Assembly: GCA_046723475.1 (NCBI GenBank)
Contig: JBKOUQ010000147.1
Coordinates: 23,487-87,486 of the forward strand
DNA length: 64,000 bases
Origin: Candidatus Methylomirabilota bacterium
GTDB taxonomy: Bacteria; Methylomirabilota; Methylomirabilia; Rokubacteriales; CSP1-6
Direction of reading: 5' to 3'
The notes beneath the pieces are model-generated. The model searched no databases. It was not told the origin of the DNA and worked only from the letters and a program-made list of their open reading frames with translations. Positions within the stretch are counted from its first letter, which is position 1. Every line of letters starts with the position of its first letter. Positions 1 to 64,000 of the stretch are shown one piece after another. The translations under genes and the position numbers were made by a program.

Positions 1-153
1 TCCAAGGAGGCGGTGGCGGAGGCGCGCGAGCTCGTGGCCGCCTTCGCCGAGCACGCGGCCCGCGGCGCCTATGCGTTCCGCTTCAAGGGGCAGATGGTCG
101 ACGCGCCGCATCTGTCGCGCGCGCGGAAACTCATCGAGCGGGCCGGCGGCTGA
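1..153 (+). CDS. 3' end of an upstream CDS (partial, product unknown)
   Basis: Open frame from the window start ends with ...KLIERAGG then TGA at 151-153. High-GC codon usage is coherent with neighbouring genes. No recognisable motif. Confidence 0.35.
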   Translation, partial: SKEAVAEARELVAAFAEHAARGAYAFRFKGQMVDAPHLSRARKLIERAGG

Positions 154-161
154 CCACGCCG

Positions 162-1157
162 ATGCGCGCCATGGTGCTGCACGGCCAGGCGCCGATCGAG
201 CATGAGCCGCTGCGCGCCGAGGACCGCGCGCTTCCCACTCCGGCCGCCGACGAGCTGCTGATTCGCGTGCGTGCCTGCGGCGTGTGCCGCACCGATCTGC
301 ATCTCATCGAGGGCGATCTGCTGCCGCATCGCGCGCCGATCGTGCCGGGCCACCAGGTGGTCGGCGTCGTGGAAACGGCGCCGAGCGGCGCCGCGTTCGC
401 CGTGGGAGATCGCGTCGGCGTCGCATGGCTGCGCGGGACGTGCCTGCGCTGCGAGTACTGTACGTCGGGACGAGAGAATCTTTGTCGCGAGGCGCGCTTC
501 ACGGGATGGGACGCCGACGGCGGCTACGCGCAGTACGCGGCCGTGCCCGCCGCGTTCGCGTACGCGATTCCGGGCGCGTTCACCGACGTCGAGGCGGCCC
601 CGCTGCTGTGCGCCGGGATCATCGGCTTTCGCGCGCTCGAGCGCGCCGAGATGCCGCCGCGCGGCCGGCTCGGCCTCTGGGGCTTCGGGTCTTCCGCCCA
701 CGTCACGCTGCAGATCGCACGCGCGCGTGGCGCACGCGTGTACGTGTTCACGCGCGAGGGATCCCATCGCAAGCTCGCCGAAGATCTCGGCGCCGTCTGG
801 ACCGGCGACGTCGACGATGCGCCGCCCGAGCCGCTCGACTCGGCGATCGTCTTCGCGCCGGTTGGCGCGCTGGTGCCGGTGGCGCTCGAGCGGCTCGGGC
901 GCGGCGGCACGCTCGCGCTGGCCGGCATCTACATGACGCCGACGCCGCCGCTCGACTACACCCGCCACCTGTTCTACGAGCGTCAGGTTCGGTCGGTGAC
1001 CGCGAACACGCGAACGGACGGTGTGCGCCTGCTGGCCGAAGCCGCGCGCATTCCCGTGCGGCTCGCGACCACCACGTTTCCGCTCGACGACGCCAATCGC
1101 GCGCTGCAGGCGCTCAAGCAGGGCGAGTTCGCCGGCTCGGGCGTTCTGGTATCATGA
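162..1157 (+). CDS. Zn-dependent alcohol dehydrogenase (medium-chain dehydrogenase/reductase family)
   Basis: Track ORF of 331 aa. Contains GHQVVGVV, the structural-Zn Cys cluster CLRCEYCTSGRENLC, and a Rossmann GxGxxG-like LWGFGSSAHV. Confidence 0.9.
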   Translation: MRAMVLHGQAPIEHEPLRAEDRALPTPAADELLIRVRACGVCRTDLHLIEGDLLPHRAPIVPGHQVVGVVETAPSGAAFAVGDRVGVAWLRGTCLRCEYCTSGRENLCREARFTGWDADGGYAQYAAVPAAFAYAIPGAFTDVEAAPLLCAGIIGFRALERAEMPPRGRLGLWGFGSSAHVTLQIARARGARVYVFTREGSHRKLAEDLGAVWTGDVDDAPPEPLDSAIVFAPVGALVPVALERLGRGGTLALAGIYMTPTPPLDYTRHLFYERQVRSVTANTRTDGVRLLAEAARIPVRLATTTFPLDDANRALQALKQGEFAGSGVLVS

Positions 1158-1182
1158 CGCACCCATCGCAACGAGGCGATCC

Positions 1183-2466
1183 ATGAGTGATCAGAACGAT
1201 CTTCTCCAGCGCGCGGCGCGTGTGCTTCCCGGCGGCCTGCTCGGCAGTCATCGCTCGGGCCCCGGCCTCGAGTTCGTGGTTCGGCAGGGACGGGGCGCGT
1301 ATCTCTACGACGTCACCGGGCGCCGCTATCTCGACTACCTGCTCGGATCCGGCCCCATGCTGCTCGGCCACGCGCATCCGGCGGTGGTGGAGGCGGTGCA
1401 GCGACAGATGGAGCGCGGCACGTCGTACTTCGTGGTGAACGAGCCCGCCATCCGGCTGGCCGAGGAGATCGTGGCCGCGGTGCCGTGCGCGGAGCAGGTC
1501 CGCTACACCTCGAGCGGCAGCGAGGCGACGTTCTTCGCGCTCCGCGTCGCGCGCGCGTTCCGCAAGCGCGACAAGATCATGAAATTCGAAGGCGGCTTTC
1601 ACGGCACGCACGATTACGTGCTGATGAGCGTGTCGCCGCGCTCACCCAAGGCTTTTCCGGCGGCGTCACCCGACTCGGCCGGAATCCCGCCCGCGATCGA
1701 CGGCGAAGTGCTGGTGGCGCCCTACAACGATCTCGCGACCACCGAGGCGCTGATCGACGCGCACCACGACGAGCTCGCCGCCGTCATCGTCGAGCCCTAC
1801 CAGCGGACGATTCCTCCCGCGCCCGGCTTCCTCGAAGGTTTGCGGCGAGCGACGCAGCGGCACGGCGTGGTGCTCGTGTTCGACGAGATCGTCACGGGAT
1901 TTCGCTTCGCGTACGGCGGCGCCCAGGAGTTCTACGGCGTCGTGCCCGATCTCGCCGCGTTCGGCAAGGTCGTGGCGGGCGGCTTTCCGCTCGCGTGTAT
2001 CGCGGGGCCGGCGACGATCATGCGCCACTTCGATGCCGCGCTCGAGGGCACGCCGGACTACGTCTGGCAGGCCGGGACGTTCAACGGCAACGCCATCGCC
2101 GCGGCCGCCGGGCTCGCCACGCTCGGTGAGCTGCGCAAGCCCGGCACCTACGAGCGTCTGTTCGCCACCGGCGCGCGCCTGAAGGCCGGCCTGCAGGCCG
2201 CCGTCACCAAGCACGGCGTCGCTGCGCAGGTGAGCGGCGAGCCGCCGGTGTTCGACGTGTTCTTTACCGATCGCCCGCTCGTGGATTACCGCGCCACGCT
2301 CACCGCGGATCGCGCGAGGCTCACGCGCTTCAACCAGGAGCTGCTGCGCCGCGGTCTGGTGAAGGCCGTGAACAAAATCTACGTCTCGCTCGCCCACTCC
2401 GACGCCGACGTCAGTGAGACGATCGGCATCTTCGACGAGGTGCTCGCCGCGCTCGCGCGCGGCTGA
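1183..2466 (+). CDS. Class-III (PLP-dependent) aminotransferase, glutamate-1-semialdehyde aminomutase-like
   Basis: Internal ATG (aa 55 of the track ORF) gives MSDQNDLLQRAARVLPGG..GSGPMLLGHAHP, a typical HemL-like N-terminus. FDEIVTGFR matches the fold. Start follows the ADH stop after a short spacer. Confidence 0.85.
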   Translation: MSDQNDLLQRAARVLPGGLLGSHRSGPGLEFVVRQGRGAYLYDVTGRRYLDYLLGSGPMLLGHAHPAVVEAVQRQMERGTSYFVVNEPAIRLAEEIVAAVPCAEQVRYTSSGSEATFFALRVARAFRKRDKIMKFEGGFHGTHDYVLMSVSPRSPKAFPAASPDSAGIPPAIDGEVLVAPYNDLATTEALIDAHHDELAAVIVEPYQRTIPPAPGFLEGLRRATQRHGVVLVFDEIVTGFRFAYGGAQEFYGVVPDLAAFGKVVAGGFPLACIAGPATIMRHFDAALEGTPDYVWQAGTFNGNAIAAAAGLATLGELRKPGTYERLFATGARLKAGLQAAVTKHGVAAQVSGEPPVFDVFFTDRPLVDYRATLTADRARLTRFNQELLRRGLVKAVNKIYVSLAHSDADVSETIGIFDEVLAALARG

Positions 2467-2488
2467 CCTCGACCCCACGGAGGCCCGC

Positions 2489-4114
2489 ATGGACCTCAGT
2501 CGACGTGATCTCATCGTTGCTGGCGCCACACTGGCCGCGTCCGCGCTGACCCCGCGCTCGGCGCGCGCGCAGACGCCGCGGCGTGGCGGCACGCTCAGCC
2601 TTCGCCTCTGGGATCCGCCGCACTGGGACCTCGACGGCACGATCTCGTACAAGACCCACATCGCGCAGACGTTCACGCACAGCCGCCTCGTGAAGCACAA
2701 GGCGGGGCCCGGCGTGGCACCGGGGACGCTCGCGATCGAAGGCGATCTGGCGGAGTCGTGGACGCAGCCGAACGAGACGACGTACGTGTTCAAGCTGCGA
2801 CGCGGCGTCCGCTGGCACAACAAGCCTCCGGTGAATGGCCGCGAGCTAACGGCCGAGGACGTGCGCTATACCGTCGAGCGCTTTCTCACCGTCAAAGGCA
2901 ACGCGAACGCCTACATGCTGCGCTCGGTGGACAAGGTCGAGCCACTCGACAAATACACCGTGAAGTTCACGCTCAAGGAGCCGTTTGCGTGGTTTCTCGA
3001 CATGCTCGCGAACCCCATGGCCCTGGCGATCGTCGCGAAAGAAGTCGTGGACAAGTACGGTGACCTCAAGCCGTGGGAGTCGGTGATCGGGACCGGACCG
3101 TGGATGCTCGACAGCTACCGCCCGAACATCGGCTACACCTACGTTCGTAATCCTGCCTACTTCGTCGCGGGCCAACCCTACATCGACCGCATCGAAGTGA
3201 CCATCGATGAGGACAATGCCTCTCGCACGGCCTCGTTCCTCGCCGGCAAGTACGATCTTGGCTGGGAGCTTCCCGGTGGGATCAATCGCTCGGATTGGGT
3301 CCAGCTGCGCGACACACTCAAGATCAAGCGACCGAATTTGCGGGTCGTCGAATTTCCCGGCAACGTGGGCAACCACATCTCGATGCGCGTCGACCAGAAG
3401 CCGTTCAACGACGTGCGCGTGCGCCAGGCGATGTCGATGGCGCTCGACCGCAAGACGCTGGTCGACACGCTGTACGAGGGCGCGGGTGTGGCGAACCCGC
3501 CCGGCGTGCCGCTGGCGCTGAAGGACTGGTCGCTGCCGGTGGACCAGCTCGGCGAAGGCGCCAAGAACTTCGCGTATGACCCGAAGGAAGCCAAGCGGCT
3601 CCTGAGCGCCGCTGGGTATCCGAACGGCTTTCCGGCGACGATCTGCTGGACGACGTACGGCAGCCCGGTCGTCGTCGACCACGCGCAGCTCATCGTGAAA
3701 TACCTCAAGGACGTCGGCATCGACGCCAAGCTCGACACCAAGGAGTACGGTGCGTACATTTCAACGTGCTTCTACGGCAAATTCGATTCGCTGGCGTTCG
3801 GGCCCCAGACGCCGTTCCTCGACGGCGACAATTACCTGTTCGGCTATTACTATCCCGGCGAGATGAAGAATCAGAGCCACGTCAACGACCCCGTGGTGGC
3901 CGACATGCTCGTGCGCCAACGGCGGACGTTCGACGTCGCGAAGCGCCGCGAGCTGATTCACGACACTCAGCGTTATCTGGCGAAGCAGGTGTACTACACG
4001 ACGTCGGTCGGGACGATGTACACGACGCTGTCGGACGGCGCGCTGAAAAACTATGGCCCGAACCTCGGCTACGACTACGGCGGTCGGCTGGTGGCCGCCT
4101 GGCTGGATCGCTGA
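2489..4114 (+). CDS. ABC transporter substrate-binding protein, family 5 (peptide/nickel type), Tat signal
   Basis: MDLSRRDLIVAGATLAASAL is a twin-arginine signal. Length ~540 aa and Dpp/Opp-SBP-like sequence throughout. Start is at aa 26 of the track ORF. Confidence 0.9.
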   Translation: MDLSRRDLIVAGATLAASALTPRSARAQTPRRGGTLSLRLWDPPHWDLDGTISYKTHIAQTFTHSRLVKHKAGPGVAPGTLAIEGDLAESWTQPNETTYVFKLRRGVRWHNKPPVNGRELTAEDVRYTVERFLTVKGNANAYMLRSVDKVEPLDKYTVKFTLKEPFAWFLDMLANPMALAIVAKEVVDKYGDLKPWESVIGTGPWMLDSYRPNIGYTYVRNPAYFVAGQPYIDRIEVTIDEDNASRTASFLAGKYDLGWELPGGINRSDWVQLRDTLKIKRPNLRVVEFPGNVGNHISMRVDQKPFNDVRVRQAMSMALDRKTLVDTLYEGAGVANPPGVPLALKDWSLPVDQLGEGAKNFAYDPKEAKRLLSAAGYPNGFPATICWTTYGSPVVVDHAQLIVKYLKDVGIDAKLDTKEYGAYISTCFYGKFDSLAFGPQTPFLDGDNYLFGYYYPGEMKNQSHVNDPVVADMLVRQRRTFDVAKRRELIHDTQRYLAKQVYYTTSVGTMYTTLSDGALKNYGPNLGYDYGGRLVAAWLDR

Positions 4115-4136
4115 GGCGCCGCGAGGCGACCCCCGC

Positions 4137-5081
4137 GTGTTGAGGCGGTATCTCGCCCGGCGGCTCGTCGTCGCGATCCCCTCGCTGCTGATCGCGAGCG
4201 CGATCGTGTTCGCGCTACCGCGACTCATTCCCGGCGACGCCGTGCAGCTCATGCTCGCCGAGACGTCGTACGCGAAGGATATCGACGAGCTGCGCGCGAA
4301 GCTCGGGCTGGACCGGCCGTTTTACGTGCAGTATGTCGACTGGCTCGGACGCGCCGTCCGCGGCGATCTCGGCGAGTCGCTGTGGACGCGACGCCCGGTG
4401 CTGCAGGAGCTCGCACAGCGGCTGCCCGTCACCGGCGAGCTCGCCGCATACGCCACCGTCGTCGCGCTGCTCATCTCGTTGCCGATTGGGGTGCTGGCCG
4501 CCGCGCGTCAGGACAGTCTCGCCGACTACGTCGTCCGGAGCCTTGCCATCCTCGGGTTGTCGGTCCCGGCGTTCTGGCTGGCCACGTTGCTGATCGTGCT
4601 CCCGGCGATCTGGTGGGGCTGGCGGCCGCTCACGGGGTATGTGGAGTTCCGCGCCGATCCGGTCGCCCACGTCACGCAGCTGCTGCTGCCCGCGGCGATC
4701 CTCGGTATCGCGACGGCCGCGGCGCTCATGCGTCTGACCCGCGGCATGCTGCTCGAGGTGCTGCGCCAGGACTACGTGCGCACGGCGTGGGCCAAAGGCC
4801 TGGCCGAGCGCGCCGTCGTCGTCAAGCACGGGCTGCGCAACGCCGTCATCCCGGTCGTCACGCTGCTCGGCACGCAGCTGCCGCAGATCTTCGGCGGCAC
4901 CGTCGTGATCGAGACGATCTTCGGGTTGCCGGGCGTCAGTCGGTTTCTGTTCGACGCGATCAACCAGCGCGACTACCCGGTGATCCAGGGCGTGAATCTG
5001 CTGGTCGTCTCCACGGTCGTCGTCGTCAACCTGGCGGTGGACACGCTGTATGCGGTCCTCGACCCGCGGATTCGGTATTGA
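4137..5081 (+). CDS. ABC transporter permease (DppB/OppB-like)
   Basis: VLRRYLARRLVVAIPSLLIASAIVFALPRLIPGD is a canonical DppB N-terminus, with multi-TM topology. GTG/TTG start at aa 29-30 of the track ORF. Confidence 0.85.
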   Translation: MLRRYLARRLVVAIPSLLIASAIVFALPRLIPGDAVQLMLAETSYAKDIDELRAKLGLDRPFYVQYVDWLGRAVRGDLGESLWTRRPVLQELAQRLPVTGELAAYATVVALLISLPIGVLAAARQDSLADYVVRSLAILGLSVPAFWLATLLIVLPAIWWGWRPLTGYVEFRADPVAHVTQLLLPAAILGIATAAALMRLTRGMLLEVLRQDYVRTAWAKGLAERAVVVKHGLRNAVIPVVTLLGTQLPQIFGGTVVIETIFGLPGVSRFLFDAINQRDYPVIQGVNLLVVSTVVVVNLAVDTLYAVLDPRIRY

Positions 5082-6001
5082 GCGCAACACGGTCGGCCGC
5101 GCTCGAGCTCAACGGCGCGACGCCGGCCGGCGCACGTCCGCGGACGGCCGTCGTCCGTGGGACGCGGGCGGTGGCGCTCTTCGTCCGGCGCAAGCCGCTC
5201 GGCGCGATCGGCGCCGTGATCGTGGTCGCGATGCTGGTAATGGCGCTGTTCGCCGAGCAGATCGCGCCGTACCGGTACGACGAGACCGTTCGCGGCGCGC
5301 GGATGAAGCCGCCGAGCGCCGCCCACTGGCTCGGCACCGACAACCTCAGCCGCGACATGTGGAGTCGCATCGTGTACGGCGCGCGCGTCTCCATCACCGT
5401 GGGCTTTGGGACGATCGCGCTCGCCATCTCGGTCGCCACCGCGGTCGGCGTGCTCAGCGCGTACTTCGGCGGCCTGTGGGACCTCGGGGTGCAGCGCGTG
5501 GTCGACGCGTGGCTGTCCTTTCCCTATCTCGTCATCATCCTCTCGGTGATGGCGGTGCTCGGGCCGGGACGGCTCAATCTGATCGTGTCGGTGGCGATCA
5601 TTCTGGCGGCGACGAACTCGCGCGTCATCCGGGGCACGACGCTGACCGTGATGCAGAGCCAGTTCGTCGAAGCCGCACGCGCGATGGGATGCGGTCACGC
5701 GCGGATCATCGTGCGCCACCTGCTGCCGAACATCACCGCGACGATCATCATCCTGGCGACGATCGGGCTCGGCGCCGTCATCCTGGCCGAGTCCGCGCTG
5801 TCGTTTCTCGGCTTCGGCGTTCCACCGCCGTATCCGTCATGGGGCGCGATGCTGTCGGGCTCCGGGCGCACGTACATGCTGCGCGCGCCGTGGATGGCCG
5901 TCTGGCCCGGCGTCGCGATTTCGCTCGCGGTGTTCGGCTTCAACATGCTGGGCGATGCGCTGCGCGACGTGCTCGATCCACGGCTGCGCGGCGGACGCTG
6001 A
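5078..6001 (+). CDS. ABC transporter permease (DppC/OppC-like)
   Basis: Sequence ...FVRRKPLGAIGAVIVVAMLVMALFAEQIAPY...LGTDNLSRDMWSRIVYGARVS fits the DppC family. A TTG start overlaps the upstream stop (TTGA), but the exact start is uncertain. Confidence 0.8.
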   Translation: MSATRSAALELNGATPAGARPRTAVVRGTRAVALFVRRKPLGAIGAVIVVAMLVMALFAEQIAPYRYDETVRGARMKPPSAAHWLGTDNLSRDMWSRIVYGARVSITVGFGTIALAISVATAVGVLSAYFGGLWDLGVQRVVDAWLSFPYLVIILSVMAVLGPGRLNLIVSVAIILAATNSRVIRGTTLTVMQSQFVEAARAMGCGHARIIVRHLLPNITATIIILATIGLGAVILAESALSFLGFGVPPPYPSWGAMLSGSGRTYMLRAPWMAVWPGVAISLAVFGFNMLGDALRDVLDPRLRGGR

Positions 6002-6244
6002 GTCGGTTGACGGAGGACGCTGACCCGCTTGACGGCGACGCGCAAGCGGAGTAGACCGGAGCTACGGCGACGGGGAAGTTCTTCGTTGCCGTCGAGGGCA
6101 ACTCCAATCCAGGAGGTGTGGATGGAGAACGCTCCACCGGACTCGCAGGTCGCGTCGCGCTCCGCCTGCTAGCGGCGACGCGCGGCGCCCAGACCCTCGG
6201 TAGTCGACACGCTCCGGCGCACGTCGGAGCGCACGGCAACATGC

Positions 6245-6292
6245 CGTGCAGGAAACAAGGGGAGTACCGCGGGCGGCATTGCCCGCCCGCGG
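6245..6292 (-). terminator. Putative intrinsic terminator for the minus-strand small-ORF pair
   Basis: Perfect 10-bp GC stem ccgcgggcgg/ccgcccgcgg (6267-6292) with a 6-nt loop. On the minus strand it is followed by the U-rich tract CUUGUUUCC. Confidence 0.35.
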
Positions 6293-6307
6293 CCCCCGCA
6301 CCCACCC

Positions 6308-6345
6308 TAGTTTTGACCTTCGATTCTAGTTTTGACCTTCGATTC
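6308..6345. repeat. Perfect tandem direct repeat, 2 x 19 bp (tagttttgaccttcgattc)
   Basis: Seen directly at 6308-6326 and 6327-6345. It lies inside the lower-GC island and overlaps the stop of the 97-aa minus-strand ORF. Confidence 0.9.
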
Positions 6346-6619
6346 TGACCCGCGCGAGCGCGGATTGGAGCAGCCCCGAATACCAGTCGCGGGTCTCGAT
6401 CACGAGCGCGACGGCCATGCCGCGGAGGACGGTGAACGTGTGAACGATCTGTCCCTCAGGTCCGTTGTCCGAGGGCTGTGGGTCGTTCATGCTTGTGTCG
6501 GGGTGCAACGGCAGTGCCACGCGTAGATGTCCGAAATCACGTGAGCACCGATACGCGAACAGCATCTCGCGACGCAATCTCCTGCACGAAGGTCGGAAGC
6601 CAACTGTGCTTTCGGTCAC
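6326..6619 (-). CDS. Hypothetical protein (97 aa), translationally coupled to the upstream Cys-rich ORF
   Basis: Its GTG start overlaps the upstream stop (GTGA). It ends inside the 19-bp repeat and is followed by the hairpin terminator. No recognised domain. Confidence 0.35.
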   Translation of the reverse strand: MTESTVGFRPSCRRLRREMLFAYRCSRDFGHLRVALPLHPDTSMNDPQPSDNGPEGQIVHTFTVLRGMAVALVIETRDWYSGLLQSALARVRIEGQN

Positions 6620-6804
6620 GCCGCGCGCACAGCAGCGCAGCGACCGCAGCGCTTGCGGTCGAGCTCGACCCGATTGCGCAGCGGTCCCTGACAGGCAGTG
6701 CAGCGAGCGTCACGGAGCTGGACGTGATGTGCGCGGCAGGCGCCGGTGGATTCCTTCTCGGCGTGACGAGTGCAGCCGTCCCAAACACATTTTCCGAACG
6801 TCAT
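6616..6804 (-). CDS. Small Cys-rich protein (62 aa), predicted Zn-ribbon
   Basis: Strong RBS GGGAGGA sits 5 nt upstream of ATG 6804. Motifs are C-x4-C ... C-x-HH and C-x2-C-x14-C-x2-C. GC is lower than the genome average. Confidence 0.45.
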   Translation of the reverse strand: MTFGKCVWDGCTRHAEKESTGACRAHHVQLRDARCTACQGPLRNRVELDRKRCGRCAAVRAA

Positions 6805-6949
6805 TCAGGTCCTCCCTGCGCCGAAGCGCGCGAAAATGTCGCGGCGACAGTGCAAGCGATGTGCCCGGAGACGTCGTTCGACGCTGCCGCACGTTGGCGT
6901 GCGGGTGGGCGCGTCGGCAGAGAACTTTCTTTCCCACTTCGGAGCCAGA

Positions 6950-7936
6950 GTGACGACTGATTTGTTCCTCGCATCGGCGGGAATCGACGCGCTCGTACTC
7001 GAACGCGCGGTGCCGCCGAGCTGCTGGCGCGGCGTCGAGCCAGCGCCGATGGGGATGCGCGACGGCGGCGACACGCTGCTGACGTTTCCGACGTGGACGC
7101 CGCGGCGTGCCGCTGTGCACATTCTGCCGTCGTTCGCGCCCCTGACCGACGCGCCGGTCGCATTTCGGTTCGAGCTCGCGGTGCGCGCGGATGGCGAGTG
7201 GTCGCCGTGGGTTACCACGGCGACGATCGGTGATGCACAGTTCGGGTCGTTGCCGTCTGCGGCGCCCGCCTTGGCGTGTGACGTCGATGTATTTCGTACC
7301 GCACGGCCGGTCGATGCGGTTCGGCTTCGCGTACGCGTTCGCGCCGCCGTGAGCGCGCCGTGGCTGGTCGCGTTGTCGGCGGCAGACGAGGGGCCGGGCG
7401 ATGGGCTGGCCACCGCCGGGGTGGCGGTGCCGCTCGCCGTCCCGTCGCTCAGCCAGATGCAAGCCGATGCGACGCTCGGCGCGCGCATTTGCTCGCCGAC
7501 CAGCGTGGCGATGGTGCTGGGCTACTGGGGCCGCCGCGTGACGCCGACGGCGCTGGCTGCGGAGACGTTCCATCCGGCGCTCGACATCTACGGCGTGTGG
7601 CCCGCCGCGGTGCGTGCCGCCGCCGCGCGCGGCGTGGCCGGGTATCTGCTCCGTTTTCCAGACTGGGCTGCTGTGCGCTGGTGTCTGTCCCAGGGGATTC
7701 CGATCGTCGCGTCGGTGCGCTATGCGGCGGGGGACCTCACCGGCGCCGCGGTCGCCGCCACACCGGGACATCTGCTCGTGCTCACCGGCCTCGAAGACGA
7801 TGCGGTGCTTGCGAACGATCCCGCCGCTGCCACCGACAGTGCCGTTCCGCGCCGCTATCGCGCCGACGAATTCGGCCGCGTCTGGCTCGCGCGTGGTGGC
7901 GTCGGCTACGTCCTGTTCGACCCGGCTCGGCTCTAG
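6950..7936 (+). CDS. Papain-like cysteine peptidase, C39-like (Peptidase_C39_2 / YvpB-type) with an N-terminal domain of unknown function
   Basis: ARICSPTSVAMVLGYWG matches the catalytic Cys motif (NCGPTSLAMVL...Y.G) of C39-like peptidases. Start is uncertain, with candidates at 6836, 6893-6905 and GTG 6950. The GC-rich coding signal begins near 6890-6950. Confidence 0.7.
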   Translation: MTTDLFLASAGIDALVLERAVPPSCWRGVEPAPMGMRDGGDTLLTFPTWTPRRAAVHILPSFAPLTDAPVAFRFELAVRADGEWSPWVTTATIGDAQFGSLPSAAPALACDVDVFRTARPVDAVRLRVRVRAAVSAPWLVALSAADEGPGDGLATAGVAVPLAVPSLSQMQADATLGARICSPTSVAMVLGYWGRRVTPTALAAETFHPALDIYGVWPAAVRAAAARGVAGYLLRFPDWAAVRWCLSQGIPIVASVRYAAGDLTGAAVAATPGHLLVLTGLEDDAVLANDPAAATDSAVPRRYRADEFGRVWLARGGVGYVLFDPARL

Positions 7937-7998
7937 CTCGCGGCTCTCGCATCGGGTACGGCGAGCCGCGACGCGCTCCGCCAGTTGGGCGGCGCGGG

Positions 7999-8703
7999 CT
8001 AGAGGTGCGTGAGGCGCTCTTGAGGCGGCGGTGTTTCGCGGCGCAGACGACGGCGGATGAGCTCGGCCGCGATGTGGCGCCCACCGAGGCCGAAGGCGAG
8101 CGCGAGCGTGAGCACGAGTCCGCCGAACGTGATCCCGAAGGCGACGAGCACCATCTCCTTGCCGATGCCCAGGTGCGTGAGCGCCGTCGCTACGGTGAAC
8201 AGCACGACGGCCCAGTGCGCGACGCGCGACAGCAGCCGCGCCTCGGGCAGCCGCGCGTTCACCGCCGCGATGAGAATCGTGCGGCTCATGAAGTTCGCGA
8301 GCAGCCAGCCCGCGACGAGAATCAGCGATGCCGCGAAGAGCGGCGGCAAGAAGGCGAGAAGGAGTCCCGTGACGCTGTAGCCGCCGGGCGCCGCGACAGC
8401 GTCGACGCCGGAGCTGGCGAAAATCAAGAAGATCGCCCAGAAGCCGAGCATGCCGAGCACACCGGAAGGCGGTCGCTGCACGCCGGAGCGGCGAAGCGAC
8501 GCGGCGATGCCCCAGCGCTCCATCACGCGGTCGAAGCCGAACGCGCACGCGCCGCGCTCGAGCACGACCTTGGCGACCCACCCGAGCCCGAGACCGAAAC
8601 CGAGCAACACGACGAGGACGAAGAGCCCGGGCAGGATGGCCGCGAGTCGTTCGCGCGTTGCGACGAGAGCGGACCAGACTCCGTCACCCCAGCGATCGCG
8701 CAT
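7999..8703 (-). CDS. Integral membrane protein (multi-TM, MscS-N-terminal/TM-helix-repeat-like)
   Basis: 234 aa with about 6 hydrophobic helices and an Arg-rich C-terminal tail. No catalytic motif. Confidence 0.55.
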   Translation of the reverse strand: MRDRWGDGVWSALVATRERLAAILPGLFVLVVLLGFGLGLGWVAKVVLERGACAFGFDRVMERWGIAASLRRSGVQRPPSGVLGMLGFWAIFLIFASSGVDAVAAPGGYSVTGLLLAFLPPLFAASLILVAGWLLANFMSRTILIAAVNARLPEARLLSRVAHWAVVLFTVATALTHLGIGKEMVLVAFGITFGGLVLTLALAFGLGGRHIAAELIRRRLRRETPPPQERLTHL

Positions 8704-8747
8704 GGACGGTTACCACTGAAAGCCTACACCCTGTACAATGCGGCGCA

Positions 8748-9020
8748 ATGCGAACGCCCTGGCTCAGCGTGGCGCTGGCCGCCTTGGCGATCACGGCGCT
8801 CAGTGCCTGTGCCGTCGAGAAACAGTGGATGAAGGTTGGGGAGCCGTACACGACGGCGGAGTTTCGACGCGACTACGCCGAGTGCTCCAAGAAGACCGGC
8901 GAGCTGGACGAAGATTGCTTGCGCGCGCGCGGGTGGGTCGATGTCAAGCCGACGAAAGCCGATCGGGCTGCGGACGCCCCGCCGTCACCGTCGTCCCAGA
9001 ACCCCCGCTATCGAAGGTGA
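8748..9020 (+). CDS. Small lipoprotein
   Basis: MRTPWLSVALAALAITALSAC is a signal peptide plus lipobox (LSAC). Start is the internal ATG of the track ORF. Confidence 0.55.
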   Translation: MRTPWLSVALAALAITALSACAVEKQWMKVGEPYTTAEFRRDYAECSKKTGELDEDCLRARGWVDVKPTKADRAADAPPSPSSQNPRYRR

Positions 9021-9026
9021 GCTGAC

Positions 9027-9959
9027 ATGCGCTTCGGACTTTTCACGGGAATGGGAAACACGACGTGGCAGGCGGTGCTCGAGCTGTGGCGGCATGGGGC
9101 CGCCGGTGGCTGGGACGCCGCGTGCGTGACCGACCACTTCATGCCGAACACGCCGGACCGTGTCGGCGACACGATGGAATGCTGGACGACACTCGCCGCG
9201 CTCGCGGCGCTCGTGCCGAAGATGCGGGTCGGCACCATCGTCTCCGGCAACACGTATCGTCACCCGGCGGTGCTCGCGAAAATGGCGGCGCAGGTCGACA
9301 TCATCGCGGGCGGCCGTCTCATTTGCGGCATCGGCGCGGCGTGGCAGCAGAACGAGCACGAGGCGTACGGCATTCCGTTCTACACCGTGGCGGAGCGCCT
9401 CGCGCGGCTGGACGAGGCGTGTCAGGTGCTGAAGGCCCTCTGGACGCAGGAGCGCTCGACGTTCAAGGGGCGGTACTACCAGCTGTCGGACGCGCCGCTC
9501 GCGCCCAAGCCCGTGCAGCGTCCGCATCCGGAGCTCATGATCGGCGGCGGCGGCGAGAAGGTGACGCTGAAGCTCGCCGCGCGTCACGCCGACCACTGGA
9601 ACGTCTGGGGCGGCCCCGAGACCCTCGCGCGCAAAGGCGCCATCCTCGACGAGCACTGTCGCGCCGCCGGGCGCGATCCGCGGCGTATCGTACGGTCGGC
9701 GAACATGGCGCTGGCCATCACCGAAGACCGCGCCGAGATCGATCGGCTGCGCACCGGGCTGAGCCGACGGTTCGGCATGCCCGAGGCGCTTGCCAACGAC
9801 ACCGCGCTCGTCGGCTCCGCGTCGGAGATTCGCGACAAGCTCGGCCGGCTCGCGGATGCCGGGGTCGGCATGGTGTGGATCCCAACGATGTTCTTGCCGA
9901 AGGACCCGCGCCCGCTGCTCGACCGCTTCATGCAGGAGGTCGCGCCGCAGCTGCGGTGA
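9027..9959 (+). CDS. Luciferase-like monooxygenase (LLM) family, F420-dependent oxidoreductase type
   Basis: MRFGLFTGMG...VTDHF...GTIVSGNTYRHPAVLAKMAAQVD...GIGAAWQQNEHEAYG matches the LLM TIM-barrel signature. Confidence 0.85.
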   Translation: MRFGLFTGMGNTTWQAVLELWRHGAAGGWDAACVTDHFMPNTPDRVGDTMECWTTLAALAALVPKMRVGTIVSGNTYRHPAVLAKMAAQVDIIAGGRLICGIGAAWQQNEHEAYGIPFYTVAERLARLDEACQVLKALWTQERSTFKGRYYQLSDAPLAPKPVQRPHPELMIGGGGEKVTLKLAARHADHWNVWGGPETLARKGAILDEHCRAAGRDPRRIVRSANMALAITEDRAEIDRLRTGLSRRFGMPEALANDTALVGSASEIRDKLGRLADAGVGMVWIPTMFLPKDPRPLLDRFMQEVAPQLR

Positions 9960-9979
9960 GCGGCCGTCGGCGCCCTCCT

Positions 9980-10975
9980 TCACGGCCTGCCGTCGAGCGC
10001 GCGCCGCAGCTGATCGAGGTGGTTGTCGTCGTGCCACGCCATCAGCGTGAGGAACGCGTCGACGCTCACCTTGCCGCGTGTGGCGTGCGTGCCGGCGCGC
10101 TCCCACTCCGGCGGCCCGAGCGTTCTCAGGAATGCGAGCGTCTCCTCGCGACGCTTTCGGAACGCGCGCACGGCCTCGGCCGCGTCGTTGCGAACGTATT
10201 GCCGCTCGTCGGCCCACCGATCGGGATCGGGCGGGGCGAGCGGCGGGTTGTCGATCGCGATGATCGTCGCGAATCGGAGCATGAAAAATTCCTCGGTGTC
10301 GCGCAGATGGCAGATCACTTCCTTCGCGGCCCAGCTCTTCGCATCGGGCCGCCTGGCCAGCGCGGCATCGCTCTGACCGCCGATCGCCGCCACGAGCTCG
10401 TCGGCGGTCCGCTCCAGGCGCTTCAGACGCTGCTCGCGTGGCTGCTTGGCGTATTCCTCCATCGTCGGCATCCCGGTCCTCCTCAGATCCGTGACGAGCT
10501 GATGGAACAAGCTCGACTCGCGCTTGTAGAACCCTTCGGTATGGTACGAATCGTCCAGGCCCAGCACCGTGTAGTCCAGGTGGTGGCCGACCTCGTGTAG
10601 CAGGGTGCGCAGGTACGTACGGAACGCGACCACGCGCTTCTGCTTCGCGGTCCGCATCCAGAGCTGGATCTTCGGGCGCTTCCCACGCTCGGCCGTGTAC
10701 AGGCCGTGCAGCTCACCCCAGCGCGCGTGCGGGCGCGCCGCCAGCACCTCGACGCGGACCGGCGGCGCGCCGAGGACCTCCATCAGGCCCCGGATGATCC
10801 GATCGCTCGCCGCCTGCGTGGCGGCGCGATCGTCGGCGAGCAGCGCGGACTCGAGCGCGTCGATCGCGGCGGCGAAGCGCGCCGCCTCGGGAAGACGCAG
10901 TTCCGTCATGGCATCGCTGCGCCGATAGACCGCCTGCTGGGCGCGCGACAGCCGCGCGTAATACGAGAAGGGCAT
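9980..10975 (-). CDS. Fusion protein: N-terminal HExxH Zn-metallopeptidase-like domain plus C-terminal DinB_2 (DinB/YfiT-like) domain
   Basis: Real start is MPFSYY at aa 148 of the track ORF (ATG 10975). Upstream track residues are Arg-rich antisense of the crotonase gene. Motif LLHEVGHHLDY is followed by a DinB_2-like four-helix-bundle signature ending ...MAWHDDNHLDQL. Confidence 0.7.
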   Translation of the reverse strand: MPFSYYARLSRAQQAVYRRSDAMTELRLPEAARFAAAIDALESALLADDRAATQAASDRIIRGLMEVLGAPPVRVEVLAARPHARWGELHGLYTAERGKRPKIQLWMRTAKQKRVVAFRTYLRTLLHEVGHHLDYTVLGLDDSYHTEGFYKRESSLFHQLVTDLRRTGMPTMEEYAKQPREQRLKRLERTADELVAAIGGQSDAALARRPDAKSWAAKEVICHLRDTEEFFMLRFATIIAIDNPPLAPPDPDRWADERQYVRNDAAEAVRAFRKRREETLAFLRTLGPPEWERAGTHATRGKVSVDAFLTLMAWHDDNHLDQLRRALDGRP

Positions 10976-10986
10976 CGAGCTGAATC

Positions 10987-11775
10987 TTACTTGCCGGTCC
11001 AGCGGGGCGCGCGCTTCTCCAAAAACGCCTTGGCGCCCTCGACGCGATCCTCCGTGGTCCGCAGCAGCGTCGAGAGATCGCCCTCCAGGCGCAGCCCGTC
11101 CGCCAGCGACAGCTCGAGCCCCTTCACGACCGCTTCCTTTGCGTAGCGCAGCGCCACCGGCGCCTTCGCGGCCATCGTGCGCGCGAGCTCGGTCGCGGCC
11201 TTGAGCGCCTCGCCGGTCGGGACGACGCGCTCGACGAGCCCGATGCGCAACGCCTCGTCCGCGGGGATGCGCGCGCCCGTGAGGATCATCTCCAACGCCT
11301 TGCCGCGGCCTACCAGGCGTGGCAGGCGCTGCGTGCCCCCGCCGCCGGGAATGATCGCGAGATCGATCTCGGTGAGACCGAGCTGGGCGCCGGCGGCCGC
11401 GACGCGGATGTCGCACGCGAGGGCCAGCTCGAGCCCGCCGCCGAACGCAAAGCCATTGATGGCGGCGATGATCGGCTGCCAGCAGCGGTCCATCGCCTGG
11501 CGGAAGTCGACGCGGCGCCGCTGCTCGCGGAACTGAACCGGCACGAGCGGAGCCACGAACTCCCGGATGTCCGCCCCCGCCGAGAACGCGCGCTCGCCGG
11601 CCCCGGTCACGACGACGGCCTTGACGTCGTCGTCGGTGGCCAGGCCTTCGAAGCAGCGCGTGAGCTCGCGCCGCATGGCGTCGTTCATCGCGTTGTGCAC
11701 GTCGGGGCGGCGCATCGTGATCGTCGCGACGGCGTGGTCGACGTCGTACCGGATGGCTTCGTAGGGTGCGCTCAC
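10987..11775 (-). CDS. Enoyl-CoA hydratase/isomerase (crotonase family)
   Basis: VTGAGERAFSAGADI...AAINGFAFGGGLELALACD is the crotonase oxyanion-hole signature. Confidence 0.9.
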   Translation of the reverse strand: MSAPYEAIRYDVDHAVATITMRRPDVHNAMNDAMRRELTRCFEGLATDDDVKAVVVTGAGERAFSAGADIREFVAPLVPVQFREQRRRVDFRQAMDRCWQPIIAAINGFAFGGGLELALACDIRVAAAGAQLGLTEIDLAIIPGGGGTQRLPRLVGRGKALEMILTGARIPADEALRIGLVERVVPTGEALKAATELARTMAAKAPVALRYAKEAVVKGLELSLADGLRLEGDLSTLLRTTEDRVEGAKAFLEKRAPRWTGK

Positions 11776-11799
11776 ACGCGGCTCCTGTCCGTCAAGTCG

Positions 11800-12948
11800 T
11801 CAGCGGATGATCTTGCGCGCCCGCAGATCGGCGCGCGCCTGCTCGTCGTAGCCGGCCGCGCGCAGCACGTCGTCCGTGTGCTGGCCGAGCGTCGGCGAGG
11901 CGCCGACGTCGCGCGTGGGCGTCGCGGAAAACAACAACGACGAGCCGGGCAACGTGAGACGGCCGACGTCGGGGTGATCGTACTCCCGCGCGAGGCCGTG
12001 ATGTCGCGTGAGGGGATGGCGGCGAAAGTCGTCGATCGAGTGCACGGGACCGGCGGGAATGTCCGCCTGTCGCAGCACCTCGAGCCACGCATCGCGCGGC
12101 CGCGAGCGGAAGCGCGCCTCGAGGATCGGCAGCAACACCTCGCGGTTGTCGAGCCGCAGCATCCAGGACGCGAAGCGCGGATCGTGCGCGAGGTCGTCCA
12201 GGCCGAGCGCCTGGCAGAGCTTGACCCAGAACGATTGGTTGCCGCACGCGAGGAAGAGCCATTCGCCGTCGCCCGCTTGATAGAGCCGGTACGTCGGATT
12301 GTCGCGAAACACGGATTGCTTGCCAGGGTAATCGACGAAGTTGCCCGCCTGGAGCGCGGTCACCGCGTGGAGCAACGACGTCTCGACCTTCTGCCCGACG
12401 CCGGTGCGCTCGCGCACGAACAGCGCCGCCAGCACCGCTTGCGCGGTGAGGGCGGCCGCGTAGTAATCGACGAGCGCGACGCGGATATACTGCGGCGGGC
12501 CGCCGAAGCCCTGCAGCGCCATGAGCCCTGCGAGCCCCTGCAGCAGCGGATCGAATCCGGGACGATCCGCGTACGGACCGGTCGAGCCGAAGGCGGTCGT
12601 CGAGCAGTAGATCAGCCGCGGATTCAGCGCACGGAGCGCCGCGTCGCCGACGCCGAGCCGATCGGCGACACCGGGGCGCATGTTCTCCATCACCACGTCG
12701 GCGGAGTGTGCGAGACGCTCGACGACCCCGCGTCCCTCGGCATTCTTCAGATTGAGCGCGATCGACCGCTTGCCGCGGTTCCACGCGAAGAAGCCGGGCA
12801 GCTCGCGGAACGAGTCGCCTTCGAGCGACTCGACCTTCACGACGTCGGCGCCGAGGTCGGCCAGCATGGTCGCCGCGTACGAGCCCGCAATGTAGCTCGT
12901 GAGATCGATGACGCGCACGCCATCCAGCGGCGGCCGGGCATCGGCCAT
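11800..12948 (-). CDS. CoA-transferase family III (CaiB/BaiF-like)
   Basis: LDGVRVIDLTSYIAGSYAATMLADLGADVVKVE and GFDPLLQGLAGLM are family-III hallmarks. The overlapping 673-aa track ORF is an Arg-rich artefact. Confidence 0.9.
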   Translation of the reverse strand: MADARPPLDGVRVIDLTSYIAGSYAATMLADLGADVVKVESLEGDSFRELPGFFAWNRGKRSIALNLKNAEGRGVVERLAHSADVVMENMRPGVADRLGVGDAALRALNPRLIYCSTTAFGSTGPYADRPGFDPLLQGLAGLMALQGFGGPPQYIRVALVDYYAAALTAQAVLAALFVRERTGVGQKVETSLLHAVTALQAGNFVDYPGKQSVFRDNPTYRLYQAGDGEWLFLACGNQSFWVKLCQALGLDDLAHDPRFASWMLRLDNREVLLPILEARFRSRPRDAWLEVLRQADIPAGPVHSIDDFRRHPLTRHHGLAREYDHPDVGRLTLPGSSLLFSATPTRDVGASPTLGQHTDDVLRAAGYDEQARADLRARKIIR

Positions 12949-12954
12949 CGGCGC

Positions 12955-14058
12955 TCAGCGCGCCACGCGGCGCACGATCAGCTCGCGGTGGTACTCGGCG
13001 TCGCCGTACAGCGGCTCCAGCGCCTTGGCGCGCTTGAAGTACAGATGCAGGTCGTACTCCCACGTGAAGCCGATGCCGCCGTGCACCTGGATGGCCTCGC
13101 CGCACACCTTGCGCGACGCCTCGTTGATGTACGACTTGGCCACAGACGCGGCCAGCGCGGCGTCCTCGGCGCCGCTGTCGAGCGCCCACGCGGCGTAGTA
13201 CGTCGCCGAGTGCGAGTTCTCGACCTCGAGCAGCATCTCGGCGCACTTGTGGCGGATGGCCTGAAACGAGCCGATCGGCTGGCCGAACTGCTCGCGCACC
13301 TTCGCATAGTGCACCGCCATGTCGAGGCAGCGCCGCGCGGCGCCGAGCATCTCCGCGGCAGCGCCGACGGCGCCGCGCAGGAGCAGGAACGTCAGCGCTT
13401 CGGCCGGCAGCCGCGCCTCGGCGGCGACCGTCGCTTCCGCGAGGGTGATCTGGGCAAGCCTCATACCGGGATCCATGCCGGTGAGCGGCACGATCGACAC
13501 ACCCGGCGCGGACGTTTCGACCACGTACACCGCGAGCGTCCCGCCGGTGCGCGCCGGGACGAGGACGACGTCGGCGACGTGACCCCACGGGACGAACTGC
13601 TTGACGCCGGTCAGCGCGACCTTGCCGCCGCGCTCCTCGGCGCGCGTCTCGACCGCTTCGGGGCGGAAATCGAGCGCGCGCTCCATCAACGCGACCGTCG
13701 CCCTCGCGCGACCGCCCGCGATGGCGGCGAGCCACCGACTCTTCTGCGCCGGGCCTGCGAAGCGGTCGATCGCCATGGCGGCGAGCACGGTCGGCAGATA
13801 CGGCGACGGGCACGCGGCGCGACCGAGCTCTTCTTGCAGAATCGCCGTCTCGACGAGACCGAGCGCGCTGCCTCCGACGTCCTCCGGCAGGGCCAGGCCG
13901 AGCCAGCCGAGCTGCGCGATCTCCTTCCAGAGTGCCTCGCTCTCACCACGCGGATCGTCCCAGAGCGTGCGCACGTGGGCCGGCTTGCTGTGCTCGTCGA
14001 GAAATGCGCGAGCCGAATTGCGAAGCAGCTGCTGATCGGGACTGAACGAAAAGTCCAC
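12955..14058 (-). CDS. Acyl-CoA dehydrogenase
   Basis: ACAD fold with C-terminal ...QVHGGIGFTWEYDLHLYFKRA. Confidence 0.9.
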   Translation of the reverse strand: MDFSFSPDQQLLRNSARAFLDEHSKPAHVRTLWDDPRGESEALWKEIAQLGWLGLALPEDVGGSALGLVETAILQEELGRAACPSPYLPTVLAAMAIDRFAGPAQKSRWLAAIAGGRARATVALMERALDFRPEAVETRAEERGGKVALTGVKQFVPWGHVADVVLVPARTGGTLAVYVVETSAPGVSIVPLTGMDPGMRLAQITLAEATVAAEARLPAEALTFLLLRGAVGAAAEMLGAARRCLDMAVHYAKVREQFGQPIGSFQAIRHKCAEMLLEVENSHSATYYAAWALDSGAEDAALAASVAKSYINEASRKVCGEAIQVHGGIGFTWEYDLHLYFKRAKALEPLYGDAEYHRELIVRRVAR

Positions 14059-14067
14059 GCTCGCCTC

Positions 14068-15282
14068 CTACGCCTTCGACACGCGGTCGGCGCGGATCTC
14101 TTTGGGCAGCCCGAGCACGCGCTCACCGATGACGTTCTTCTGAATCTCGGAGGAGCCCGAGTAGATCGTCCCCGCGCGTGCCCACAGGAACGCGTACGCC
14201 CAGCTCGAGCGCACGCCCGACGACGAGTCGACGTCGAGCGTCGTCTCCTCGAGGCCGCCGTCGATGATCTGTCCGTAGGGTCCGAGGATCTCGAGCGCGA
14301 GCTCGTAGTAGCGCTTCTCGAACTCGCTGTACGACAGCTTCGTGATCGACGACGCCGCGCCCGGAGAGTCGCCTTTCTGCAGCGCCGACAGCACGCGGAG
14401 CGCCGCGTAGCGCTGGACTTCCATCTCCGCGTAGACGCGGCCGAGCTTGCTGCGCACGACGGGATCCTCGAGCAGCGGCTTGCCGCCGCGCGAGAGCATC
14501 ATCGCTGCCTCGACGAGCCGTTCGAAGGCCGACGCGTAGCGGGTGACGCGCGCCATCGAATTGCCCCCCCGCTCGAAACCCAGCGTGGTCTGCGCGATCT
14601 CCCAGCCCTGTCCGAGCCGGCCGATGAGGTCGCGCCGCTCGGCGCGCGCGTTGGTCATGAAGACCTCGTTGAACTCCGAGCTGCCGGTGATCTGCTTCAG
14701 CGGCCGCACCTCGACACCGGGCTGGCGCATGTTGAACAGAAGGCACGAGATGCCCTTGTGCTTGGGCACGCTCGGATCCGTGCGCGCCAGCAGGATGCCG
14801 AAGTCCGCGATGTGGCCGCCGCTCGTCCAAATCTTCTGGCCGTTGACGACGAAGTGATCGCCCTTGTCCTCGGCCCGTGTGCGCAGGCTCGCCAGGTCGG
14901 ACCCGGAGTTGGGCTCCGAGTAGAGCTGGCACCACATCTCCTCGGCCGTGAGGATCTTCCGGAGATACCGCTCTTTCTGCTCTGGTGTGCCGTGCACGAT
15001 GATCGTCGGCCCGATGAAGCCGACGCCGAGGCCGTTGATCGGCGCGGGCGCGTTGGCGCGCGCCATCTCGTCCGCGACGATCGCCTGCTGCATCGGCGTC
15101 GCGCCGCGGCCGCCGTACTCTTTGGGCCAGCCCAGGCCCACGTAGCCGGCCTCGTACATCGTGCGATGCCACGCGCGTCGCTGCTCGAGGGTCGTCAGCT
15201 CGGTGCGCGGCGTGTTCGCGGCGAACCACGCGCGCGTTTGATCACGAAACGCGCGATCGTCGGGCGAGAGTGTCAGATCCAT
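14068..15282 (-). CDS. Acyl-CoA dehydrogenase
   Basis: CQLYSEPNSGSDLASLRTRAE, GQKIWTSGG and ...YSGSSEIQKNVIGERVLGLP match ACAD N-, middle and C-terminal signatures. Confidence 0.9.
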   Translation of the reverse strand: MDLTLSPDDRAFRDQTRAWFAANTPRTELTTLEQRRAWHRTMYEAGYVGLGWPKEYGGRGATPMQQAIVADEMARANAPAPINGLGVGFIGPTIIVHGTPEQKERYLRKILTAEEMWCQLYSEPNSGSDLASLRTRAEDKGDHFVVNGQKIWTSGGHIADFGILLARTDPSVPKHKGISCLLFNMRQPGVEVRPLKQITGSSEFNEVFMTNARAERRDLIGRLGQGWEIAQTTLGFERGGNSMARVTRYASAFERLVEAAMMLSRGGKPLLEDPVVRSKLGRVYAEMEVQRYAALRVLSALQKGDSPGAASSITKLSYSEFEKRYYELALEILGPYGQIIDGGLEETTLDVDSSSGVRSSWAYAFLWARAGTIYSGSSEIQKNVIGERVLGLPKEIRADRVSKA

Positions 15283-15354
15283 CGCAGGCCTCCAGGCGAA
15301 TGGACGTTTCTAGCACGCACGATGCGGCGAGGCAAACCGGCGGCGACGTATCGA

Positions 15355-16173
15355 TCAGGCGGGCGGCGGCAGCCTATAGATCGCGGTGTGCAGGACGTGC
15401 GCGACGGGGCGCGGCGCGTCGCCGGCCACGATGATGAGATCGAGCTCGACGAACTCGCGGCCCTTTTTCTCGAACAGCGAGCGCACGCGGCCGCGCGTGG
15501 CGAGGCGCTCACCCACGCGCGCGCCGCCGAGGTGACGGACGGCGCTGCCGACGTGGATCCACGGGCCCATCTTCACGTTACGGTCGACGGCGCGATTGCC
15601 CTGCTCGAGCAGGAACCCGGGATGCACCCACCCGTCGCGTCCGCGGTAGAGCGACAGCGGCTCGCTGACCTTGGCCACATACGCCTCGGCCGCGGCGTCA
15701 TCGTAGTGGGCGCGAGGCGTCCCCACGGTCGTGATGGATGCCCAGTGCTCGCGCGTGGCGTCGGGGCGCGGCTCGGGCAGTGGCGCCTCGCCGTACGTCG
15801 CGACGTTCACGGGCGTGGGGCTCCCGGCAGGAATCGTCGCGGTCAGCGTCGCGCACTCCGGCGTCGTGGCCGTGCCCGCGGTCACGCTCACGTTGATGGT
15901 CTTGGCATCACGCGCCACGACCGTGCCGCGCACGGTCACCTCTTCCCCCGCGAGCACCGGCTTCACGAACCGCACGCTCGCCGTGCCGCGCGCCAACCAG
16001 GCGGCGCCGAACGCCGCGGCGAGCGGCTCCGTCATGTAGGCATAGATCGTCACGCCGGGTACGAGGGCGCCGGGGAACCCGTAACGCCGCGCGGTCTCGT
16101 CGTCGTGGATCTTGTTCTCACGGGTGGAAGTGTTCTTCGCGATCACGCGATATAGAGGAAGGGTTTCGGGCAC
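15355..16173 (-). CDS. MaoC-like (R)-specific enoyl-CoA hydratase / hotdog-fold dehydratase
   Basis: KIHDDETARRYGFPGALVPGVTIYAYM is the MaoC N-terminal motif, followed by a second hotdog repeat. Start set to GTG 16173 by aa counting. The 500-aa track ORF N-terminus is an artefact. Confidence 0.8.
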   Translation of the reverse strand: MPETLPLYRVIAKNTSTRENKIHDDETARRYGFPGALVPGVTIYAYMTEPLAAAFGAAWLARGTASVRFVKPVLAGEEVTVRGTVVARDAKTINVSVTAGTATTPECATLTATIPAGSPTPVNVATYGEAPLPEPRPDATREHWASITTVGTPRAHYDDAAAEAYVAKVSEPLSLYRGRDGWVHPGFLLEQGNRAVDRNVKMGPWIHVGSAVRHLGGARVGERLATRGRVRSLFEKKGREFVELDLIIVAGDAPRPVAHVLHTAIYRLPPPA

Positions 16174-16197
16174 GGCGTTGAGTATAATCCCTGCGGC

Positions 16198-16791
16198 ATG
16201 CGCGGAGCGCTGATCGCCCTGGTCGTCGTCGCCATCGTCGTGGTCGGGTTCGTCATGTGGGCGGTGAGCATCCAGAACCAGCTCGTCCGCCTCGAGCAGG
16301 ACGTCAACGAGAAGTGGGCGCAGGTCCAGAACGTCTACCAGCGCCGCGCCGACCTGATTCCCAACCTCGTCGAGACCGTGAAGGGCTTCGCCGCGCAGGA
16401 ACGGACGGTCCTGACCGAAGTGACTCAGGCGCGCGCGAGCGCGACCAGCATCAGGCTCACGCCCGAGGCCTTGAACGATCCCCAGGCCATGGCCAAGTTC
16501 CAGGCGGCGCAGAACCAGCTGTCCGGCGCGCTGAGTCGGCTCCTCGTGACCGTCGAGCGATATCCGGAGCTGAAGTCGAACCAGAACTTTTTGACGCTGC
16601 AGAGCCAGCTCGAGGGCACGGAGAACCGGATCACCATCGAGCGTCAGCGTTACAACACCGCGGTGCGTGAGTACAACACCCGGCTGCGAATCTTTCCCGG
16701 AAGCCTCGTGGCCGGGATGATGGGCTTCAAGCCCAAGGCGTTCTTCGAGGCGGCGCCGGGCAGCGAGACGGCGCCCAAAGTGAAGTTCTAG
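16198..16791 (+). CDS. lemA: LemA family protein
   Basis: N-terminal TM helix followed by the conserved LemA core QLVRLEQDVNEKWAQVQNVYQRRADLIPNLVETVKG...RYN.A...YN. Confidence 0.9.
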   Translation: MRGALIALVVVAIVVVGFVMWAVSIQNQLVRLEQDVNEKWAQVQNVYQRRADLIPNLVETVKGFAAQERTVLTEVTQARASATSIRLTPEALNDPQAMAKFQAAQNQLSGALSRLLVTVERYPELKSNQNFLTLQSQLEGTENRITIERQRYNTAVREYNTRLRIFPGSLVAGMMGFKPKAFFEAAPGSETAPKVKF

Positions 16792-16870
16792 GCTGCTTCT
16801 CGGCGTCGCGCTCCTCCTCGCCCTCACCCTTCCGCCGCCGCCCACCGCGCGTGTCAACGATTACGCCGGC

Positions 16871-17539
16871 GTGCTGTCCGCGTCGGACCGAACACGCCTG
16901 GAGGACAAGCTCGCCGCGCGCGAGCGCACGACCGGCGCGCAGATGGTCATCGCGATCTTCCCCTCCCTCGAAGGCGAAAGCCTCGAAGACGTATCGATCC
17001 GGCTCGCCGAGCAGTGGAAAGTCGGCCACAAGGGCGTCGACAACGGCGTCATCCTCCTCGTGTTCCTCAAGGACCGGAAGCTGCGCATCGAGGTCGGCTA
17101 TGGTCTCGAGCCCGTCATCACCGATGCGGTGTCGGCGGGGATCATCCGCGACGTCATCGCGCCGCGCTTCCGGGAAGGCCGCTACGCCGCGGGACTCGAA
17201 GCCGCGGTGGACGAGATCTTCGCGCGCATCGGCGGCGGTCCGGCGCCCCCTCGTGCGCGGGGCCCGGCGATGCCGAAGCCCGTCGCCAACGCGACGCTGC
17301 TGCTCATGCTGCTGATCTTCGGCGTGTTCATTGTGGCGATCGGCAGCGCGATCCGCTCGTCGCTGCGTCGCGGTTACACGGTGGACCGCGGCGGCTGGCG
17401 CTCGCATCCGCCGATCTACTGGGGCGGTGGTCCCTGGATCGGCGGCGGCGGTGGGGGCGGCGGCGGGGGGGATAGTGGGGGCGGCTTCTCGGGTGGCGGC
17501 GGCAGCTTCGGCGGTGGTGGCGCAAGCGGGGACTGGTGA
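16871..17539 (+). CDS. TPM-domain protein (YgcG-like) with TM helix and Gly-rich C-terminus
   Basis: VNDYAGVLS...MVIAIFPSLEG...GVLLLVFLKDRKLRIEVGYGLE is a TPM domain, followed by a TM helix and a GGGGGGGGGG tail. The in-frame signal-peptide-like sequence extends upstream to ~16793 with no ATG/GTG/TTG (see findings). Confidence 0.8.
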   Translation: MLSASDRTRLEDKLAARERTTGAQMVIAIFPSLEGESLEDVSIRLAEQWKVGHKGVDNGVILLVFLKDRKLRIEVGYGLEPVITDAVSAGIIRDVIAPRFREGRYAAGLEAAVDEIFARIGGGPAPPRARGPAMPKPVANATLLLMLLIFGVFIVAIGSAIRSSLRRGYTVDRGGWRSHPPIYWGGGPWIGGGGGGGGGGDSGGGFSGGGGSFGGGGASGDW

Positions 17540-18015
17540 TGCTCGGACGGCATCCGCGGTGGGCAAAACGCGTGTTCACGGAGGCCGACCTCGAAGCGGT
17601 CACGGCGGCCGTGCGCGAGGCGGAGCACCGCACCGCGGCCGAGATCCGCGTGCACGTCGAGCGCCGTGTCGCGCACGGACTCCGCCGGCGGACCCACGAC
17701 CCCATGCAGCGCGCGCGAGAGGTCTTCGCCGCGCTCGAGATGCATCGGACGACGCACCGTGCAGGCGTGCTCGTGTACCTCGCGGTCGAGGACCGCAAGC
17801 TCGCGATCGTCGGCGACGACGGCATTCACGCGCGGGTGGGTGACGAGTACTGGACGGGCGTCCGCGATCGCATGATCGAGCGGCTTCGTACGGGGGCGGT
17901 GACCGGCGCGTTGGTGGGTGCTGTCGACGAGGTCGGCTCGACCTTGGCCCAGTATTTTCCGCGCCGCCCCGGTGATATCGACGAACTGTCGGACGACGTG
18001 AGCCTCGGCCGCTAG
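17536..18015 (+). CDS. TPM-domain protein (TLP18.3/Psb32-like phosphatase fold)
   Basis: FTEADLEAVTAAVREAEHRTAAEIRVHVERR...AGVLVYLAVEDRKLAIVGDDGIH is a second TPM domain. ATGA overlap with the preceding gene. Confidence 0.85.
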   Translation: MMLGRHPRWAKRVFTEADLEAVTAAVREAEHRTAAEIRVHVERRVAHGLRRRTHDPMQRAREVFAALEMHRTTHRAGVLVYLAVEDRKLAIVGDDGIHARVGDEYWTGVRDRMIERLRTGAVTGALVGAVDEVGSTLAQYFPRRPGDIDELSDDVSLGR

Positions 18016-18137
18016 GGAGCTGGCAGAAGATCGTGACGCTGACCGCGGAAGTCGCGCGTTCAGCGGCATATCGGCTGCAGGTAACAACGATGGGGCATCG
18101 CGCCGGAATGTAAGGGTTGCAGCCGGGGGAGTTGCGC

Positions 18138-18464
18138 ATGAGGACGCTCAGTATCACGGCCGTGATCGGAGTCTGTGCCGCGCTCATGCCTGTCGTCGCA
18201 CCAGCCACGGTGCTCGCGCAATCCGCCAGTCCGGAGACCGAGATGCAGCAGGAGATGCGTCACCGCCGCGTCATCGTACGGCCCGCCGTTCCGCCGGAGC
18301 AGGTCGAGCGCGACGCCGAGCACGCCGCGGCGGAGATCCAGCGGCAACGCGACGACGCTGCCGCGCGTGAGCTGACACGTCCAACGCAGCGTGCCCCCCA
18401 GGTCGATCAGGACCTCAAGGGCGGCATCCAGACCCGCAATCTGAACAACGCCGTCCGCCGCTAG
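18138..18464 (+). CDS. Secreted hypothetical protein
   Basis: RBS GGGGGAG precedes the ATG. Signal peptide MRTLSITAVIGVCAALMPVVAPATVLAQS followed by a charged low-complexity region. Confidence 0.5.
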   Translation: MRTLSITAVIGVCAALMPVVAPATVLAQSASPETEMQQEMRHRRVIVRPAVPPEQVERDAEHAAAEIQRQRDDAAARELTRPTQRAPQVDQDLKGGIQTRNLNNAVRR

Positions 18465-18529
18465 TCGCGCGACCGTGCGGCCCTGGGCCCGGCCCCGGCG
18501 CGGGGAATCGTGCTAGGCTGCCAATCCCG

Positions 18530-19630
18530 ATGACGCGCGACGAAATTCCGACCCCCGCGCTGCTGCTCGACATGGACCGCTTCGAGCGCAATCTCGAGCG
18601 CATGGCCAAGCACGTACGCGCCGCCGGTAAGTCGCTGCGGCCGCACGCCAAGACGCACCGGTGCCCGGAGATCGCGCATCGTCAGATCGCGGCGGGCGCG
18701 CTCGGTGTCGCGTGCGCGAAGCTCGGCGAGGCCGAGGTGATGGCGCGCCACGGCATCCGCGGTTTCCTCATCACCACCGAGGTCGTCGCGCCCAGTGCCG
18801 TGCGCCGGCTGACGCGCCTGGTGGCCGAGGCGCCGGACACGATGGTCGTCGTCGACAACGCCGACAACGTCGACACGCTCGCGCGCGCCGCGGCGGACGA
18901 TGGCGTGACGCTCAACGTCCTGATCGACGTCGACGTCGGCGGTCGCCGCACGGGCGCGCAGCCGGGCGAGCCGGCCCTTGCGCTGGCTCGCCAGGTGGCC
19001 CACCGCGGTGCGCTCCGGCTACGCGGCCTGCAGGGTTACGCCGGTCACTGTGCCCACGTGATGGGGTGGGCAGCGCGTCGCGAGGCGTCGCTCGCCGCCA
19101 TGGCGCCGCTGATGGATACGCGCGCGCGGCTCGAGGCGGATGGCTTGCCGGTGGAGATCGTCGCGGGCGGCTCGACGGGGACGTGGGACATCGACGTCGA
19201 GCTGACGGGGCTCACCGAGCTGCAGAGCGGGTCCTACTGCGTGATGGACGTCGACTACCGTCGGATCGGCGACCGAAGCGGTGACTCACTGACGGCGTTC
19301 GAGATGGCGCTCACCGTGGCGACGACCGTGGTCAGTGTGCCGACGCGTGATCGTGCGATGGTCGACGGCGGACTGAAGGCGTTTTCCACGGACAAGCCGT
19401 TTCCGCCGGAGGCCGTCGAGCGGCCCGGCGTCGAGTACGGCTTCGCGGGCGACGAGCACGGGCGGCTGACGGTCATCGATCCATCGCGCGCGCCGAAGCT
19501 CGGCGAGCGCATCGAGTTCTTCCCGCCACACTGCGATCCGACGTTCAACCTCTACGACCGTCTCTGGTGTGTGCGCGGGCCGCGCGTCGAGGCGGTCTGG
19601 GACATCGCCGCGCGCGGTCGCTCGGACTGA
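18530..19630 (+). CDS. Alanine-racemase-domain PLP enzyme, D-serine dehydratase-like / D-threonine aldolase-like (DSD1 family)
   Basis: LRPHAKTHRCPEIA carries the PLP-Lys in the HAKTH motif. The C-terminal beta-domain has ...FFPPHCDPTFNLYD. Confidence 0.85.
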   Translation: MTRDEIPTPALLLDMDRFERNLERMAKHVRAAGKSLRPHAKTHRCPEIAHRQIAAGALGVACAKLGEAEVMARHGIRGFLITTEVVAPSAVRRLTRLVAEAPDTMVVVDNADNVDTLARAAADDGVTLNVLIDVDVGGRRTGAQPGEPALALARQVAHRGALRLRGLQGYAGHCAHVMGWAARREASLAAMAPLMDTRARLEADGLPVEIVAGGSTGTWDIDVELTGLTELQSGSYCVMDVDYRRIGDRSGDSLTAFEMALTVATTVVSVPTRDRAMVDGGLKAFSTDKPFPPEAVERPGVEYGFAGDEHGRLTVIDPSRAPKLGERIEFFPPHCDPTFNLYDRLWCVRGPRVEAVWDIAARGRSD

Positions 19631-19664
19631 GCACCGGGCAGCCGCGCCCGGTCATCTCAACGCC

Positions 19665-20783
19665 ATGCGCTGGGTGATCGCGCTGGCCGGCGGTCTGTGG
19701 ATCGTGATCATCGCGTGGGACACGTTCGAAGCCGTCGTGCTGCCTCGGCGGGCCACGCGCCGCTTCCGCACGACGCGGCTGTTCTTCCGCACGACCTGGT
19801 GGGCGTGGTCGGCTGTCGCGCGGCGGATACGTCCGGGCGGTCGACGCGAAGCGTGCCTGTCCTACTACGGCCCGCTGTCGCTCTTGCTGCTGTTTGCCGT
19901 CTGGGCCGCGAGCTTCATCGCGGCGTTCGCGATGGTGCAATTTGGGCTCGGCACGCGGCTCTCCGTCGAAGGCGGCGGCACATTCGCTCAGCACATCTAC
20001 ATGAGCGGGGAAACGTTCTTCACGCTCGGCCTCGGCGACATCACGCCCGTGTCTCCGCTGGGCCGCGCTCTCATGGTCGTCGAGGCGGGCATGGGCTTCG
20101 GATTTCTCGCGCTGGTGATCGGCTACGTGCCGATCCTCTACCAGTCGTTCTCTCGTCGTGAGGTCGAGATCACGCGGCTCGACGCGCGCGCGGGCTCGCC
20201 GCCGAGCGCCGAGGAGCTGCTGCGCGGACACGGTGACGACCTGGGCCAGCTCGCCGAGCTGCTGCGCGAGTGGGAGCGCTGGAGCGCGGACGTGCTGGAG
20301 TCGCATCTGTCGTATCCGGTGCTCTCGTACTACCGCTCGCAGCACGACAACCAGTCGTGGCTCGCGGCGCTGACGACGGTTCTCGATGCGAGCGCGCTCG
20401 TGAGCATCGGCGTCGAGGGCGCGTGCCAGCGACAAGCGCGCCTGACGTTTGCCATGGCGCGCCACACCGTCGCGGACATCGCGCAAGTGCTCGGGCGTCC
20501 GCCGATCGCCGACGTGGATCGACTTCCCGGCGACGAGCTGGCGCGCCTGCGCGCCTCGCTGAGCGCCGCCGGCGTCACACTGAACACCGGCGCGGGCGCC
20601 GACGACAAGCTCGCGGAGCTGCGTACGATGTACGAGCCGTACGTCGCGGCGCTCTCGCGGCATCTGCTCATGCCGCTGCCGCCGTGGCGGACGGGCGGGC
20701 GCGCGCGCGAGAACTGGCGGATCACGGCCTGGGGGCAGACGAGCGCGTCCCCCGAGGATCTGCATCCCGAGGACCGCGACTGA
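19665..20783 (+). CDS. Ion-transport (two-TM potassium-channel-like) protein with C-terminal cytoplasmic domain
   Basis: TM1, pore helix, then FTLGLGDITP resembling the K+ selectivity filter TxGxGD, then TM2. About 230 aa of C-terminal region is unknown. Start is the ATG at aa 33 of the track ORF. Confidence 0.7.
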   Translation: MRWVIALAGGLWIVIIAWDTFEAVVLPRRATRRFRTTRLFFRTTWWAWSAVARRIRPGGRREACLSYYGPLSLLLLFAVWAASFIAAFAMVQFGLGTRLSVEGGGTFAQHIYMSGETFFTLGLGDITPVSPLGRALMVVEAGMGFGFLALVIGYVPILYQSFSRREVEITRLDARAGSPPSAEELLRGHGDDLGQLAELLREWERWSADVLESHLSYPVLSYYRSQHDNQSWLAALTTVLDASALVSIGVEGACQRQARLTFAMARHTVADIAQVLGRPPIADVDRLPGDELARLRASLSAAGVTLNTGAGADDKLAELRTMYEPYVAALSRHLLMPLPPWRTGGRARENWRITAWGQTSASPEDLHPEDRD

Positions 20784-21682
20784 TGGAGCGGCGCCGCCTG
20801 GGACGGACGGACATGGAGGTCAGCGCGCTCGGGTTCGGCGGCTCGGAGATCGGCTACGAAGGTGTCGGTCAGGGCGTGGCCACGCGGCTGCTCACCGCCG
20901 CGCTCGACGCCGGGTTGAACGTCATCGACACCGCCGAATGCTACGCCGACAGCGAGGCGCTCATCGGGCGCGCCGTGAGCGATCGCCGACGCGAGTTCCA
21001 TCTGTTCACGAAAGTCGGACACGCGGCCGGCTGGGGTCGCGACGACTGGCGGCCCGCCGCGATCCTCAAGTCGATCGAGCGCAGTGTCGAGCGGCTACGC
21101 ACCGACGCGGTCGACCTCGTCCAGCTGCACTCCTGCTCGGAGGGCGTGCTGCGTCGCGGCGACGCGATCACCGCGCTCGAGACGGCGCGGGCGCGCGGGC
21201 TCACGCGTTACATCGGCTACAGCGGCGACGGCGGCGCCGCCCGCTATGCGGTGGAGACCGGAAGGTTCGACACCCTGCAGATCTCGGTGAGCGTCGCCGA
21301 CCAGGAGGCGATCGACGCGGTGTTACCAGCGGCGCGAGAGCTCGGCATGGGTGTGATCGCCAAGCGGCCGGTGGCGAACGTGGCGTGGCGGACTCGATCA
21401 CGCCCTCCGGCGAGTGCCTATCACCGCGTGTACTGGGATCGATTGCGCGCGCTCGACTATGCGTTTCTCGCGCAGCCGCTCGAGGACGCCGTCGCCACCG
21501 CGCTGCGCTTCACGCTCGGGGTGCCGGGCATCCATACCGCGATCGTCGGCACCACGAAGCCTGCGCGCTGGCGGCAAAACGCCGAGCGCGTGGCCGCGGG
21601 CCCGCTGCCGCACGCCGAGTTCGAGGCGATCCGCGTCCGCTGGCGCGAGCGCGCGGGTCGCGACTGGCACGGACAGACCTAG
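20783..21682 (+). CDS. Aldo/keto reductase
   Basis: MERRRLGRTDMEVSALGFGG...NVIDTAECYADSE...LVQLHS carries the AKR catalytic tetrad context. Start overlaps the upstream stop (TGATG). Confidence 0.85.
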   Translation: MERRRLGRTDMEVSALGFGGSEIGYEGVGQGVATRLLTAALDAGLNVIDTAECYADSEALIGRAVSDRRREFHLFTKVGHAAGWGRDDWRPAAILKSIERSVERLRTDAVDLVQLHSCSEGVLRRGDAITALETARARGLTRYIGYSGDGGAARYAVETGRFDTLQISVSVADQEAIDAVLPAARELGMGVIAKRPVANVAWRTRSRPPASAYHRVYWDRLRALDYAFLAQPLEDAVATALRFTLGVPGIHTAIVGTTKPARWRQNAERVAAGPLPHAEFEAIRVRWRERAGRDWHGQT

Positions 21683-21705
21683 ACAGCGTGGGCGGGTGCT
21701 ATGGG

Positions 21706-22524
21706 TCAGGGCGACTCCGGCGGCACGGCGCCCGGCGCGCGCCCCCGGAGCGAGGCGAGCATCTCGCGCGCACGTGGCACATCGCTCATCGTCCAGCGCG
21801 GGTGGTCAGTCGGCGCCGTTTCGCCCATCACGGCCTGCAGCTCGCGCGTGGCCTCCGACCATCTGCGCTCCGTCACGTAGAGTCGCGCGAGCTCCACGCG
21901 CCCGCCGGTGTGGTGCGGATCGAGCTCGAGCGCCCGAACAAGGAGCGCCTCGGCCTTCGCACGATCGCCGCCCATGAGCCTCGGCAGCCCGGCGGCGAGG
22001 CCGCCGGCGAGGATCAGACCATCGACACTCGACGCGTTGAGCCGCAGCACGGTCTCCGATTCATGCCGGATGGTCGTGACGAGACCAAGCGCGCGGCTGA
22101 CGCCGGCAATCTCTGCCAGGCGACCGCTGTTGAAGGCGAGCAGCAGGTGGGCGCGCTCGTTTCCAGGCGCGGCGGCGACCACTCGCTGCGCGGCGCGCGC
22201 GCCGTGCTCGTATGCGGACACGCGCTCGGCGTCCGAGCGCGCGCGGAAGTCGCCGGTGAGGAACCAGGCGCCGGACAGCTCGACGAGCGCATCGGTCGTC
22301 GGATTGCGGGCCACCTCGGCTTCCAGCAGCGCGCGGGCCCGGTCGATGCGTGCCGGATCCTCGTGCCACGCGGCGAGTAGCGCACGCGCGCTGTCGAGAT
22401 CGGGCTGCGCGGCGGCGGTGCCGGCCAGCGCGGCGAGCACCAGCAGCGTCGGTGCCACCCACCCGCGCCTTGCGGCCGCCATCACGGCGGCGGTCGGGGC
22501 GCCGTCGACGCGTGTGCGGCTCAC
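21706..22524 (-). CDS. Secreted TPR-like repeat protein
   Basis: Signal peptide MAAARRGWVAPTLLVLAALAGTAAAQ (alternative start 22482) followed by helical repeat-like sequence. Confidence 0.5.
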   Translation of the reverse strand: MSRTRVDGAPTAAVMAAARRGWVAPTLLVLAALAGTAAAQPDLDSARALLAAWHEDPARIDRARALLEAEVARNPTTDALVELSGAWFLTGDFRARSDAERVSAYEHGARAAQRVVAAAPGNERAHLLLAFNSGRLAEIAGVSRALGLVTTIRHESETVLRLNASSVDGLILAGGLAAGLPRLMGGDRAKAEALLVRALELDPHHTGGRVELARLYVTERRWSEATRELQAVMGETAPTDHPRWTMSDVPRAREMLASLRGRAPGAVPPESP

Positions 22525-22970
22525 GTCGTCGGGCGATACGCGATCAGATAGCGGTGTTCGCCCTCGAGCACGGTTTCGCCGCGCTGATTGTCGAGCGTGA
22601 CGCGCAAGGTCAGCAGACCGGCGGAGCGCTTGCGCTCCAGCGCGATGACTTCGTGACGCGGCTTGAGCGTGTCGCCGACGAACACCGCGTGGCGGAAGCG
22701 TGTCGTCTGCTCGAGGAACGCCACGATCGAGCTCTCGATCACGGCAGCGAGCGTGGAGGCGCCGACTGCGGTCATCGACGTGAGCAGCAAGCCGTGGGCG
22801 AGGCGTCGTCCGTAACGCGTGCCCTTCGCATACTCGTCGTCGTAATGGATCGGGTGCGCGTCGCCGGTCATGCCGGCGAAGAACATGAAATGGGCGTCGG
22901 TCAGCGTCTTCGACGGGCTCTCGAACCGGTCGCCGATCGTGAAGTCCTCGAACCAGCGCTGAGCCGTCAC
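22521..22970 (-). CDS. MaoC-like dehydratase (hotdog fold)
   Basis: FEDFTIGDRFESPSKTLTDAHFMFFAGMTGDAHPIHYDDEYA is the hotdog motif. The GTG start overlaps the dus stop (GTGA). Confidence 0.8.
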   Translation of the reverse strand: MTAQRWFEDFTIGDRFESPSKTLTDAHFMFFAGMTGDAHPIHYDDEYAKGTRYGRRLAHGLLLTSMTAVGASTLAAVIESSIVAFLEQTTRFRHAVFVGDTLKPRHEVIALERKRSAGLLTLRVTLDNQRGETVLEGEHRYLIAYRPTT

Positions 22971-23869
22971 CACAGCCGCCAGAACAGCTCGTACAGCTCG
23001 GCCGCGGTCTCTGCGGCGAACATCGCCGGCCGGGCGCGCGCGGCGAACGGCAGGCCGTCGGAGTACCACGCGAGGTGCTTCTTGAGCTGGACGAGCGCCG
23101 GGCGCTCGGGGAAATGTTCTTCGATGAGCGCGCAGTGCCGCCGGATCACGGCCTCGCGCTCCGGCCGCGACACGTCCACACCCCGGAAGATCCACGGTCG
23201 TCCGAGCGCGCCGCGGCCGATCATCACGGCCGCGCAGCCGGTGGTCGCCATCATCGCGCGCGCGTCGTCAACCGACCGCACGTCGCCGTTGCCGGTCACC
23301 GGCACGCGCACGGCTCGCACCACATCGGCGATGATGTCCCACGGCGCGCGGCCCGTATACTGCTGCGACCGCGTGCGCGGGTGCACGGTGACGGCATCGA
23401 CGCCCTCGCTCTCCGCGAGTCGCGCGATCTCCGGCGCGTTCACGGTCCGCTCGTCCCAGCCGCCGCGGATCTTGATGCTCAAGCTGCCCGCCACCGCCTT
23501 GCGGAGGGTGCGAACGATCACCGCGGCGCGCAGCGGATCGCGCATCAGCGCGGCGCCCTGGCCCTTGGCGACGATCTTGGCCACCGGGCAGCCCATGTTG
23601 AGATCGATCCCGTCCGCTCCCGCGGCCTCGAGCCGCCGCGCCGCCTCGGCGAGGACGTCCGGGTCCTCGCCGAGCAGCTGCATCACGAGGGGGCGCTCGG
23701 CGGGCAGGTACGACGTCAGCGCGATCGTGCGCGCGTTGTCGCGGACGAGCGCGCGGGCATCGATCTCCTCGCTGGTCGAGAGGCCGGCGCCGCACTCGCG
23801 TGCGACGAGCCGGAACGGCGCGTTCGTCACGCCGGCCATGGGAGCGAGACGCAGGTCGAGCGCGATCAC
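22967..23869 (-). CDS. tRNA-dihydrouridine synthase (Dus family)
   Basis: LAPMAGVTNAPFR...GADGIDLNMGCPVAKIV...IKIRGGWD are Dus FMN/TIM-barrel signatures with the catalytic Cys. Confidence 0.9.
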   Translation of the reverse strand: MIALDLRLAPMAGVTNAPFRLVARECGAGLSTSEEIDARALVRDNARTIALTSYLPAERPLVMQLLGEDPDVLAEAARRLEAAGADGIDLNMGCPVAKIVAKGQGAALMRDPLRAAVIVRTLRKAVAGSLSIKIRGGWDERTVNAPEIARLAESEGVDAVTVHPRTRSQQYTGRAPWDIIADVVRAVRVPVTGNGDVRSVDDARAMMATTGCAAVMIGRGALGRPWIFRGVDVSRPEREAVIRRHCALIEEHFPERPALVQLKKHLAWYSDGLPFAARARPAMFAAETAAELYELFWRLW

Positions 23870-23909
23870 CCCGTCATTCTATCGTGCACGTCGCCTCCGA
23901 CTGTGCACG

Positions 23910-24674
23910 TCAGCGCCGCGCGGCCAGCACCGCGACCGGGAAGCCGTAGTGAAGCTGCTCGCCCACGCGCCGCGTCTGGATCCCGAGCGCGTCGTCGGCC
24001 AGCGAGGCGCGGAACAGCGCGCGGATCTTGTCGGCATCGCCCGGATTCGGGAACGATCGGGCGAGCAGGCCTTCCAGCTCTCCTTCGAGCCGATAGAACG
24101 TCTGGCGCGGCTCGCCCAGGCCGACCTTGGAGAACAGCGCCAGGTGCTCGGCGGCGGGCAGCGCGCGCGTGTGCGAGGGATCGCGGAGCCGTTCCATCGC
24201 GTTGAACGCGTCCGCCTTGTCGGGCGCGGGGGCGCTGTCGATGACCATGACGGTGCCGCCCGGCGCGCACACGCGGCGCATCTCGGCAAGCACCGCGCCC
24301 GGGTCGAGGAGGTGGTGGAACGCGAAACGCGACACCACGACGGTGAACGCGCCGTCGGCGAACGGCAGCGGAAGCACGTCGCCGTGGTGCCACGTGAGGT
24401 TCGTGAGCCCCTGTTCCTTCTGCAGCTGCCGCGCGCGGTCGAGCATCGCCGGCGTGAGGTCGATGCCGGTCACGTGTCGGGCGACCTTGGCGAACGCGCA
24501 GGCAAGGATGCCGGGGCCGGACGCCACGTCGAGCACGGTATCGTCGGGCCCGCAGCCGCTGAACTCGATCACCATGCGGAGCGCCGCCTCGTCGCGGATC
24601 GACGGCGCGGTCGCGAACGGCACGGCCTGTCGCGTGAACTGATCCAGAATCGCGTCACGATGCGTTTCGCTCAT
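23910..24674 (-). CDS. Class I SAM-dependent methyltransferase
   Basis: VLDVASGPGILA is motif I, followed by ...GAFTVVVSRFAFHHL. Confidence 0.85.
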   Translation of the reverse strand: MSETHRDAILDQFTRQAVPFATAPSIRDEAALRMVIEFSGCGPDDTVLDVASGPGILACAFAKVARHVTGIDLTPAMLDRARQLQKEQGLTNLTWHHGDVLPLPFADGAFTVVVSRFAFHHLLDPGAVLAEMRRVCAPGGTVMVIDSAPAPDKADAFNAMERLRDPSHTRALPAAEHLALFSKVGLGEPRQTFYRLEGELEGLLARSFPNPGDADKIRALFRASLADDALGIQTRRVGEQLHYGFPVAVLAARR

Positions 24675-25906
24675 GTCATCCTCTTGTAGACCCGGCCGCC
24701 CTTCATGATCACGCGCAGGTTGTCCTGCACCTGGAACACCCGGAGATTCTTCAGCGGATTACCCTGCACGACGATCAGGTCGGCGTATTTGTTCGGCTCG
24801 ACGCTGCCGATGCGGTCCTGCATGCGGAACAGCTCCGCGTTGACCTTGGTCGCCGAGAGCAGCACCTCCATCGGCGTCATGACCTGGCCCTTCAGCTCGA
24901 ACTCCACCGCACGCTGAGTCATCATGTCGCCGAGCAGGTCGGATCCCGAGCCGATCTTACAGCCGGCTTTATATGCGTAGGTGAGCCCCTGCAGCGACTG
25001 CTGGCGCGCCATGTCGATCTTGGCGACCTGGTGGTCGCCGATGCCGTAGCGCTTGCCCTCGCGATAGATCGCCTCGTACGTCACCATCGTCGGCACGAGG
25101 AACGCATCCGCCTCCTTGATGGCGCGCGCGGCGGCCTCGCGGATCAGGTTGCCATGCTCGATGGAGCGGACGCCGGCTTCGATCGCGCGCCGCACCGCAG
25201 AGTCCGAGTACGCGTGGCTCAGCACGTACTTGCCGACGGCCTGCGCTTCCTCGACCGCCGCCCGCATCTCGGCCACGGTGAACTGCGTCGTGTCGAGCTC
25301 GTCGGAGGGCGACATCGCGCCGCCCGACGCCATGATCTTGATCTGGTCGACGTCGCGGCGGATGTTCTCGCGCGCGGCCCGGCGCACCTCGTCGGGGCCG
25401 TCGGCGATGAAGCCCACCATGCCGACGCAGCAGTCGATCGGGTCGGTCCACTCGGACCGCCGCCGCTTGTCGCCGTGCCCGCCCGTCTGCGAAATGTAGC
25501 GGCCGGAGACGAGCAGCCGCGGGCCGGGGAAGTGGCCCTCCTCGAGCGCCATGCGAAAGCCGTAGTCCGCGCCCCCCGCGTCCCGCACGGTGGTGAAGCC
25601 CTGCATCAGGCATTCTTCCGCGCGCTTCATCGCTCGCGCGGCGATGTACGACGGCGGGTAGAAGCGGTGCTGATCGGTGATGTTCTCGGTGACGGCGCAG
25701 ATGTGCACATGCGCGTCGGTCAGGCCGGGCATCAGCGTCGCGCCGGCGCAGTCGATGGTCGTCATCGGCCCCGGGAGCGGGCCGGGGCCGCCTTTGGCGC
25801 GCACGTCCTTGATGCGGTCGTCCTCGACGACGACGGTCGCGCCCTCGGTCGGGTCCGCCCCGGTGCAATCGATCAGAAACGCGTTGGTGAAAACCGTCAG
25901 CGACAT
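24671..25906 (-). CDS. Metal-dependent amidohydrolase (imidazolonepropionase/dihydroorotase-like superfamily)
   Basis: MSLTVFTNAFLID...PGLTDAHVHI...HAYSD...GSD. RBS GGACGGAG precedes ATG 25906. The track ORF's 36-aa N-terminal extension is rejected. Confidence 0.85.
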   Translation of the reverse strand: MSLTVFTNAFLIDCTGADPTEGATVVVEDDRIKDVRAKGGPGPLPGPMTTIDCAGATLMPGLTDAHVHICAVTENITDQHRFYPPSYIAARAMKRAEECLMQGFTTVRDAGGADYGFRMALEEGHFPGPRLLVSGRYISQTGGHGDKRRRSEWTDPIDCCVGMVGFIADGPDEVRRAARENIRRDVDQIKIMASGGAMSPSDELDTTQFTVAEMRAAVEEAQAVGKYVLSHAYSDSAVRRAIEAGVRSIEHGNLIREAAARAIKEADAFLVPTMVTYEAIYREGKRYGIGDHQVAKIDMARQQSLQGLTYAYKAGCKIGSGSDLLGDMMTQRAVEFELKGQVMTPMEVLLSATKVNAELFRMQDRIGSVEPNKYADLIVVQGNPLKNLRVFQVQDNLRVIMKGGRVYKRMT

Positions 25907-25922
25907 GTGTGGCTCCGTCCGC

Positions 25923-27467
25923 TTACCGCGGTGTGATCTTCGCCTCGTACATCCAGACTTTTTCGTCGGCACGCGGCGTCCACTCCACCGACTGCGCCAC
26001 GCCGTAGAGGTCATGTTGCTGCCAGAGGAAGACCCACGGCGCCTCGTCGTGGACCAGCTTCTGCAGCTCCGCGTAGGCCGCGGCGCGGGCCTTGGCGTCG
26101 ACGATGGTGACGGCTTTCGCGATCTTGTCGTCGAGAACCTTGTTGTTGCCGTACGACGAGTACGTCGCGTCCGCCTTGAACAGCGGCTCGATGGTGCCCT
26201 GGCCGTGGAGCGCGGGACCCCAGCCGAGGAAGAACATGTCCCCGGTGTTGCGGTTCTTGATCTTGTCCAGATGGGTGCCCCACTCGTTGACGACCACGTT
26301 GGTGTGGATGCCGAGTCGCTGCAGCTGCGCCGCGATCGCCAGCGACACGTCCTTGTCGAGCGGATAGCGCCCGGACGGCGTGTCGAGCGTCAGGTTCAGC
26401 GACTTCGGATCGACGCCCGCCTCCTTGAACAGCGCCTGCGCGCGCGCGGGATCGTACTTGTAGCAGTCCACCGGCGAGAAATCGACGTTGGTCGGGGCCA
26501 GCGGCCCGCACATCTTCGTCGCATGGCCGCGCAGCACCTGGGTGATGAGCTCGTCCACGTTGACGGCATGGTTCATCGCACGGCGCACGCGCACGTCCTG
26601 CATCGGGCCGGGCTTGAGATTCACCAGCGCCAGATAGTTGATGCGCGACGACACTGTCGAGCGCACCTTCGCCCGTCCTGACCGCTCGACGGCCTCGATC
26701 GTGTGCGGCGGCACGTCCTTCATGATGTCGATCTCGCCCGACAGCAGCGCCGCCATGCGGGCGCTGAACTCGGGGATGAACCGGAACGTGACGCGGCTGA
26801 CGTCCGCCGGTCCCTGCCAGTAATCGGAGTTGCGCTCGAGCACCAGGCGCTCGTCGCGGCGCCACTCGACGAACTTGAACGGCCCGGTGCCGATCGGCTT
26901 CTCCGCGAGCTTCTGCGGGCCCTGCTCGCGCAGCGCCTTGGCCGGCATGATCAACAGATCCGTGAGCGAAGCGTGATCGATCACGCTCGGGTACGGCTTG
27001 TCGGTGATCAGTCGCACCGTGTACGGGTCGACGATCTGCACCTCTTTGAGCGGCTTCCAGTACGCGGGCGTGGCGTAGTGGCTCTTGTTCGCCGGGTCGA
27101 GCATGTAATCGAACGTCGCCTTGACCGACTGCGCGTCGAACGGCTCGCCGTTGTGGAACTTGACGCCCTTGCGTAGCGCGAACTCCCAGGTGGTGTCGTT
27201 GATGATTTTCCACGAGGTCGCGAGCATGGGCTTGGGCTTGAGCGTCTTGGCGTCGCGGTCGAGCAGTCGGTCGTAGATGTGCTCGAGCATGTTGTTGGTC
27301 GTCCAGTCCACGATCGTCACCCCGAGCATCGTGCGCGGCTCGGCGCCGAGGCCGACGACGACTTCCTTGGTCTTCGTTCGATCCTGGGCCGCGGCCGGCA
27401 GCACGGCCGCGACGACGGCGACGACGGTGACGAGCATGATGCCCACGGCCGACCCCTGACGACGCAT
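25923..27467 (-). CDS. ABC transporter substrate-binding protein, family 5
   Basis: AGGAGG RBS precedes ATG 27467. Signal peptide MRRQGSAVGIMLVTVVAVVAAVLPAAAQD followed by SBP_bac_5-like sequence. Confidence 0.9.
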   Translation of the reverse strand: MRRQGSAVGIMLVTVVAVVAAVLPAAAQDRTKTKEVVVGLGAEPRTMLGVTIVDWTTNNMLEHIYDRLLDRDAKTLKPKPMLATSWKIINDTTWEFALRKGVKFHNGEPFDAQSVKATFDYMLDPANKSHYATPAYWKPLKEVQIVDPYTVRLITDKPYPSVIDHASLTDLLIMPAKALREQGPQKLAEKPIGTGPFKFVEWRRDERLVLERNSDYWQGPADVSRVTFRFIPEFSARMAALLSGEIDIMKDVPPHTIEAVERSGRAKVRSTVSSRINYLALVNLKPGPMQDVRVRRAMNHAVNVDELITQVLRGHATKMCGPLAPTNVDFSPVDCYKYDPARAQALFKEAGVDPKSLNLTLDTPSGRYPLDKDVSLAIAAQLQRLGIHTNVVVNEWGTHLDKIKNRNTGDMFFLGWGPALHGQGTIEPLFKADATYSSYGNNKVLDDKIAKAVTIVDAKARAAAYAELQKLVHDEAPWVFLWQQHDLYGVAQSVEWTPRADEKVWMYEAKITPR

Positions 27468-27567
27468 AGCAGCCTCCTGACCGTCGCGGCCTGTCCGGCC
27501 CGCACGACGGAGGTCAGAGTGTACCAACTGACATGGGGGGCCCCGATGTGGCCCGCCCCCACGGTCC

Positions 27568-28368
27568 CTACACGCGGAGCTTCGGGTCCAGCGAGTCCCG
27601 CAGCCAGTCGCCGACGAGATTCACGCCGAGCGCGGTAAGCGCAAGCGCCGCGCCGGGAAACGCGGCAAGCCACCATGCGACGTACAGGAAGTCACGGCTC
27701 TCACTCAGCATGCTGCCCCACGCGGGCGTCGGAGGCTGGACGCCAAACCCGAGAAACGAGATGGCGGCCTCGGCCACCACGAACTGCGAGAACTGCAGGC
27801 TTGCGACCACGATGATCGACGGCGCGACGTTCGGCAGCACGTGACGCAACAGCAGCCGCAGCTGCCCGACGCCGAGTGCCGCCGCGGCCTGGACGTATTC
27901 CCGCTCCTTGACGGAGAGTACCTCGCTACGCACGACGCGCGCGTACACGACCCAGCCCGCCGCCGACAGGCTCACGATGATGTTGCGAAGGCCGAGACCG
28001 ACGATCGCGTTGATCGTCAGCGCCAGCAGGATGAACGGAAACGACAGCTGCACGTCGGCCAGCCGCATGATGACCGTGGAGGGCCAGCGCTCGACGAAGC
28101 CGGCGACGAGACCGAGCGCGCCGCCGACGAGCGCGGTGACGAGCACCGTGCACACCCCGATGAACAGCGCCACGCGCGCGCCGAACAGCACGCGCGCGAG
28201 CAGGTCGCGACCGAGCTGATCCGTGCCGAACGGGTGACCTGGCGAGCCCGGCGGCTTGAGGCCGCTGGTGAAGTCGGTGGCGAAGGGATCGGCGGGTGCC
28301 AGCCACGGCGCCGCGAGGGCCACGACAATGACGCCGAGGGTCAGTATCAGGCCGAGGAATTTTTTCAT
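27568..28368 (-). CDS. ABC transporter permease (DppC-like)
   Basis: MKKFLGLILTLGVIVVALAAPWLAPADP...GTDQLGRDLLARVLFGARV. ATGA overlap with the upstream permease. Confidence 0.85.
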   Translation of the reverse strand: MKKFLGLILTLGVIVVALAAPWLAPADPFATDFTSGLKPPGSPGHPFGTDQLGRDLLARVLFGARVALFIGVCTVLVTALVGGALGLVAGFVERWPSTVIMRLADVQLSFPFILLALTINAIVGLGLRNIIVSLSAAGWVVYARVVRSEVLSVKEREYVQAAAALGVGQLRLLLRHVLPNVAPSIIVVASLQFSQFVVAEAAISFLGFGVQPPTPAWGSMLSESRDFLYVAWWLAAFPGAALALTALGVNLVGDWLRDSLDPKLRV

Positions 28369-29285
28369 GATCGCTGTCGCACGCGGGGGTCGAGCCAGCC
28401 GTAGGCGAGGTCCACGACGAGATTTGCCAGCGTGTACACGATCGACGTGAACCACACCGCGGCCATGACGACGGGAAAGTCGCGGTTGAGCAGCGCCTGC
28501 ACGGTGAGCCGGCCGAGACCGGGCCACGCAAAAATCGTCTCGGTGATCACGGCGCCGCCGAGCAGCTGTCCCGCCTCGAGGCCCGCGAGCGTGACGATCG
28601 GGATCGCCGAATTTCGGAGTGCGTGCTTGGCGACCACACGCGGCTCGGCCAGACCCTTGGCGCGCGCCGTCAGGACGTAATCCTCGCCGAGCGCCTCCAG
28701 CAGCGCGGAGCGGGTCAACCGCGCAACGCGCGCGGCATAGAACGCGGCGAGCACGATCGAGGGCATGACGAGATGCGAGAGACCGCCGATTCCTCCGGTG
28801 GGCAGCCAGCGGAGCTGCACGGCGAAGAGGTACATCAGCATCAGGCCGAGCCAGAAACCGGGGGTGGCTTGGCCGAGCACGGTGAGGACCGTGCCGACGT
28901 GGTCGATCGCACTGTCGCGTCGCACGGCCGTAACGATGCCGAGCGGCACGGCGATCGCGAGCGTCAATACGATTGCCGTGCCGGCCAGAAGCAGCGTCGC
29001 CGGAAGCCGCTCCAGCACGAGACCGAACGCGTCGCGCCTGTAGCGCAGCGACTCGCCGAAGTCGCCTCGGACCGCGCCCTTCACGAACCGCCCGTACTGC
29101 ACGATGAGCGGGTCGTTGAAGCCGAGGCGCTGCCGATATTCGTTGACGTCCTTTGCCTGGATGTCCATCGGCATGAACAACAGCACGGGATCGCCGGACA
29201 GGCGAACCATGAGGAAGACGGCCGTGAGCGAGAGAAACACCACCAGCACCGTCTGAGCCAGCCGTGTCGCGATGAAGGCGCGCAT
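28365..29285 (-). CDS. ABC transporter permease (DppB-like)
   Basis: MRAFIATRLAQTVLVVFLSLTAVFLMVRLSGDP with conserved EAA-loop region. Preceded by a duplicated RBS/start segment. Confidence 0.9.
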   Translation of the reverse strand: MRAFIATRLAQTVLVVFLSLTAVFLMVRLSGDPVLLFMPMDIQAKDVNEYRQRLGFNDPLIVQYGRFVKGAVRGDFGESLRYRRDAFGLVLERLPATLLLAGTAIVLTLAIAVPLGIVTAVRRDSAIDHVGTVLTVLGQATPGFWLGLMLMYLFAVQLRWLPTGGIGGLSHLVMPSIVLAAFYAARVARLTRSALLEALGEDYVLTARAKGLAEPRVVAKHALRNSAIPIVTLAGLEAGQLLGGAVITETIFAWPGLGRLTVQALLNRDFPVVMAAVWFTSIVYTLANLVVDLAYGWLDPRVRQRS

Positions 29286-29333
29286 TCAGTGTTCCTCGTC
29301 CGCGATGAAGGCGCGCATTCAGTGTTCCTCGTA
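29268..29333. repeat. 33-bp tandem duplication spanning the RBS plus first codons of the DppB-like gene
   Basis: cgcgatgaaggcgcgcattcagtgttcctcgt occurs at 29268-29299 and again at 29301-29332, period 33. On the minus strand this gives GAGGAA-ATG MRAFIADEEH* immediately followed by GAGGAA-ATG MRAFIAT... Confidence 0.9.
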
Positions 29334-30059
29334 GCGCCCATGCAGACGAACGGGTCGCCGCCGGGTGCGATAGCGGAGATTGAGCATCTCCACGAAGAGC
29401 GAGAACGCCATGGCGACGTAGATGTACGCCTTCGAGATGTGCTGGCCCATGCCGTCGGCGACGAGCACCACTCCGATGAGGAGCAGGAACGCCAGCGCCA
29501 GGATCTTGACGCTCGGGTGGCGCTCGACAAAGCCGGCGATGGCGCCCATCGAGACGAGCATGACGAGCATCGCGATGACCATGGCGGTCACCATCACGGC
29601 CAGCTCATTCGCCATGCCGACGGCGGTGATCACGGAGTCGAGCGAGAACACGATGTCGAGCACGAGAACCTGGACGAGGACGCCCGCGAAGTGGCCGCGG
29701 CCACCTGCCGCGTGCCCGACGTGGTCGACCTCGAGCTTGTCGTAGATCTCCCAGGTGGCCTTCGCAATGAGGAAGAGCCCGCCGCCGATGAGGATGAGAT
29801 CGCGTCCCGTGAGCGGGTGCCCGAGCACCACGAACAGCGGCCGCGTCAGACCCATCATCCACGAGATCGTGAACAGCAGGCCGATCCGGATGGCGAGTGC
29901 CAGCATGAGGCCCACCCGCCGCGCCGAGGCCTGCTGAGACGACGGCAGCCGACCGGTGATGATCGCGATGAAGACGACGTTGTCGATGCCGAGGACGATC
30001 TCGAGCGCGGACAGCGTGACGAGCGCCACGAGGCCGTCGGCGGTCAGGAGCACGTTCAT
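29319..30059 (-). CDS. TerC family integral membrane protein
   Basis: LEIVLGIDNVVFIAIITGRLP...VLDIVFSLDSVITAVGMA are the duplicated TerC motifs. Confidence 0.9.
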   Translation of the reverse strand: MNVLLTADGLVALVTLSALEIVLGIDNVVFIAIITGRLPSSQQASARRVGLMLALAIRIGLLFTISWMMGLTRPLFVVLGHPLTGRDLILIGGGLFLIAKATWEIYDKLEVDHVGHAAGGRGHFAGVLVQVLVLDIVFSLDSVITAVGMANELAVMVTAMVIAMLVMLVSMGAIAGFVERHPSVKILALAFLLLIGVVLVADGMGQHISKAYIYVAMAFSLFVEMLNLRYRTRRRPVRLHGRYEEH

Positions 30060-30104
30060 CGTCGGCGCATACTACCGCAGCGTCTGTCCGTATACTGGTC
30101 AGCC

Positions 30105-31259
30105 GTGCGCCGAGCCTGGCTCCTCATCGTGCTCCTCGTCGCAGCCACATCTGCGGCGGCGGCGCGCGGTCCCGACGACCTCGTCGCCGACGTGCGCCGC
30201 GCCACCGCGCGCTACCTCGACATCGCGAATGCCCGAGCCGACGGCTATCTGCAGGCGAGCGGCATGGAGCGGCAGCACGGCTACCATTTCGTGCAGCCCG
30301 CCGCCCAGGCGCGGGCGCTCGCCACCGGCACGCTCGATCTCACGGCGCCGCCGGTGTTGCTGTACGTCGAGCGCGACGGCGCGTGGCAGCTCGTTGGCGT
30401 GGAATACGCGCTGCCGTCGACGCCGAAGGACGATTCGCTACCCGGCGCCGTCTGGCATCAGCACGAGGCGTCGTGCCACTATCGCGACTTCCGTGAGATC
30501 GCGGCTCCGAGCGCGCGCGCGTGTCCCGCGCGACACCCGGCGAGCGGTGAGATCTTCGTCGCATGGCATCCGTCGCTCGCCGTCGCGCACGTGTGGGCAT
30601 GGTATCCGAATCCGGGCGGCGTGTTTGCCGAGACGAACCCGTGGCTCGCGCCCTACGGCGGTCTTGCCGCACCGGATCACCACGCCCGCAACCCGGCCGA
30701 GACCTTCTACTCGGAGTTCACCCACCGCATCGCCGGCCTCATCTTGTTGACGCTCGCCGCGCTGACGGTCTGGGAAGCCTGGCGGCCGCGTCGATTTCCC
30801 TGGAACGCGATTTCCGCGCCACTCTGGGTGGCGTTCGGCGTCTACCTCATCCCGAGCAGCGATCCCGAGTCGTGGCCGTATGGGCCGCAGCGGTTCGTGG
30901 AGATCTTCCACGATCCGCTCGTGCTCCAGCACAAGCTACTGGCATTGCTGCCCATAGCGATCGGTGTCATCACCGCGCTGCGCGCGGCCGGTGTGCTGCC
31001 GGGTCGCCGGCTGGCACGCGTGCTGGCCGTGCTGGCCTTGGCGGGCGGTGCCACGCTGTTCTTCCATTTCCACGACGGGCGTGTGCACTTCGACTCGATC
31101 TATCTGCAGCACGCGGTGATGGGCTCCACGGCGGTCGGGGTCGGCGTGGCGCTGCTCATCGGCACGCGAACGGGCGGCGTCCGGCCGTGGCTGACGTGGG
31201 CGTGGCCCGCGTTCCTGACCGCGATGGCGACGGTGCTGTTGTTCTACCGCGAGGGTTGA
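30105..31259 (+). CDS. Membrane protein with a periplasmic N-domain and a His-containing multi-TM C-domain
   Basis: Signal/TM WLLIVLLVAATSAAAA, a ~200-aa soluble region (WHQHEASCHY), then 5-6 TM helices carrying FFHFHDG and LQHAVMG. The 878-aa track ORF's upstream part is an artefact. Confidence 0.55.
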   Translation: MRRAWLLIVLLVAATSAAAARGPDDLVADVRRATARYLDIANARADGYLQASGMERQHGYHFVQPAAQARALATGTLDLTAPPVLLYVERDGAWQLVGVEYALPSTPKDDSLPGAVWHQHEASCHYRDFREIAAPSARACPARHPASGEIFVAWHPSLAVAHVWAWYPNPGGVFAETNPWLAPYGGLAAPDHHARNPAETFYSEFTHRIAGLILLTLAALTVWEAWRPRRFPWNAISAPLWVAFGVYLIPSSDPESWPYGPQRFVEIFHDPLVLQHKLLALLPIAIGVITALRAAGVLPGRRLARVLAVLALAGGATLFFHFHDGRVHFDSIYLQHAVMGSTAVGVGVALLIGTRTGGVRPWLTWAWPAFLTAMATVLLFYREG

Positions 31260-31272
31260 GGGGCTTAATCGC

Positions 31273-31833
31273 CTAACAGGCGTAGGCCTGGTCGGGAGTC
31301 CAGACGGGCTCGTAGTAGCCCGAGGAGTACGGTCGGACCTCGTAGTGGCTGTCGGTCCAGGTGCCGTCGGCGGCCCACGAGCCCGCTACCCAGACCCGCT
31401 CGGTCGTCGCGTACGGCACCCAGCGGTAGGCCCAGTAGCCGGGGCTGACGCACTCGGTCGGCTCAGTGGCGACCGTCTGTGTATAGATGATGGGCTGCTG
31501 CACGACGACGACCTGGGTCGCAGGCGGCGCGGCGACGACGGCGATCGCGTGGCGATGATGCCGACCGTCGGGCGCGGGCAGCACGGTCGACGGAAGCGGC
31601 GCGCTCACGGAGCGCGATGGCGCGAAGGGCTGGGTCGTGACCGGAAACACCGAGGTCGGCGGCACGATGTTGCTCACGGCGGGGGGCGCCACGGCGACGC
31701 GGGAGCTGATGGTGGACGGTAAGAGCGTCGTCGATCGGTCGCCGGCCGCCCAGGCGGGCGGTGCGAACAGCAACATCGCGATCGCGACGAGCGTGCCGTA
31801 ACCAAGTCTCACGCTCAGTTCGACCCCGCCCAT
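31273..31833 (-). CDS. Secreted hypothetical protein with aromatic-rich C-terminus
   Basis: Signal peptide MGGVELSVRLGYGTLVAIAMLLFAPPAWAAG, Pro/Ser/Val-rich linker, then a Y/W-rich C-terminus (YWAYRWVPY...YYEPVWTPDQAYAC). Confidence 0.5.
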   Translation of the reverse strand: MGGVELSVRLGYGTLVAIAMLLFAPPAWAAGDRSTTLLPSTISSRVAVAPPAVSNIVPPTSVFPVTTQPFAPSRSVSAPLPSTVLPAPDGRHHRHAIAVVAAPPATQVVVVQQPIIYTQTVATEPTECVSPGYWAYRWVPYATTERVWVAGSWAADGTWTDSHYEVRPYSSGYYEPVWTPDQAYAC

Positions 31834-31850
31834 CTCGCGCGTATTCAGCC

Positions 31851-32588
31851 TCACGAGCGAATTCTACTCCGCACCACCTCCCACATCAGTTCGGCCCAGC
31901 GTGCGTACCCGATATCCGAGGGATGATAGCCGTCGGCGGCCATGAGCTCGGGTCTCACCGGAACCTCGCGGCGGCTCGCGTCGTAGAGGTCCACGAGCCG
32001 CGCACCGTGGCGGCTCGCCGCGCGCGCCAGGGCCACGTTGAAGTCGACCGAGCGCCGCCCGACCTCGTCCCGCTCAGGCTGGTCTCGAAAACGTGGTGTG
32101 ACCGCGAGGTCCGGGAGGAGATTCACGACGATCACGGCGTGCGTTTCCGCCGCCAGCCCGGCGAGAATCGCGTCCACATTCGTGCCGTAGTCCGCAACCG
32201 CGACCTGTTCGGTGATGTCGTTGGGACCGACGGAGAGCGTCACGAGGTCGGGGTTGAGTGCGAGGGCGCGCGGAAGCTGACGCTCGCGCACGTCGCGCGA
32301 CGTGGCGCCGCCGACGCCGAGGTTGACGACGCGCGCGTGGCGGTACACGCCGCGAAGCCGCGTCTGAAGACGACTGACGTAGTTGAGCTCGGGACGGCTC
32401 GCGCCGATCCCCTCGACGGTGCTGTCGCCAAGAGCGACGTAGACAAGCTCCGCGTCGTGATCCGCGGGCAGCATCCGTGCCGCGGCGCCGCGCGTACCCG
32501 AGCAAGCGGCGAGCAGCGCGAGCGCCAGCGCGCTCGCCACCGCTCGGCTCACCAGCCTGCGGCCGCCTCGATCGTGCTCCGGTACCAC
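31851..32588 (-). CDS. SGNH/GDSL hydrolase lipoprotein
   Basis: Lipobox LLAACSG, GDSxxxG block I (VALGDSTVEG), GxND block III (VGPNDI) and a DGYHP block. Confidence 0.85.
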   Translation of the reverse strand: MVPEHDRGGRRLVSRAVASALALALLAACSGTRGAAARMLPADHDAELVYVALGDSTVEGIGASRPELNYVSRLQTRLRGVYRHARVVNLGVGGATSRDVRERQLPRALALNPDLVTLSVGPNDITEQVAVADYGTNVDAILAGLAAETHAVIVVNLLPDLAVTPRFRDQPERDEVGRRSVDFNVALARAASRHGARLVDLYDASRREVPVRPELMAADGYHPSDIGYARWAELMWEVVRSRIRS

Positions 32589-33500
32589 GGGGCGTCCGGG
32601 AACGTGATCGGCCGCACGGCGGGCAGCGTCACGCCGGCCTTGCGATAGGCGTCCACATACGCGCGCGCCGTGCGTGCGTCGCCGATGCCGCCGAGCATTT
32701 CCGCGAGCGACTCCGGCACCTCGCCTCTTCGATCGAACGCGGCGACACCATCGCCGAGGCCGGCCGCCTGCATCATCGCGCGATAGAACGGCTGCTCGAC
32801 GTAGCGCTTGAGCTCGCCACGGAACGCGGTCATGGCCGCGCGCCGATCGTCGCTCACCGCGAGCGGCACGGCCGCCACGATCTCGAAGCCTGCCAGCGAT
32901 TTGCCCGCGCGCTGCCGGCCGCGCTCGAGCGCGGGCACGGCGACGTCACGGACATAGGCCGGCGGGCACAGCCACAGCACGACGCCGTCGGCGATTTCTC
33001 CGGCCAGCTCGAGCATCTTGACCGACAGCGCGGCGAGGTAGATGGGCGGCGCCGCCGGCCGCGTCGGCAGGGCGAGCGACCAGCGGACACGATAGTGCCG
33101 TCCCTCGAATTCCGCGCCTGAGCCGAGCGCCGCGCGAAGAACGGCGACGTACTCGCGCATCACGGCCAGCGGCTCGACGAGCCGAAGACCGAGCATCGCC
33201 TCCATCGCGCTCTTGTGGCTGACGCCGATGCCCAGCCGGAAACGACCGGCGCTGACCTCGTTGAGCGTGCTGGCCGCCTGCGCCATCGTGATGGGATGCC
33301 GCGGGTAGATCGGCACGACGCCGTTGCCGAGCCCGATGCGCGTGGTCGCCGCGGCGTAGGCCGTGAGGACCACGAACGAGTCGCGGCCGAGTCCGTGAGT
33401 GACCCAGATGCTGTCGTATCCGAGACGCTCGGCCGTGCGCGCGAGGACGATCGCGCTGTGGAGGTCGGCGCCCGGAATCAGGTACGCGGCGAGCGGTATA
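32549..33500 (-). CDS. Luciferase-like monooxygenase (LLM)/F420-dependent oxidoreductase family
   Basis: LAAYLIPGADLHSAIVLARTAERLGYDSIWVTH...GLGNGVVPIYPRHPITMAQAASTLNEVSAGRFRLGIG. The N-terminus is undefined: no ATG/GTG/TTG near the homologous start. It overlaps the OMT 3' end. Confidence 0.65.
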
Positions 33501-34023
33501 GGCTGACCTCCATCGCGTCGTCGTCGAACTCGTACTCGCGGCTCGTGTAATCCGTCGAATTCCGGACGTGATCCAGATACGGCTTCACTTCCTTGCGGAA
33601 CACGCCGGTGTTGTCCGCGATCACGACGGCGCCGGCCACGAGCTTGGGCTGAAGCGAGCGCAGGTAGTCGAGATAGTCCTCTTTCGCCGCGTCGATGAAG
33701 ACGAAGTCGAAGCGCCCCGTCAAGAGCGGCAGCAGGCGCAGCGCGTCGCCCTGGATGACCCGTACCTTGCGACCGAGGCCCGCCTCCTCGGCGTTGTGCT
33801 TCGTCATGCGCGCGAGATACTCGCTGGTCTCCAGACACGTGAGTCGGCCGCGAGGAGGCAGCGATCCCGCGATGAGGATCGCGGAGTAGCCGAGCAGCGA
33901 GCCGATCTCCACCGCGCGCGTCGGACGATGCCGGTCGATCAGGCGGCGGATCACGCGCCCCTTGGCGCGGCCGACGTTCGGGATGTGCCAGAGCCGCGTC
34001 GTGCGGTCCATCAACGCGAGCAT
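33478..34023 (-). CDS. Class I O-methyltransferase (caffeoyl-CoA OMT-like, Methyltransf_3)
   Basis: Start MLALMDR at ATG 34023. VEIGSLLGYSAILIA is motif I, with FDFVFIDAAKEDYLDY and VIADN. Confidence 0.8.
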   Translation of the reverse strand: MLALMDRTTRLWHIPNVGRAKGRVIRRLIDRHRPTRAVEIGSLLGYSAILIAGSLPPRGRLTCLETSEYLARMTKHNAEEAGLGRKVRVIQGDALRLLPLLTGRFDFVFIDAAKEDYLDYLRSLQPKLVAGAVVIADNTGVFRKEVKPYLDHVRNSTDYTSREYEFDDDAMEVSLYRSPRT

Positions 34024-34040
34024 CCGCGCGGCTTTTTTGG

Positions 34041-34994
34041 TCACGCGGCGCCTTTGGACAATCGCGCGGCGACCGGGTCGGGCAGCGGATACTTCCGCGT
34101 CGACGGGCCCGCCTTGACGATCTGACCGGGCAGCGCGCGGCCGATGATCTCCTGCACGCGGCGACTGACGCCCACGAGGCGATCGAGATCGATCCCGGTC
34201 TGCACACCCATCGCGTGCAGGCAGTGCACGAGGTCCTCGGTGCAGACGTTGCCGGAGGCGCCGGGTGCGAACGGACAGCCGCCGAGCCCGCCGATCGAGG
34301 CGTCGAAGTTCGTGACGCCGTGCTCCATGGCGGCGAGAATGTTCGGAATCGCCATCGCGCGCGTGTCGTGCGTGTGCAGCGTCCACTCGATCCCGGGGAA
34401 GCGAGGCATGAGGTACTCGAGCACACCTCCGACCTGCCGCGGGTTCGCCATGCCCGTCGTGTCCGCGAGACCGATGGCGCGCGCGCCCATGTCGATGAGG
34501 CGACCGACGATGCGCTCGAGCTGCGTCACCGGCACGTCACCCTCGAACGGACAGCCGAAGGACGTCGAGATGCCGCAGCCGACGGCGAGCTTCGCGCGCG
34601 CGGCGACCTGCAGTACCGCCCCGAGCCTGTCGAGCGACTCGGCGATCGTCATGTTGACGTTCGCGAGATTGTGGCTTTCGCTCGCGGACAGCACCGTGTG
34701 GATCGCGTCCACCCCCGCGTCGATCGCGCGCAGTGCGCCTTTCTCGTTTGGGACGAGCGCCGCGTAGCGCGTGCCGGGTCGGCGCGTGATGCGCGCCATG
34801 ACCTCTTCGGCGTCGCGCAGCTGCGGCACCGCCTTGGGATGCACGAACGACGTCGCTTCAATGCGCGGCAGCCCGGCGGCCGAGAGCAGGTTCACGACGT
34901 CGATCTTCTCGTCGGTCGGAATGAACTCGGGCTCGATCTGAAAGCCGTCCCGCGTTCCCACCTCGCAGATCGTCACGCGCTCGGGCAGCCGCAT
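34041..34994 (-). CDS. Hydroxymethylglutaryl-CoA lyase
   Basis: VTICEVGTRDGFQ...HTHDTRAMAIPNILAAMEHG...GGLGGCP are HMGL signatures. Confidence 0.9.
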   Translation of the reverse strand: MRLPERVTICEVGTRDGFQIEPEFIPTDEKIDVVNLLSAAGLPRIEATSFVHPKAVPQLRDAEEVMARITRRPGTRYAALVPNEKGALRAIDAGVDAIHTVLSASESHNLANVNMTIAESLDRLGAVLQVAARAKLAVGCGISTSFGCPFEGDVPVTQLERIVGRLIDMGARAIGLADTTGMANPRQVGGVLEYLMPRFPGIEWTLHTHDTRAMAIPNILAAMEHGVTNFDASIGGLGGCPFAPGASGNVCTEDLVHCLHAMGVQTGIDLDRLVGVSRRVQEIIGRALPGQIVKAGPSTRKYPLPDPVAARLSKGAA

Positions 34995-35086
34995 GCCGGA
35001 ACCTCCTCGTCGCAGATGGCCAAAACTGTACCACGCCGAAATCGAACGGCTCGGCGGTGCCCCGGCATGTTCGATCGGGACCGCGG

Positions 35087-35533
35087 CTATCTCGGGCGCC
35101 GGCCGAAGATGCCGAGCCCGCGCACGGTCATGACGACTTCATCGCGCTGGTTCAGCACCTCCGTGAACGTACGCACGATCCCGCGGTCGGGCTTGCTCCG
35201 TGACGGCACCACGTCGATGACGGTGAACCGCGCGCGCAGCGCGTCGCCGGGTCGCACGGGCGCGAGCCAGCGGATCTCATCGCAGCCGGGCGAGCCGAGC
35301 GAGGCCGTGTCGGACAGGAAGCTGTCCCACATGAGTCGCATCATGATGCCGATGGTCTGCCAGCCGCTCGCGATGAGGCCGCCGAACACCGAGTGCCTCG
35401 CTGCGTCTTCGTCGACGTGGAACGGCTGCGGATCGTACTGACGCGCGAAGGTGACGATCTCGTCCTTCGTCAGCGTCCGCGCCGGCGACTCACGCACCTG
35501 TCCCGGCGTGAAGTCCTCGAGATAGAGCGGCAC
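35087..35533 (-). CDS. MaoC-like dehydratase (hotdog fold)
   Basis: FARQYDPQPFHVDEDAARHSVFGGLIASGWQT. Confidence 0.85.
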   Translation of the reverse strand: MPLYLEDFTPGQVRESPARTLTKDEIVTFARQYDPQPFHVDEDAARHSVFGGLIASGWQTIGIMMRLMWDSFLSDTASLGSPGCDEIRWLAPVRPGDALRARFTVIDVVPSRSKPDRGIVRTFTEVLNQRDEVVMTVRGLGIFGRRPR

Positions 35534-35541
35534 GCGCGCGC

Positions 35542-36708
35542 TCAGTAGGAGCGCGGCATGCCGAGGACGTGCTCGCCGATGTAGGCCATCACGAGGTTTT
35601 GATTCACCGGCGCCGTCTTGTACAGGCGCGCCTCGCGGAACTTACGCTCGACGTCGTATTCCTCGGCGTACCCGTAGCCGCCGTGGCAGTCGATACACGC
35701 GTTGCCGGCCTCCCATGCCGCCTCCGCAGCGAGGAACTTCGCCATGTTCGCCTCGGCGCCGCATGGCTCGCCGGCGTCGAACAACGCGGCCGCCTTGTCG
35801 CGCATCAGGGCCGCGGCGGCGACGCTCATGTAGGCGCGCGCGATCGGGAACTGCACGCCCTGGTTGGCGCCGATCGGCTTGCCGAAGATCACGCGCCCAC
35901 TCGAGTACGCGACGGCCTTGTCCGTGAACCACCGGCCGTCGCCGATCGACTCGGAAGCGACGAGAATACGCTCGGCGTTCATGCCGGACAGGATGTACGA
36001 GAAGCCCTTGCCCTCCTCGCCCACGAGGCAGTCGGCCGGGATCTCCATGTCGTCGAAGAAGAGCGCGTTCGTCGAGTGGTTCATCATCATGCGCAGCGGC
36101 CGGATCTCGAGCCCTTTGATGCCACGAATATCGATGAGGAACACGCTGAGCCCGTTGGTGCGGCGCTCGACCTGGTCCGCCGGTGTCGTGCGCGCGAGCA
36201 AGAGCATCAAGTCGGATTGCAGCGCGCGCGAGATGAAGATCTTCCGGCCGTTGATCACGTAGCGGTCGCCCTTGCGCACCGCCGTCGTCTTCAGCTGGGT
36301 CGTGTCGGAGCCCGCGTCGGGCTCGGTGACACCGAACGCCTGCAGGCGCAGCTCGCCCGTCGCGATCTTCGGCAGGTAGCGCTGCTTCTGCGCCTCGCTG
36401 CCGTGGCGCAGCACGGTGCCCATGATGTACATCTGCGCGTGCACCGCCGAAGCACTGCCGCCGTTGGCGTGAATCGTCTCGAGAATCAGCGCGCCATCCC
36501 GGATCGGCAACCCCGCGCCGCCGAATTCTTGAGGGATCAGCGCGCCGAGGTAGCCGGTCTCGGTCAGCTCGCGCACGAACTTTTCGGGGTACTCGCGTCG
36601 GGCGTCGAGCTCGCGCCAGTACTCGCCGGGGTAGCGGCGGCAGATCTCGGTGACCCCTTTCTCCAGGTCGCGCTGCTCGTCCGTGAGGCGGAGCGGTATC
36701 GTCGCCAT
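35542..36708 (-). CDS. Acyl-CoA dehydrogenase
   Basis: FGVTEPDAGSDTTQLKT..., GRKIFISRA, ...CHGGYGYAEEYDVERKFREARLYK. Confidence 0.9.
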   Translation of the reverse strand: MATIPLRLTDEQRDLEKGVTEICRRYPGEYWRELDARREYPEKFVRELTETGYLGALIPQEFGGAGLPIRDGALILETIHANGGSASAVHAQMYIMGTVLRHGSEAQKQRYLPKIATGELRLQAFGVTEPDAGSDTTQLKTTAVRKGDRYVINGRKIFISRALQSDLMLLLARTTPADQVERRTNGLSVFLIDIRGIKGLEIRPLRMMMNHSTNALFFDDMEIPADCLVGEEGKGFSYILSGMNAERILVASESIGDGRWFTDKAVAYSSGRVIFGKPIGANQGVQFPIARAYMSVAAAALMRDKAAALFDAGEPCGAEANMAKFLAAEAAWEAGNACIDCHGGYGYAEEYDVERKFREARLYKTAPVNQNLVMAYIGEHVLGMPRSY

Positions 36709-36717
36709 CGTGTTCCC

Positions 36718-37503
36718 CTAACGGCCCTTGAACTCCGGTTTGCGCTTCTCGTTGAACGCCCGCACGCCCTCGAGTCGGTCCTCGGTGACCACAGTCGCGT
36801 TGTACGCCTCGATGGCGAGGATCATCGCGGTGTCGAGGTCGGTCTCGCTGCCGTAGGCGATCGCCTTCTTCGCCTGTCGGACGGCGATCGGGCCGTTGCG
36901 CGCGATCGTCGTCGCGATCTCCAGCGCCTTGGCCTTCGCCTGACCGGCGGGCACCAGGTGATTGACGAGCCCCGCCGCCTTCGCCTCGTCGGCCTTGATG
37001 CGCCGGCCCGTGAAGATCAGCTCCTTGGCAAGCGGCACGCCGACGATGCGCGGCAACAGCTGCGTGCCGCCGATACCCGGAAAGATGCCGAGCGTGGTCT
37101 CCGGTACGCCGAACACGGCGGTCTCGCTCGCCACGATGAAGTCCGAAAGAATGGTGAGCTCGCAGCCGCCCGCGAGTGCCCAGCCCTCGACCGCGGCGAT
37201 CACCGGAATCGGACAGCGAAGCACGCGCATCGCGCCCTGCTCGAAGATCACGTGCTGCGCGCGCCACGCCTCATCGCTCATGCCGTTGCGCTCTTTGAGG
37301 TCCCCGCCCGCGCAGAACGCGCGGTCGCCCGCGCCGGTCAGGATCACCGCGCGCGCGTCGGGATCGCGCGCGAGCGCGTCGAAGCAGGCGAGGATGTCCT
37401 CGCCCATCGCGGTGTTCATCGCGTTCTGCTGCTCGGGGCGATTGAGGGTCACCGTGACGACGTGGCCGTTGGCGGAGCGATCGACGAGCAGGTGGCGATA
37501 CAT
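36718..37503 (-). CDS. Enoyl-CoA hydratase/isomerase
   Basis: LTGAGDRAFCAGGDLKE...IAAVEGWALAGGCELTILSD. Confidence 0.9.
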   Translation of the reverse strand: MYRHLLVDRSANGHVVTVTLNRPEQQNAMNTAMGEDILACFDALARDPDARAVILTGAGDRAFCAGGDLKERNGMSDEAWRAQHVIFEQGAMRVLRCPIPVIAAVEGWALAGGCELTILSDFIVASETAVFGVPETTLGIFPGIGGTQLLPRIVGVPLAKELIFTGRRIKADEAKAAGLVNHLVPAGQAKAKALEIATTIARNGPIAVRQAKKAIAYGSETDLDTAMILAIEAYNATVVTEDRLEGVRAFNEKRKPEFKGR

Positions 37504-37535
37504 GGGCGCTTATTGTAGCGGGGACCGCGAGTGCG

Positions 37536-38726
37536 TCATTGCACGACGCGCTGGCTCTGGAGATTCCGGACGTCGTCGAGCGTGTAGCCGAGCCACGTGA
37601 GCACGTCCGCGGAGTCCTCGCCGAGCAGCGGCGGCACGCGGCGCACGCCCGGACGTTGACCGTCCCAGCGCAGCGGCAGCCCGATCGTCCGGTAGTCACG
37701 CAGCCGTGGGTGCGGCGCCGACATGACCAAGCCGCCGGCGGCGGTCTGCGGCTCCTCGAGCACGCGATCGATGGTGAGGATTGGCGAGGCCGGGACGCCG
37801 GCGCCGCGCATGCGGTCAACGACCTCCGCCGTCTTCAGCGGCCGCGTCAGCGCGGCGACCGATTGCGCGAGCGCCTCACGATGGCGCACGCGCGACGGGT
37901 TGTCGACGAAGCGCGGATCGGAGGCGAGCGCGTCGGCGCCGAGTGCGTCGGCGAGCCGCCGGAACAGCGCGTCCGAGCCGGCCGCGATCATCACGTAGCC
38001 GTCGGCCGTGGGGAACGCCTGGTACGGTGCGATCATCGCCGTGCCCGAGCCTTGCGGCTGCGGCACCGCGCCGTCGCCGAAGTAGCCCGCGATGTGGTAC
38101 GAGACCCACGTCAACGCCGTCTCGAAGAGGGCCGTCGTCACCTCCACCGCCCGCCCCGTCCGATCGCGCTCACGGAGCGCGGCGACGATGCCGAGCGCGG
38201 CCCACATGCCGGTGCCCATGTCGACGAGCGAGGTGCCGACGCGCGCGGGCTCCTGGCCCGGATGTCCGTTGACTGACATGAGCCCGGCGTATGCCTGCAT
38301 CAGGGGATCGTAGCCGGGCAGCGAGGCGAGCGGTCCCTCGGTGCCGAACGCGGTGATCGAGCAGTACACGAGCCGGGGATTCAGCGCCGTCGCGCCGGCG
38401 AAATCGAGTCCGAGCTCGCCGATGACGCCGGCGCGCAGGCTTTGCACGAACACATCCGCGCGCCGGATGAGACGCTTGAGAATCTCGATGCCCCCCTCGG
38501 CCTTGAGGTCCAGCGCGAGGCTCTTCTTGTTGCGATTGAGCGCGACGAACACGGCGCTCTCTCGCGACCAGAACGGCGGGCCCCACGCGCGCGCATCATC
38601 GCCGCGTCCGGGACGCTCGATCTTGATGACGTCGGCGCCCATGTCGCCGAGCGTCTGGGTGCAGAAGGGGCCGGCGACGTTCTGTGTGAGGTCGGCGACG
38701 ACGATCCCGTCCAGAGGCAGAGCCAC
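37536..38726 (-). CDS. CoA-transferase family III
   Basis: GTG start gives MALPLDGIVVADLTQNVAGPFCTQTLGDMGADVIKIE. GYDPLMQAYAGLMS is present. The 83-aa track extension is rejected. Confidence 0.85.
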   Translation of the reverse strand: MALPLDGIVVADLTQNVAGPFCTQTLGDMGADVIKIERPGRGDDARAWGPPFWSRESAVFVALNRNKKSLALDLKAEGGIEILKRLIRRADVFVQSLRAGVIGELGLDFAGATALNPRLVYCSITAFGTEGPLASLPGYDPLMQAYAGLMSVNGHPGQEPARVGTSLVDMGTGMWAALGIVAALRERDRTGRAVEVTTALFETALTWVSYHIAGYFGDGAVPQPQGSGTAMIAPYQAFPTADGYVMIAAGSDALFRRLADALGADALASDPRFVDNPSRVRHREALAQSVAALTRPLKTAEVVDRMRGAGVPASPILTIDRVLEEPQTAAGGLVMSAPHPRLRDYRTIGLPLRWDGQRPGVRRVPPLLGEDSADVLTWLGYTLDDVRNLQSQRVVQ

Positions 38727-38772
38727 GGACGGCAGTGTAACAGCGGCGTCCGAGCGCGGCGAGCCGCGCCGC

Positions 38773-39129
38773 TCAGCGGTGGTATCGCGTCTCGAACAGG
38801 AGCGCGCCGCCAGGACTCGCATACGGTCCGTGGCGCATGCCCGGCGGACGGCACGCGTACATGCCCTCCGAAAACGTTCGGCCGAGCCCGAGGTCATCGA
38901 GACTGCCCTGGACGATGAGCACCTCTTCCCAGAAATCGTGCGCGATGGTCTCCGTCGTGCGGACGCCCGGGGCAAATCGCAACAGCCGCGTCACGTCGCC
39001 CGTGGCCGGATCGCGGCTGAGCACTTTCTGCTCGATCCCGGGACCGCCCGCGCCCGCCGCAGCAGAGCCGGCCACCGCTTCCCAGGGCAGATGATCAGGG
39101 CGGAAAAACTCGAGCTCGGGCTTCGGCAT
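38773..39129 (-). CDS. Cupin-domain protein (ChrR-like cupin)
   Basis: 118 aa with beta-rich sequence ...TETIAHDFWEEVLIVQGSLDD...GMYACRPPGMRHGP typical of small cupins. Confidence 0.55.
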   Translation of the reverse strand: MPKPELEFFRPDHLPWEAVAGSAAAGAGGPGIEQKVLSRDPATGDVTRLLRFAPGVRTTETIAHDFWEEVLIVQGSLDDLGLGRTFSEGMYACRPPGMRHGPYASPGGALLFETRYHR

Positions 39130-39134
39130 GCCGG

Positions 39135-39671
39135 TCAGCGTCGAGCTGGTGACGCCAGCAACGATTCAACGAGCACGTGCGCAGCCGGCGATTCCCACGG
39201 CACGGTCCCGATCGCGCGGCCGACCAGCCGGCCCTCGCGATCGATGAAGTACACCGTTGGCGGGCCCCAGACCCCGTAGATCCTGCCCGCCGTGTCGCCG
39301 CTCGTGTCGAGCAGCACCGGCGCGGTGTAGCGGCGTTCGGCGACGGTTTTTCGAACGAGGTCAGTATCCTCGCGGAACGTGACCAATCGGACTTCGAGCC
39401 CGCGATCGTGATACGCCCGGTAGAGGGCGTCGACGGAAGGCAACGCCTTCCGACAATCCGGTCACCACGTCGCCCAGAAGTAGAGGATGACGACATTGCC
39501 GCGCAGCGCCTCGAGTGTCTGCGTCTTGCCGTCGAGATCGGGCAACGATAAGGCGGGCGCCGGCTTGGGTGGCTCGTACGGCAGAATCTGCAGCGTCTCC
39601 CAGTCGGGCGCGGGCGTCGCCGCCGCCGTGAGCACGAGCACGGCGACGAGCGCCACGAGCGACCGGCTCAT
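39135..39671 (-). CDS. TlpA/ResA-like thiol:disulfide oxidoreductase, candidate selenoprotein (in-frame TGA at 39462-39464 replaces the first Cys of WCxxC)
   Basis: Signal peptide MSRSLVALVAVLVLTAAA, then ...VVILYFWATW-TGA-PDCRKALPSVDALYRAY matches FWATWCGPCR with U-x-x-C. The two track ORFs (39462..39671 and 39135..39443) are in the same frame, separated only by the TGA. A hairpin GGAAGGC-GUU-GCCUUCC starts ~10 nt after the TGA. Confidence 0.6.
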
Positions 39672-40231
39672 TTTGCCCCCGAGGCCTTGAGCGCTTGCAG
39701 CACCTCGTCGGGATTCAAGAGCTCGAGCGGGTTCTGCATGACTTTCGCATAGCGGACGACGCCCTCGCGATCGATGACGAAGTACGCGCGCTTGGCGTAC
39801 CGGTAGATCGGGCTCGCTTCGTTCATCTCCATCGCCCCGTACGCCGGTAGCATCGTGCGCCGAAAGTCCGAGAGCAGGAGGTGCTTCGTGCCGTTCTGCT
39901 TGCTGAATGCCTCGAGCGTTGCCGCGTGATCGGCACTGACGCCCACGACCTGGGCGCCTGCGGCTTCGAACTGCGGCCGGGCCGCGTCGAAGTCCGCAAT
40001 CTCCTTCGCTCAGGTCGAGGTGAACGCCTGGATGAAGGTGTAGACGACGACCGGACCCTTCGCGGTCAGGTCGGACAGCTTTACGGGCGGGGTGTTACGG
40101 TCGGCGGACTTTGGCAGCGTGAAGTCGGGGGCTTTCTCACCGACGGCCAGCGCGTGGGCCGCGCCGGCCATGATCAGCACCCCCAGCACGCCCAACAAGA
40201 CCGCCGCGCACACATGACGTCGTGGTGTCAT
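39668..40231 (-). CDS. Peroxiredoxin (AhpC/TSA-Bcp-like), candidate selenoprotein (in-frame TGA at 40010-40012 at the peroxidatic Cys position)
   Basis: RBS GAGGAGGAG precedes ATG 40231. Signal-like MTPRRHVCAAVLLGVLGVLIMAGAAHA, then ...VVVYTFIQAFTST-TGA-AKEIADFDAARPQFEAAGAQVVGVSAD corresponds to the Prx FTxVCPTEI core. Both track fragments are in-frame. ATGA overlap with the downstream Sec-TlpA gene. Confidence 0.6.
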
Positions 40232-40301
40232 CGGAGGGCTCCTCCTCGGCACAGAGGATCGCATACGCCACAAACCGCCCTCGTGCGGCCGCGGTTCCCG
40301 C

Positions 40302-41342
40302 TTATTTGCGCCCGGTGAGCTCGGCGCGCACGACGGCCGCGCCCGCGGCCAGCCCCGTGAGCTTCTGGTTGCACATGTAGCGCGGGGACCAGCCGAAGCC
40401 ACAGTCGGGGTTGAGCGTCAGCTTTTCGGCGGGACACACCTTGAGCACGCGGCGGATGCGGTTCGCGACGGAGTCCGCGGTTTCTTCCTGGAAGCCCTTC
40501 ACGTCGATGACGCCGGCGCCCAGCTCGCGGCCGTCGCCGTACTTTTGCCAGAGCTCGAGCTCGGAGAGCTCGCGACTCGCGAACTCGAGCACGAACTGGT
40601 CTGCGCGCGCCTTGAGGACACCCGGAAAGTATGGCTCGTACGAACGCGAGAAGCGTGAGCGTCCGAAGCGATTCCCGAAGCAGATGTGGAAGCCTAGCTT
40701 GGCGCGCACGCCGTCGGTGGCGAGGTTGAACAGCCGCGCCATCTCTTCGCCCGACACGTTGCCGCGCGCGGGCTCGTCGAGCTGGATCAGCTGTGCGCCG
40801 GCGGCGACAAGGCCCTTCAGCTCGGCGTTGATGACCTCCGCGAAGCGCTCGGCGACGTCCACCACGCTCTTGTACGCGCTGCCTGGATGGATCCGCGAGC
40901 CGAACGTGAGCGGGCCCGCGCACGTGGCCTTCAGCGCGCGGTGCGTGTGGGCGCGCAGGAACTCGAAGTCGCGCACGAGTCCGAACCCCGTCGACGGCAC
41001 CTCGATGCGCCCGACCGCCTCGTAGCGCTGCTGCTGGTCGTAGCCCCACGGGCCGGCCTTCCGGCGCACGGGCAGCGGCGCGATGTTCTTGATGATGCGG
41101 TAGTACGTGTCCACGTAGCCGTCCGTGCGTCGGGCCTCGCCGTCGGTAATGATGTCGATGCCCGCCGTTTCCATGTCGCGGATGGCGGTGTGCACGGCAT
41201 CGTCGAACATCTCGTCCATGTCGCCGGGGCCCATCTCGCCGGCCTCCCAGGCTTTGACAGCGGTGAACCACCAGCCGGGCTTGCCATGAGATCCGACCAC
41301 CGATGTGGGCAACAAGGGCACTTGGGTCATGCGCGAGATCAT
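40302..41342 (-). CDS. Cobalamin-independent methionine synthase C-terminal (MetE_C/UroD-like) domain protein
   Basis: 346 aa with DGEARRTDGYVDTYY, IQLDEPA and GFHICFGN...NPDCGFGWSP, a MetE catalytic-domain-like Zn site. Confidence 0.8.
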   Translation of the reverse strand: MISRMTQVPLLPTSVVGSHGKPGWWFTAVKAWEAGEMGPGDMDEMFDDAVHTAIRDMETAGIDIITDGEARRTDGYVDTYYRIIKNIAPLPVRRKAGPWGYDQQQRYEAVGRIEVPSTGFGLVRDFEFLRAHTHRALKATCAGPLTFGSRIHPGSAYKSVVDVAERFAEVINAELKGLVAAGAQLIQLDEPARGNVSGEEMARLFNLATDGVRAKLGFHICFGNRFGRSRFSRSYEPYFPGVLKARADQFVLEFASRELSELELWQKYGDGRELGAGVIDVKGFQEETADSVANRIRRVLKVCPAEKLTLNPDCGFGWSPRYMCNQKLTGLAAGAAVVRAELTGRK

Positions 41343-42079
41343 AAGCCCTGCCCGACGATGCGCGCCAGGTCGGGTCGGCCGCGGAGATCCTCGGGCGGCG
41401 CTGCGAACACGATCTCGCCGCGCTCGATCACGTAGAGCCGCGTGGTGTACGCGGGCACGTGATGGATGTTCGATTCGGCCAGAACGATGGCAAGCCCGAG
41501 TCGCGCGATCGCGGCGATCGATTCCGCGAGCTGCGGGACGATGGCCGGCGACAGCCCCTCGAACGGCTCATCGAGCAGCAGCAGCCTGGGGTCCAGCGCG
41601 AGCGCCCGCGCGATCGACAGCATTTTGCGCTCGCCGCCCGAAAGCTGCGCGCCGCCGCGCGCGCCGACAGCGTGCAGTCGCGGGAAGATCTCGTACGCGC
41701 GTGCGAGACGCTCCGCGGCCGGCCGTCCGCCCGGGCGCGTCCACGTCGCGAGCTCGATGTTTTCCGCGACGGTCAGGTCCGCGAATACCGCGCTCTCTTC
41801 CGGTGCGTAGCCGACGCCACGCGCGGCGATGGCGTGCGTCGGAGCGCCGGCGATCGACGCGCCGTCGAGCGTGATCGTTCCCGAGGTGGGACGCAGATAC
41901 CCCATGACCGTGCGAAGCGTCGTCGTCTTGCCCGCGCCGTTGCGACCGACGAGACACACCAGCTCGCCGGCCGCCGCCTCGAGCGAGATGCTGCGCAGAA
42001 TGTGACTCGCCTGGATCGACACGTCGACGTTACGCAGCACGAGCATCGCGTTACGGGCTACGCACGACCCGGCCGTCAT
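41339..42079 (-). CDS. ABC transporter ATP-binding protein (LivF-like)
   Basis: Walker A GRNGAGKTT, signature LSGGERKMLSIARAL and Walker B LLLLDEP. Confidence 0.9.
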   Translation of the reverse strand: MTAGSCVARNAMLVLRNVDVSIQASHILRSISLEAAAGELVCLVGRNGAGKTTTLRTVMGYLRPTSGTITLDGASIAGAPTHAIAARGVGYAPEESAVFADLTVAENIELATWTRPGGRPAAERLARAYEIFPRLHAVGARGGAQLSGGERKMLSIARALALDPRLLLLDEPFEGLSPAIVPQLAESIAAIARLGLAIVLAESNIHHVPAYTTRLYVIERGEIVFAAPPEDLRGRPDLARIVGQGL

Positions 42080-42852
42080 GGCTGCGTGCGCGCCGGCGTC
42101 GCGGCGATGCCCAGGACCGTCGAGACCACCCGCGCGTCCGCGCGGATCGCGTCGGGCGTCGCGTCGGCCAGCACGCGGCCCTGATGCAGCGCGACGATGC
42201 GACGCGAATACGCGAAGACGATGTCCATGTCGTGCTCCACCTGCACGATGGCCCGGGTTCCGATCCGTTCCGCGGCGCGCACGAGGGTGTCCATGATCGC
42301 GGTCTTGTCGGCGGTGCTCACGCCGCTCGTCGGCTCGTCCATGAGGATCATGTCCGGCCGCAGCGCGAAGGCGCTGGCGACATCGAGCAGCTTTTTGTCG
42401 CCCTGCGGCAGCGTGCGCGCGGGGCGTCCGAGCTTGTCGGCGAGGCCGAACAGCTCGGCAACCTCTTCGACGGCGGCGCGGACCTCCGCATCGCGGGCGC
42501 GCGTGGCGAATGGCCGTGCGGCTTGCCGCAGCCGCGACAGCGCGGCCACGGCCAGCGTGTCGGCCACGGTGAGCGCGGGAAAGATCGTCACGAGCTGGAA
42601 CGATCGCGCCATGCCGAGCCGGGCCAGCCGCACGGGTCCCGCGCCGGCGACGTCGACGCCCTTGAAGCGCACGTGGCCGGACGTGGGCGTCGCGAGCCCC
42701 GTGAGTACGTTGACCAGCGTCGTCTTGCCGGCGCCGTTGGGGCCGATGATCGACACGAATTCCCCCGCGTGCACGCGCAGGCTGACGCCGTCGAGCGCGC
42801 GCGTCGCGCCATAGGATTTGCGCACGTCCTCCGCCTCGAGCAGCACGCTCAC
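42076..42852 (-). CDS. ABC transporter ATP-binding protein (LivG-like)
   Basis: Walker A GPNGAGKTT. LPQGDKKLLDVASAFA is signature-like. Walker B ILMDEP. Confidence 0.9.
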   Translation of the reverse strand: MSVLLEAEDVRKSYGATRALDGVSLRVHAGEFVSIIGPNGAGKTTLVNVLTGLATPTSGHVRFKGVDVAGAGPVRLARLGMARSFQLVTIFPALTVADTLAVAALSRLRQAARPFATRARDAEVRAAVEEVAELFGLADKLGRPARTLPQGDKKLLDVASAFALRPDMILMDEPTSGVSTADKTAIMDTLVRAAERIGTRAIVQVEHDMDIVFAYSRRIVALHQGRVLADATPDAIRADARVVSTVLGIAATPARTQP

Positions 42853-43793
42853 GAGGCGGGTGATCGCCGCGGGTCGAGCAGGCCCATCAACCCGCGCGGA
42901 AAGAAGAGGACGACGACGGCGAGGATCGCGCCGAACACGAAGCGCCAGTACGCCGTGAGCGACATCACGGCGTCCTGGAGGAGGATGAAGACGACCGCGC
43001 CCAGGACCGGTCCGAGGAAATGCTCGAAGCCGCCGAGCAACAGCATGAACACGAGATTGCCGGAGTGCGTCCAGTACGCGAGCAGCGGGTCCGCGAGGCC
43101 CGTCGGCACGACGAGCAGCACGCCGCCGACCGCGCCGAACACGGCCGCCACGACGAACGCCGCCAGCCGATACCGGTGCACGCTGATGCCCAGCGACTCG
43201 GCCTTCGCGGGATTCTCGCGGATGCAGTGCAGCGACAGCCCGAACGGTGACGTCACGAGCCGTCGCATGACGAAGGCGGCGACGATCACAACGCCGAGCG
43301 CGTAGTAGTAGAACGGACCGGTGAGAAAGGCGACCTTGTCGAGCTGCGCGAGCGGCCGGCCCAGCAGCACCGGGCGGATCACACGCATGCCCTCATCGCC
43401 GCCGGTCAGCGTGTAGAACTTGAACAGGAACGAGTAGAAGAGCATCCCGAACGCGAGCGTCAGCACGCCGAAGTAGATCTTCACGTAGCGGACGCACAGG
43501 ATGCCGATCGGAAGCGCGACGCTCGCCGCGATCACGGCCGCGGCGGCGAGCATGATCTCGAGGCTGCGCACCCCGAGGCCCGTGAGGACCGCGGCGGTGT
43601 ACCCGCCCAGCGCGACGAACAGCGCGTGGCCGAACGACAGCAGACCGGCGCCGCCGAACAGGAGGTTGAGGCCCAGCAGCGCGATGGCGTAGCCGAACGC
43701 CGGCAGGAGGAGCGTCGTCGTGTACGGCACCCCCGCCAGCGGCAGCAGCACGAGCGCCGCCGCCGCCGCCACACCCAGCACGCGAACGATCAC
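42849..43793 (-). CDS. Branched-chain-type ABC permease (LivM-like)
   Basis: GTG start (GTGA overlap with livH-like stop) gives VIVRVLGVAAAAALVLLPLAG...LSFGHALFVALGGY... with multi-TM topology. The upstream 255 aa of the track ORF is an artefact. Confidence 0.85.
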   Translation of the reverse strand: MIVRVLGVAAAAALVLLPLAGVPYTTTLLLPAFGYAIALLGLNLLFGGAGLLSFGHALFVALGGYTAAVLTGLGVRSLEIMLAAAAVIAASVALPIGILCVRYVKIYFGVLTLAFGMLFYSFLFKFYTLTGGDEGMRVIRPVLLGRPLAQLDKVAFLTGPFYYYALGVVIVAAFVMRRLVTSPFGLSLHCIRENPAKAESLGISVHRYRLAAFVVAAVFGAVGGVLLVVPTGLADPLLAYWTHSGNLVFMLLLGGFEHFLGPVLGAVVFILLQDAVMSLTAYWRFVFGAILAVVVLFFPRGLMGLLDPRRSPAS

Positions 43794-44512
43794 GCCGTCG
43801 CCTTCGCGAAGAGACCGGCCGGCCGCAGGACGAGCACGCCGATGACGATGACGTAGACGGCGAGCATCTCGACCTCCGGCCACGTCGCGATGGCGACCGC
43901 CTTCACCACGCCGACGATCAGCGCGCCCGCGAATGCGCCGCGCATGCTGCCGAGGCCGCCGATGACGACGACCGCGAACGCCTCGACGATGACGTCGATG
44001 CCCATCTCGTTGACGGCGGCGGTCGCCGGGATCACGAGCGCGCCCCCGACGGTACCGAGGACGACGCCGAGCGTGAAGACGCGCGTGTACACGCGCGCCA
44101 TGTCGACGCCCATCGCCTCGGCCATCTCGCGATTCTCTGCCGTCGCCCGCACGATCCGGCCGAAGCGCGTACGCGCCAGCAGCCACCCCATCGCGCCTGC
44201 GATCGCGGCCCCACTGGCGATGACGACGAGGTTGTACGTCGGCACGCTCAGCGCGCCGACGCGGATCGTGCCGTAGGCGAGGTAGACGTTGCCGAGCTGG
44301 TGTGGGGCGGTGCCCCAGAAGAAGCGAATGACGTCCTCGAACATCAGCACGAGCGCGAAGGTGAGGAGGAGCTGAAAGGATTCGTCCCGGTCGTAGATCG
44401 GCCGCAGCAGGCGCTCGATCGGCGGACCGAGGACGCCGAGGACGAGCCCGGCGGCGAGCAGCACGGGAAAGAACCCGGCCGTGGGCAGCCCGGCGCCGAG
44501 CGCCCACCGCAC
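43790..44512 (-). CDS. Branched-chain-type ABC permease (LivH-like), N-terminus probably longer
   Basis: Track ORF from GTG 44512. In-frame upstream sequence LDQRLEGLTLLGILLGGVFHAAVLFLVAAGLQLVFGV... still matches LivH N-terminal helices but has no canonical start codon (see findings). Confidence 0.8.
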   Translation of the reverse strand: MRWALGAGLPTAGFFPVLLAAGLVLGVLGPPIERLLRPIYDRDESFQLLLTFALVLMFEDVIRFFWGTAPHQLGNVYLAYGTIRVGALSVPTYNLVVIASGAAIAGAMGWLLARTRFGRIVRATAENREMAEAMGVDMARVYTRVFTLGVVLGTVGGALVIPATAAVNEMGIDVIVEAFAVVVIGGLGSMRGAFAGALIVGVVKAVAIATWPEVEMLAVYVIVIGVLVLRPAGLFAKATA

Positions 44513-44664
44513 GGCGGAGACGCCGGCATACGCGCCGAGCGCGTAGAACGAGCCGCACGCGAGGTTGAGGATCCTCTGGACGCCGAAGACGAGCTGCAGT
44601 CCCGCCGCAACCAGGAACAGAACGGCGGCGTGGAAGACGCCGCCGAGCAGAATTCCGAGGAGGG

Positions 44665-45936
44665 TCAGACCTTCCAGCCGTTGATCCAGTCGTAGAGACC
44701 CACGCCCGACGGCTTTTGAATCTGCTTCGTGTCCATGGACTCGACGGGATCGATCGTCACGAAGTCGTAGCGATTTTTGTGAGTCGTGAGGCCCTGGAAG
44801 AACGTGGCCTCCATGATGTGGTCCTCACGATAGCGCCGCCGACCGGACAGTGACTCGGCCTCGACGCCTTCGAGGGCCTGGATGATCGCGTCCTGCGACG
44901 GCCACTTGCCGCCGCCCGCCTTGGCCGCCCGCTCCACGGCGGCCTTGTACGCGACGACGGTAAAGTACGCGTGGTCGGATTCGTAGTTCGGCCACTCCTT
45001 GAACTTCTCCGCGTGCCAGCGCGTGAACTCCTTGGCGAGCGCGCTCGCCTTCGGATTTTCGAAGTAAAAGCAGTTGTAGCCGAGGATCGCGCCCTCGGGC
45101 GTGAAGTCCTTCTTCAGCGCCTCGTGCACGCCGCCGCCGGTCGTGAGCACGAACTTCGTCGACTTCGTCAAGCCGGCGGCGTGCGCCTGCTTCATGAAGA
45201 TCGGCGTGTCGCCCGCCCAGTGGCAGGAAAAGACGAGATCGGGCTTGGCCTGCACGAGCGTGGCCACGTGCGACGTGAAATCCGTGGCGCCGAGCTTGGG
45301 CCAGAGCTCGCTCACGACGGAGACCTCGATCCCGTACTTCTTCATGATCGCAAGGAACGCGGCCCAGTTGTCTCGTCCGTACGAATAGTCGGGATTGATG
45401 CCGGCGACCGTCTTGAACTGCCCCTTCCACCGCCGCGCGGTCAGGATGGAGGCCATGACCGCCTCGCATTCGTTGTCGGTGGAGCGGAACGAGTACTTCG
45501 GCTTCGGCATCGATTCCTCGACACCTTTTTGTGTGGTGGCGTCCCAGGCGAGCCAGATGGTCTTCATCTCCTCCGCGGCCGGGCCGAGCGCGAGCCCGAC
45601 GCCGGTGGAGATCGCGCCGGTGACGGCGTCGACCTTGTCGGAGAGCGCCAGCTTACGGAAGCGCTCGACGGTGTCCTTCGGGCTCGACTCTTCTTCGATG
45701 ACCAGCTCGATCTTCCGTCCGAGGATGCCACCGGCGGCGTTGACCCGGTCCGTGGCGAACTGGACGCCGCGCAGCCCCGACTCGCCGACCGGGGCCAGCA
45801 CGCCGGCCTTCGCGGCCAGGACCCCGATCCGAACGGGTCCCGCCTGAGCCCGCGCGGGTGCCGCATCGAGAGGCAGGGCCCCGACGACAGCGGCAGCGCC
45901 CGAGACCTTCAAAAAACGTCGACGAGTCAAGCGCAT
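44665..45936 (-). CDS. ABC transporter substrate-binding protein (branched-chain amino acid/Leu-Ile-Val type), Tat signal
   Basis: RBS AAGGAGGAG. MRLTRRRFLKVSGAAAVVGALPLDAAPARAQ is a Tat signal. Periplasmic-binding-protein type-I fold sequence. Confidence 0.9.
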   Translation of the reverse strand: MRLTRRRFLKVSGAAAVVGALPLDAAPARAQAGPVRIGVLAAKAGVLAPVGESGLRGVQFATDRVNAAGGILGRKIELVIEEESSPKDTVERFRKLALSDKVDAVTGAISTGVGLALGPAAEEMKTIWLAWDATTQKGVEESMPKPKYSFRSTDNECEAVMASILTARRWKGQFKTVAGINPDYSYGRDNWAAFLAIMKKYGIEVSVVSELWPKLGATDFTSHVATLVQAKPDLVFSCHWAGDTPIFMKQAHAAGLTKSTKFVLTTGGGVHEALKKDFTPEGAILGYNCFYFENPKASALAKEFTRWHAEKFKEWPNYESDHAYFTVVAYKAAVERAAKAGGGKWPSQDAIIQALEGVEAESLSGRRRYREDHIMEATFFQGLTTHKNRYDFVTIDPVESMDTKQIQKPSGVGLYDWINGWKV

Positions 45937-46048
45937 GCGCTCCTCCTTGAGTAGTCCGACGGCGGCGTCGGGCCGGTCATTGTAGCCTGCGGCCGCGCGC
46001 GGATGCTATAGTCGGCGCGTTCCCACTCGCGATCCGCCGGGGGAGACT

Positions 46049-48307
46049 GTGTACGTCAGGTTTTGGGGCACCCGCGGCTCCATCGCCGCGCCCGGTGCCA
46101 GCACGGCGCGCTATGGCGGCAACACCTCGTGCACCGAAGTCCGGACGCCGGACGGCACGTTGATCGTGCTCGACTGCGGCACGGGCGCCCGGGAGCTCGG
46201 GCTGCATCTCACGCAAACGCTGAAGCCGCCGATCCACGTGCATCTGTTCATCGGCCACACACACTGGGACCACATCCAGGGGTTCCCGTTTTTCGTCCCG
46301 GCCTTCATCCCGGGCGTCGAGCTCAGCGTCTACGCGCCGCTGGGCTTCCAGCAGAGCCTCGAGGAGGCGATGGCGGGGCAGATGGAGTATTCGTACTTTC
46401 CCGTCAAGCTCCGCGACCTGCGCTCGCGGCTGCATTTCACCGAGCTCGAAGAGGGCTTTTTCCGCGTGGGCGACGTGCTCGTCGAGACGCAGTACCTGAA
46501 TCACACCGCGCCCACGATCGCGTACCGCATCACCAGTCAGGGCACCACGCTGGCGTACGTCGCCGACCACGAGCCGTTCTGGAAGCCGGACGAGGGAGGC
46601 CTGCAGCACCCGGGCGACCAGCGCCACGTCGCGTTCATGAAGCATGCGGACCTGGTGATTCACGACGCGCAATACACCGACGAAGAGTATCGCCAGCGCG
46701 TCGGCTGGGGGCATTCACCGATCGAGTACGCGATCGACGTGGCTATGGATGCCGGCGTTCGACGCCTCGCCCTTTTTCATCACGACCCCACGCACGACGA
46801 CGCCGTCATGGAGCAACTCGAAGCTTCGGCACAGGCGCGGGCTCGTGCGGCCGGCTCGAGCCTCGAGGTATTTGCGGCGCGTGAAGGCGTGCACCTGAGG
46901 CTCGCCGGCGACGGGCGCGCGGCGCCCGTGTCCGAGGTGTCGGCGTTGCGGCGGCGGAGCGTGGCGGGCGCCCGCATCCTCGTCGTCAGCGGCGACGACG
47001 CGCAAGTGATGGCGATCGAGGACATGCTCGCCGACGACGGCATGGTCGCGCTGCCGGTCCGCGACATGCAGGCCGCGGTCACGCGCGGGACGGAGCATAT
47101 GCCGGACCTCGCGATCGTGGACGCCGATCTGCCGCTCGCGGAGGGCGTCAGTCTGATTCCCGACTTTCGCGCGCGCTTGAACCGCCCGAGCTTCCCGATC
47201 GTGCTCCTGGCCGATCGACCGGACGGCGCCGCTGACGGCGGCCGCAGCGGTGCCACCGACTATCTGGCGAAGCCGTACAGCCCGCCCATGCTGCGGGCGC
47301 GCGTCCGCGCGTGGCTGGCGCGTAGCGCGGCGGCGCTCGATGGTTCGGCCGGCGCCGAGCAGGCGGGCGTCGCCGCCACAGCGTCGCAGGACCGAGTCAG
47401 CACGCGCACATTGCTCTCGAGCATCCTGTCGTCCATTCCGCTTTTCAAGAAGTGCACGCCGTCGCAGCTCACGCGGCTCGTGCGACACGCGAGCGAGGAG
47501 GTCTATCCTTCCGGCCACGTCGTGATGCGTCAGGGCGAGGCGTCGGACAGCGTCTGGGTGCTGCTGTCCGGCCGTGTGCGCGTGGTGGAAGCCATGGCCG
47601 ACGGACAGGCCGAGTTGCTGCTCGGCGAGCTGGGCCGCGCCGAAGTGTTCGGTGAAGTCGGCATCCTGCGCGACCAGCCGCGTGCGGCCACGATCATCGC
47701 GGTGGAGCGCACGCACTGCCTCGTGTTGCAACGCCCCGATTTCATCGCGGTACTGCAGCAATCACCCGAGCTCGCGAACGCGCTGCTCCGCGTCGTGGCG
47801 GGACGTCTTTACGACGCCGACCGGAAGCTCGCGCGCTATGCGCCGGACCCGCTCACGGGCCTCGCCAGCCGCCGCGCGTTCTACGATCAGTATCGTCGGC
47901 TCGCCGCGGGCGCGCGGCGTCGCAAGAACGGGGTGCTGCTGCTGACGCTCGACGTCGTCAGGCTCAGATCCGTCAACGACAGCTTCGGCTACGCGCTCGG
48001 CGACGAGATTCTCCGGACGGTCGCCGACGCGCTCGTTGAATCGACGCGTACGACCGATCTCGTTGCACGGCACGGCGGCGACGAGTTCGCCGTCCTGTTG
48101 CTCGACGCCATGCCGCAGGACGTGGAGACTGTCGTGGCGCGCGTCCGGGACAAGCTCGCGACGCTCGCCGTGCGGCGCCGGGTGCCGGTCCCCATCGAGT
48201 GCTCGATGGGGATTGCGTGGAGCGCATCGCCGCCCGAGAACGCCGAGGAGCTGCTTCGCGAGGCCGACCGCGACATGCAGGAGCGACGCACCGCGGGCGA
48301 GAGTTAG
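46049..48307 (+). CDS. Multidomain signalling protein: metallo-beta-lactamase fold, receiver (REC), cyclic-nucleotide-binding, then GGDEF diguanylate cyclase
   Basis: MBL motif HTHWDHIQG plus HDAQY/FHHDP. REC-like ILVVSGDD...DLAIVDADLP...KPYSPPMLRARVRAWL. cNMP-binding FGEVGIL...RAATIIAVERTHCLVL. GGDEF core RHGGDEFAVLL with an RxxD I-site (RTTD) 5 aa upstream. Confidence 0.85.
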   Translation: MYVRFWGTRGSIAAPGASTARYGGNTSCTEVRTPDGTLIVLDCGTGARELGLHLTQTLKPPIHVHLFIGHTHWDHIQGFPFFVPAFIPGVELSVYAPLGFQQSLEEAMAGQMEYSYFPVKLRDLRSRLHFTELEEGFFRVGDVLVETQYLNHTAPTIAYRITSQGTTLAYVADHEPFWKPDEGGLQHPGDQRHVAFMKHADLVIHDAQYTDEEYRQRVGWGHSPIEYAIDVAMDAGVRRLALFHHDPTHDDAVMEQLEASAQARARAAGSSLEVFAAREGVHLRLAGDGRAAPVSEVSALRRRSVAGARILVVSGDDAQVMAIEDMLADDGMVALPVRDMQAAVTRGTEHMPDLAIVDADLPLAEGVSLIPDFRARLNRPSFPIVLLADRPDGAADGGRSGATDYLAKPYSPPMLRARVRAWLARSAAALDGSAGAEQAGVAATASQDRVSTRTLLSSILSSIPLFKKCTPSQLTRLVRHASEEVYPSGHVVMRQGEASDSVWVLLSGRVRVVEAMADGQAELLLGELGRAEVFGEVGILRDQPRAATIIAVERTHCLVLQRPDFIAVLQQSPELANALLRVVAGRLYDADRKLARYAPDPLTGLASRRAFYDQYRRLAAGARRRKNGVLLLTLDVVRLRSVNDSFGYALGDEILRTVADALVESTRTTDLVARHGGDEFAVLLLDAMPQDVETVVARVRDKLATLAVRRRVPVPIECSMGIAWSASPPENAEELLREADRDMQERRTAGES

Positions 48308-48519
48308 CGCAGGGCGCGGGCCTGGACGGGGCCCGGCACGCCTGGGCCGGTCGATCGAGGGGATGGTGTCTTCCCCGCAAGACCCGTGTTTCGGGTATTG
48401 CGTCGGACCCGGCTGAACATCGGTGCACCATGACAGGCGCGACGCGGCGTCGATTTGCGTGGTCGAGCGGGGAAACACCATCCCCTCGATCGGTCGGCCT
48501 TGGCGTGTTGGCGCCTCGG

Positions 48520-49278
48520 TCAGCGCGCGCGCCGGCGACGCTCGACGAATGCCCGGACGCGCTCGCGTGCCGCGGCGCCCGTCCTGAGCGCGGCGCCGTA
48601 GGCGGCCGCCTCTCCGCCCGGCTTGCCGGTTCGAATCGCCGCAACGATGGCCTTCGTGGCGGCGAGGCCCTCGCGCGGTGATTTCGCGATCTCCGTCGCC
48701 CATGTCGTCGCCGTCTCCGTCAGCGTTGGCGAGGCGACCACGCGATTCACCAGGCCGAGCCGCAACGCTTCCGTCGCGTGCAGCGTCCGTCCCGTCAGCA
48801 GCAGGTCCCGGCCATGACCGCCGCCCAGCACGTCGAGCAGGCGCGCGATACCGTACGAGGGATTGAAGCCGAGCGTGACCTCGGGCAGGCCCAAGCGCGC
48901 GCGGTCGGAAGCGATCCGCAGATCCTGCGCGACCGCCAGCATGAGACCGCCGCCGAGCGCGTGGCCCTCGATCACGGCAATCGTCACCTGTGGCAGCGCG
49001 GTGAAGCGTTGCATGATCGCGGCCCATCGGTGCGAGAGCGCCTCGGCATCGGCCGGAGTGAGGTCGTCCATCTCCCCGATGTCGTTGCCGGCGCAGAACG
49101 CGCGCCCACGGCCGGTGACGAGAACGACGCGCGTGTCGTCCATGGCCGTCAGGCGATCGAGCGCCGCCTCCAGACCGTCGGCCATCGGGCGGTTCAGCGC
49201 ATTGAGCGCCTCGGGTCGATCGAGCGTCAGGCGGGCGACGCCCTCGGCGGCGGGTTCGACGACGACGAGCGTGCTCAT
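48520..49278 (-). CDS. Enoyl-CoA hydratase/isomerase family protein
   Basis: Start MSTLVVVEPAAEGVARLTLDRPEALNAL (ATG 49278). LVTGRGRAFCAGNDI...IAVIEGHALGGGLMLAVAQD. Confidence 0.85.
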   Translation of the reverse strand: MSTLVVVEPAAEGVARLTLDRPEALNALNRPMADGLEAALDRLTAMDDTRVVLVTGRGRAFCAGNDIGEMDDLTPADAEALSHRWAAIMQRFTALPQVTIAVIEGHALGGGLMLAVAQDLRIASDRARLGLPEVTLGFNPSYGIARLLDVLGGGHGRDLLLTGRTLHATEALRLGLVNRVVASPTLTETATTWATEIAKSPREGLAATKAIVAAIRTGKPGGEAAAYGAALRTGAAARERVRAFVERRRRAR

Positions 49279-50198
49279 CCGTCGGTGCGCCGCCGGCGCA
49301 GTGCCCATCCGGCGACGCCGAGCGCGACCGCGCCGAGTCCGACCGCAACGCCGGCCGCCGCGGGCCAGAAGTTCGTCCCAAACACCGCGACCTTCGAGAA
49401 CGGCGAGCGCAGCGCCCCCGGCGGCGGGACGCCATCGAGCAGTTGCTCGACGATCGCCATCGCCTCGGTCATCAGCACTTCGGTGGCCGTACGCGCGAAC
49501 GATGGGTCGGCGAGTGCGGGATGCCCGACGTAGCCGCGTCCGCCGTCGCGGACGGCGTAGTTCGGGCGCACGCGTTCCGGCCACGAGTACGTCGCCGGCG
49601 GCAGCGTGCGGTACGACGCATCCACGAGATCGGGCCGGAGCAGGAGCATGAGCGACGTCTCCCACCAGCCGCCGTGCGCGTCTTCCGCGAAGGCGCGGCG
49701 CTCATCGGCGGTGAGGGCGCGGCCCAGGCCCGCGGCGATCTTCTCGACGTACCGGCCGCGCATGAATTGCCAGGCGAGATGGCCGGTGAATGAGGCCATG
49801 GTGATACCGTGGCGCCGCGAGACGATCCCGGCCGCTTCTTCCAGCGCCGCGAGATGGCCGGGCCCGGCGTGGCCGTTGGCGATCAAGATGTAGCGAAACC
49901 CCGCCCGGGCCAGCGCGCTTCCATAGTCGACGAGCGTGTCACGCACGACGCGCTGACGGACCGAAATGGTGCCGACGCTCTCGAATGTGAACGAGCCGAG
50001 AGGCAGCGTCGGAGCCAGCACCACGTCCCAGCCGGGACGCGCGGCCACGATCCGATCGGCGACCGCCTCGGCAAAGTGCCGCGCGGCGAACGCGTCGACG
50101 CCCACGGGCAGATGCGGCCCGTGGGTCTCGAGCGGGCTGATCGTGAGCACCATCACCGTCCGCGCGCGATCGAGCGCATCGAGGGCGGGCGTGGACAT
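49275..50198 (-). CDS. Creatininase-family amidohydrolase with C-terminal TM helix
   Basis: ISPLETHGPHLPVGVD matches the creatininase EQHGPHLPLGTD motif. ...ANGHAGP. C-terminal hydrophobic segment AAAGVAVGLGAVALGVAGWAL. ATGA overlap with the crotonase start. Confidence 0.75.
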   Translation of the reverse strand: MSTPALDALDRARTVMVLTISPLETHGPHLPVGVDAFAARHFAEAVADRIVAARPGWDVVLAPTLPLGSFTFESVGTISVRQRVVRDTLVDYGSALARAGFRYILIANGHAGPGHLAALEEAAGIVSRRHGITMASFTGHLAWQFMRGRYVEKIAAGLGRALTADERRAFAEDAHGGWWETSLMLLLRPDLVDASYRTLPPATYSWPERVRPNYAVRDGGRGYVGHPALADPSFARTATEVLMTEAMAIVEQLLDGVPPPGALRSPFSKVAVFGTNFWPAAAGVAVGLGAVALGVAGWALRRRRTDG

Positions 50199-50218
50199 TT
50201 CTTCGAGCCGGTGGACGC

Positions 50219-51700
50219 TCAAAAGCTGCTCCCCCTGGTCGCGGCGAGCCATTCGTCCTTGGCGCGCTCGAGCTCGGCCACGATCGCCTCGCGCTCGGCG
50301 ATGAGCCGGCGCGCCGCAGCCTCGTGCGTGACGCGCAACAACGCCCAGCGCAGGCGACCGCGCACGCGGCCCGCGCCCGACAGATAACGATACGCGATGA
50401 GTCCGGACACCGGGAGCGATAGCGCGAACAGCGCGGCGATCGTGCCGCCGGCCGCGCGAAACACCAGCCAAATCTCGAGCCCGTAGAACAGCGGAAACGC
50501 GACCACCGACGCGAGCAGCCGCACCGTCGCGTAGTCGGTTTCCTTGTGCGCCATGCGCCGCGCCAGCCATCGCGGCCCGAGATACGGCACGGCGTTCACG
50601 ACCGTGCCGTAGACGAAGAGCGGCAAGCCGACGACGGCACGCCACGAGGCGATCACACGGCGCCGCGTCGGCACACGTTCGCCCCGCCCGCGGACGGTCT
50701 CGTCGCGGAGGCGGTGCTGTGCGAGCAACGTGCGGTACGTGCGAATGCGCTGCCACATCGCTTCGACGCGCGCGGGCTCGCGGGCCTTGAACCATCCGAT
50801 GGCGTCCACGATCGAGCGCGACAGCCGCACGAGGTCGACGCCGCGCGGACCCACCCCGCGTGCCTCCATCACCTCGCGCGCGAGCACGTCCCGGTACAGC
50901 GCCTCGATCGCCTGCAGCAGCCGCGCGTCGTCGATGCGCTCGACGTTGACGACCTCCCGCTCCATGGCCTGCTGGAGGTCGCGCGTGAGCGCGTCCACGG
51001 CCTTGACGGGGTCGTCTCGATACACCGCGGCATAGGCGTGCAGCGGCAGGGCCGAGCCGAACGAGACCAGCACGCGCGCGCGGAACGACTTGCGCGCCTC
51101 GAAGGTCAGGCCCACGGGCAGCATCTTGAGCGTGTGCGGGTGCGCGCACTCCCACGCGAGCGCGATGCGCGCCGCGCCCGTCTTGAGGCGCTGCACGCGC
51201 GCCTCGGCGTGCGTCGTGCCCTCCGGATAGATCGCGACGAGAGCGCCGCGCTCGAACGCGTCATTGCACGCCGCGAACGTGTTCGCGTTGCGGTCGGGTG
51301 TAGCCGCGTCCGCGTCCTCGGGTCGAGTCGCGGGTGGCCCGTCCGAGATGGGGCGCGCCGAGGCAGGCGGAGGCTCGTCGTGACGCGCCGAGTGACGCGG
51401 ACGTTCGTCCTGTTTTCTCCAGACGGGGATCGCGCCCGCGGCAAGGAGGAACCGGCCGACGAGCGCGTTGCGGAAGAGCGCGGCGGTGGCGAGGTAGTGC
51501 ACCTTGCGAGGCACGGCGACGCCGACCACGAGCGAGTCGATGAAGTTGTTCGGATGGTTGATGCAGAGCAGCACGGGCCCGCCGTCCGGCACGCGCTCGG
51601 GATGGCGCACGTCGAGGGCCTTGAAGAAGAACCAGACCCAGAAGCGCGCGACCGCGCGCACGGCGCGATAGAACGCGTCCATCTCCGCGCGCGGCGTCAT
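50219..51700 (-). CDS. PlsC-type acyltransferase (lysophospholipid acyltransferase family) with extended C-terminal membrane region
   Basis: INHPNNFIDSL is the HX4D motif I. VAIYPEGTTH is the PEGT motif III. C-terminal TM helices. Confidence 0.8.
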   Translation of the reverse strand: MTPRAEMDAFYRAVRAVARFWVWFFFKALDVRHPERVPDGGPVLLCINHPNNFIDSLVVGVAVPRKVHYLATAALFRNALVGRFLLAAGAIPVWRKQDERPRHSARHDEPPPASARPISDGPPATRPEDADAATPDRNANTFAACNDAFERGALVAIYPEGTTHAEARVQRLKTGAARIALAWECAHPHTLKMLPVGLTFEARKSFRARVLVSFGSALPLHAYAAVYRDDPVKAVDALTRDLQQAMEREVVNVERIDDARLLQAIEALYRDVLAREVMEARGVGPRGVDLVRLSRSIVDAIGWFKAREPARVEAMWQRIRTYRTLLAQHRLRDETVRGRGERVPTRRRVIASWRAVVGLPLFVYGTVVNAVPYLGPRWLARRMAHKETDYATVRLLASVVAFPLFYGLEIWLVFRAAGGTIAALFALSLPVSGLIAYRYLSGAGRVRGRLRWALLRVTHEAAARRLIAEREAIVAELERAKDEWLAATRGSSF

Positions 51701-51705
51701 GCGGT

Positions 51706-52077
51706 ATGATCCGCGCCGTGCTCGAGCGCCTCGCGGATCTCGTCAATGCCGACGCCGCCCTCGTGCGACGCGGGCGCTACCTGTCGACGCGCTTTCTCGT
51801 GGCGACGGGGCCGGTCACCTGGCTCGTGACGGTGCACGAGGGGCGCGTGACGGCGCTCGAGCGCGGGCCGTTCCTGCTGCGCGACTGGGCGTTCGCCGTG
51901 CGTGCGTCCGAAGAGGCGTGGCGCCGCTTCTGGGAGCCCGTGCCGCCGCCCGGCTATCACGACCTGTTCGCCCTCACCAAGGGCGGCCACGCCACCATCG
52001 AGGGGGACCTCCGGCCGCTGATGGCGAATCTGCGCTACGTGAAAGACATCCTCGCCAAGCCGCGCGGGAGCGCGTGA
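51706..52077 (+). CDS. SCP2 sterol-carrier-like domain protein
   Basis: 123 aa with ...ATIEGDLRPLMANLRYVKDIL C-terminus resembling SCP2 (GDl..amkL). Confidence 0.5.
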   Translation: MIRAVLERLADLVNADAALVRRGRYLSTRFLVATGPVTWLVTVHEGRVTALERGPFLLRDWAFAVRASEEAWRRFWEPVPPPGYHDLFALTKGGHATIEGDLRPLMANLRYVKDILAKPRGSA

Positions 52078-52929
52078 GTGGCCGAGCTCGAACCGATCGT
52101 CGGCCGCTACATGCGCCTGTCCCTCGGCGGGCGCGCGCACCGCGTGTACTTCGAGGAAGCGGGCAGCGGCATCCCGCTCGTCTGCCTTCACACGGCCGGC
52201 GCCGACGGACGACAGTTCCGACATCTGATGAACGACGCCGACGTCACCCGGCACTTCCGCGTCCTCGCGTTCGATATGCCGTGGCACGGCAAGTCGCTGC
52301 CGCCCGTCGGCTGGCAGGACGAGGAGTATCGCCTCACGACGCGCGGCTACGTGGAGCTCATCCGCGCGTTCATCGCGGCCCTCGACCTGACCCAACCCGT
52401 CGTGCTCGGCTGCTCGATCGGCGGCAAGATCGTGCTCGAGCTCGCGCGGCTGCACGCGCGCGAGTTCCGCGCGCTCATCGGGCTCGAGTCCGCCGCCTAT
52501 CAGGCGCCGTGGTACGACGACACCGGCTGGCTGCACCGCCCGGACGTCCATGGCGGGGAAGTCGCGGGCGCCCTGATGTCGGGGCTCATTGCGCCGCAGA
52601 GCCCGAGCGAGACGCGGTGGGACACGCTGTGGATGTACATGATGGGCGGCCCCGGCGTCTTCAAGGGCGATCTGTTCTTCTATCGCACCGATGGCGACTT
52701 TCGCGATCGCGTCGGGGAGATCGACACGACACGCTGCCCCCTGTTCCTGCTGACCGGCGAGTACGACTTCTCGTGCACGCCGGATGACACGGCGCGGACG
52801 GCGGCCAAGATCGCGGGCACCCGCGTCACGATCATGCGGGAGATCGGCCACTTCCCGATGAGCGAGCATCCGGCGCAGTTTCGGCGGTACCTGCTGCCGG
52901 TGCTGGACGAAATCCGCGCGCGCGGCTGA
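52078..52929 (+). CDS. Alpha/beta hydrolase
   Basis: PLVCLHTAGADGRQF, nucleophile elbow GCSIGG and catalytic His GHFPMSEHP. Confidence 0.85.
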   Translation: MAELEPIVGRYMRLSLGGRAHRVYFEEAGSGIPLVCLHTAGADGRQFRHLMNDADVTRHFRVLAFDMPWHGKSLPPVGWQDEEYRLTTRGYVELIRAFIAALDLTQPVVLGCSIGGKIVLELARLHAREFRALIGLESAAYQAPWYDDTGWLHRPDVHGGEVAGALMSGLIAPQSPSETRWDTLWMYMMGGPGVFKGDLFFYRTDGDFRDRVGEIDTTRCPLFLLTGEYDFSCTPDDTARTAAKIAGTRVTIMREIGHFPMSEHPAQFRRYLLPVLDEIRARG

Positions 52930-52940
52930 GCGCGCGCGCG

Positions 52941-53492
52941 TCATCCGCGCTTCTCCGCGAAGCCTCGCAGCAGCGCGGCGAAGTCGTCGACGACGAGCTG
53001 CTCGGCCCAGTCCGCGGCTTCCGAGTCGGCGCCGTACGCCTCGCGCATGAAGTCGATCGCCTCGCGCTTGCCGTCGAACCGACGCCAGACGTGGCCGGCG
53101 CCGCCACCCGGACGTCGCAGATGAAACACGGGGTCGGCCGGGGACTGCGGCTCATACGAAATCCGCTCGCCGAATCGGTCGAGCGTGATCCATGCCACGG
53201 CAATCCCGTGCATCGACAGCACGCGCGCGCGTATGGACTCCTCGCGAGGCAACGACTCGACGTCGCAGAGCCGCGGACCATAAAAGATGCGGACCGCCTC
53301 GTCGACGACCGCGAGACGCACGCGCATCGGCCGCTCATTCGCCTCGTCCAGCAGGCGTCGCGAGTCCTCGCCGACCCAGAAGGCGCCGCCGCCGTCGCGA
53401 TCCGCCCAGGCTTCGACCACCGAGCCTTTGGGCACCCGTGCGCGACGCCGCACCATCTCGTCGGCGTCGGGCATGAGGTAGAGGCGCCCCAT
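52941..53492 (-). CDS. Hypothetical protein
   Basis: 183-aa ORF with coherent codon usage and no recognised motif. Confidence 0.4.
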   Translation of the reverse strand: MGRLYLMPDADEMVRRRARVPKGSVVEAWADRDGGGAFWVGEDSRRLLDEANERPMRVRLAVVDEAVRIFYGPRLCDVESLPREESIRARVLSMHGIAVAWITLDRFGERISYEPQSPADPVFHLRRPGGGAGHVWRRFDGKREAIDFMREAYGADSEAADWAEQLVVDDFAALLRGFAEKRG

Positions 53493-53509
53493 CGCTCAGG
53501 CGGCGCGCG

Positions 53510-54613
53510 TCATGGAACCCGAACGAATCCTTCCATCAGGCGTCGCGCGGTGCGGTAGACGGTCACGCGCTCCGCCCACGGCGCACCGTCGCGGCTCGTG
53601 ACCGCGGCGTCGAGTGGCAGCACGCCGGAGGCGTGGCCGAGGTTGACGTCGCGGTGGCCCGCCCCGCGCGCCAGACATTCGTTGACGACGGTGCCCTCGA
53701 TCCGCGCGGCGACGGCAAGGCACATGGCCGACGTCAGCGGGAACGCGCGGTGACAGTTGCCCATCGAGATCGCGCGTGCGAGCACGTCGTAATCGCCCGC
53801 GGCGTGACGCACACCGTCGAGCCCGACGTAGTCGGCGGCCGCGGCCACGAACGCGATCTTCGGCGCCGACGCGCTCGGCCGAAGGCCCATGCGCATCGCC
53901 GCCTCCACGCGGATCTTCTCGAGGCGCGCCATGACGTCGGAATTCGCATCGACCGCCTGCGGCGTTTCCGCCGCGGTGAGCCCGACGTCACGCGCGCGAA
54001 CGAACACGAGCGGATTCGTCGCGTCGACGCACGAGGCGTCGATGCCGGCAATGACATCGCGCGGGCGCCCCGTCGGCAGCAATCGACCGGTGCCGGCGCC
54101 GCCGGGGTCGACGAAATCGAGCGCAATGCGAGCCCCACGCCCCGCGACGCCGGCGAGATCGAAGTCGCCGTCGACGGCGGCCTCGCCGTCGCGGACCGGT
54201 ACGTGGGCCAGAATGATCTTCTTCGTATTCGTGTTGTGGACCCGCACGAGCGTCTCGCCCTCGCGCGCGGCGACCAGCCGCTCGTCGATCGCGAACGGGC
54301 CGATGGCCGACGAGCAGTTGCCGCAATTGCCGTCGTATTCGACCACCGGCGACTTCACGTCGACCTGCGCAAACGTATAGTCGACGTCGGCGTCGGGATG
54401 GCTCGGCGCGCCGACGATGCACGCTTTCGAGAGCGACGAGATGCCGCCGCCGAGGCCGTTGAGCTGCCGGCCATACGGATCGGGGCTGCCGAGGGCCGCG
54501 AGCAGAATGCGATCGCGCGAGGGACCGGGAGCCGGCAGGTCGTCGGCGTGGAACACGAGGCAGCGGCTCGTGCCCCCGCGCATGTACACCGCCCGGATTC
54601 GCCGTTGGGTCAC
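53510..54613 (-). CDS. prpF: PrpF/AcnD-accessory family protein (methylaconitate isomerase / 4-oxalomesaconate tautomerase family)
   Basis: VTQRRIRAVYMRGGTSRCLVFHADDLP matches the PrpF N-terminus (mRGGTSKG). Paired DAP-epimerase-like halves with catalytic Cys (GNCGNCSS). GTG start overlaps the aconitase stop (GTGA). Confidence 0.8.
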   Translation of the reverse strand: MTQRRIRAVYMRGGTSRCLVFHADDLPAPGPSRDRILLAALGSPDPYGRQLNGLGGGISSLSKACIVGAPSHPDADVDYTFAQVDVKSPVVEYDGNCGNCSSAIGPFAIDERLVAAREGETLVRVHNTNTKKIILAHVPVRDGEAAVDGDFDLAGVAGRGARIALDFVDPGGAGTGRLLPTGRPRDVIAGIDASCVDATNPLVFVRARDVGLTAAETPQAVDANSDVMARLEKIRVEAAMRMGLRPSASAPKIAFVAAAADYVGLDGVRHAAGDYDVLARAISMGNCHRAFPLTSAMCLAVAARIEGTVVNECLARGAGHRDVNLGHASGVLPLDAAVTSRDGAPWAERVTVYRTARRLMEGFVRVP

Positions 54614-56529
54614 GCGTGTCGTCCTTTCGTGTGCGCGAGCAGGCCACCCGCGAGCAGGATGTCGCGTTCGCGCGGCGTGAGCACGCAGGACGCCGTGAAC
54701 GCGACGCCCGTGCGCGTGTTCACCACCCGCACGCGAGTCCCGGCCTCCAGAGAGCCGCGCAAGTTGTCGAGCCGCAGCCGATCGTCGCGCTCCACACCGT
54801 CGTACGCCGCCGGATCGTCGAAGGTCAGGGGCACGACGCCCCAGTTCACGAGGTTCGCGCGATGGATGCGCGCGAATGATTTGGCGATGACCGCGCGCAC
54901 GCCAAGATGCATCGGCGCGATCGCGGCGACCTCGCGCGACGAACCCTGGCCGTAAAGCTCCCCGCCCACGATGATGCTGCGACCCGCAGCACGGGCGCGC
55001 CCCACGAACTCGGCATCGACGTACTTGAACGAGAACTCCGCGATGGCGGGGACGTTCGAGCGAAACATCAGCGCCGCGGCGCCGGCGGGTGAGATGTCGT
55101 CCGTCGAGATCTTGTCGCCGAGCTTCAGCAGCACGGGTGCCTCGAGCGCGGTCGCGACCGGCTCCCCGAGCGGAACCGGCTTGATGTTCGGGCCGCGCAC
55201 AACCTCGCCACCGCCGTCCGGCGGCACGAATCCGACGTCGGACGCCGCGAACCGCTCCGGCAGCGTCACCCGCGCTTCGGCGCCGAGGGTGCGCGGATCG
55301 GTGATCACCCCGGTCACGGCGGACGCGGCCGCCACCAGCGACGAGCAGAGGTAGATCGCGTCGTCCTTCACCCCGCTGCGTCCGGCGAAGTTTCGGTTGA
55401 ACGCGCGCAGGCTGCGCGTGCCGGCGGCGGGGACGTGGCCGAGCCCTGCGCACGAGCCGCAGCTCGGCTCGGAGACGAGCACGCCGGCGGCGAGCAGGTC
55501 GGCGAGCAGCCCCTCGCGCGCCATCGTTTCGAGAATCCGATGACTGCCCGGAAACAGCACGAACGACAGCGAGGGATGCACGCGCCGGCCGCGAATCACG
55601 TTCGTCACGGACGCCATGTCGTGCCACGAGCCGTTCGTGCAGGAGCCGACGGTGACCTGCTCGATCGGCGTCCCCGCGACCTCTTCCACCGGCACGACGT
55701 TGTCCGGCGAGCCGGGCTTGGCGACGAGCGGCGTGATCGCCGACAGATCGAGCTCGATGTGCTCGTCGTACTCGGCGTCGTCGTCCGCCTGCACTGGTCG
55801 CCATGCATCACCACGGCCCAGGCGGGTGAGGAACGAGCGCGTGACCTCGTCGCTCGGGAACACGCTGGTCGTCAGCGTCAGTTCCGCGCCCATGTTCGCG
55901 ATGGTCATGCGCTGCGCGGCGAGCAGGGTTGCGACTCCGGGCCCAGCGTATTCGAAAATCTTGCCGTTACCACCGCGCACCGAGTACCGGCGCAGCAGCT
56001 CGAGGATCACGTCCTTCGCGGTGACCCATGGCGAGAGCCGTCCCGTCAGCCACACGCGGACGACCGCGGGCATCGTGAGGAAGTACGGGCCTCCGCCCAT
56101 GGCGACCGCGACGTCGAGCCCACCCGCCCCGATGGCGAGCATGCCCGCGGCGCCGCACAGCGGCGTGTGACTGTCGCTGCCGAGCAGGAGCTCGCCGGGC
56201 ACGGAGAACGTCTCCATGTGCACCTGATGGCAGATGCCGTTGCCCGGCTTGCTGAACACCGCGCCGTATTTGCGCGACGCCGCCTGCATGTAGCGATGAT
56301 CGTCGGAGTTGCGCGAATCGACCTGGTACACCTGGTGATCGATGTAGGTGACGACGCGGTTCGGCACGACGCGCGGGAAACTCATCGCCTCGAATTGCAG
56401 CCACGACTGGATACCGTTGGTGTCCGTCAACAAGACTTGATCGGCGCGCAGACCGATCTCCTCGCCGGCCACGGGCTTGCCCGCGACGAGATGCGCTTCG
56501 ATGAGTTTGCGTGTGAGGCTCAGGGGCAT
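54610..56529 (-). CDS. Aconitase-family hydratase (fused large and swivel domains; AcnD/LeuCD-like)
   Basis: 639 aa with GICHQVHME, Fe-S Cys ligands (GSCTNGS ... SCGSCAG) and a C-terminal swivel domain. Confidence 0.85.
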   Translation of the reverse strand: MPLSLTRKLIEAHLVAGKPVAGEEIGLRADQVLLTDTNGIQSWLQFEAMSFPRVVPNRVVTYIDHQVYQVDSRNSDDHRYMQAASRKYGAVFSKPGNGICHQVHMETFSVPGELLLGSDSHTPLCGAAGMLAIGAGGLDVAVAMGGGPYFLTMPAVVRVWLTGRLSPWVTAKDVILELLRRYSVRGGNGKIFEYAGPGVATLLAAQRMTIANMGAELTLTTSVFPSDEVTRSFLTRLGRGDAWRPVQADDDAEYDEHIELDLSAITPLVAKPGSPDNVVPVEEVAGTPIEQVTVGSCTNGSWHDMASVTNVIRGRRVHPSLSFVLFPGSHRILETMAREGLLADLLAAGVLVSEPSCGSCAGLGHVPAAGTRSLRAFNRNFAGRSGVKDDAIYLCSSLVAAASAVTGVITDPRTLGAEARVTLPERFAASDVGFVPPDGGGEVVRGPNIKPVPLGEPVATALEAPVLLKLGDKISTDDISPAGAAALMFRSNVPAIAEFSFKYVDAEFVGRARAAGRSIIVGGELYGQGSSREVAAIAPMHLGVRAVIAKSFARIHRANLVNWGVVPLTFDDPAAYDGVERDDRLRLDNLRGSLEAGTRVRVVNTRTGVAFTASCVLTPRERDILLAGGLLAHTKGRHA

Positions 56530-56620
56530 GTGCGCTCTACCGAATCGTTGTAGCGGGGGCCGCTTACACGGCTAGGGCCGTGGGTGGCCTGCTCGAGATG
56601 GCGCCCGGCTCCGTGCACGA

Positions 56621-57754
56621 TCAACGCTTACTCATATCCACAAAAGGTCGGCGGGTGGGGCCGACGTACTCGGCGCGCGGGCGGATGAGCCGGTTGTCGT
56701 CATGCTGCTCGACGATGTTGGCGCTCCAGCCCGCAATGCGGCCGGCCGCGATCACCGGCGTGAACAGGTCCACCGGGATGCCGAGCGAGTAGAAGAGCGG
56801 CGCGGAATAGAAGTCGACGTTCGGGATCAGACCTTTCGCGCGGCCGATGCGGTCGTGCAGCTTCACGGCCATCTCGTACCACTTGAACTGCCCCGACTCG
56901 CGACACGCCTGCTCGGCCATGCCTTTGAGAATGGCCGCGCGCGGATCGCCGGCCTTGTACACGCGATGGCCGAAGCCCATGAGACGGCGCTTCTCGGCGA
57001 GCGCCTTCTCGGTGAAGGCATCCACGTTGGCGACCTCGCCGATCTCCATCAGCGTGCGCATGACGGCTTCGCCGGCGCCGCCGTGCAGCGGTCCCTTGAG
57101 CGCGCCGACGCCGCCGGCAACCGCGGAGTGCATGTCCGATTGCGTCGACACGATCGTCCGCGTGGTGAACGTGGAGGCATTGAGCTCGTGCTCGGCGTAG
57201 AGCGTGAGGCTCGCATCGAACGCCTTGACCGCCGCCGTGCCCGGGCGCTGGCCGCTCAGCATATAGAGGAAGTTCGCCGCATGGCCGAGCCCGGCGACCG
57301 GCGAAACCGGATCCTGGCCGCTGCGCACGCGGTGGTGGGCGCAGATCGCCGTAGCGATCTGGCTCGTGAGGCGAATCGCCTTGCGCACGTTCGCCGCGTG
57401 AGAATTGTCCGTAGCGTCCGGATCGGACATGCCGAGGATCGCAACAGCGGCCTGCAGCACACGCATCGGATCGGTGGCCTTCGGCATGAGCCGAAACGCC
57501 TGGACGAGCTCACGCGGGATCTCACGCGCCGCGGACAGCGCGACGGTGAAGCCGTCGAGCAGTGCGGCCTTCGGCAGCTCCCCGTGCAGCAGCAGGTACG
57601 TCACTTCTTCGAACGTCGCCTTGCGCGCGAGCTCGTCGATGTCGTAGCCGACGTAGGCGAGACGACCGTTCTTGCCGTCGAGATCGCACAGGCGCGTCTC
57701 GGCCGCGACGACGCCCTCGAGTCCACGGATCAGCGTGCTGTCTTCCTTGCTCAT
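56621..57754 (-). CDS. Citrate synthase family (2-methylcitrate synthase-like)
   Basis: Start MSKEDSTLIRGLEGVVAAETRL (aa 50 of the track ORF). LYAEHELNASTFTTR, GFGHRVYKAGDPRA and catalytic His/Asp context. Confidence 0.9.
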   Translation of the reverse strand: MSKEDSTLIRGLEGVVAAETRLCDLDGKNGRLAYVGYDIDELARKATFEEVTYLLLHGELPKAALLDGFTVALSAAREIPRELVQAFRLMPKATDPMRVLQAAVAILGMSDPDATDNSHAANVRKAIRLTSQIATAICAHHRVRSGQDPVSPVAGLGHAANFLYMLSGQRPGTAAVKAFDASLTLYAEHELNASTFTTRTIVSTQSDMHSAVAGGVGALKGPLHGGAGEAVMRTLMEIGEVANVDAFTEKALAEKRRLMGFGHRVYKAGDPRAAILKGMAEQACRESGQFKWYEMAVKLHDRIGRAKGLIPNVDFYSAPLFYSLGIPVDLFTPVIAAGRIAGWSANIVEQHDDNRLIRPRAEYVGPTRRPFVDMSKR

Positions 57755-57866
57755 GCTCGATCCTCTTGCCGCCGGAATAGGTCTCGACGGTATACCGCCG
57801 CCCCGAGGCCCGCAAGCACGCGGCGCGCGTCCTGACGTCGGTGGAGAGGCGCGGCGAAGGAGGAGG

Positions 57867-58151
57867 CTAGCGACGCTTGCGGTCGGGCTCGCGGCCGACA
57901 TCGGTGCGGCCGGGGCGATCGGCTTGCGTGTCGTCGGGCGAGAAGCACGTGCCGGAGGTCGGCATCCGGTTGCAGTCGCGGCGCGCGGCCTCGGCGGCGG
58001 GACCCTGCAGCTTCTTGGCGCGCGCGAGGCACTCCGCCTGCGGGTTGCACGTGTACGGCTTGCCGTTGCCGCCGTCGCGGCCGCCGGCGTAGGCGAGGGG
58101 CGGCGTGGCGACGATGAGCATCAACGCGACGGCGACGAGCGCAGCGGTCAT
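57867..58151 (-). CDS. Small secreted Cys-containing protein
   Basis: MTAALVAVALMLIVATPPLAYAGG signal peptide. 4 Cys in 70 aa (CNPQAEC...C...C). The first 135 aa of the track ORF are rejected. Confidence 0.4.
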   Translation of the reverse strand: MTAALVAVALMLIVATPPLAYAGGRDGGNGKPYTCNPQAECLARAKKLQGPAAEAARRDCNRMPTSGTCFSPDDTQADRPGRTDVGREPDRKRR

Positions 58152-58216
58152 GCGGTCATTGTCCTCGAACCGTGTGACGCCTGTCGAGTGATCGATATTC
58201 AACCACCGTCGACGCG

Positions 58217-59167
58217 CTACGTCGGTCGGCGCACGCCAAACACGGGGAACACCGTCTCCGCGAACGCGTGCAGCGCATCCCAATCGTACGGCCCTTCGCG
58301 AAACGCGATGTTCACGCGGACGCACCCGGCGTCGCGAAACCGCATGAGCATCGGGAGCACCTCCTTCGGGGTGCCGCGCAGGAAGCCGTCGCGCGGGTCC
58401 TTGCCGAAGTGCGACTGGAAGATCTGCTCGCCGCGCGCCGCGCCGTTGGCGTCGGCGCCGAGGTAGAAGCCGAGGTTCACCGTCCGCGCAATCGTCTTCG
58501 GATCGCGCCCTTCCGTCTCGCACCAGCGGTCGAGCACGCGCCCTTTGGCGGTCCATTCATCCGGGCCGATGTAGGGCGCGTTCCAGCCGTCGGCGTACTT
58601 CGCCGCCGCGCGCAGCGTGCGCTTCTCGCCGCGTCCGCCGATCCAGATCGGCACGCGCGGCTGCAGCGGCTTGGGATTGTTCGGCGCGTTCTCGAGCCGG
58701 AAGTGCGTGCCTGAGAAGCTGGCTCGTCGCGACTCCGTGTCGAACAGCATGCGCATGACCTGGGCGTATTCCTCGAGCATGTTTTCACGCACGCCGATGC
58801 GCGGCCACGCATAGCCGTACGCCTTCGCCTCCGCCTCGTGCCAGCCCGCGCCGAGGCCGCAGTCGACGCGGCCGTGGGAGAGATGATCGATGGTCGTGAG
58901 GGACTTGGCGTGCAGGCCGGGATTGCGGTAGGCGACGCAGTACACGAGCGCGCCGAGGCGCACGTGTCGCGTCTCGACGGCCGCCGCCGTCAGCGTGCTG
59001 ATCGCCTCGAAGCAGTCGATCTCCCCGCCGCGCGGGGGCGACTCCTGAAAGTGATCGGAGACGGAGAACCAGTCGAAGCCGGCGCTGTCGGCGAACTTCC
59101 ACAGCCGGCGCATTTCCTCGAGCGGACCGCCCATGTGACCGATATGGATGCCGAAGCTCATCGACAT
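58217..59167 (-). CDS. Luciferase-like monooxygenase (LLM)/F420-dependent oxidoreductase
   Basis: Start MSMSFGIHIGHMGG (ATG 59167). SVSDHF, VYCVAYRNPGLHAKSLTTIDHLSHGRVDCGLGAGW. Confidence 0.8.
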   Translation of the reverse strand: MSMSFGIHIGHMGGPLEEMRRLWKFADSAGFDWFSVSDHFQESPPRGGEIDCFEAISTLTAAAVETRHVRLGALVYCVAYRNPGLHAKSLTTIDHLSHGRVDCGLGAGWHEAEAKAYGYAWPRIGVRENMLEEYAQVMRMLFDTESRRASFSGTHFRLENAPNNPKPLQPRVPIWIGGRGEKRTLRAAAKYADGWNAPYIGPDEWTAKGRVLDRWCETEGRDPKTIARTVNLGFYLGADANGAARGEQIFQSHFGKDPRDGFLRGTPKEVLPMLMRFRDAGCVRVNIAFREGPYDWDALHAFAETVFPVFGVRRPT

Positions 59168-59175
59168 CGCGCGCC

Positions 59176-60849
59176 TCAGCTGAACGACGGATCGACGCGG
59201 ACGTCGATCAGCATGGGGCCGCCGCTGGCGAGCGCGCGGCCCACGGCCGGCCCGACGTCGGCCGCCTTCTCCACCCGCTCGCCGGCCACGCCGAGCGAGC
59301 GCGCGAGGCCGACGTAGTCGATCGCCGGATCGACGAGGTCCATCGCCACGTACGTGTCGTCCTCGGCGGAGAAGCCCTTGAGCGCCTTCGTGCGCTCCTT
59401 GAGGATCCGATACGAGCCGTTGTTGATGATGACGTACACGATGGCGAGCGATTCGTGCGCCGCCGTCCACAGCGCCTGCGCGGTGTACATCGCGCTGCCG
59501 TCGCCGACGAGCGCGAGCACCGGCCGACGGGGTAGCGCGAGCTTGACACCGAGCGCCGCGGGGAGGCCCCAGCCGATGCCTCCGCCGCGGAGGCTGAAGA
59601 ACGACTTCGCGTCCGCGCAGCGGAAGAAGTTGCGGATGCCGGGCGACGACGAGATGGCCTCGTCGACGATGACCACGTCGTCGGGCACCACCTGCGAGAC
59701 GGCGTGAACGAGCGCGAGCGGCGCCATCGGCGACTTCCGGGCGTCGTCCGCGGCGCGTCGCGCGAGGTCGTCGCGCTCGCGCGCGTGCTTCGCCATGAGC
59801 GCCTCGCGGCGCTTGCCCGCGTCGGGGTGACCGGTCTTCCCGGCGTGCCGGCGGACGGCCTCACACAGCTCGGGCAGCGACGCCTTGGGGTCGCCCTGGA
59901 TCGCAACGGTGGCGGGATAGTTCTTGCCGAGCTCCCACGGATCGACGTCGAGATGCACAACGTCGAGACCCGGCGGCATGGGGTCCACGTCAGAGGGCAG
60001 CGAGAGCGTGAACAGATCGCCACCCACCGAAAACAGCAGGTCGTGGCGCATGAGCAGACCTTTGATGCCGGGACCGAGCCGCGGCATCGATCCGGCATAG
60101 AGTGGGTGCGTGAACGGAAAGCTGCACGTCGACGACACACCCTCGAGCATCACGGGCGCGCCGATGAGCTCGGCAAGCGCGACGAGCTCCGCCAGCGCAT
60201 CGCTGTGCGCGACCGCGTCGCCGGCCACGATGAGCGGCGCGCTCGCGGCGACGAGCCGCCGCGCCGCCTCGTCGACGGCGGCGCGATCGCCGACCAGGCC
60301 CGGCGCCACGCGCGTTGGCGCGAGCAGATCGAGGTTGTCGCGCTCCGCGTTCAGCACGTCGACGGGCAGTGACAAGAACACGGGCCCGCTCGGCTGTGCC
60401 AGCGCGGTCTTGACGGCACGACGAACGATGCGCGGCAGGTCCTCGAGGCGGCGCGCCTCCGTCGACCATTTCACGTATGGCGTCGCGACCGGTGGCAAGT
60501 CGGACCAGAGAATCGGCTCCGTCACCGTGAAGCATTGATCGTGCTGTCCGGCCGTGAGGAGCAGCGGCGAATGCGCCTTGTAGGCGTCGTAGAGCATGCC
60601 CATCGCGTTGCCGAGGCCCGGTGAGACGTGAACGTTGACGGCGGCAAGGCCGCCATGGGCCTGCGCGTAGCCGTCGGCCATCGAGATCGCGACCGCTTCC
60701 TGCAGTGCCAAGACGTAGCGGATGCCGGGCTCGCGGGCGAGGCCGTCCATCAGCGGCAGCTCGGTCGTGCCCGGGTTGCCGAACATCACGGACACCCCCT
60801 CGCTTTTGAGAATCTCGAGGAAGGCTTGCTTGCCGGAAATGTATGCCAT
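59176..60849 (-). CDS. Thiamine-pyrophosphate enzyme (acetolactate synthase/benzoylformate decarboxylase family)
   Basis: N-terminal TPP-Pyr domain (VMFGNPGTTELPLMD), central domain, and C-terminal TPP-binding GDG..(N) motif LVGDGSAMYTAQALWTAAHESLAIVYVIINNGSY. Confidence 0.9.
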   Translation of the reverse strand: MAYISGKQAFLEILKSEGVSVMFGNPGTTELPLMDGLAREPGIRYVLALQEAVAISMADGYAQAHGGLAAVNVHVSPGLGNAMGMLYDAYKAHSPLLLTAGQHDQCFTVTEPILWSDLPPVATPYVKWSTEARRLEDLPRIVRRAVKTALAQPSGPVFLSLPVDVLNAERDNLDLLAPTRVAPGLVGDRAAVDEAARRLVAASAPLIVAGDAVAHSDALAELVALAELIGAPVMLEGVSSTCSFPFTHPLYAGSMPRLGPGIKGLLMRHDLLFSVGGDLFTLSLPSDVDPMPPGLDVVHLDVDPWELGKNYPATVAIQGDPKASLPELCEAVRRHAGKTGHPDAGKRREALMAKHARERDDLARRAADDARKSPMAPLALVHAVSQVVPDDVVIVDEAISSSPGIRNFFRCADAKSFFSLRGGGIGWGLPAALGVKLALPRRPVLALVGDGSAMYTAQALWTAAHESLAIVYVIINNGSYRILKERTKALKGFSAEDDTYVAMDLVDPAIDYVGLARSLGVAGERVEKAADVGPAVGRALASGGPMLIDVRVDPSFS

Positions 60850-60901
60850 GGCGGGGGATCATAAACCTCGCCGTGAGTTGATTCCAGCCCGGCTGCCTGC
60901 G

Positions 60902-61942
60902 ATGCTCTCGCCCGTGTCCGACGCCCCGCTGCTGCTCGCCGCACGCCTCAAGCCGACGCCCTTCACCCCCGTGTGGCTCATGCGTCAGGCGGGTCGTTAC
61001 CTGCCGGAGTACCGCGCGATCCGCGCGCGTCATTCGTTTCTGGATCTGTGCCGGACGCCCTCCGCGGCCGCCGAGGTGACGCTGCAGCCGATCGAGCGGC
61101 TCGGCGTGGACGCCGCGATTCTGTTCGCCGACATTCTTCTGGTCCTCGAGCCGCTCGGTGTGGGACTGGAGTTTGCGAAGGGCGAGGGGCCGGTGATCCG
61201 TCATCCGATCCGGACCGAGGCCGACGTCGCGCGGCTTGCGCCGATCGACGTCGCGAGCGCCATCGGGTTCGTGTTCGAGACGGTCCGGCTCGTCAGGCGC
61301 GCGCTGCCGGCGCAGGTGGCGCTCATCGGGTTTGCGGGAGCGCCGTTCACCGTCGCGTCCTACGTCGTCGAGGGCGGCGCGTCGCGCGACTATCTCGCCA
61401 CCAAGCGGCTGATGCGCGAGGCGCCCGCGGCGTGGCATCGACTCATGACGATCCTCGCCGAGGCGACCGCCGTCTATCTCAATGGCCAGATCGCTGCGGG
61501 CGCGCAGGCGGTGCAGGTGTTCGACTCGTGGATCGGCGCGCTCGCGCCCGACGACTACCGCGAGTTCGTGCTCCCGCACACGCGCGCGCTGATCGCGGCG
61601 CTCGCGCCCGGCACGCCGGTGATCCACTTCGGCACCGGCACGGCAGGGCTGTTGCCGCTGCTCCGCGAGGCCGGTGGCGATGTCTTCGGACTCGACTGGC
61701 GCGTGGACCTCGACGTCGGCTGGCGCGCCGTCGGCGACGATGTCGGCGTGCAGGGCAATCTCGACCCGGTCGCGCTGCTGTCGCCGCCGAAGACATTCGA
61801 GCCGGCGGTACGCGCGATCTTGCGCCGCGCGGGCGGTCGGCCGGGCCACATCTTCAACCTCGGCCACGGTGTGCTCCCATCGACGCCGGTGGAGCACGTC
61901 AAGGCGCTCGTCGACATGGTGCACGAGCTCTCCGCGCGGTGA
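60902..61942 (+). CDS. hemE: Uroporphyrinogen decarboxylase
   Basis: MLSPVSDAPLLLAARLKPTPFTPVWLMRQAGRYLPEY is the canonical HemE N-terminus. Start at aa 61 of the track ORF. Confidence 0.9.
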   Translation: MLSPVSDAPLLLAARLKPTPFTPVWLMRQAGRYLPEYRAIRARHSFLDLCRTPSAAAEVTLQPIERLGVDAAILFADILLVLEPLGVGLEFAKGEGPVIRHPIRTEADVARLAPIDVASAIGFVFETVRLVRRALPAQVALIGFAGAPFTVASYVVEGGASRDYLATKRLMREAPAAWHRLMTILAEATAVYLNGQIAAGAQAVQVFDSWIGALAPDDYREFVLPHTRALIAALAPGTPVIHFGTGTAGLLPLLREAGGDVFGLDWRVDLDVGWRAVGDDVGVQGNLDPVALLSPPKTFEPAVRAILRRAGGRPGHIFNLGHGVLPSTPVEHVKALVDMVHELSAR

Positions 61943-62880
61943 GCATCGCCCCGCGTCCGTCGATCGATTCGGTGCTGCTGATCGCTTTCGGCGGACCGAC
62001 CACGCCCTCCGAGATTCGGCCGTTCCTGGACAACGTCGCGCGCGGTCGCCGCATCCCACGCGAGCGGCTCGACGAGGTGGCGCGCCACTACGAGGCGATG
62101 CCAGGCGGCCGCTCGCCTCTCAACGTGCTCACCGAGGCGCAGGCCGCGGGACTGCGCGCGCGACTCCCACGCCGCATGCCCGTGTACGTCGGCATGCGGA
62201 ACTGGCACCCGTATCTGCACGACACGCTGGCCGCGATGGCGCGGGATGGATGCCGTCGCGCACTGGGCGTCATTCTGTCGGCGTTTCGCTCTGAGGCGTC
62301 GTGGGACCGCTACATGACGGACGTCACCGGCGCCGCGGCGCGCGTGGCGGCGCCCCCCGAGGTGGTGTACGCACCGCCGTGGTTCGAGCATCCGCGCTTC
62401 ATCGCCGCCGTGGCCGATCGCGCGGCGCGAGCGCTGGCGGAAATCCCGCCCGATGCGCGCGACCGCACCCCCATCATCTTCACCGCCCATTCCATCCCGC
62501 GCGCGATGGCCGACGTGGCGCCGTACGTCGGCGACTTCACCGCGGCCGCCGATGCCGTCGCGCGCCGGCTCGGACACTCGCGCTGGACGCTGGCCTATCA
62601 GAGTCGGAGCGGAGCGCCGCACGACCCGTGGCTCGAGCCGGACGTCGGCGACACGATCCGCGATCTGGCCAAGGCCGGGGAGCAGCGCGTGCTCGTGGTC
62701 CCGATCGGGTTCGTGGTCGACCACGTCGAGATCCTGCACGACCTCGATACCGAGGCGCGTGCGATCGCCACGCAGCACGGCCTGGCGTACCATCGCGCGG
62801 CGGCCGTGAACGATCACCCGGAGTTCATCGCGATGCTCGGCGATCTCGTTGACGCTGCGCTCGAGCCAACGGCCCCGTGA
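61939..62880 (+). CDS. hemH: Ferrochelatase
   Basis: GTG start overlaps the hemE stop (GTGA). VLLIAFGGPTTPSEIRPFL... and conserved H(183)-like IFTAHSIP. Confidence 0.9.
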   Translation: MSIAPRPSIDSVLLIAFGGPTTPSEIRPFLDNVARGRRIPRERLDEVARHYEAMPGGRSPLNVLTEAQAAGLRARLPRRMPVYVGMRNWHPYLHDTLAAMARDGCRRALGVILSAFRSEASWDRYMTDVTGAAARVAAPPEVVYAPPWFEHPRFIAAVADRAARALAEIPPDARDRTPIIFTAHSIPRAMADVAPYVGDFTAAADAVARRLGHSRWTLAYQSRSGAPHDPWLEPDVGDTIRDLAKAGEQRVLVVPIGFVVDHVEILHDLDTEARAIATQHGLAYHRAAAVNDHPEFIAMLGDLVDAALEPTAP

Positions 62881-64000
62881 ACCTTGTCATCGTCGGCGGC
62901 GGAATCACGGCGCTCGCGGCCGCCCACCGCGCGGTCGAGCTCGCCCGCGAGCGCGGTGTGAATCTGGGGTTGCGCGTCGTCGAAGCGCGGCAACGGCTCG
63001 GCGGCACCATCGCGACCGAGCGGGTCGACGGCTTTGTCGTCGAGGCGGGCCCCGACTCGTTCCTGTCGGAAAAGCCCTGGGCGCTCGCGCTGTGCCGCCG
63101 GCTCGGTGTGGAAGCACAGCTGGTCCGCACCGACGACCGGTTCCGCAAAGTGCTCGTCTGGTTTCGCGGTCGCCTGCATCCGCTGCCCGACGGCTTCCAG
63201 CTTTTGGCACCGACACGGCTCGCACCATTCGCTACCTCGTCGCTGTTCTCGTGGCGCGGCAAGGCCCGCATGGCGCTCGATCTCGTGCTGCCGCGCGGCG
63301 GCGGCGCACTCGGCGGCGACGACGAGAGTCTTGGCGGATTCGTTCGACGGCGTCTCGGCACGGAGGCGCTGCAGCGCGTGGCGCAGCCGCTGGTCGCGGG
63401 CATCTACACCGCCGATCCCGACGACCTGAGTCTGGCCGCGACGATGCCGCGCTTCCTCGACGTCGAGCGACGCCACCGCTCGCTGATCCTCGGCCTGCGA
63501 CGCGCGCTCGCGCGCGCACCGCAGTCCGGTACGAGCGGCGCGCGCTGGAGCCTGTTCGTGACGTTCGCCGACGGCATGCAGACGCTCGTGCGCACGCTCG
63601 CCGACCGCCTCCCGAACAGCGCGGTGGTGCTCGGGCAGCGCGTCGCGGCGATCGAGCGCGTGGCGACGCGCTGGCGGCTGACCAGCACCGACGGCGTGCG
63701 CTTCGATGCCGATCACGTCGTGCTCGCGTGTGAGGCGCACGTGAGCGCGCGGCTGCTGCGCCACGTGGACCCCGCGCTCGCGACGCTGCTCGGCGACATC
63801 CCCTATGCGGGCGCGGCGACCGTGTCGCTCGGGTTCCGGCGCGCTGACGTGCCGCACCCGCTCGATGCGTTTGGCTTCGTGGTCCCGAGCAGCGAGGGGA
63901 AAGGCGTCCTCGCCGCAACGTTCTCGAGCGTGAAGTACCCGGGTCGCGCGCCTGCCGGCCACGTGCTGATCCGCTGTTTTCTCGGCGGCGCGCTGAACGC
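62877..64000 (+). CDS. hemY: Protoporphyrinogen oxidase (HemY/PPOX-type), 3'-partial at window end
   Basis: GTG start overlaps the hemH stop. VNLVIVGGGITALAAAHRA is the FAD dinucleotide-binding motif. The ORF runs off the window end, so it is absent from the ORF track. Confidence 0.8.
   Translation, partial: MNLVIVGGGITALAAAHRAVELARERGVNLGLRVVEARQRLGGTIATERVDGFVVEAGPDSFLSEKPWALALCRRLGVEAQLVRTDDRFRKVLVWFRGRLHPLPDGFQLLAPTRLAPFATSSLFSWRGKARMALDLVLPRGGGALGGDDESLGGFVRRRLGTEALQRVAQPLVAGIYTADPDDLSLAATMPRFLDVERRHRSLILGLRRALARAPQSGTSGARWSLFVTFADGMQTLVRTLADRLPNSAVVLGQRVAAIERVATRWRLTSTDGVRFDADHVVLACEAHVSARLLRHVDPALATLLGDIPYAGAATVSLGFRRADVPHPLDAFGFVVPSSEGKGVLAATFSSVKYPGRAPAGHVLIRCFLGGALN

Follow-up and report, generated by a model that had tools for sequence, protein, structure and literature searches.

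Results

Two minus-strand genes divided by in-frame UGA codons

On its minus strand, the window (the whole 64-kb stretch of DNA analysed here) carries a TlpA/ResA-like thioredoxin-fold gene and, directly upstream of it, a BCP/PrxQ-like peroxiredoxin gene, each divided by an in-frame TGA. The features of the first of these genes are as follows.

39135..39671, minus strand: TlpA/ResA-like thioredoxin-fold gene; 178 aa including the putative Sec70; redox motif W-U-P-D-C
39618..39671, minus strand: MSRSLVALVAVLVLTAAA, the predicted signal peptide of the TlpA-like product, from sequence features judged by eye
39462..39464, minus strand: in-frame UGA, putative Sec codon, residue 70, at the N-terminal nucleophilic Cys position of CxxC
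39453..39455, minus strand: TGT encoding Cys73, resolving Cys of the UxxC centre, in a column of invariant Cys in the alignment
39431..39455, minus strand: bSECIS-like hairpin with the core CGGAAGGC-GUU-GCCUUCCG at 39452..39434

The minus-strand frame 39671..39135 contains exactly one internal stop, the TGA at 39464..39462, ahead of the true terminator (TGA, 39137..39135), and its product reads MSRSLVALVAVLVLTAAATPAPDW...NVVILYFWATW*PDCRKALPSVDALYRAY...ARR. Translation thereby confirms the claim of the first-pass annotation that a single frame is split by the TGA at 39462-39464 and reads through as NVVILYFWATW-U. With U entered as Cys, Pfam searches of this product return AhpC-TSA (5.4e-22, 78.5 bits against a cutoff of 26) and Redoxin (7.6e-19, 68.4 bits against a cutoff of 26.6), and the domain is continuous through the TGA, over residues 36-164. 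Sequence matches in the PDB include 3kcm (3e-23) together with ResA and TlpA, and U70 is aligned to the first Cys of WCxxC in these three proteins and in the database homologues P0001-P0006. The earlier placement of U at the catalytic Cys of a TlpA/ResA-type motif is upheld by these alignments, the full-length Cys homologues included. In addition, the GPPT segment of the product aligns with GVPET in the cis-Pro loop of 3kcm, and both this loop and the W-U-P-D-C motif are invariant in the alignments, with U standing for the first Cys. At the N-terminus, MSRSLVALVAVLVLTAAA/TPAPDW shows, by eye, a signal-peptide pattern of n-region, h-region and AxA, and the homologues are alike in this respect.

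Conservation of the UGA codon across species

Database searches with the TlpA-like protein returned few full-length Cys homologues (174-178 aa, with WCPDC or WCPPC), one of which is annotated as a Rokubacteria TlpA-family protein. They also returned more than 100 homologues of 99-102 aa that comprise the post-TGA part only, the pattern left when gene callers halt at a conserved TGA. Other contigs carry the same series of four fragments (Prx N-fragment, Prx C-fragment, TlpA N-fragment, TlpA C-fragment), some of them syntenic with the window (Meth_synt_2 ... Cupin_7, CoA-transferase, ECH) and others with unrelated surroundings (FMN reductase, luciferase-like, Lhr helicase). A species scan taking one genome per species gave 80 loci, labelled almost all as Rokubacteria, Rokuibacteriota, Methylomirabilota or NC10, in which codons were read from tblastn alignments spanning the U position. 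The TlpA-like gene has TGA at this position in 79 of the 80 loci aligned and TGC in one, and its Prx-like neighbour has TGA in all 72 loci aligned and TGC in none. Between the UGA and the terminator of the TlpA-like gene lie 103-115 codons in all sequences but one, protein identity is 52-75% on both sides of the UGA, and there is no other disruption. These alignments indicate an intact gene in about 80 species, with purifying selection acting both before and after the UGA.

We weighed the possibility that UGA is a sense codon (Trp, Gly or Cys) throughout the genome, or is subject to leaky read-through independent of a SECIS, for which rare variants among the homologues might be cited (Trp in P0009, FWTTRWPDC, and Leu near the U position in P0004). 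TGA, however, is the terminator of 40 of 66 TlpA-like orthologues, the remainder ending in TAG (22) or TAA (4), and both operon genes in the window likewise terminate in TGA. It follows that the codon has not been reassigned and that any recoding must depend on local context. Neighbouring genes in the window are also separated by TGA stops, and a reassigned codon needs no conserved structure directly downstream, as is described below. Taken with this evidence, a sense-codon or leaky read-through origin is very improbable. A scan of the window for further in-frame TGAs with coding-like flanks returned ordinary gene boundaries only, under strict length and GC filters that also missed both known cases and could have passed over others.

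A conserved hairpin follows the UGA of the TlpA-like gene

The core of the hairpin consists of an 8-bp stem and the 3-nt loop GUU. Its first nucleotide is the tenth past the UGA, which puts the stem at a distance of 9 nt and the loop at 17 nt, and one extra lower pair, G39454-C39432, is present in the predicted fold, from which a possible U39455·G39431 wobble is absent. The isolated 25-nt element has a folding energy of -14.5 kcal/mol (z = -5.3), and none of 200 shuffles is as good. Published bSECIS rules (PMC13188914) specify a loop of 3-9 nt with a G within its first two positions, an upper stem of 4-16 bp, a UGA-to-loop distance of 16-37 nt, and dG <= -7.5 kcal/mol, and the element lies inside all four (GUU, 8 bp, 17 nt, -12.4 kcal/mol). 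The perfect 7-8 bp hairpin that had been proposed about 10 nt past the UGA, with the geometry of a bacterial SECIS, is thus present at 39452..39434. Hairpins of this kind are not rare in the 69%-GC window, however. Hairpins within the rules follow 13.8% of the 1373 TGA triplets counted over the two strands, and hairpins that also reach -12 kcal/mol or lower follow 2.8%, so that the single-sequence hairpin is only mildly unusual, and suggestive. Searched against Rfam at gathering thresholds, the window gave no match.

The strong evidence for this hairpin is comparative and does not come from the fold of a single sequence. In an alignment of 65 distinct post-UGA segments, the core stem has seven pairs, of which four are G-C without exception. 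One variable pair occurs as GU (28), AU (24), GC (12) and UA (1) and a second as AU (61), GC (3) and CG (1), with 0 of 130 cells unpaired across the two. Synonymous changes at the third position of Pro codons offset Lys/Glu-to-Arg or Ser changes on the opposite arm. The covariation score is matched by none of 500 shuffles, and 88% of cells are paired compared to 37-66% in slid registers. Moreover, the codons of the loop and 3' arm are rare when judged against the genes of the 64-kb window, in which TTG and TTA make up 4.8% and 0% of Leu codons and CCT 3.9% of Pro codons, and yet they are nearly fixed across species (TTG/TTA in 65 of 66 sequences, CCT in 62 of 66). Hairpin codons +4 to +10 show a pairwise synonymous diversity of 0.093, about 4.5-fold lower than the 0.422 seen in the rest of the gene (Mann-Whitney p = 8e-5). 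Three Cys forms (L080, L089, L091) use common codons with which the stem cannot form, and the closest Cys form (L092, with TGT) retains a weakened remnant of the hairpin in which CGG has become CTG. These comparisons indicate that the hairpin is kept by selection at the RNA level and not at the protein level, and its decay in the Cys forms is what would be expected if the hairpin serves recoding.

The same observations bear on the reading in which the TGA is a real stop, leaving a pseudogene or two small ORFs of 69 and 102 aa, with a hairpin that reflects chance or amino-acid conservation. Gene callers do annotate two fragments, an equally good hairpin follows about 3% of the TGA triplets in the window, and the R-[KE]-E-L-P-S-V peptide encoded here is largely kept in close Cys homologues too. 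Nevertheless, the split cuts through the active-site motif of what is one thioredoxin-fold domain, and the same TGA is found in 79 of 80 species with sequence conserved on either side of it. Synonymous compensation, the fixation of rare codons and the lowered synonymous diversity are signals at the RNA level, and the Cys forms have changed to common codons and lost the stem. Covariation, synonymous diversity and TGA conservation effectively refute a true stop, which we consider very improbable. The first-pass annotation had named a recent inactivating mutation with an unconserved hairpin as the outcome that would speak against recoding, and had called for comparison with Cys orthologues; that outcome is clearly not what is seen, and the comparison places the TGA at the Cys position with the hairpin absent or decayed in Cys forms. 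Pseudogene, sequencing error and codon reassignment were all rejected on the data for terminators and synonymous diversity together with the TGA counts.

The upstream peroxiredoxin-like gene

A second gene, with its own UGA and hairpin, lies upstream of the TlpA-like gene and has the following features.

39668..40231, minus strand: BCP/PrxQ-like peroxiredoxin gene; 187 aa including the putative Sec; AhpC-TSA 1.8e-28
40010..40012, minus strand: in-frame UGA at the peroxidatic Cys position; FTST-U-AKE, TxxU motif
39958..39999, minus strand: putative SECIS, a long, conserved hairpin with the apical loop CCG
40241..40247, minus strand: Shine-Dalgarno-like GAGGAGG, 9 nt 5' of the ATG of the Prx-like gene (40231), read from the sequence

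The ORFs 40402..40010 and 39946..39668 lie in one frame divided by the TGA at 40012..40010, and the stop of the Prx-like gene overlaps the start of the TlpA-like gene in the ATGA at 39671..39668. The closest solved relatives of the product are BCP/PrxQ-type peroxiredoxins (2ywn/4g2e, 2cx3, 3hjp), and U is aligned to the peroxidatic Cys of 2ywn/4g2e, with the catalytic Thr and Arg (AKRAYFVID) present. At the PxxxTxxC(U) site, Thr, U and Arg match and Pro is replaced (FIQAFTSTU). The NCBIfam BCP model gives a score of 53.8 against a cutoff of 140. The N-terminus is signal-peptide-like, ending in AHA/LAV, and the mature protein is without any Cys.

The hairpin of the Prx-like gene (z -4.3) has 85% of cells paired compared to 26-48% in slid registers, with a score reached in none of 500 shuffles and five pairs changed on both sides. 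The window has CCG as the apical loop, most relatives have CCU, and the hairpin is non-canonical, failing the loop-G rule because neither of the first two loop positions is G. A subgroup of loci (L055, L070, L075-77, L083, L086, L088) instead has the hairpin CUCCUCG-GCUU-CGAGGAG, 9 nt past the UGA of the Prx-like gene, which fits the bSECIS rules. Clustering of neighbours across loci gave mostly antisense shadow ORFs, the sole conserved neighbour of the TlpA-like gene being its Prx partner, which lies next to it in 72 of 80 loci. In L001- and L006-type contigs, as in the window, the pair either overlap or abut. The gene at 40231..39668 is very probably a second selenoprotein gene, which the first-pass annotation had missed.

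Sec machinery, and Sec or Cys at the recoded position

ARAGORN found no tRNA-Sec in the window or in 92 loci, and no tRNA at all in the window. Pfam gave no match to SelA, SelB, SelD, CcdA or DsbD among about 50 window ORFs scanned, and tblastn with E. coli SelA, SelB and SelD gave no matches in the window or in related loci totalling about 740 kb. Because the genome spans several Mb, absence of the Sec machinery from a 64-kb window and about 740 kb of related sequence is uninformative. CcdA, DsbD and ScsB were likewise found neither in the window nor as conserved neighbours of the operon. For the phylum, a review describes a Methylomirabilota MAG, in which 63 selenoprotein genes are predicted, as having the largest bacterial selenoproteome so far (PMC13188914, Zhang et al. 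2026, citing Deng et al. 2026), and Sec-type [NiFeSe] hydrogenases have been reported in Methylomirabilota (PMC13582414). Sec use is backed by this literature at the level of the phylum only.

A further reading accepts recoding that depends on the SECIS and has Cys inserted instead of Sec, by means of a SelC*-type tRNA(ReC) and SelB. Such a tRNA(ReC) decodes UGA with a SECIS as Cys and occurs in several lineages that use Sec (PMC13582414), and sequence alone does not separate the two insertions. It is hard to explain, however, why a costly UGA and hairpin should be kept in 79 of 80 species merely for Cys, because one mutation to TGC or TGT suffices, and has occurred. Moreover, tRNA(ReC) is enriched in genomes with UxxU, with no report for Methylomirabilota (PMC13582414), and neither tRNA-Sec nor tRNA(ReC) was found in the window and related loci. 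We therefore regard Cys insertion as improbable, if a little less so than a true stop or a reassigned codon, and the TlpA-like gene is very probably a genuine selenoprotein gene encoding a thioredoxin-like enzyme that is predicted to be exported.

Discussion

Comparison with known selenoproteins and redox systems

TxxU peroxiredoxins and UxxC 'Prx-like thiol:disulfide oxidoreductases' (PF00578) are listed selenoprotein families (PMC1088965; PMC13188914 Table 1), and the likeness to known thioredoxin-fold selenoproteins that had been drawn from the U-x-x-C arrangement holds up against these lists. Catalogues have included UxxC TlpA/Prx-like as well as TxxU Prx selenoproteins since 2005, and the locus adds no new kind. 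The TlpA-like gene fits the PF00578/cd02966 UxxC description, sharing with the listed families an AhpC-TSA/Redoxin domain, Sec as the first residue of UxxC, widespread Cys homologues and a bSECIS right after the UGA. As far as a comparison by description goes, the listed families come mainly from marine metagenomes and Deltaproteobacteria, whereas the present clade belongs to soil and groundwater Rokubacteria/Methylomirabilota, is near-universal in its lineage and, unlike those families, stands in a fixed operon with a Sec-peroxiredoxin. The operon pairings given in the review are Prx with a SelW-like protein and Prx-like with an AhpD-like protein (PMC13188914), and no description of a Rokubacteria Sec-Prx/Sec-TlpA operon was found in the literature searched.

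ResA of Bacillus subtilis, TlpA of Bradyrhizobium and Geobacter 3kcm share the fold family of the TlpA-like protein, with FWATWCPPCR aligning with FWATWUPDCR, a cis-Pro region in common and an N-terminal export or anchor sequence, which in the present protein is a predicted one. These proteins use Cys where the present gene has a UGA codon, and the present gene has no cytochrome-maturation or Sco context. NCBIfam equivalog models score 82.8 for ResA (cutoff 170), 61.5 for TlpA (230), 43.1 for DsbE (123) and 64.3 for StoA (210). Because these scores fall far short of the equivalog cutoffs, ResA, TlpA and DsbE are excluded as orthologues of the gene, and orthology to DsbE/CcmG or StoA was rejected on the same basis. 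Assignment to the UGC-type TlpA selenoproteins (WAxxUGC, NF041054) was also rejected, the motif here being U-P-D-C and the cutoff of 300 bits lying well above the 61.3 obtained. The Prx-like protein shares with Sec peroxiredoxins of the TxxU type (PrxU, NF040737; Prx-SUH, NF045827) Sec, here putative, at the peroxidatic position and the conserved Thr and Arg, and differs from them in the replaced Pro of PxxxTxxC, its predicted export and a hairpin without loop G; its scores are 44.5 for PrxU (cutoff 270) and 40.6 for Prx-SUH (cutoff 298). No NCBIfam selenoprotein model (WAxxUGC, PrxU, Prx-SUH) reaches its cutoff here.

The hairpin of the TlpA-like gene, a putative SelB site, resembles the SECIS elements of E. 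coli fdhF and fdnG in being a stem-loop within the coding sequence, with G-U in a small apical loop and a fixed short distance from the UGA. It has no sequence similarity to them, however, and the conserved bulged U of the fdhF SECIS is not seen in it.

A proposed exported selenium relay

In Caulobacter crescentus, an envelope peroxide-reduction pathway is formed by ScsB, TlpA and PprX (Cho et al. 2012, PMC3322552). The TlpA-PprX part of this pathway combines an exported BCP/PrxQ-type peroxiredoxin with an exported TlpA-like reductant and provides a comparison at the level of how the present pair may work, the partnership here being inferred. Putative Sec occupies both catalytic residues in the present pair and the genes are translationally coupled, in contrast to the Caulobacter pathway, and the Prx here is without a resolving Cys and has no ScsB, DsbD or CcdA gene nearby.

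By the pathway established for bacteria, SelB with its Sec-tRNA(Sec) would bind the hairpin as the ribosome meets the UGA, with the insertion of Sec. The TlpA-like protein would thereby acquire a selenenylsulfide redox centre, W-U-P-D-C, and its Prx-like partner would be a TxxU selenol peroxidase; the signal-peptide-like N-termini predict export of both. The 1-Sec peroxiredoxin might then reduce peroxides in the cell envelope. Because the Prx-like protein lacks a resolving Cys, its oxidised form may be recycled by the adjacent Sec-thioredoxin-like protein, possibly via a Se-Se intermediate, and the latter would be re-reduced by a CcdA/DsbD-type membrane reductant encoded elsewhere. On the basis of the signal peptides, the operon linkage and the Caulobacter precedent, the pair probably forms an exported Sec-peroxidase/Sec-reductant relay. 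We consider it highly likely that these two genes make up a selenoprotein operon in a Rokubacteria/Methylomirabilota bacterium, with the proposed Sec decoding as part of that reading and the exported relay as its probable function. More tentatively, and with somewhat more doubt than confidence, the pair could be a dedicated all-selenium envelope peroxide relay with a Se-Se intermediate, near-universal in Rokubacteria, in which the Prx-like gene would represent a bSECIS class without loop G.

Significance

The find is a clade-wide addition to a known type of selenoprotein, together with an unannotated selenoprotein partner; it is solid and conceptually not new, and the concept of Sec decoding itself is unchanged by this locus. 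Gene callers split both genes at the TGA, with the result that hundreds of family entries are meaningless fragments of 70-100 aa, which no curated NCBIfam model would rescue. Recognising the pair would give the right annotation for a module in essentially every Rokubacteria genome sampled and would add two enzymes, both predicted to be exported, to the selenoproteome of the phylum with the largest bacterial selenoproteome reported. The pair may also provide a natural system in which to study Sec-to-Sec redox relays, and SECIS diversity as well, because the Prx gene has two hairpin solutions and the Sec-to-Cys reversions show SECIS decay.

A candidate second selenoprotein gene upstream of the TlpA-like gene

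The following features adjoin the TlpA-like gene, in which an in-frame TGA is very probably read as Sec:

39668-40231 (-), BCP/PrxQ-like peroxiredoxin (Prx) gene, directly upstream of the TlpA-like gene
40010-40012 (-), in-frame TGA of the Prx gene, at the peroxidatic Cys position (FTST-U-AKE)
39958-39999 (-), conserved hairpin downstream of the Prx UGA, with loop CCG or CCU
38773-39129 (-), Cupin_7 (ChrR-like cupin) gene, 118 aa, beginning 6 nt past the TlpA-like stop codon

The Prx gene is a candidate for the second selenoprotein of this locus. Its in-frame TGA is kept in all of the detectable neighbours (72/72), the encoded protein has a signal-peptide-like N-terminus, and the mature protein lacks any Cys residue. 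Moreover, the Prx stop and TlpA-like start codons overlap (ATGA). The conserved Prx hairpin breaks the rule of the published bSECIS consensus that calls for a G at loop position 1 or 2. In a subset of species (loci L055, L070, L075-L077, L083, L086, and L088), another hairpin, CUCCUCG-GCUU-CGAGGAG, which does conform to the rules, is located 9 nt past the Prx UGA. One Prx gene family appears to have two SECIS solutions.

Genomic context of the operon

The Cupin_7 gene, for which there is no match in NCBIfam, is probably co-transcribed with the TlpA-like gene; its conservation is limited to syntenic contigs and does not extend to the other genomic contexts of the Prx/TlpA-like operon. Two similar gene sets are present in the window (10987-15309 (-) and 35087-38990 (-)), having in common acyl-CoA dehydrogenase(s), a family III CoA-transferase, and an enoyl-CoA hydratase. 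A MaoC dehydratase also belongs to the second of these sets, the one that flanks the operon. At 11802, 12957 (-), and 52075 (+), a TGA stop codon is the sole separator of adjacent genes in the same frame (acyl-CoA dehydrogenase/CoA-transferase/enoyl-CoA hydratase; unknown ORF/alpha-beta hydrolase). These three junctions were rejected as recoding candidates, being ordinary gene boundaries.

Eleven loci (L016, L019, L027, L038, L048, L059, L061, L064, L076, L077, and L082) carry non-Rokubacteria MAG labels, among them Verrucomicrobiia, Binatia, Dormiibacterota, and two archaea, Nitrosotalea and Nitrosocosmicus. The operons in these loci are nearly identical to those of Rokubacteria, with L027, for example, matching the peptide of L001, and the contigs are probably mis-binned.

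Substitutions at or close to the Sec position of TlpA-like homologues

In two homologues that are otherwise full-length, the residue at the Sec position or close to it is Leu (P0004, FWATWLPDC) or Trp (P0009, FWTTRWPDC); assembly errors, decay of the copy, or a different outcome of recoding may explain these cases. The TlpA-like gene of L080 encodes Cys and has no adjacent Prx gene. The TlpA-like genes of L089, L091, and L092 have reverted to Cys; upstream of them, the Prx gene is still split on the basis of gene calls, the Prx in-frame TGA itself being confirmed in L091 and L092. The Cys codon of L092 is TGT and, given the half-decayed SECIS that this locus retains, L092 looks like a recent Sec-to-Cys conversion.
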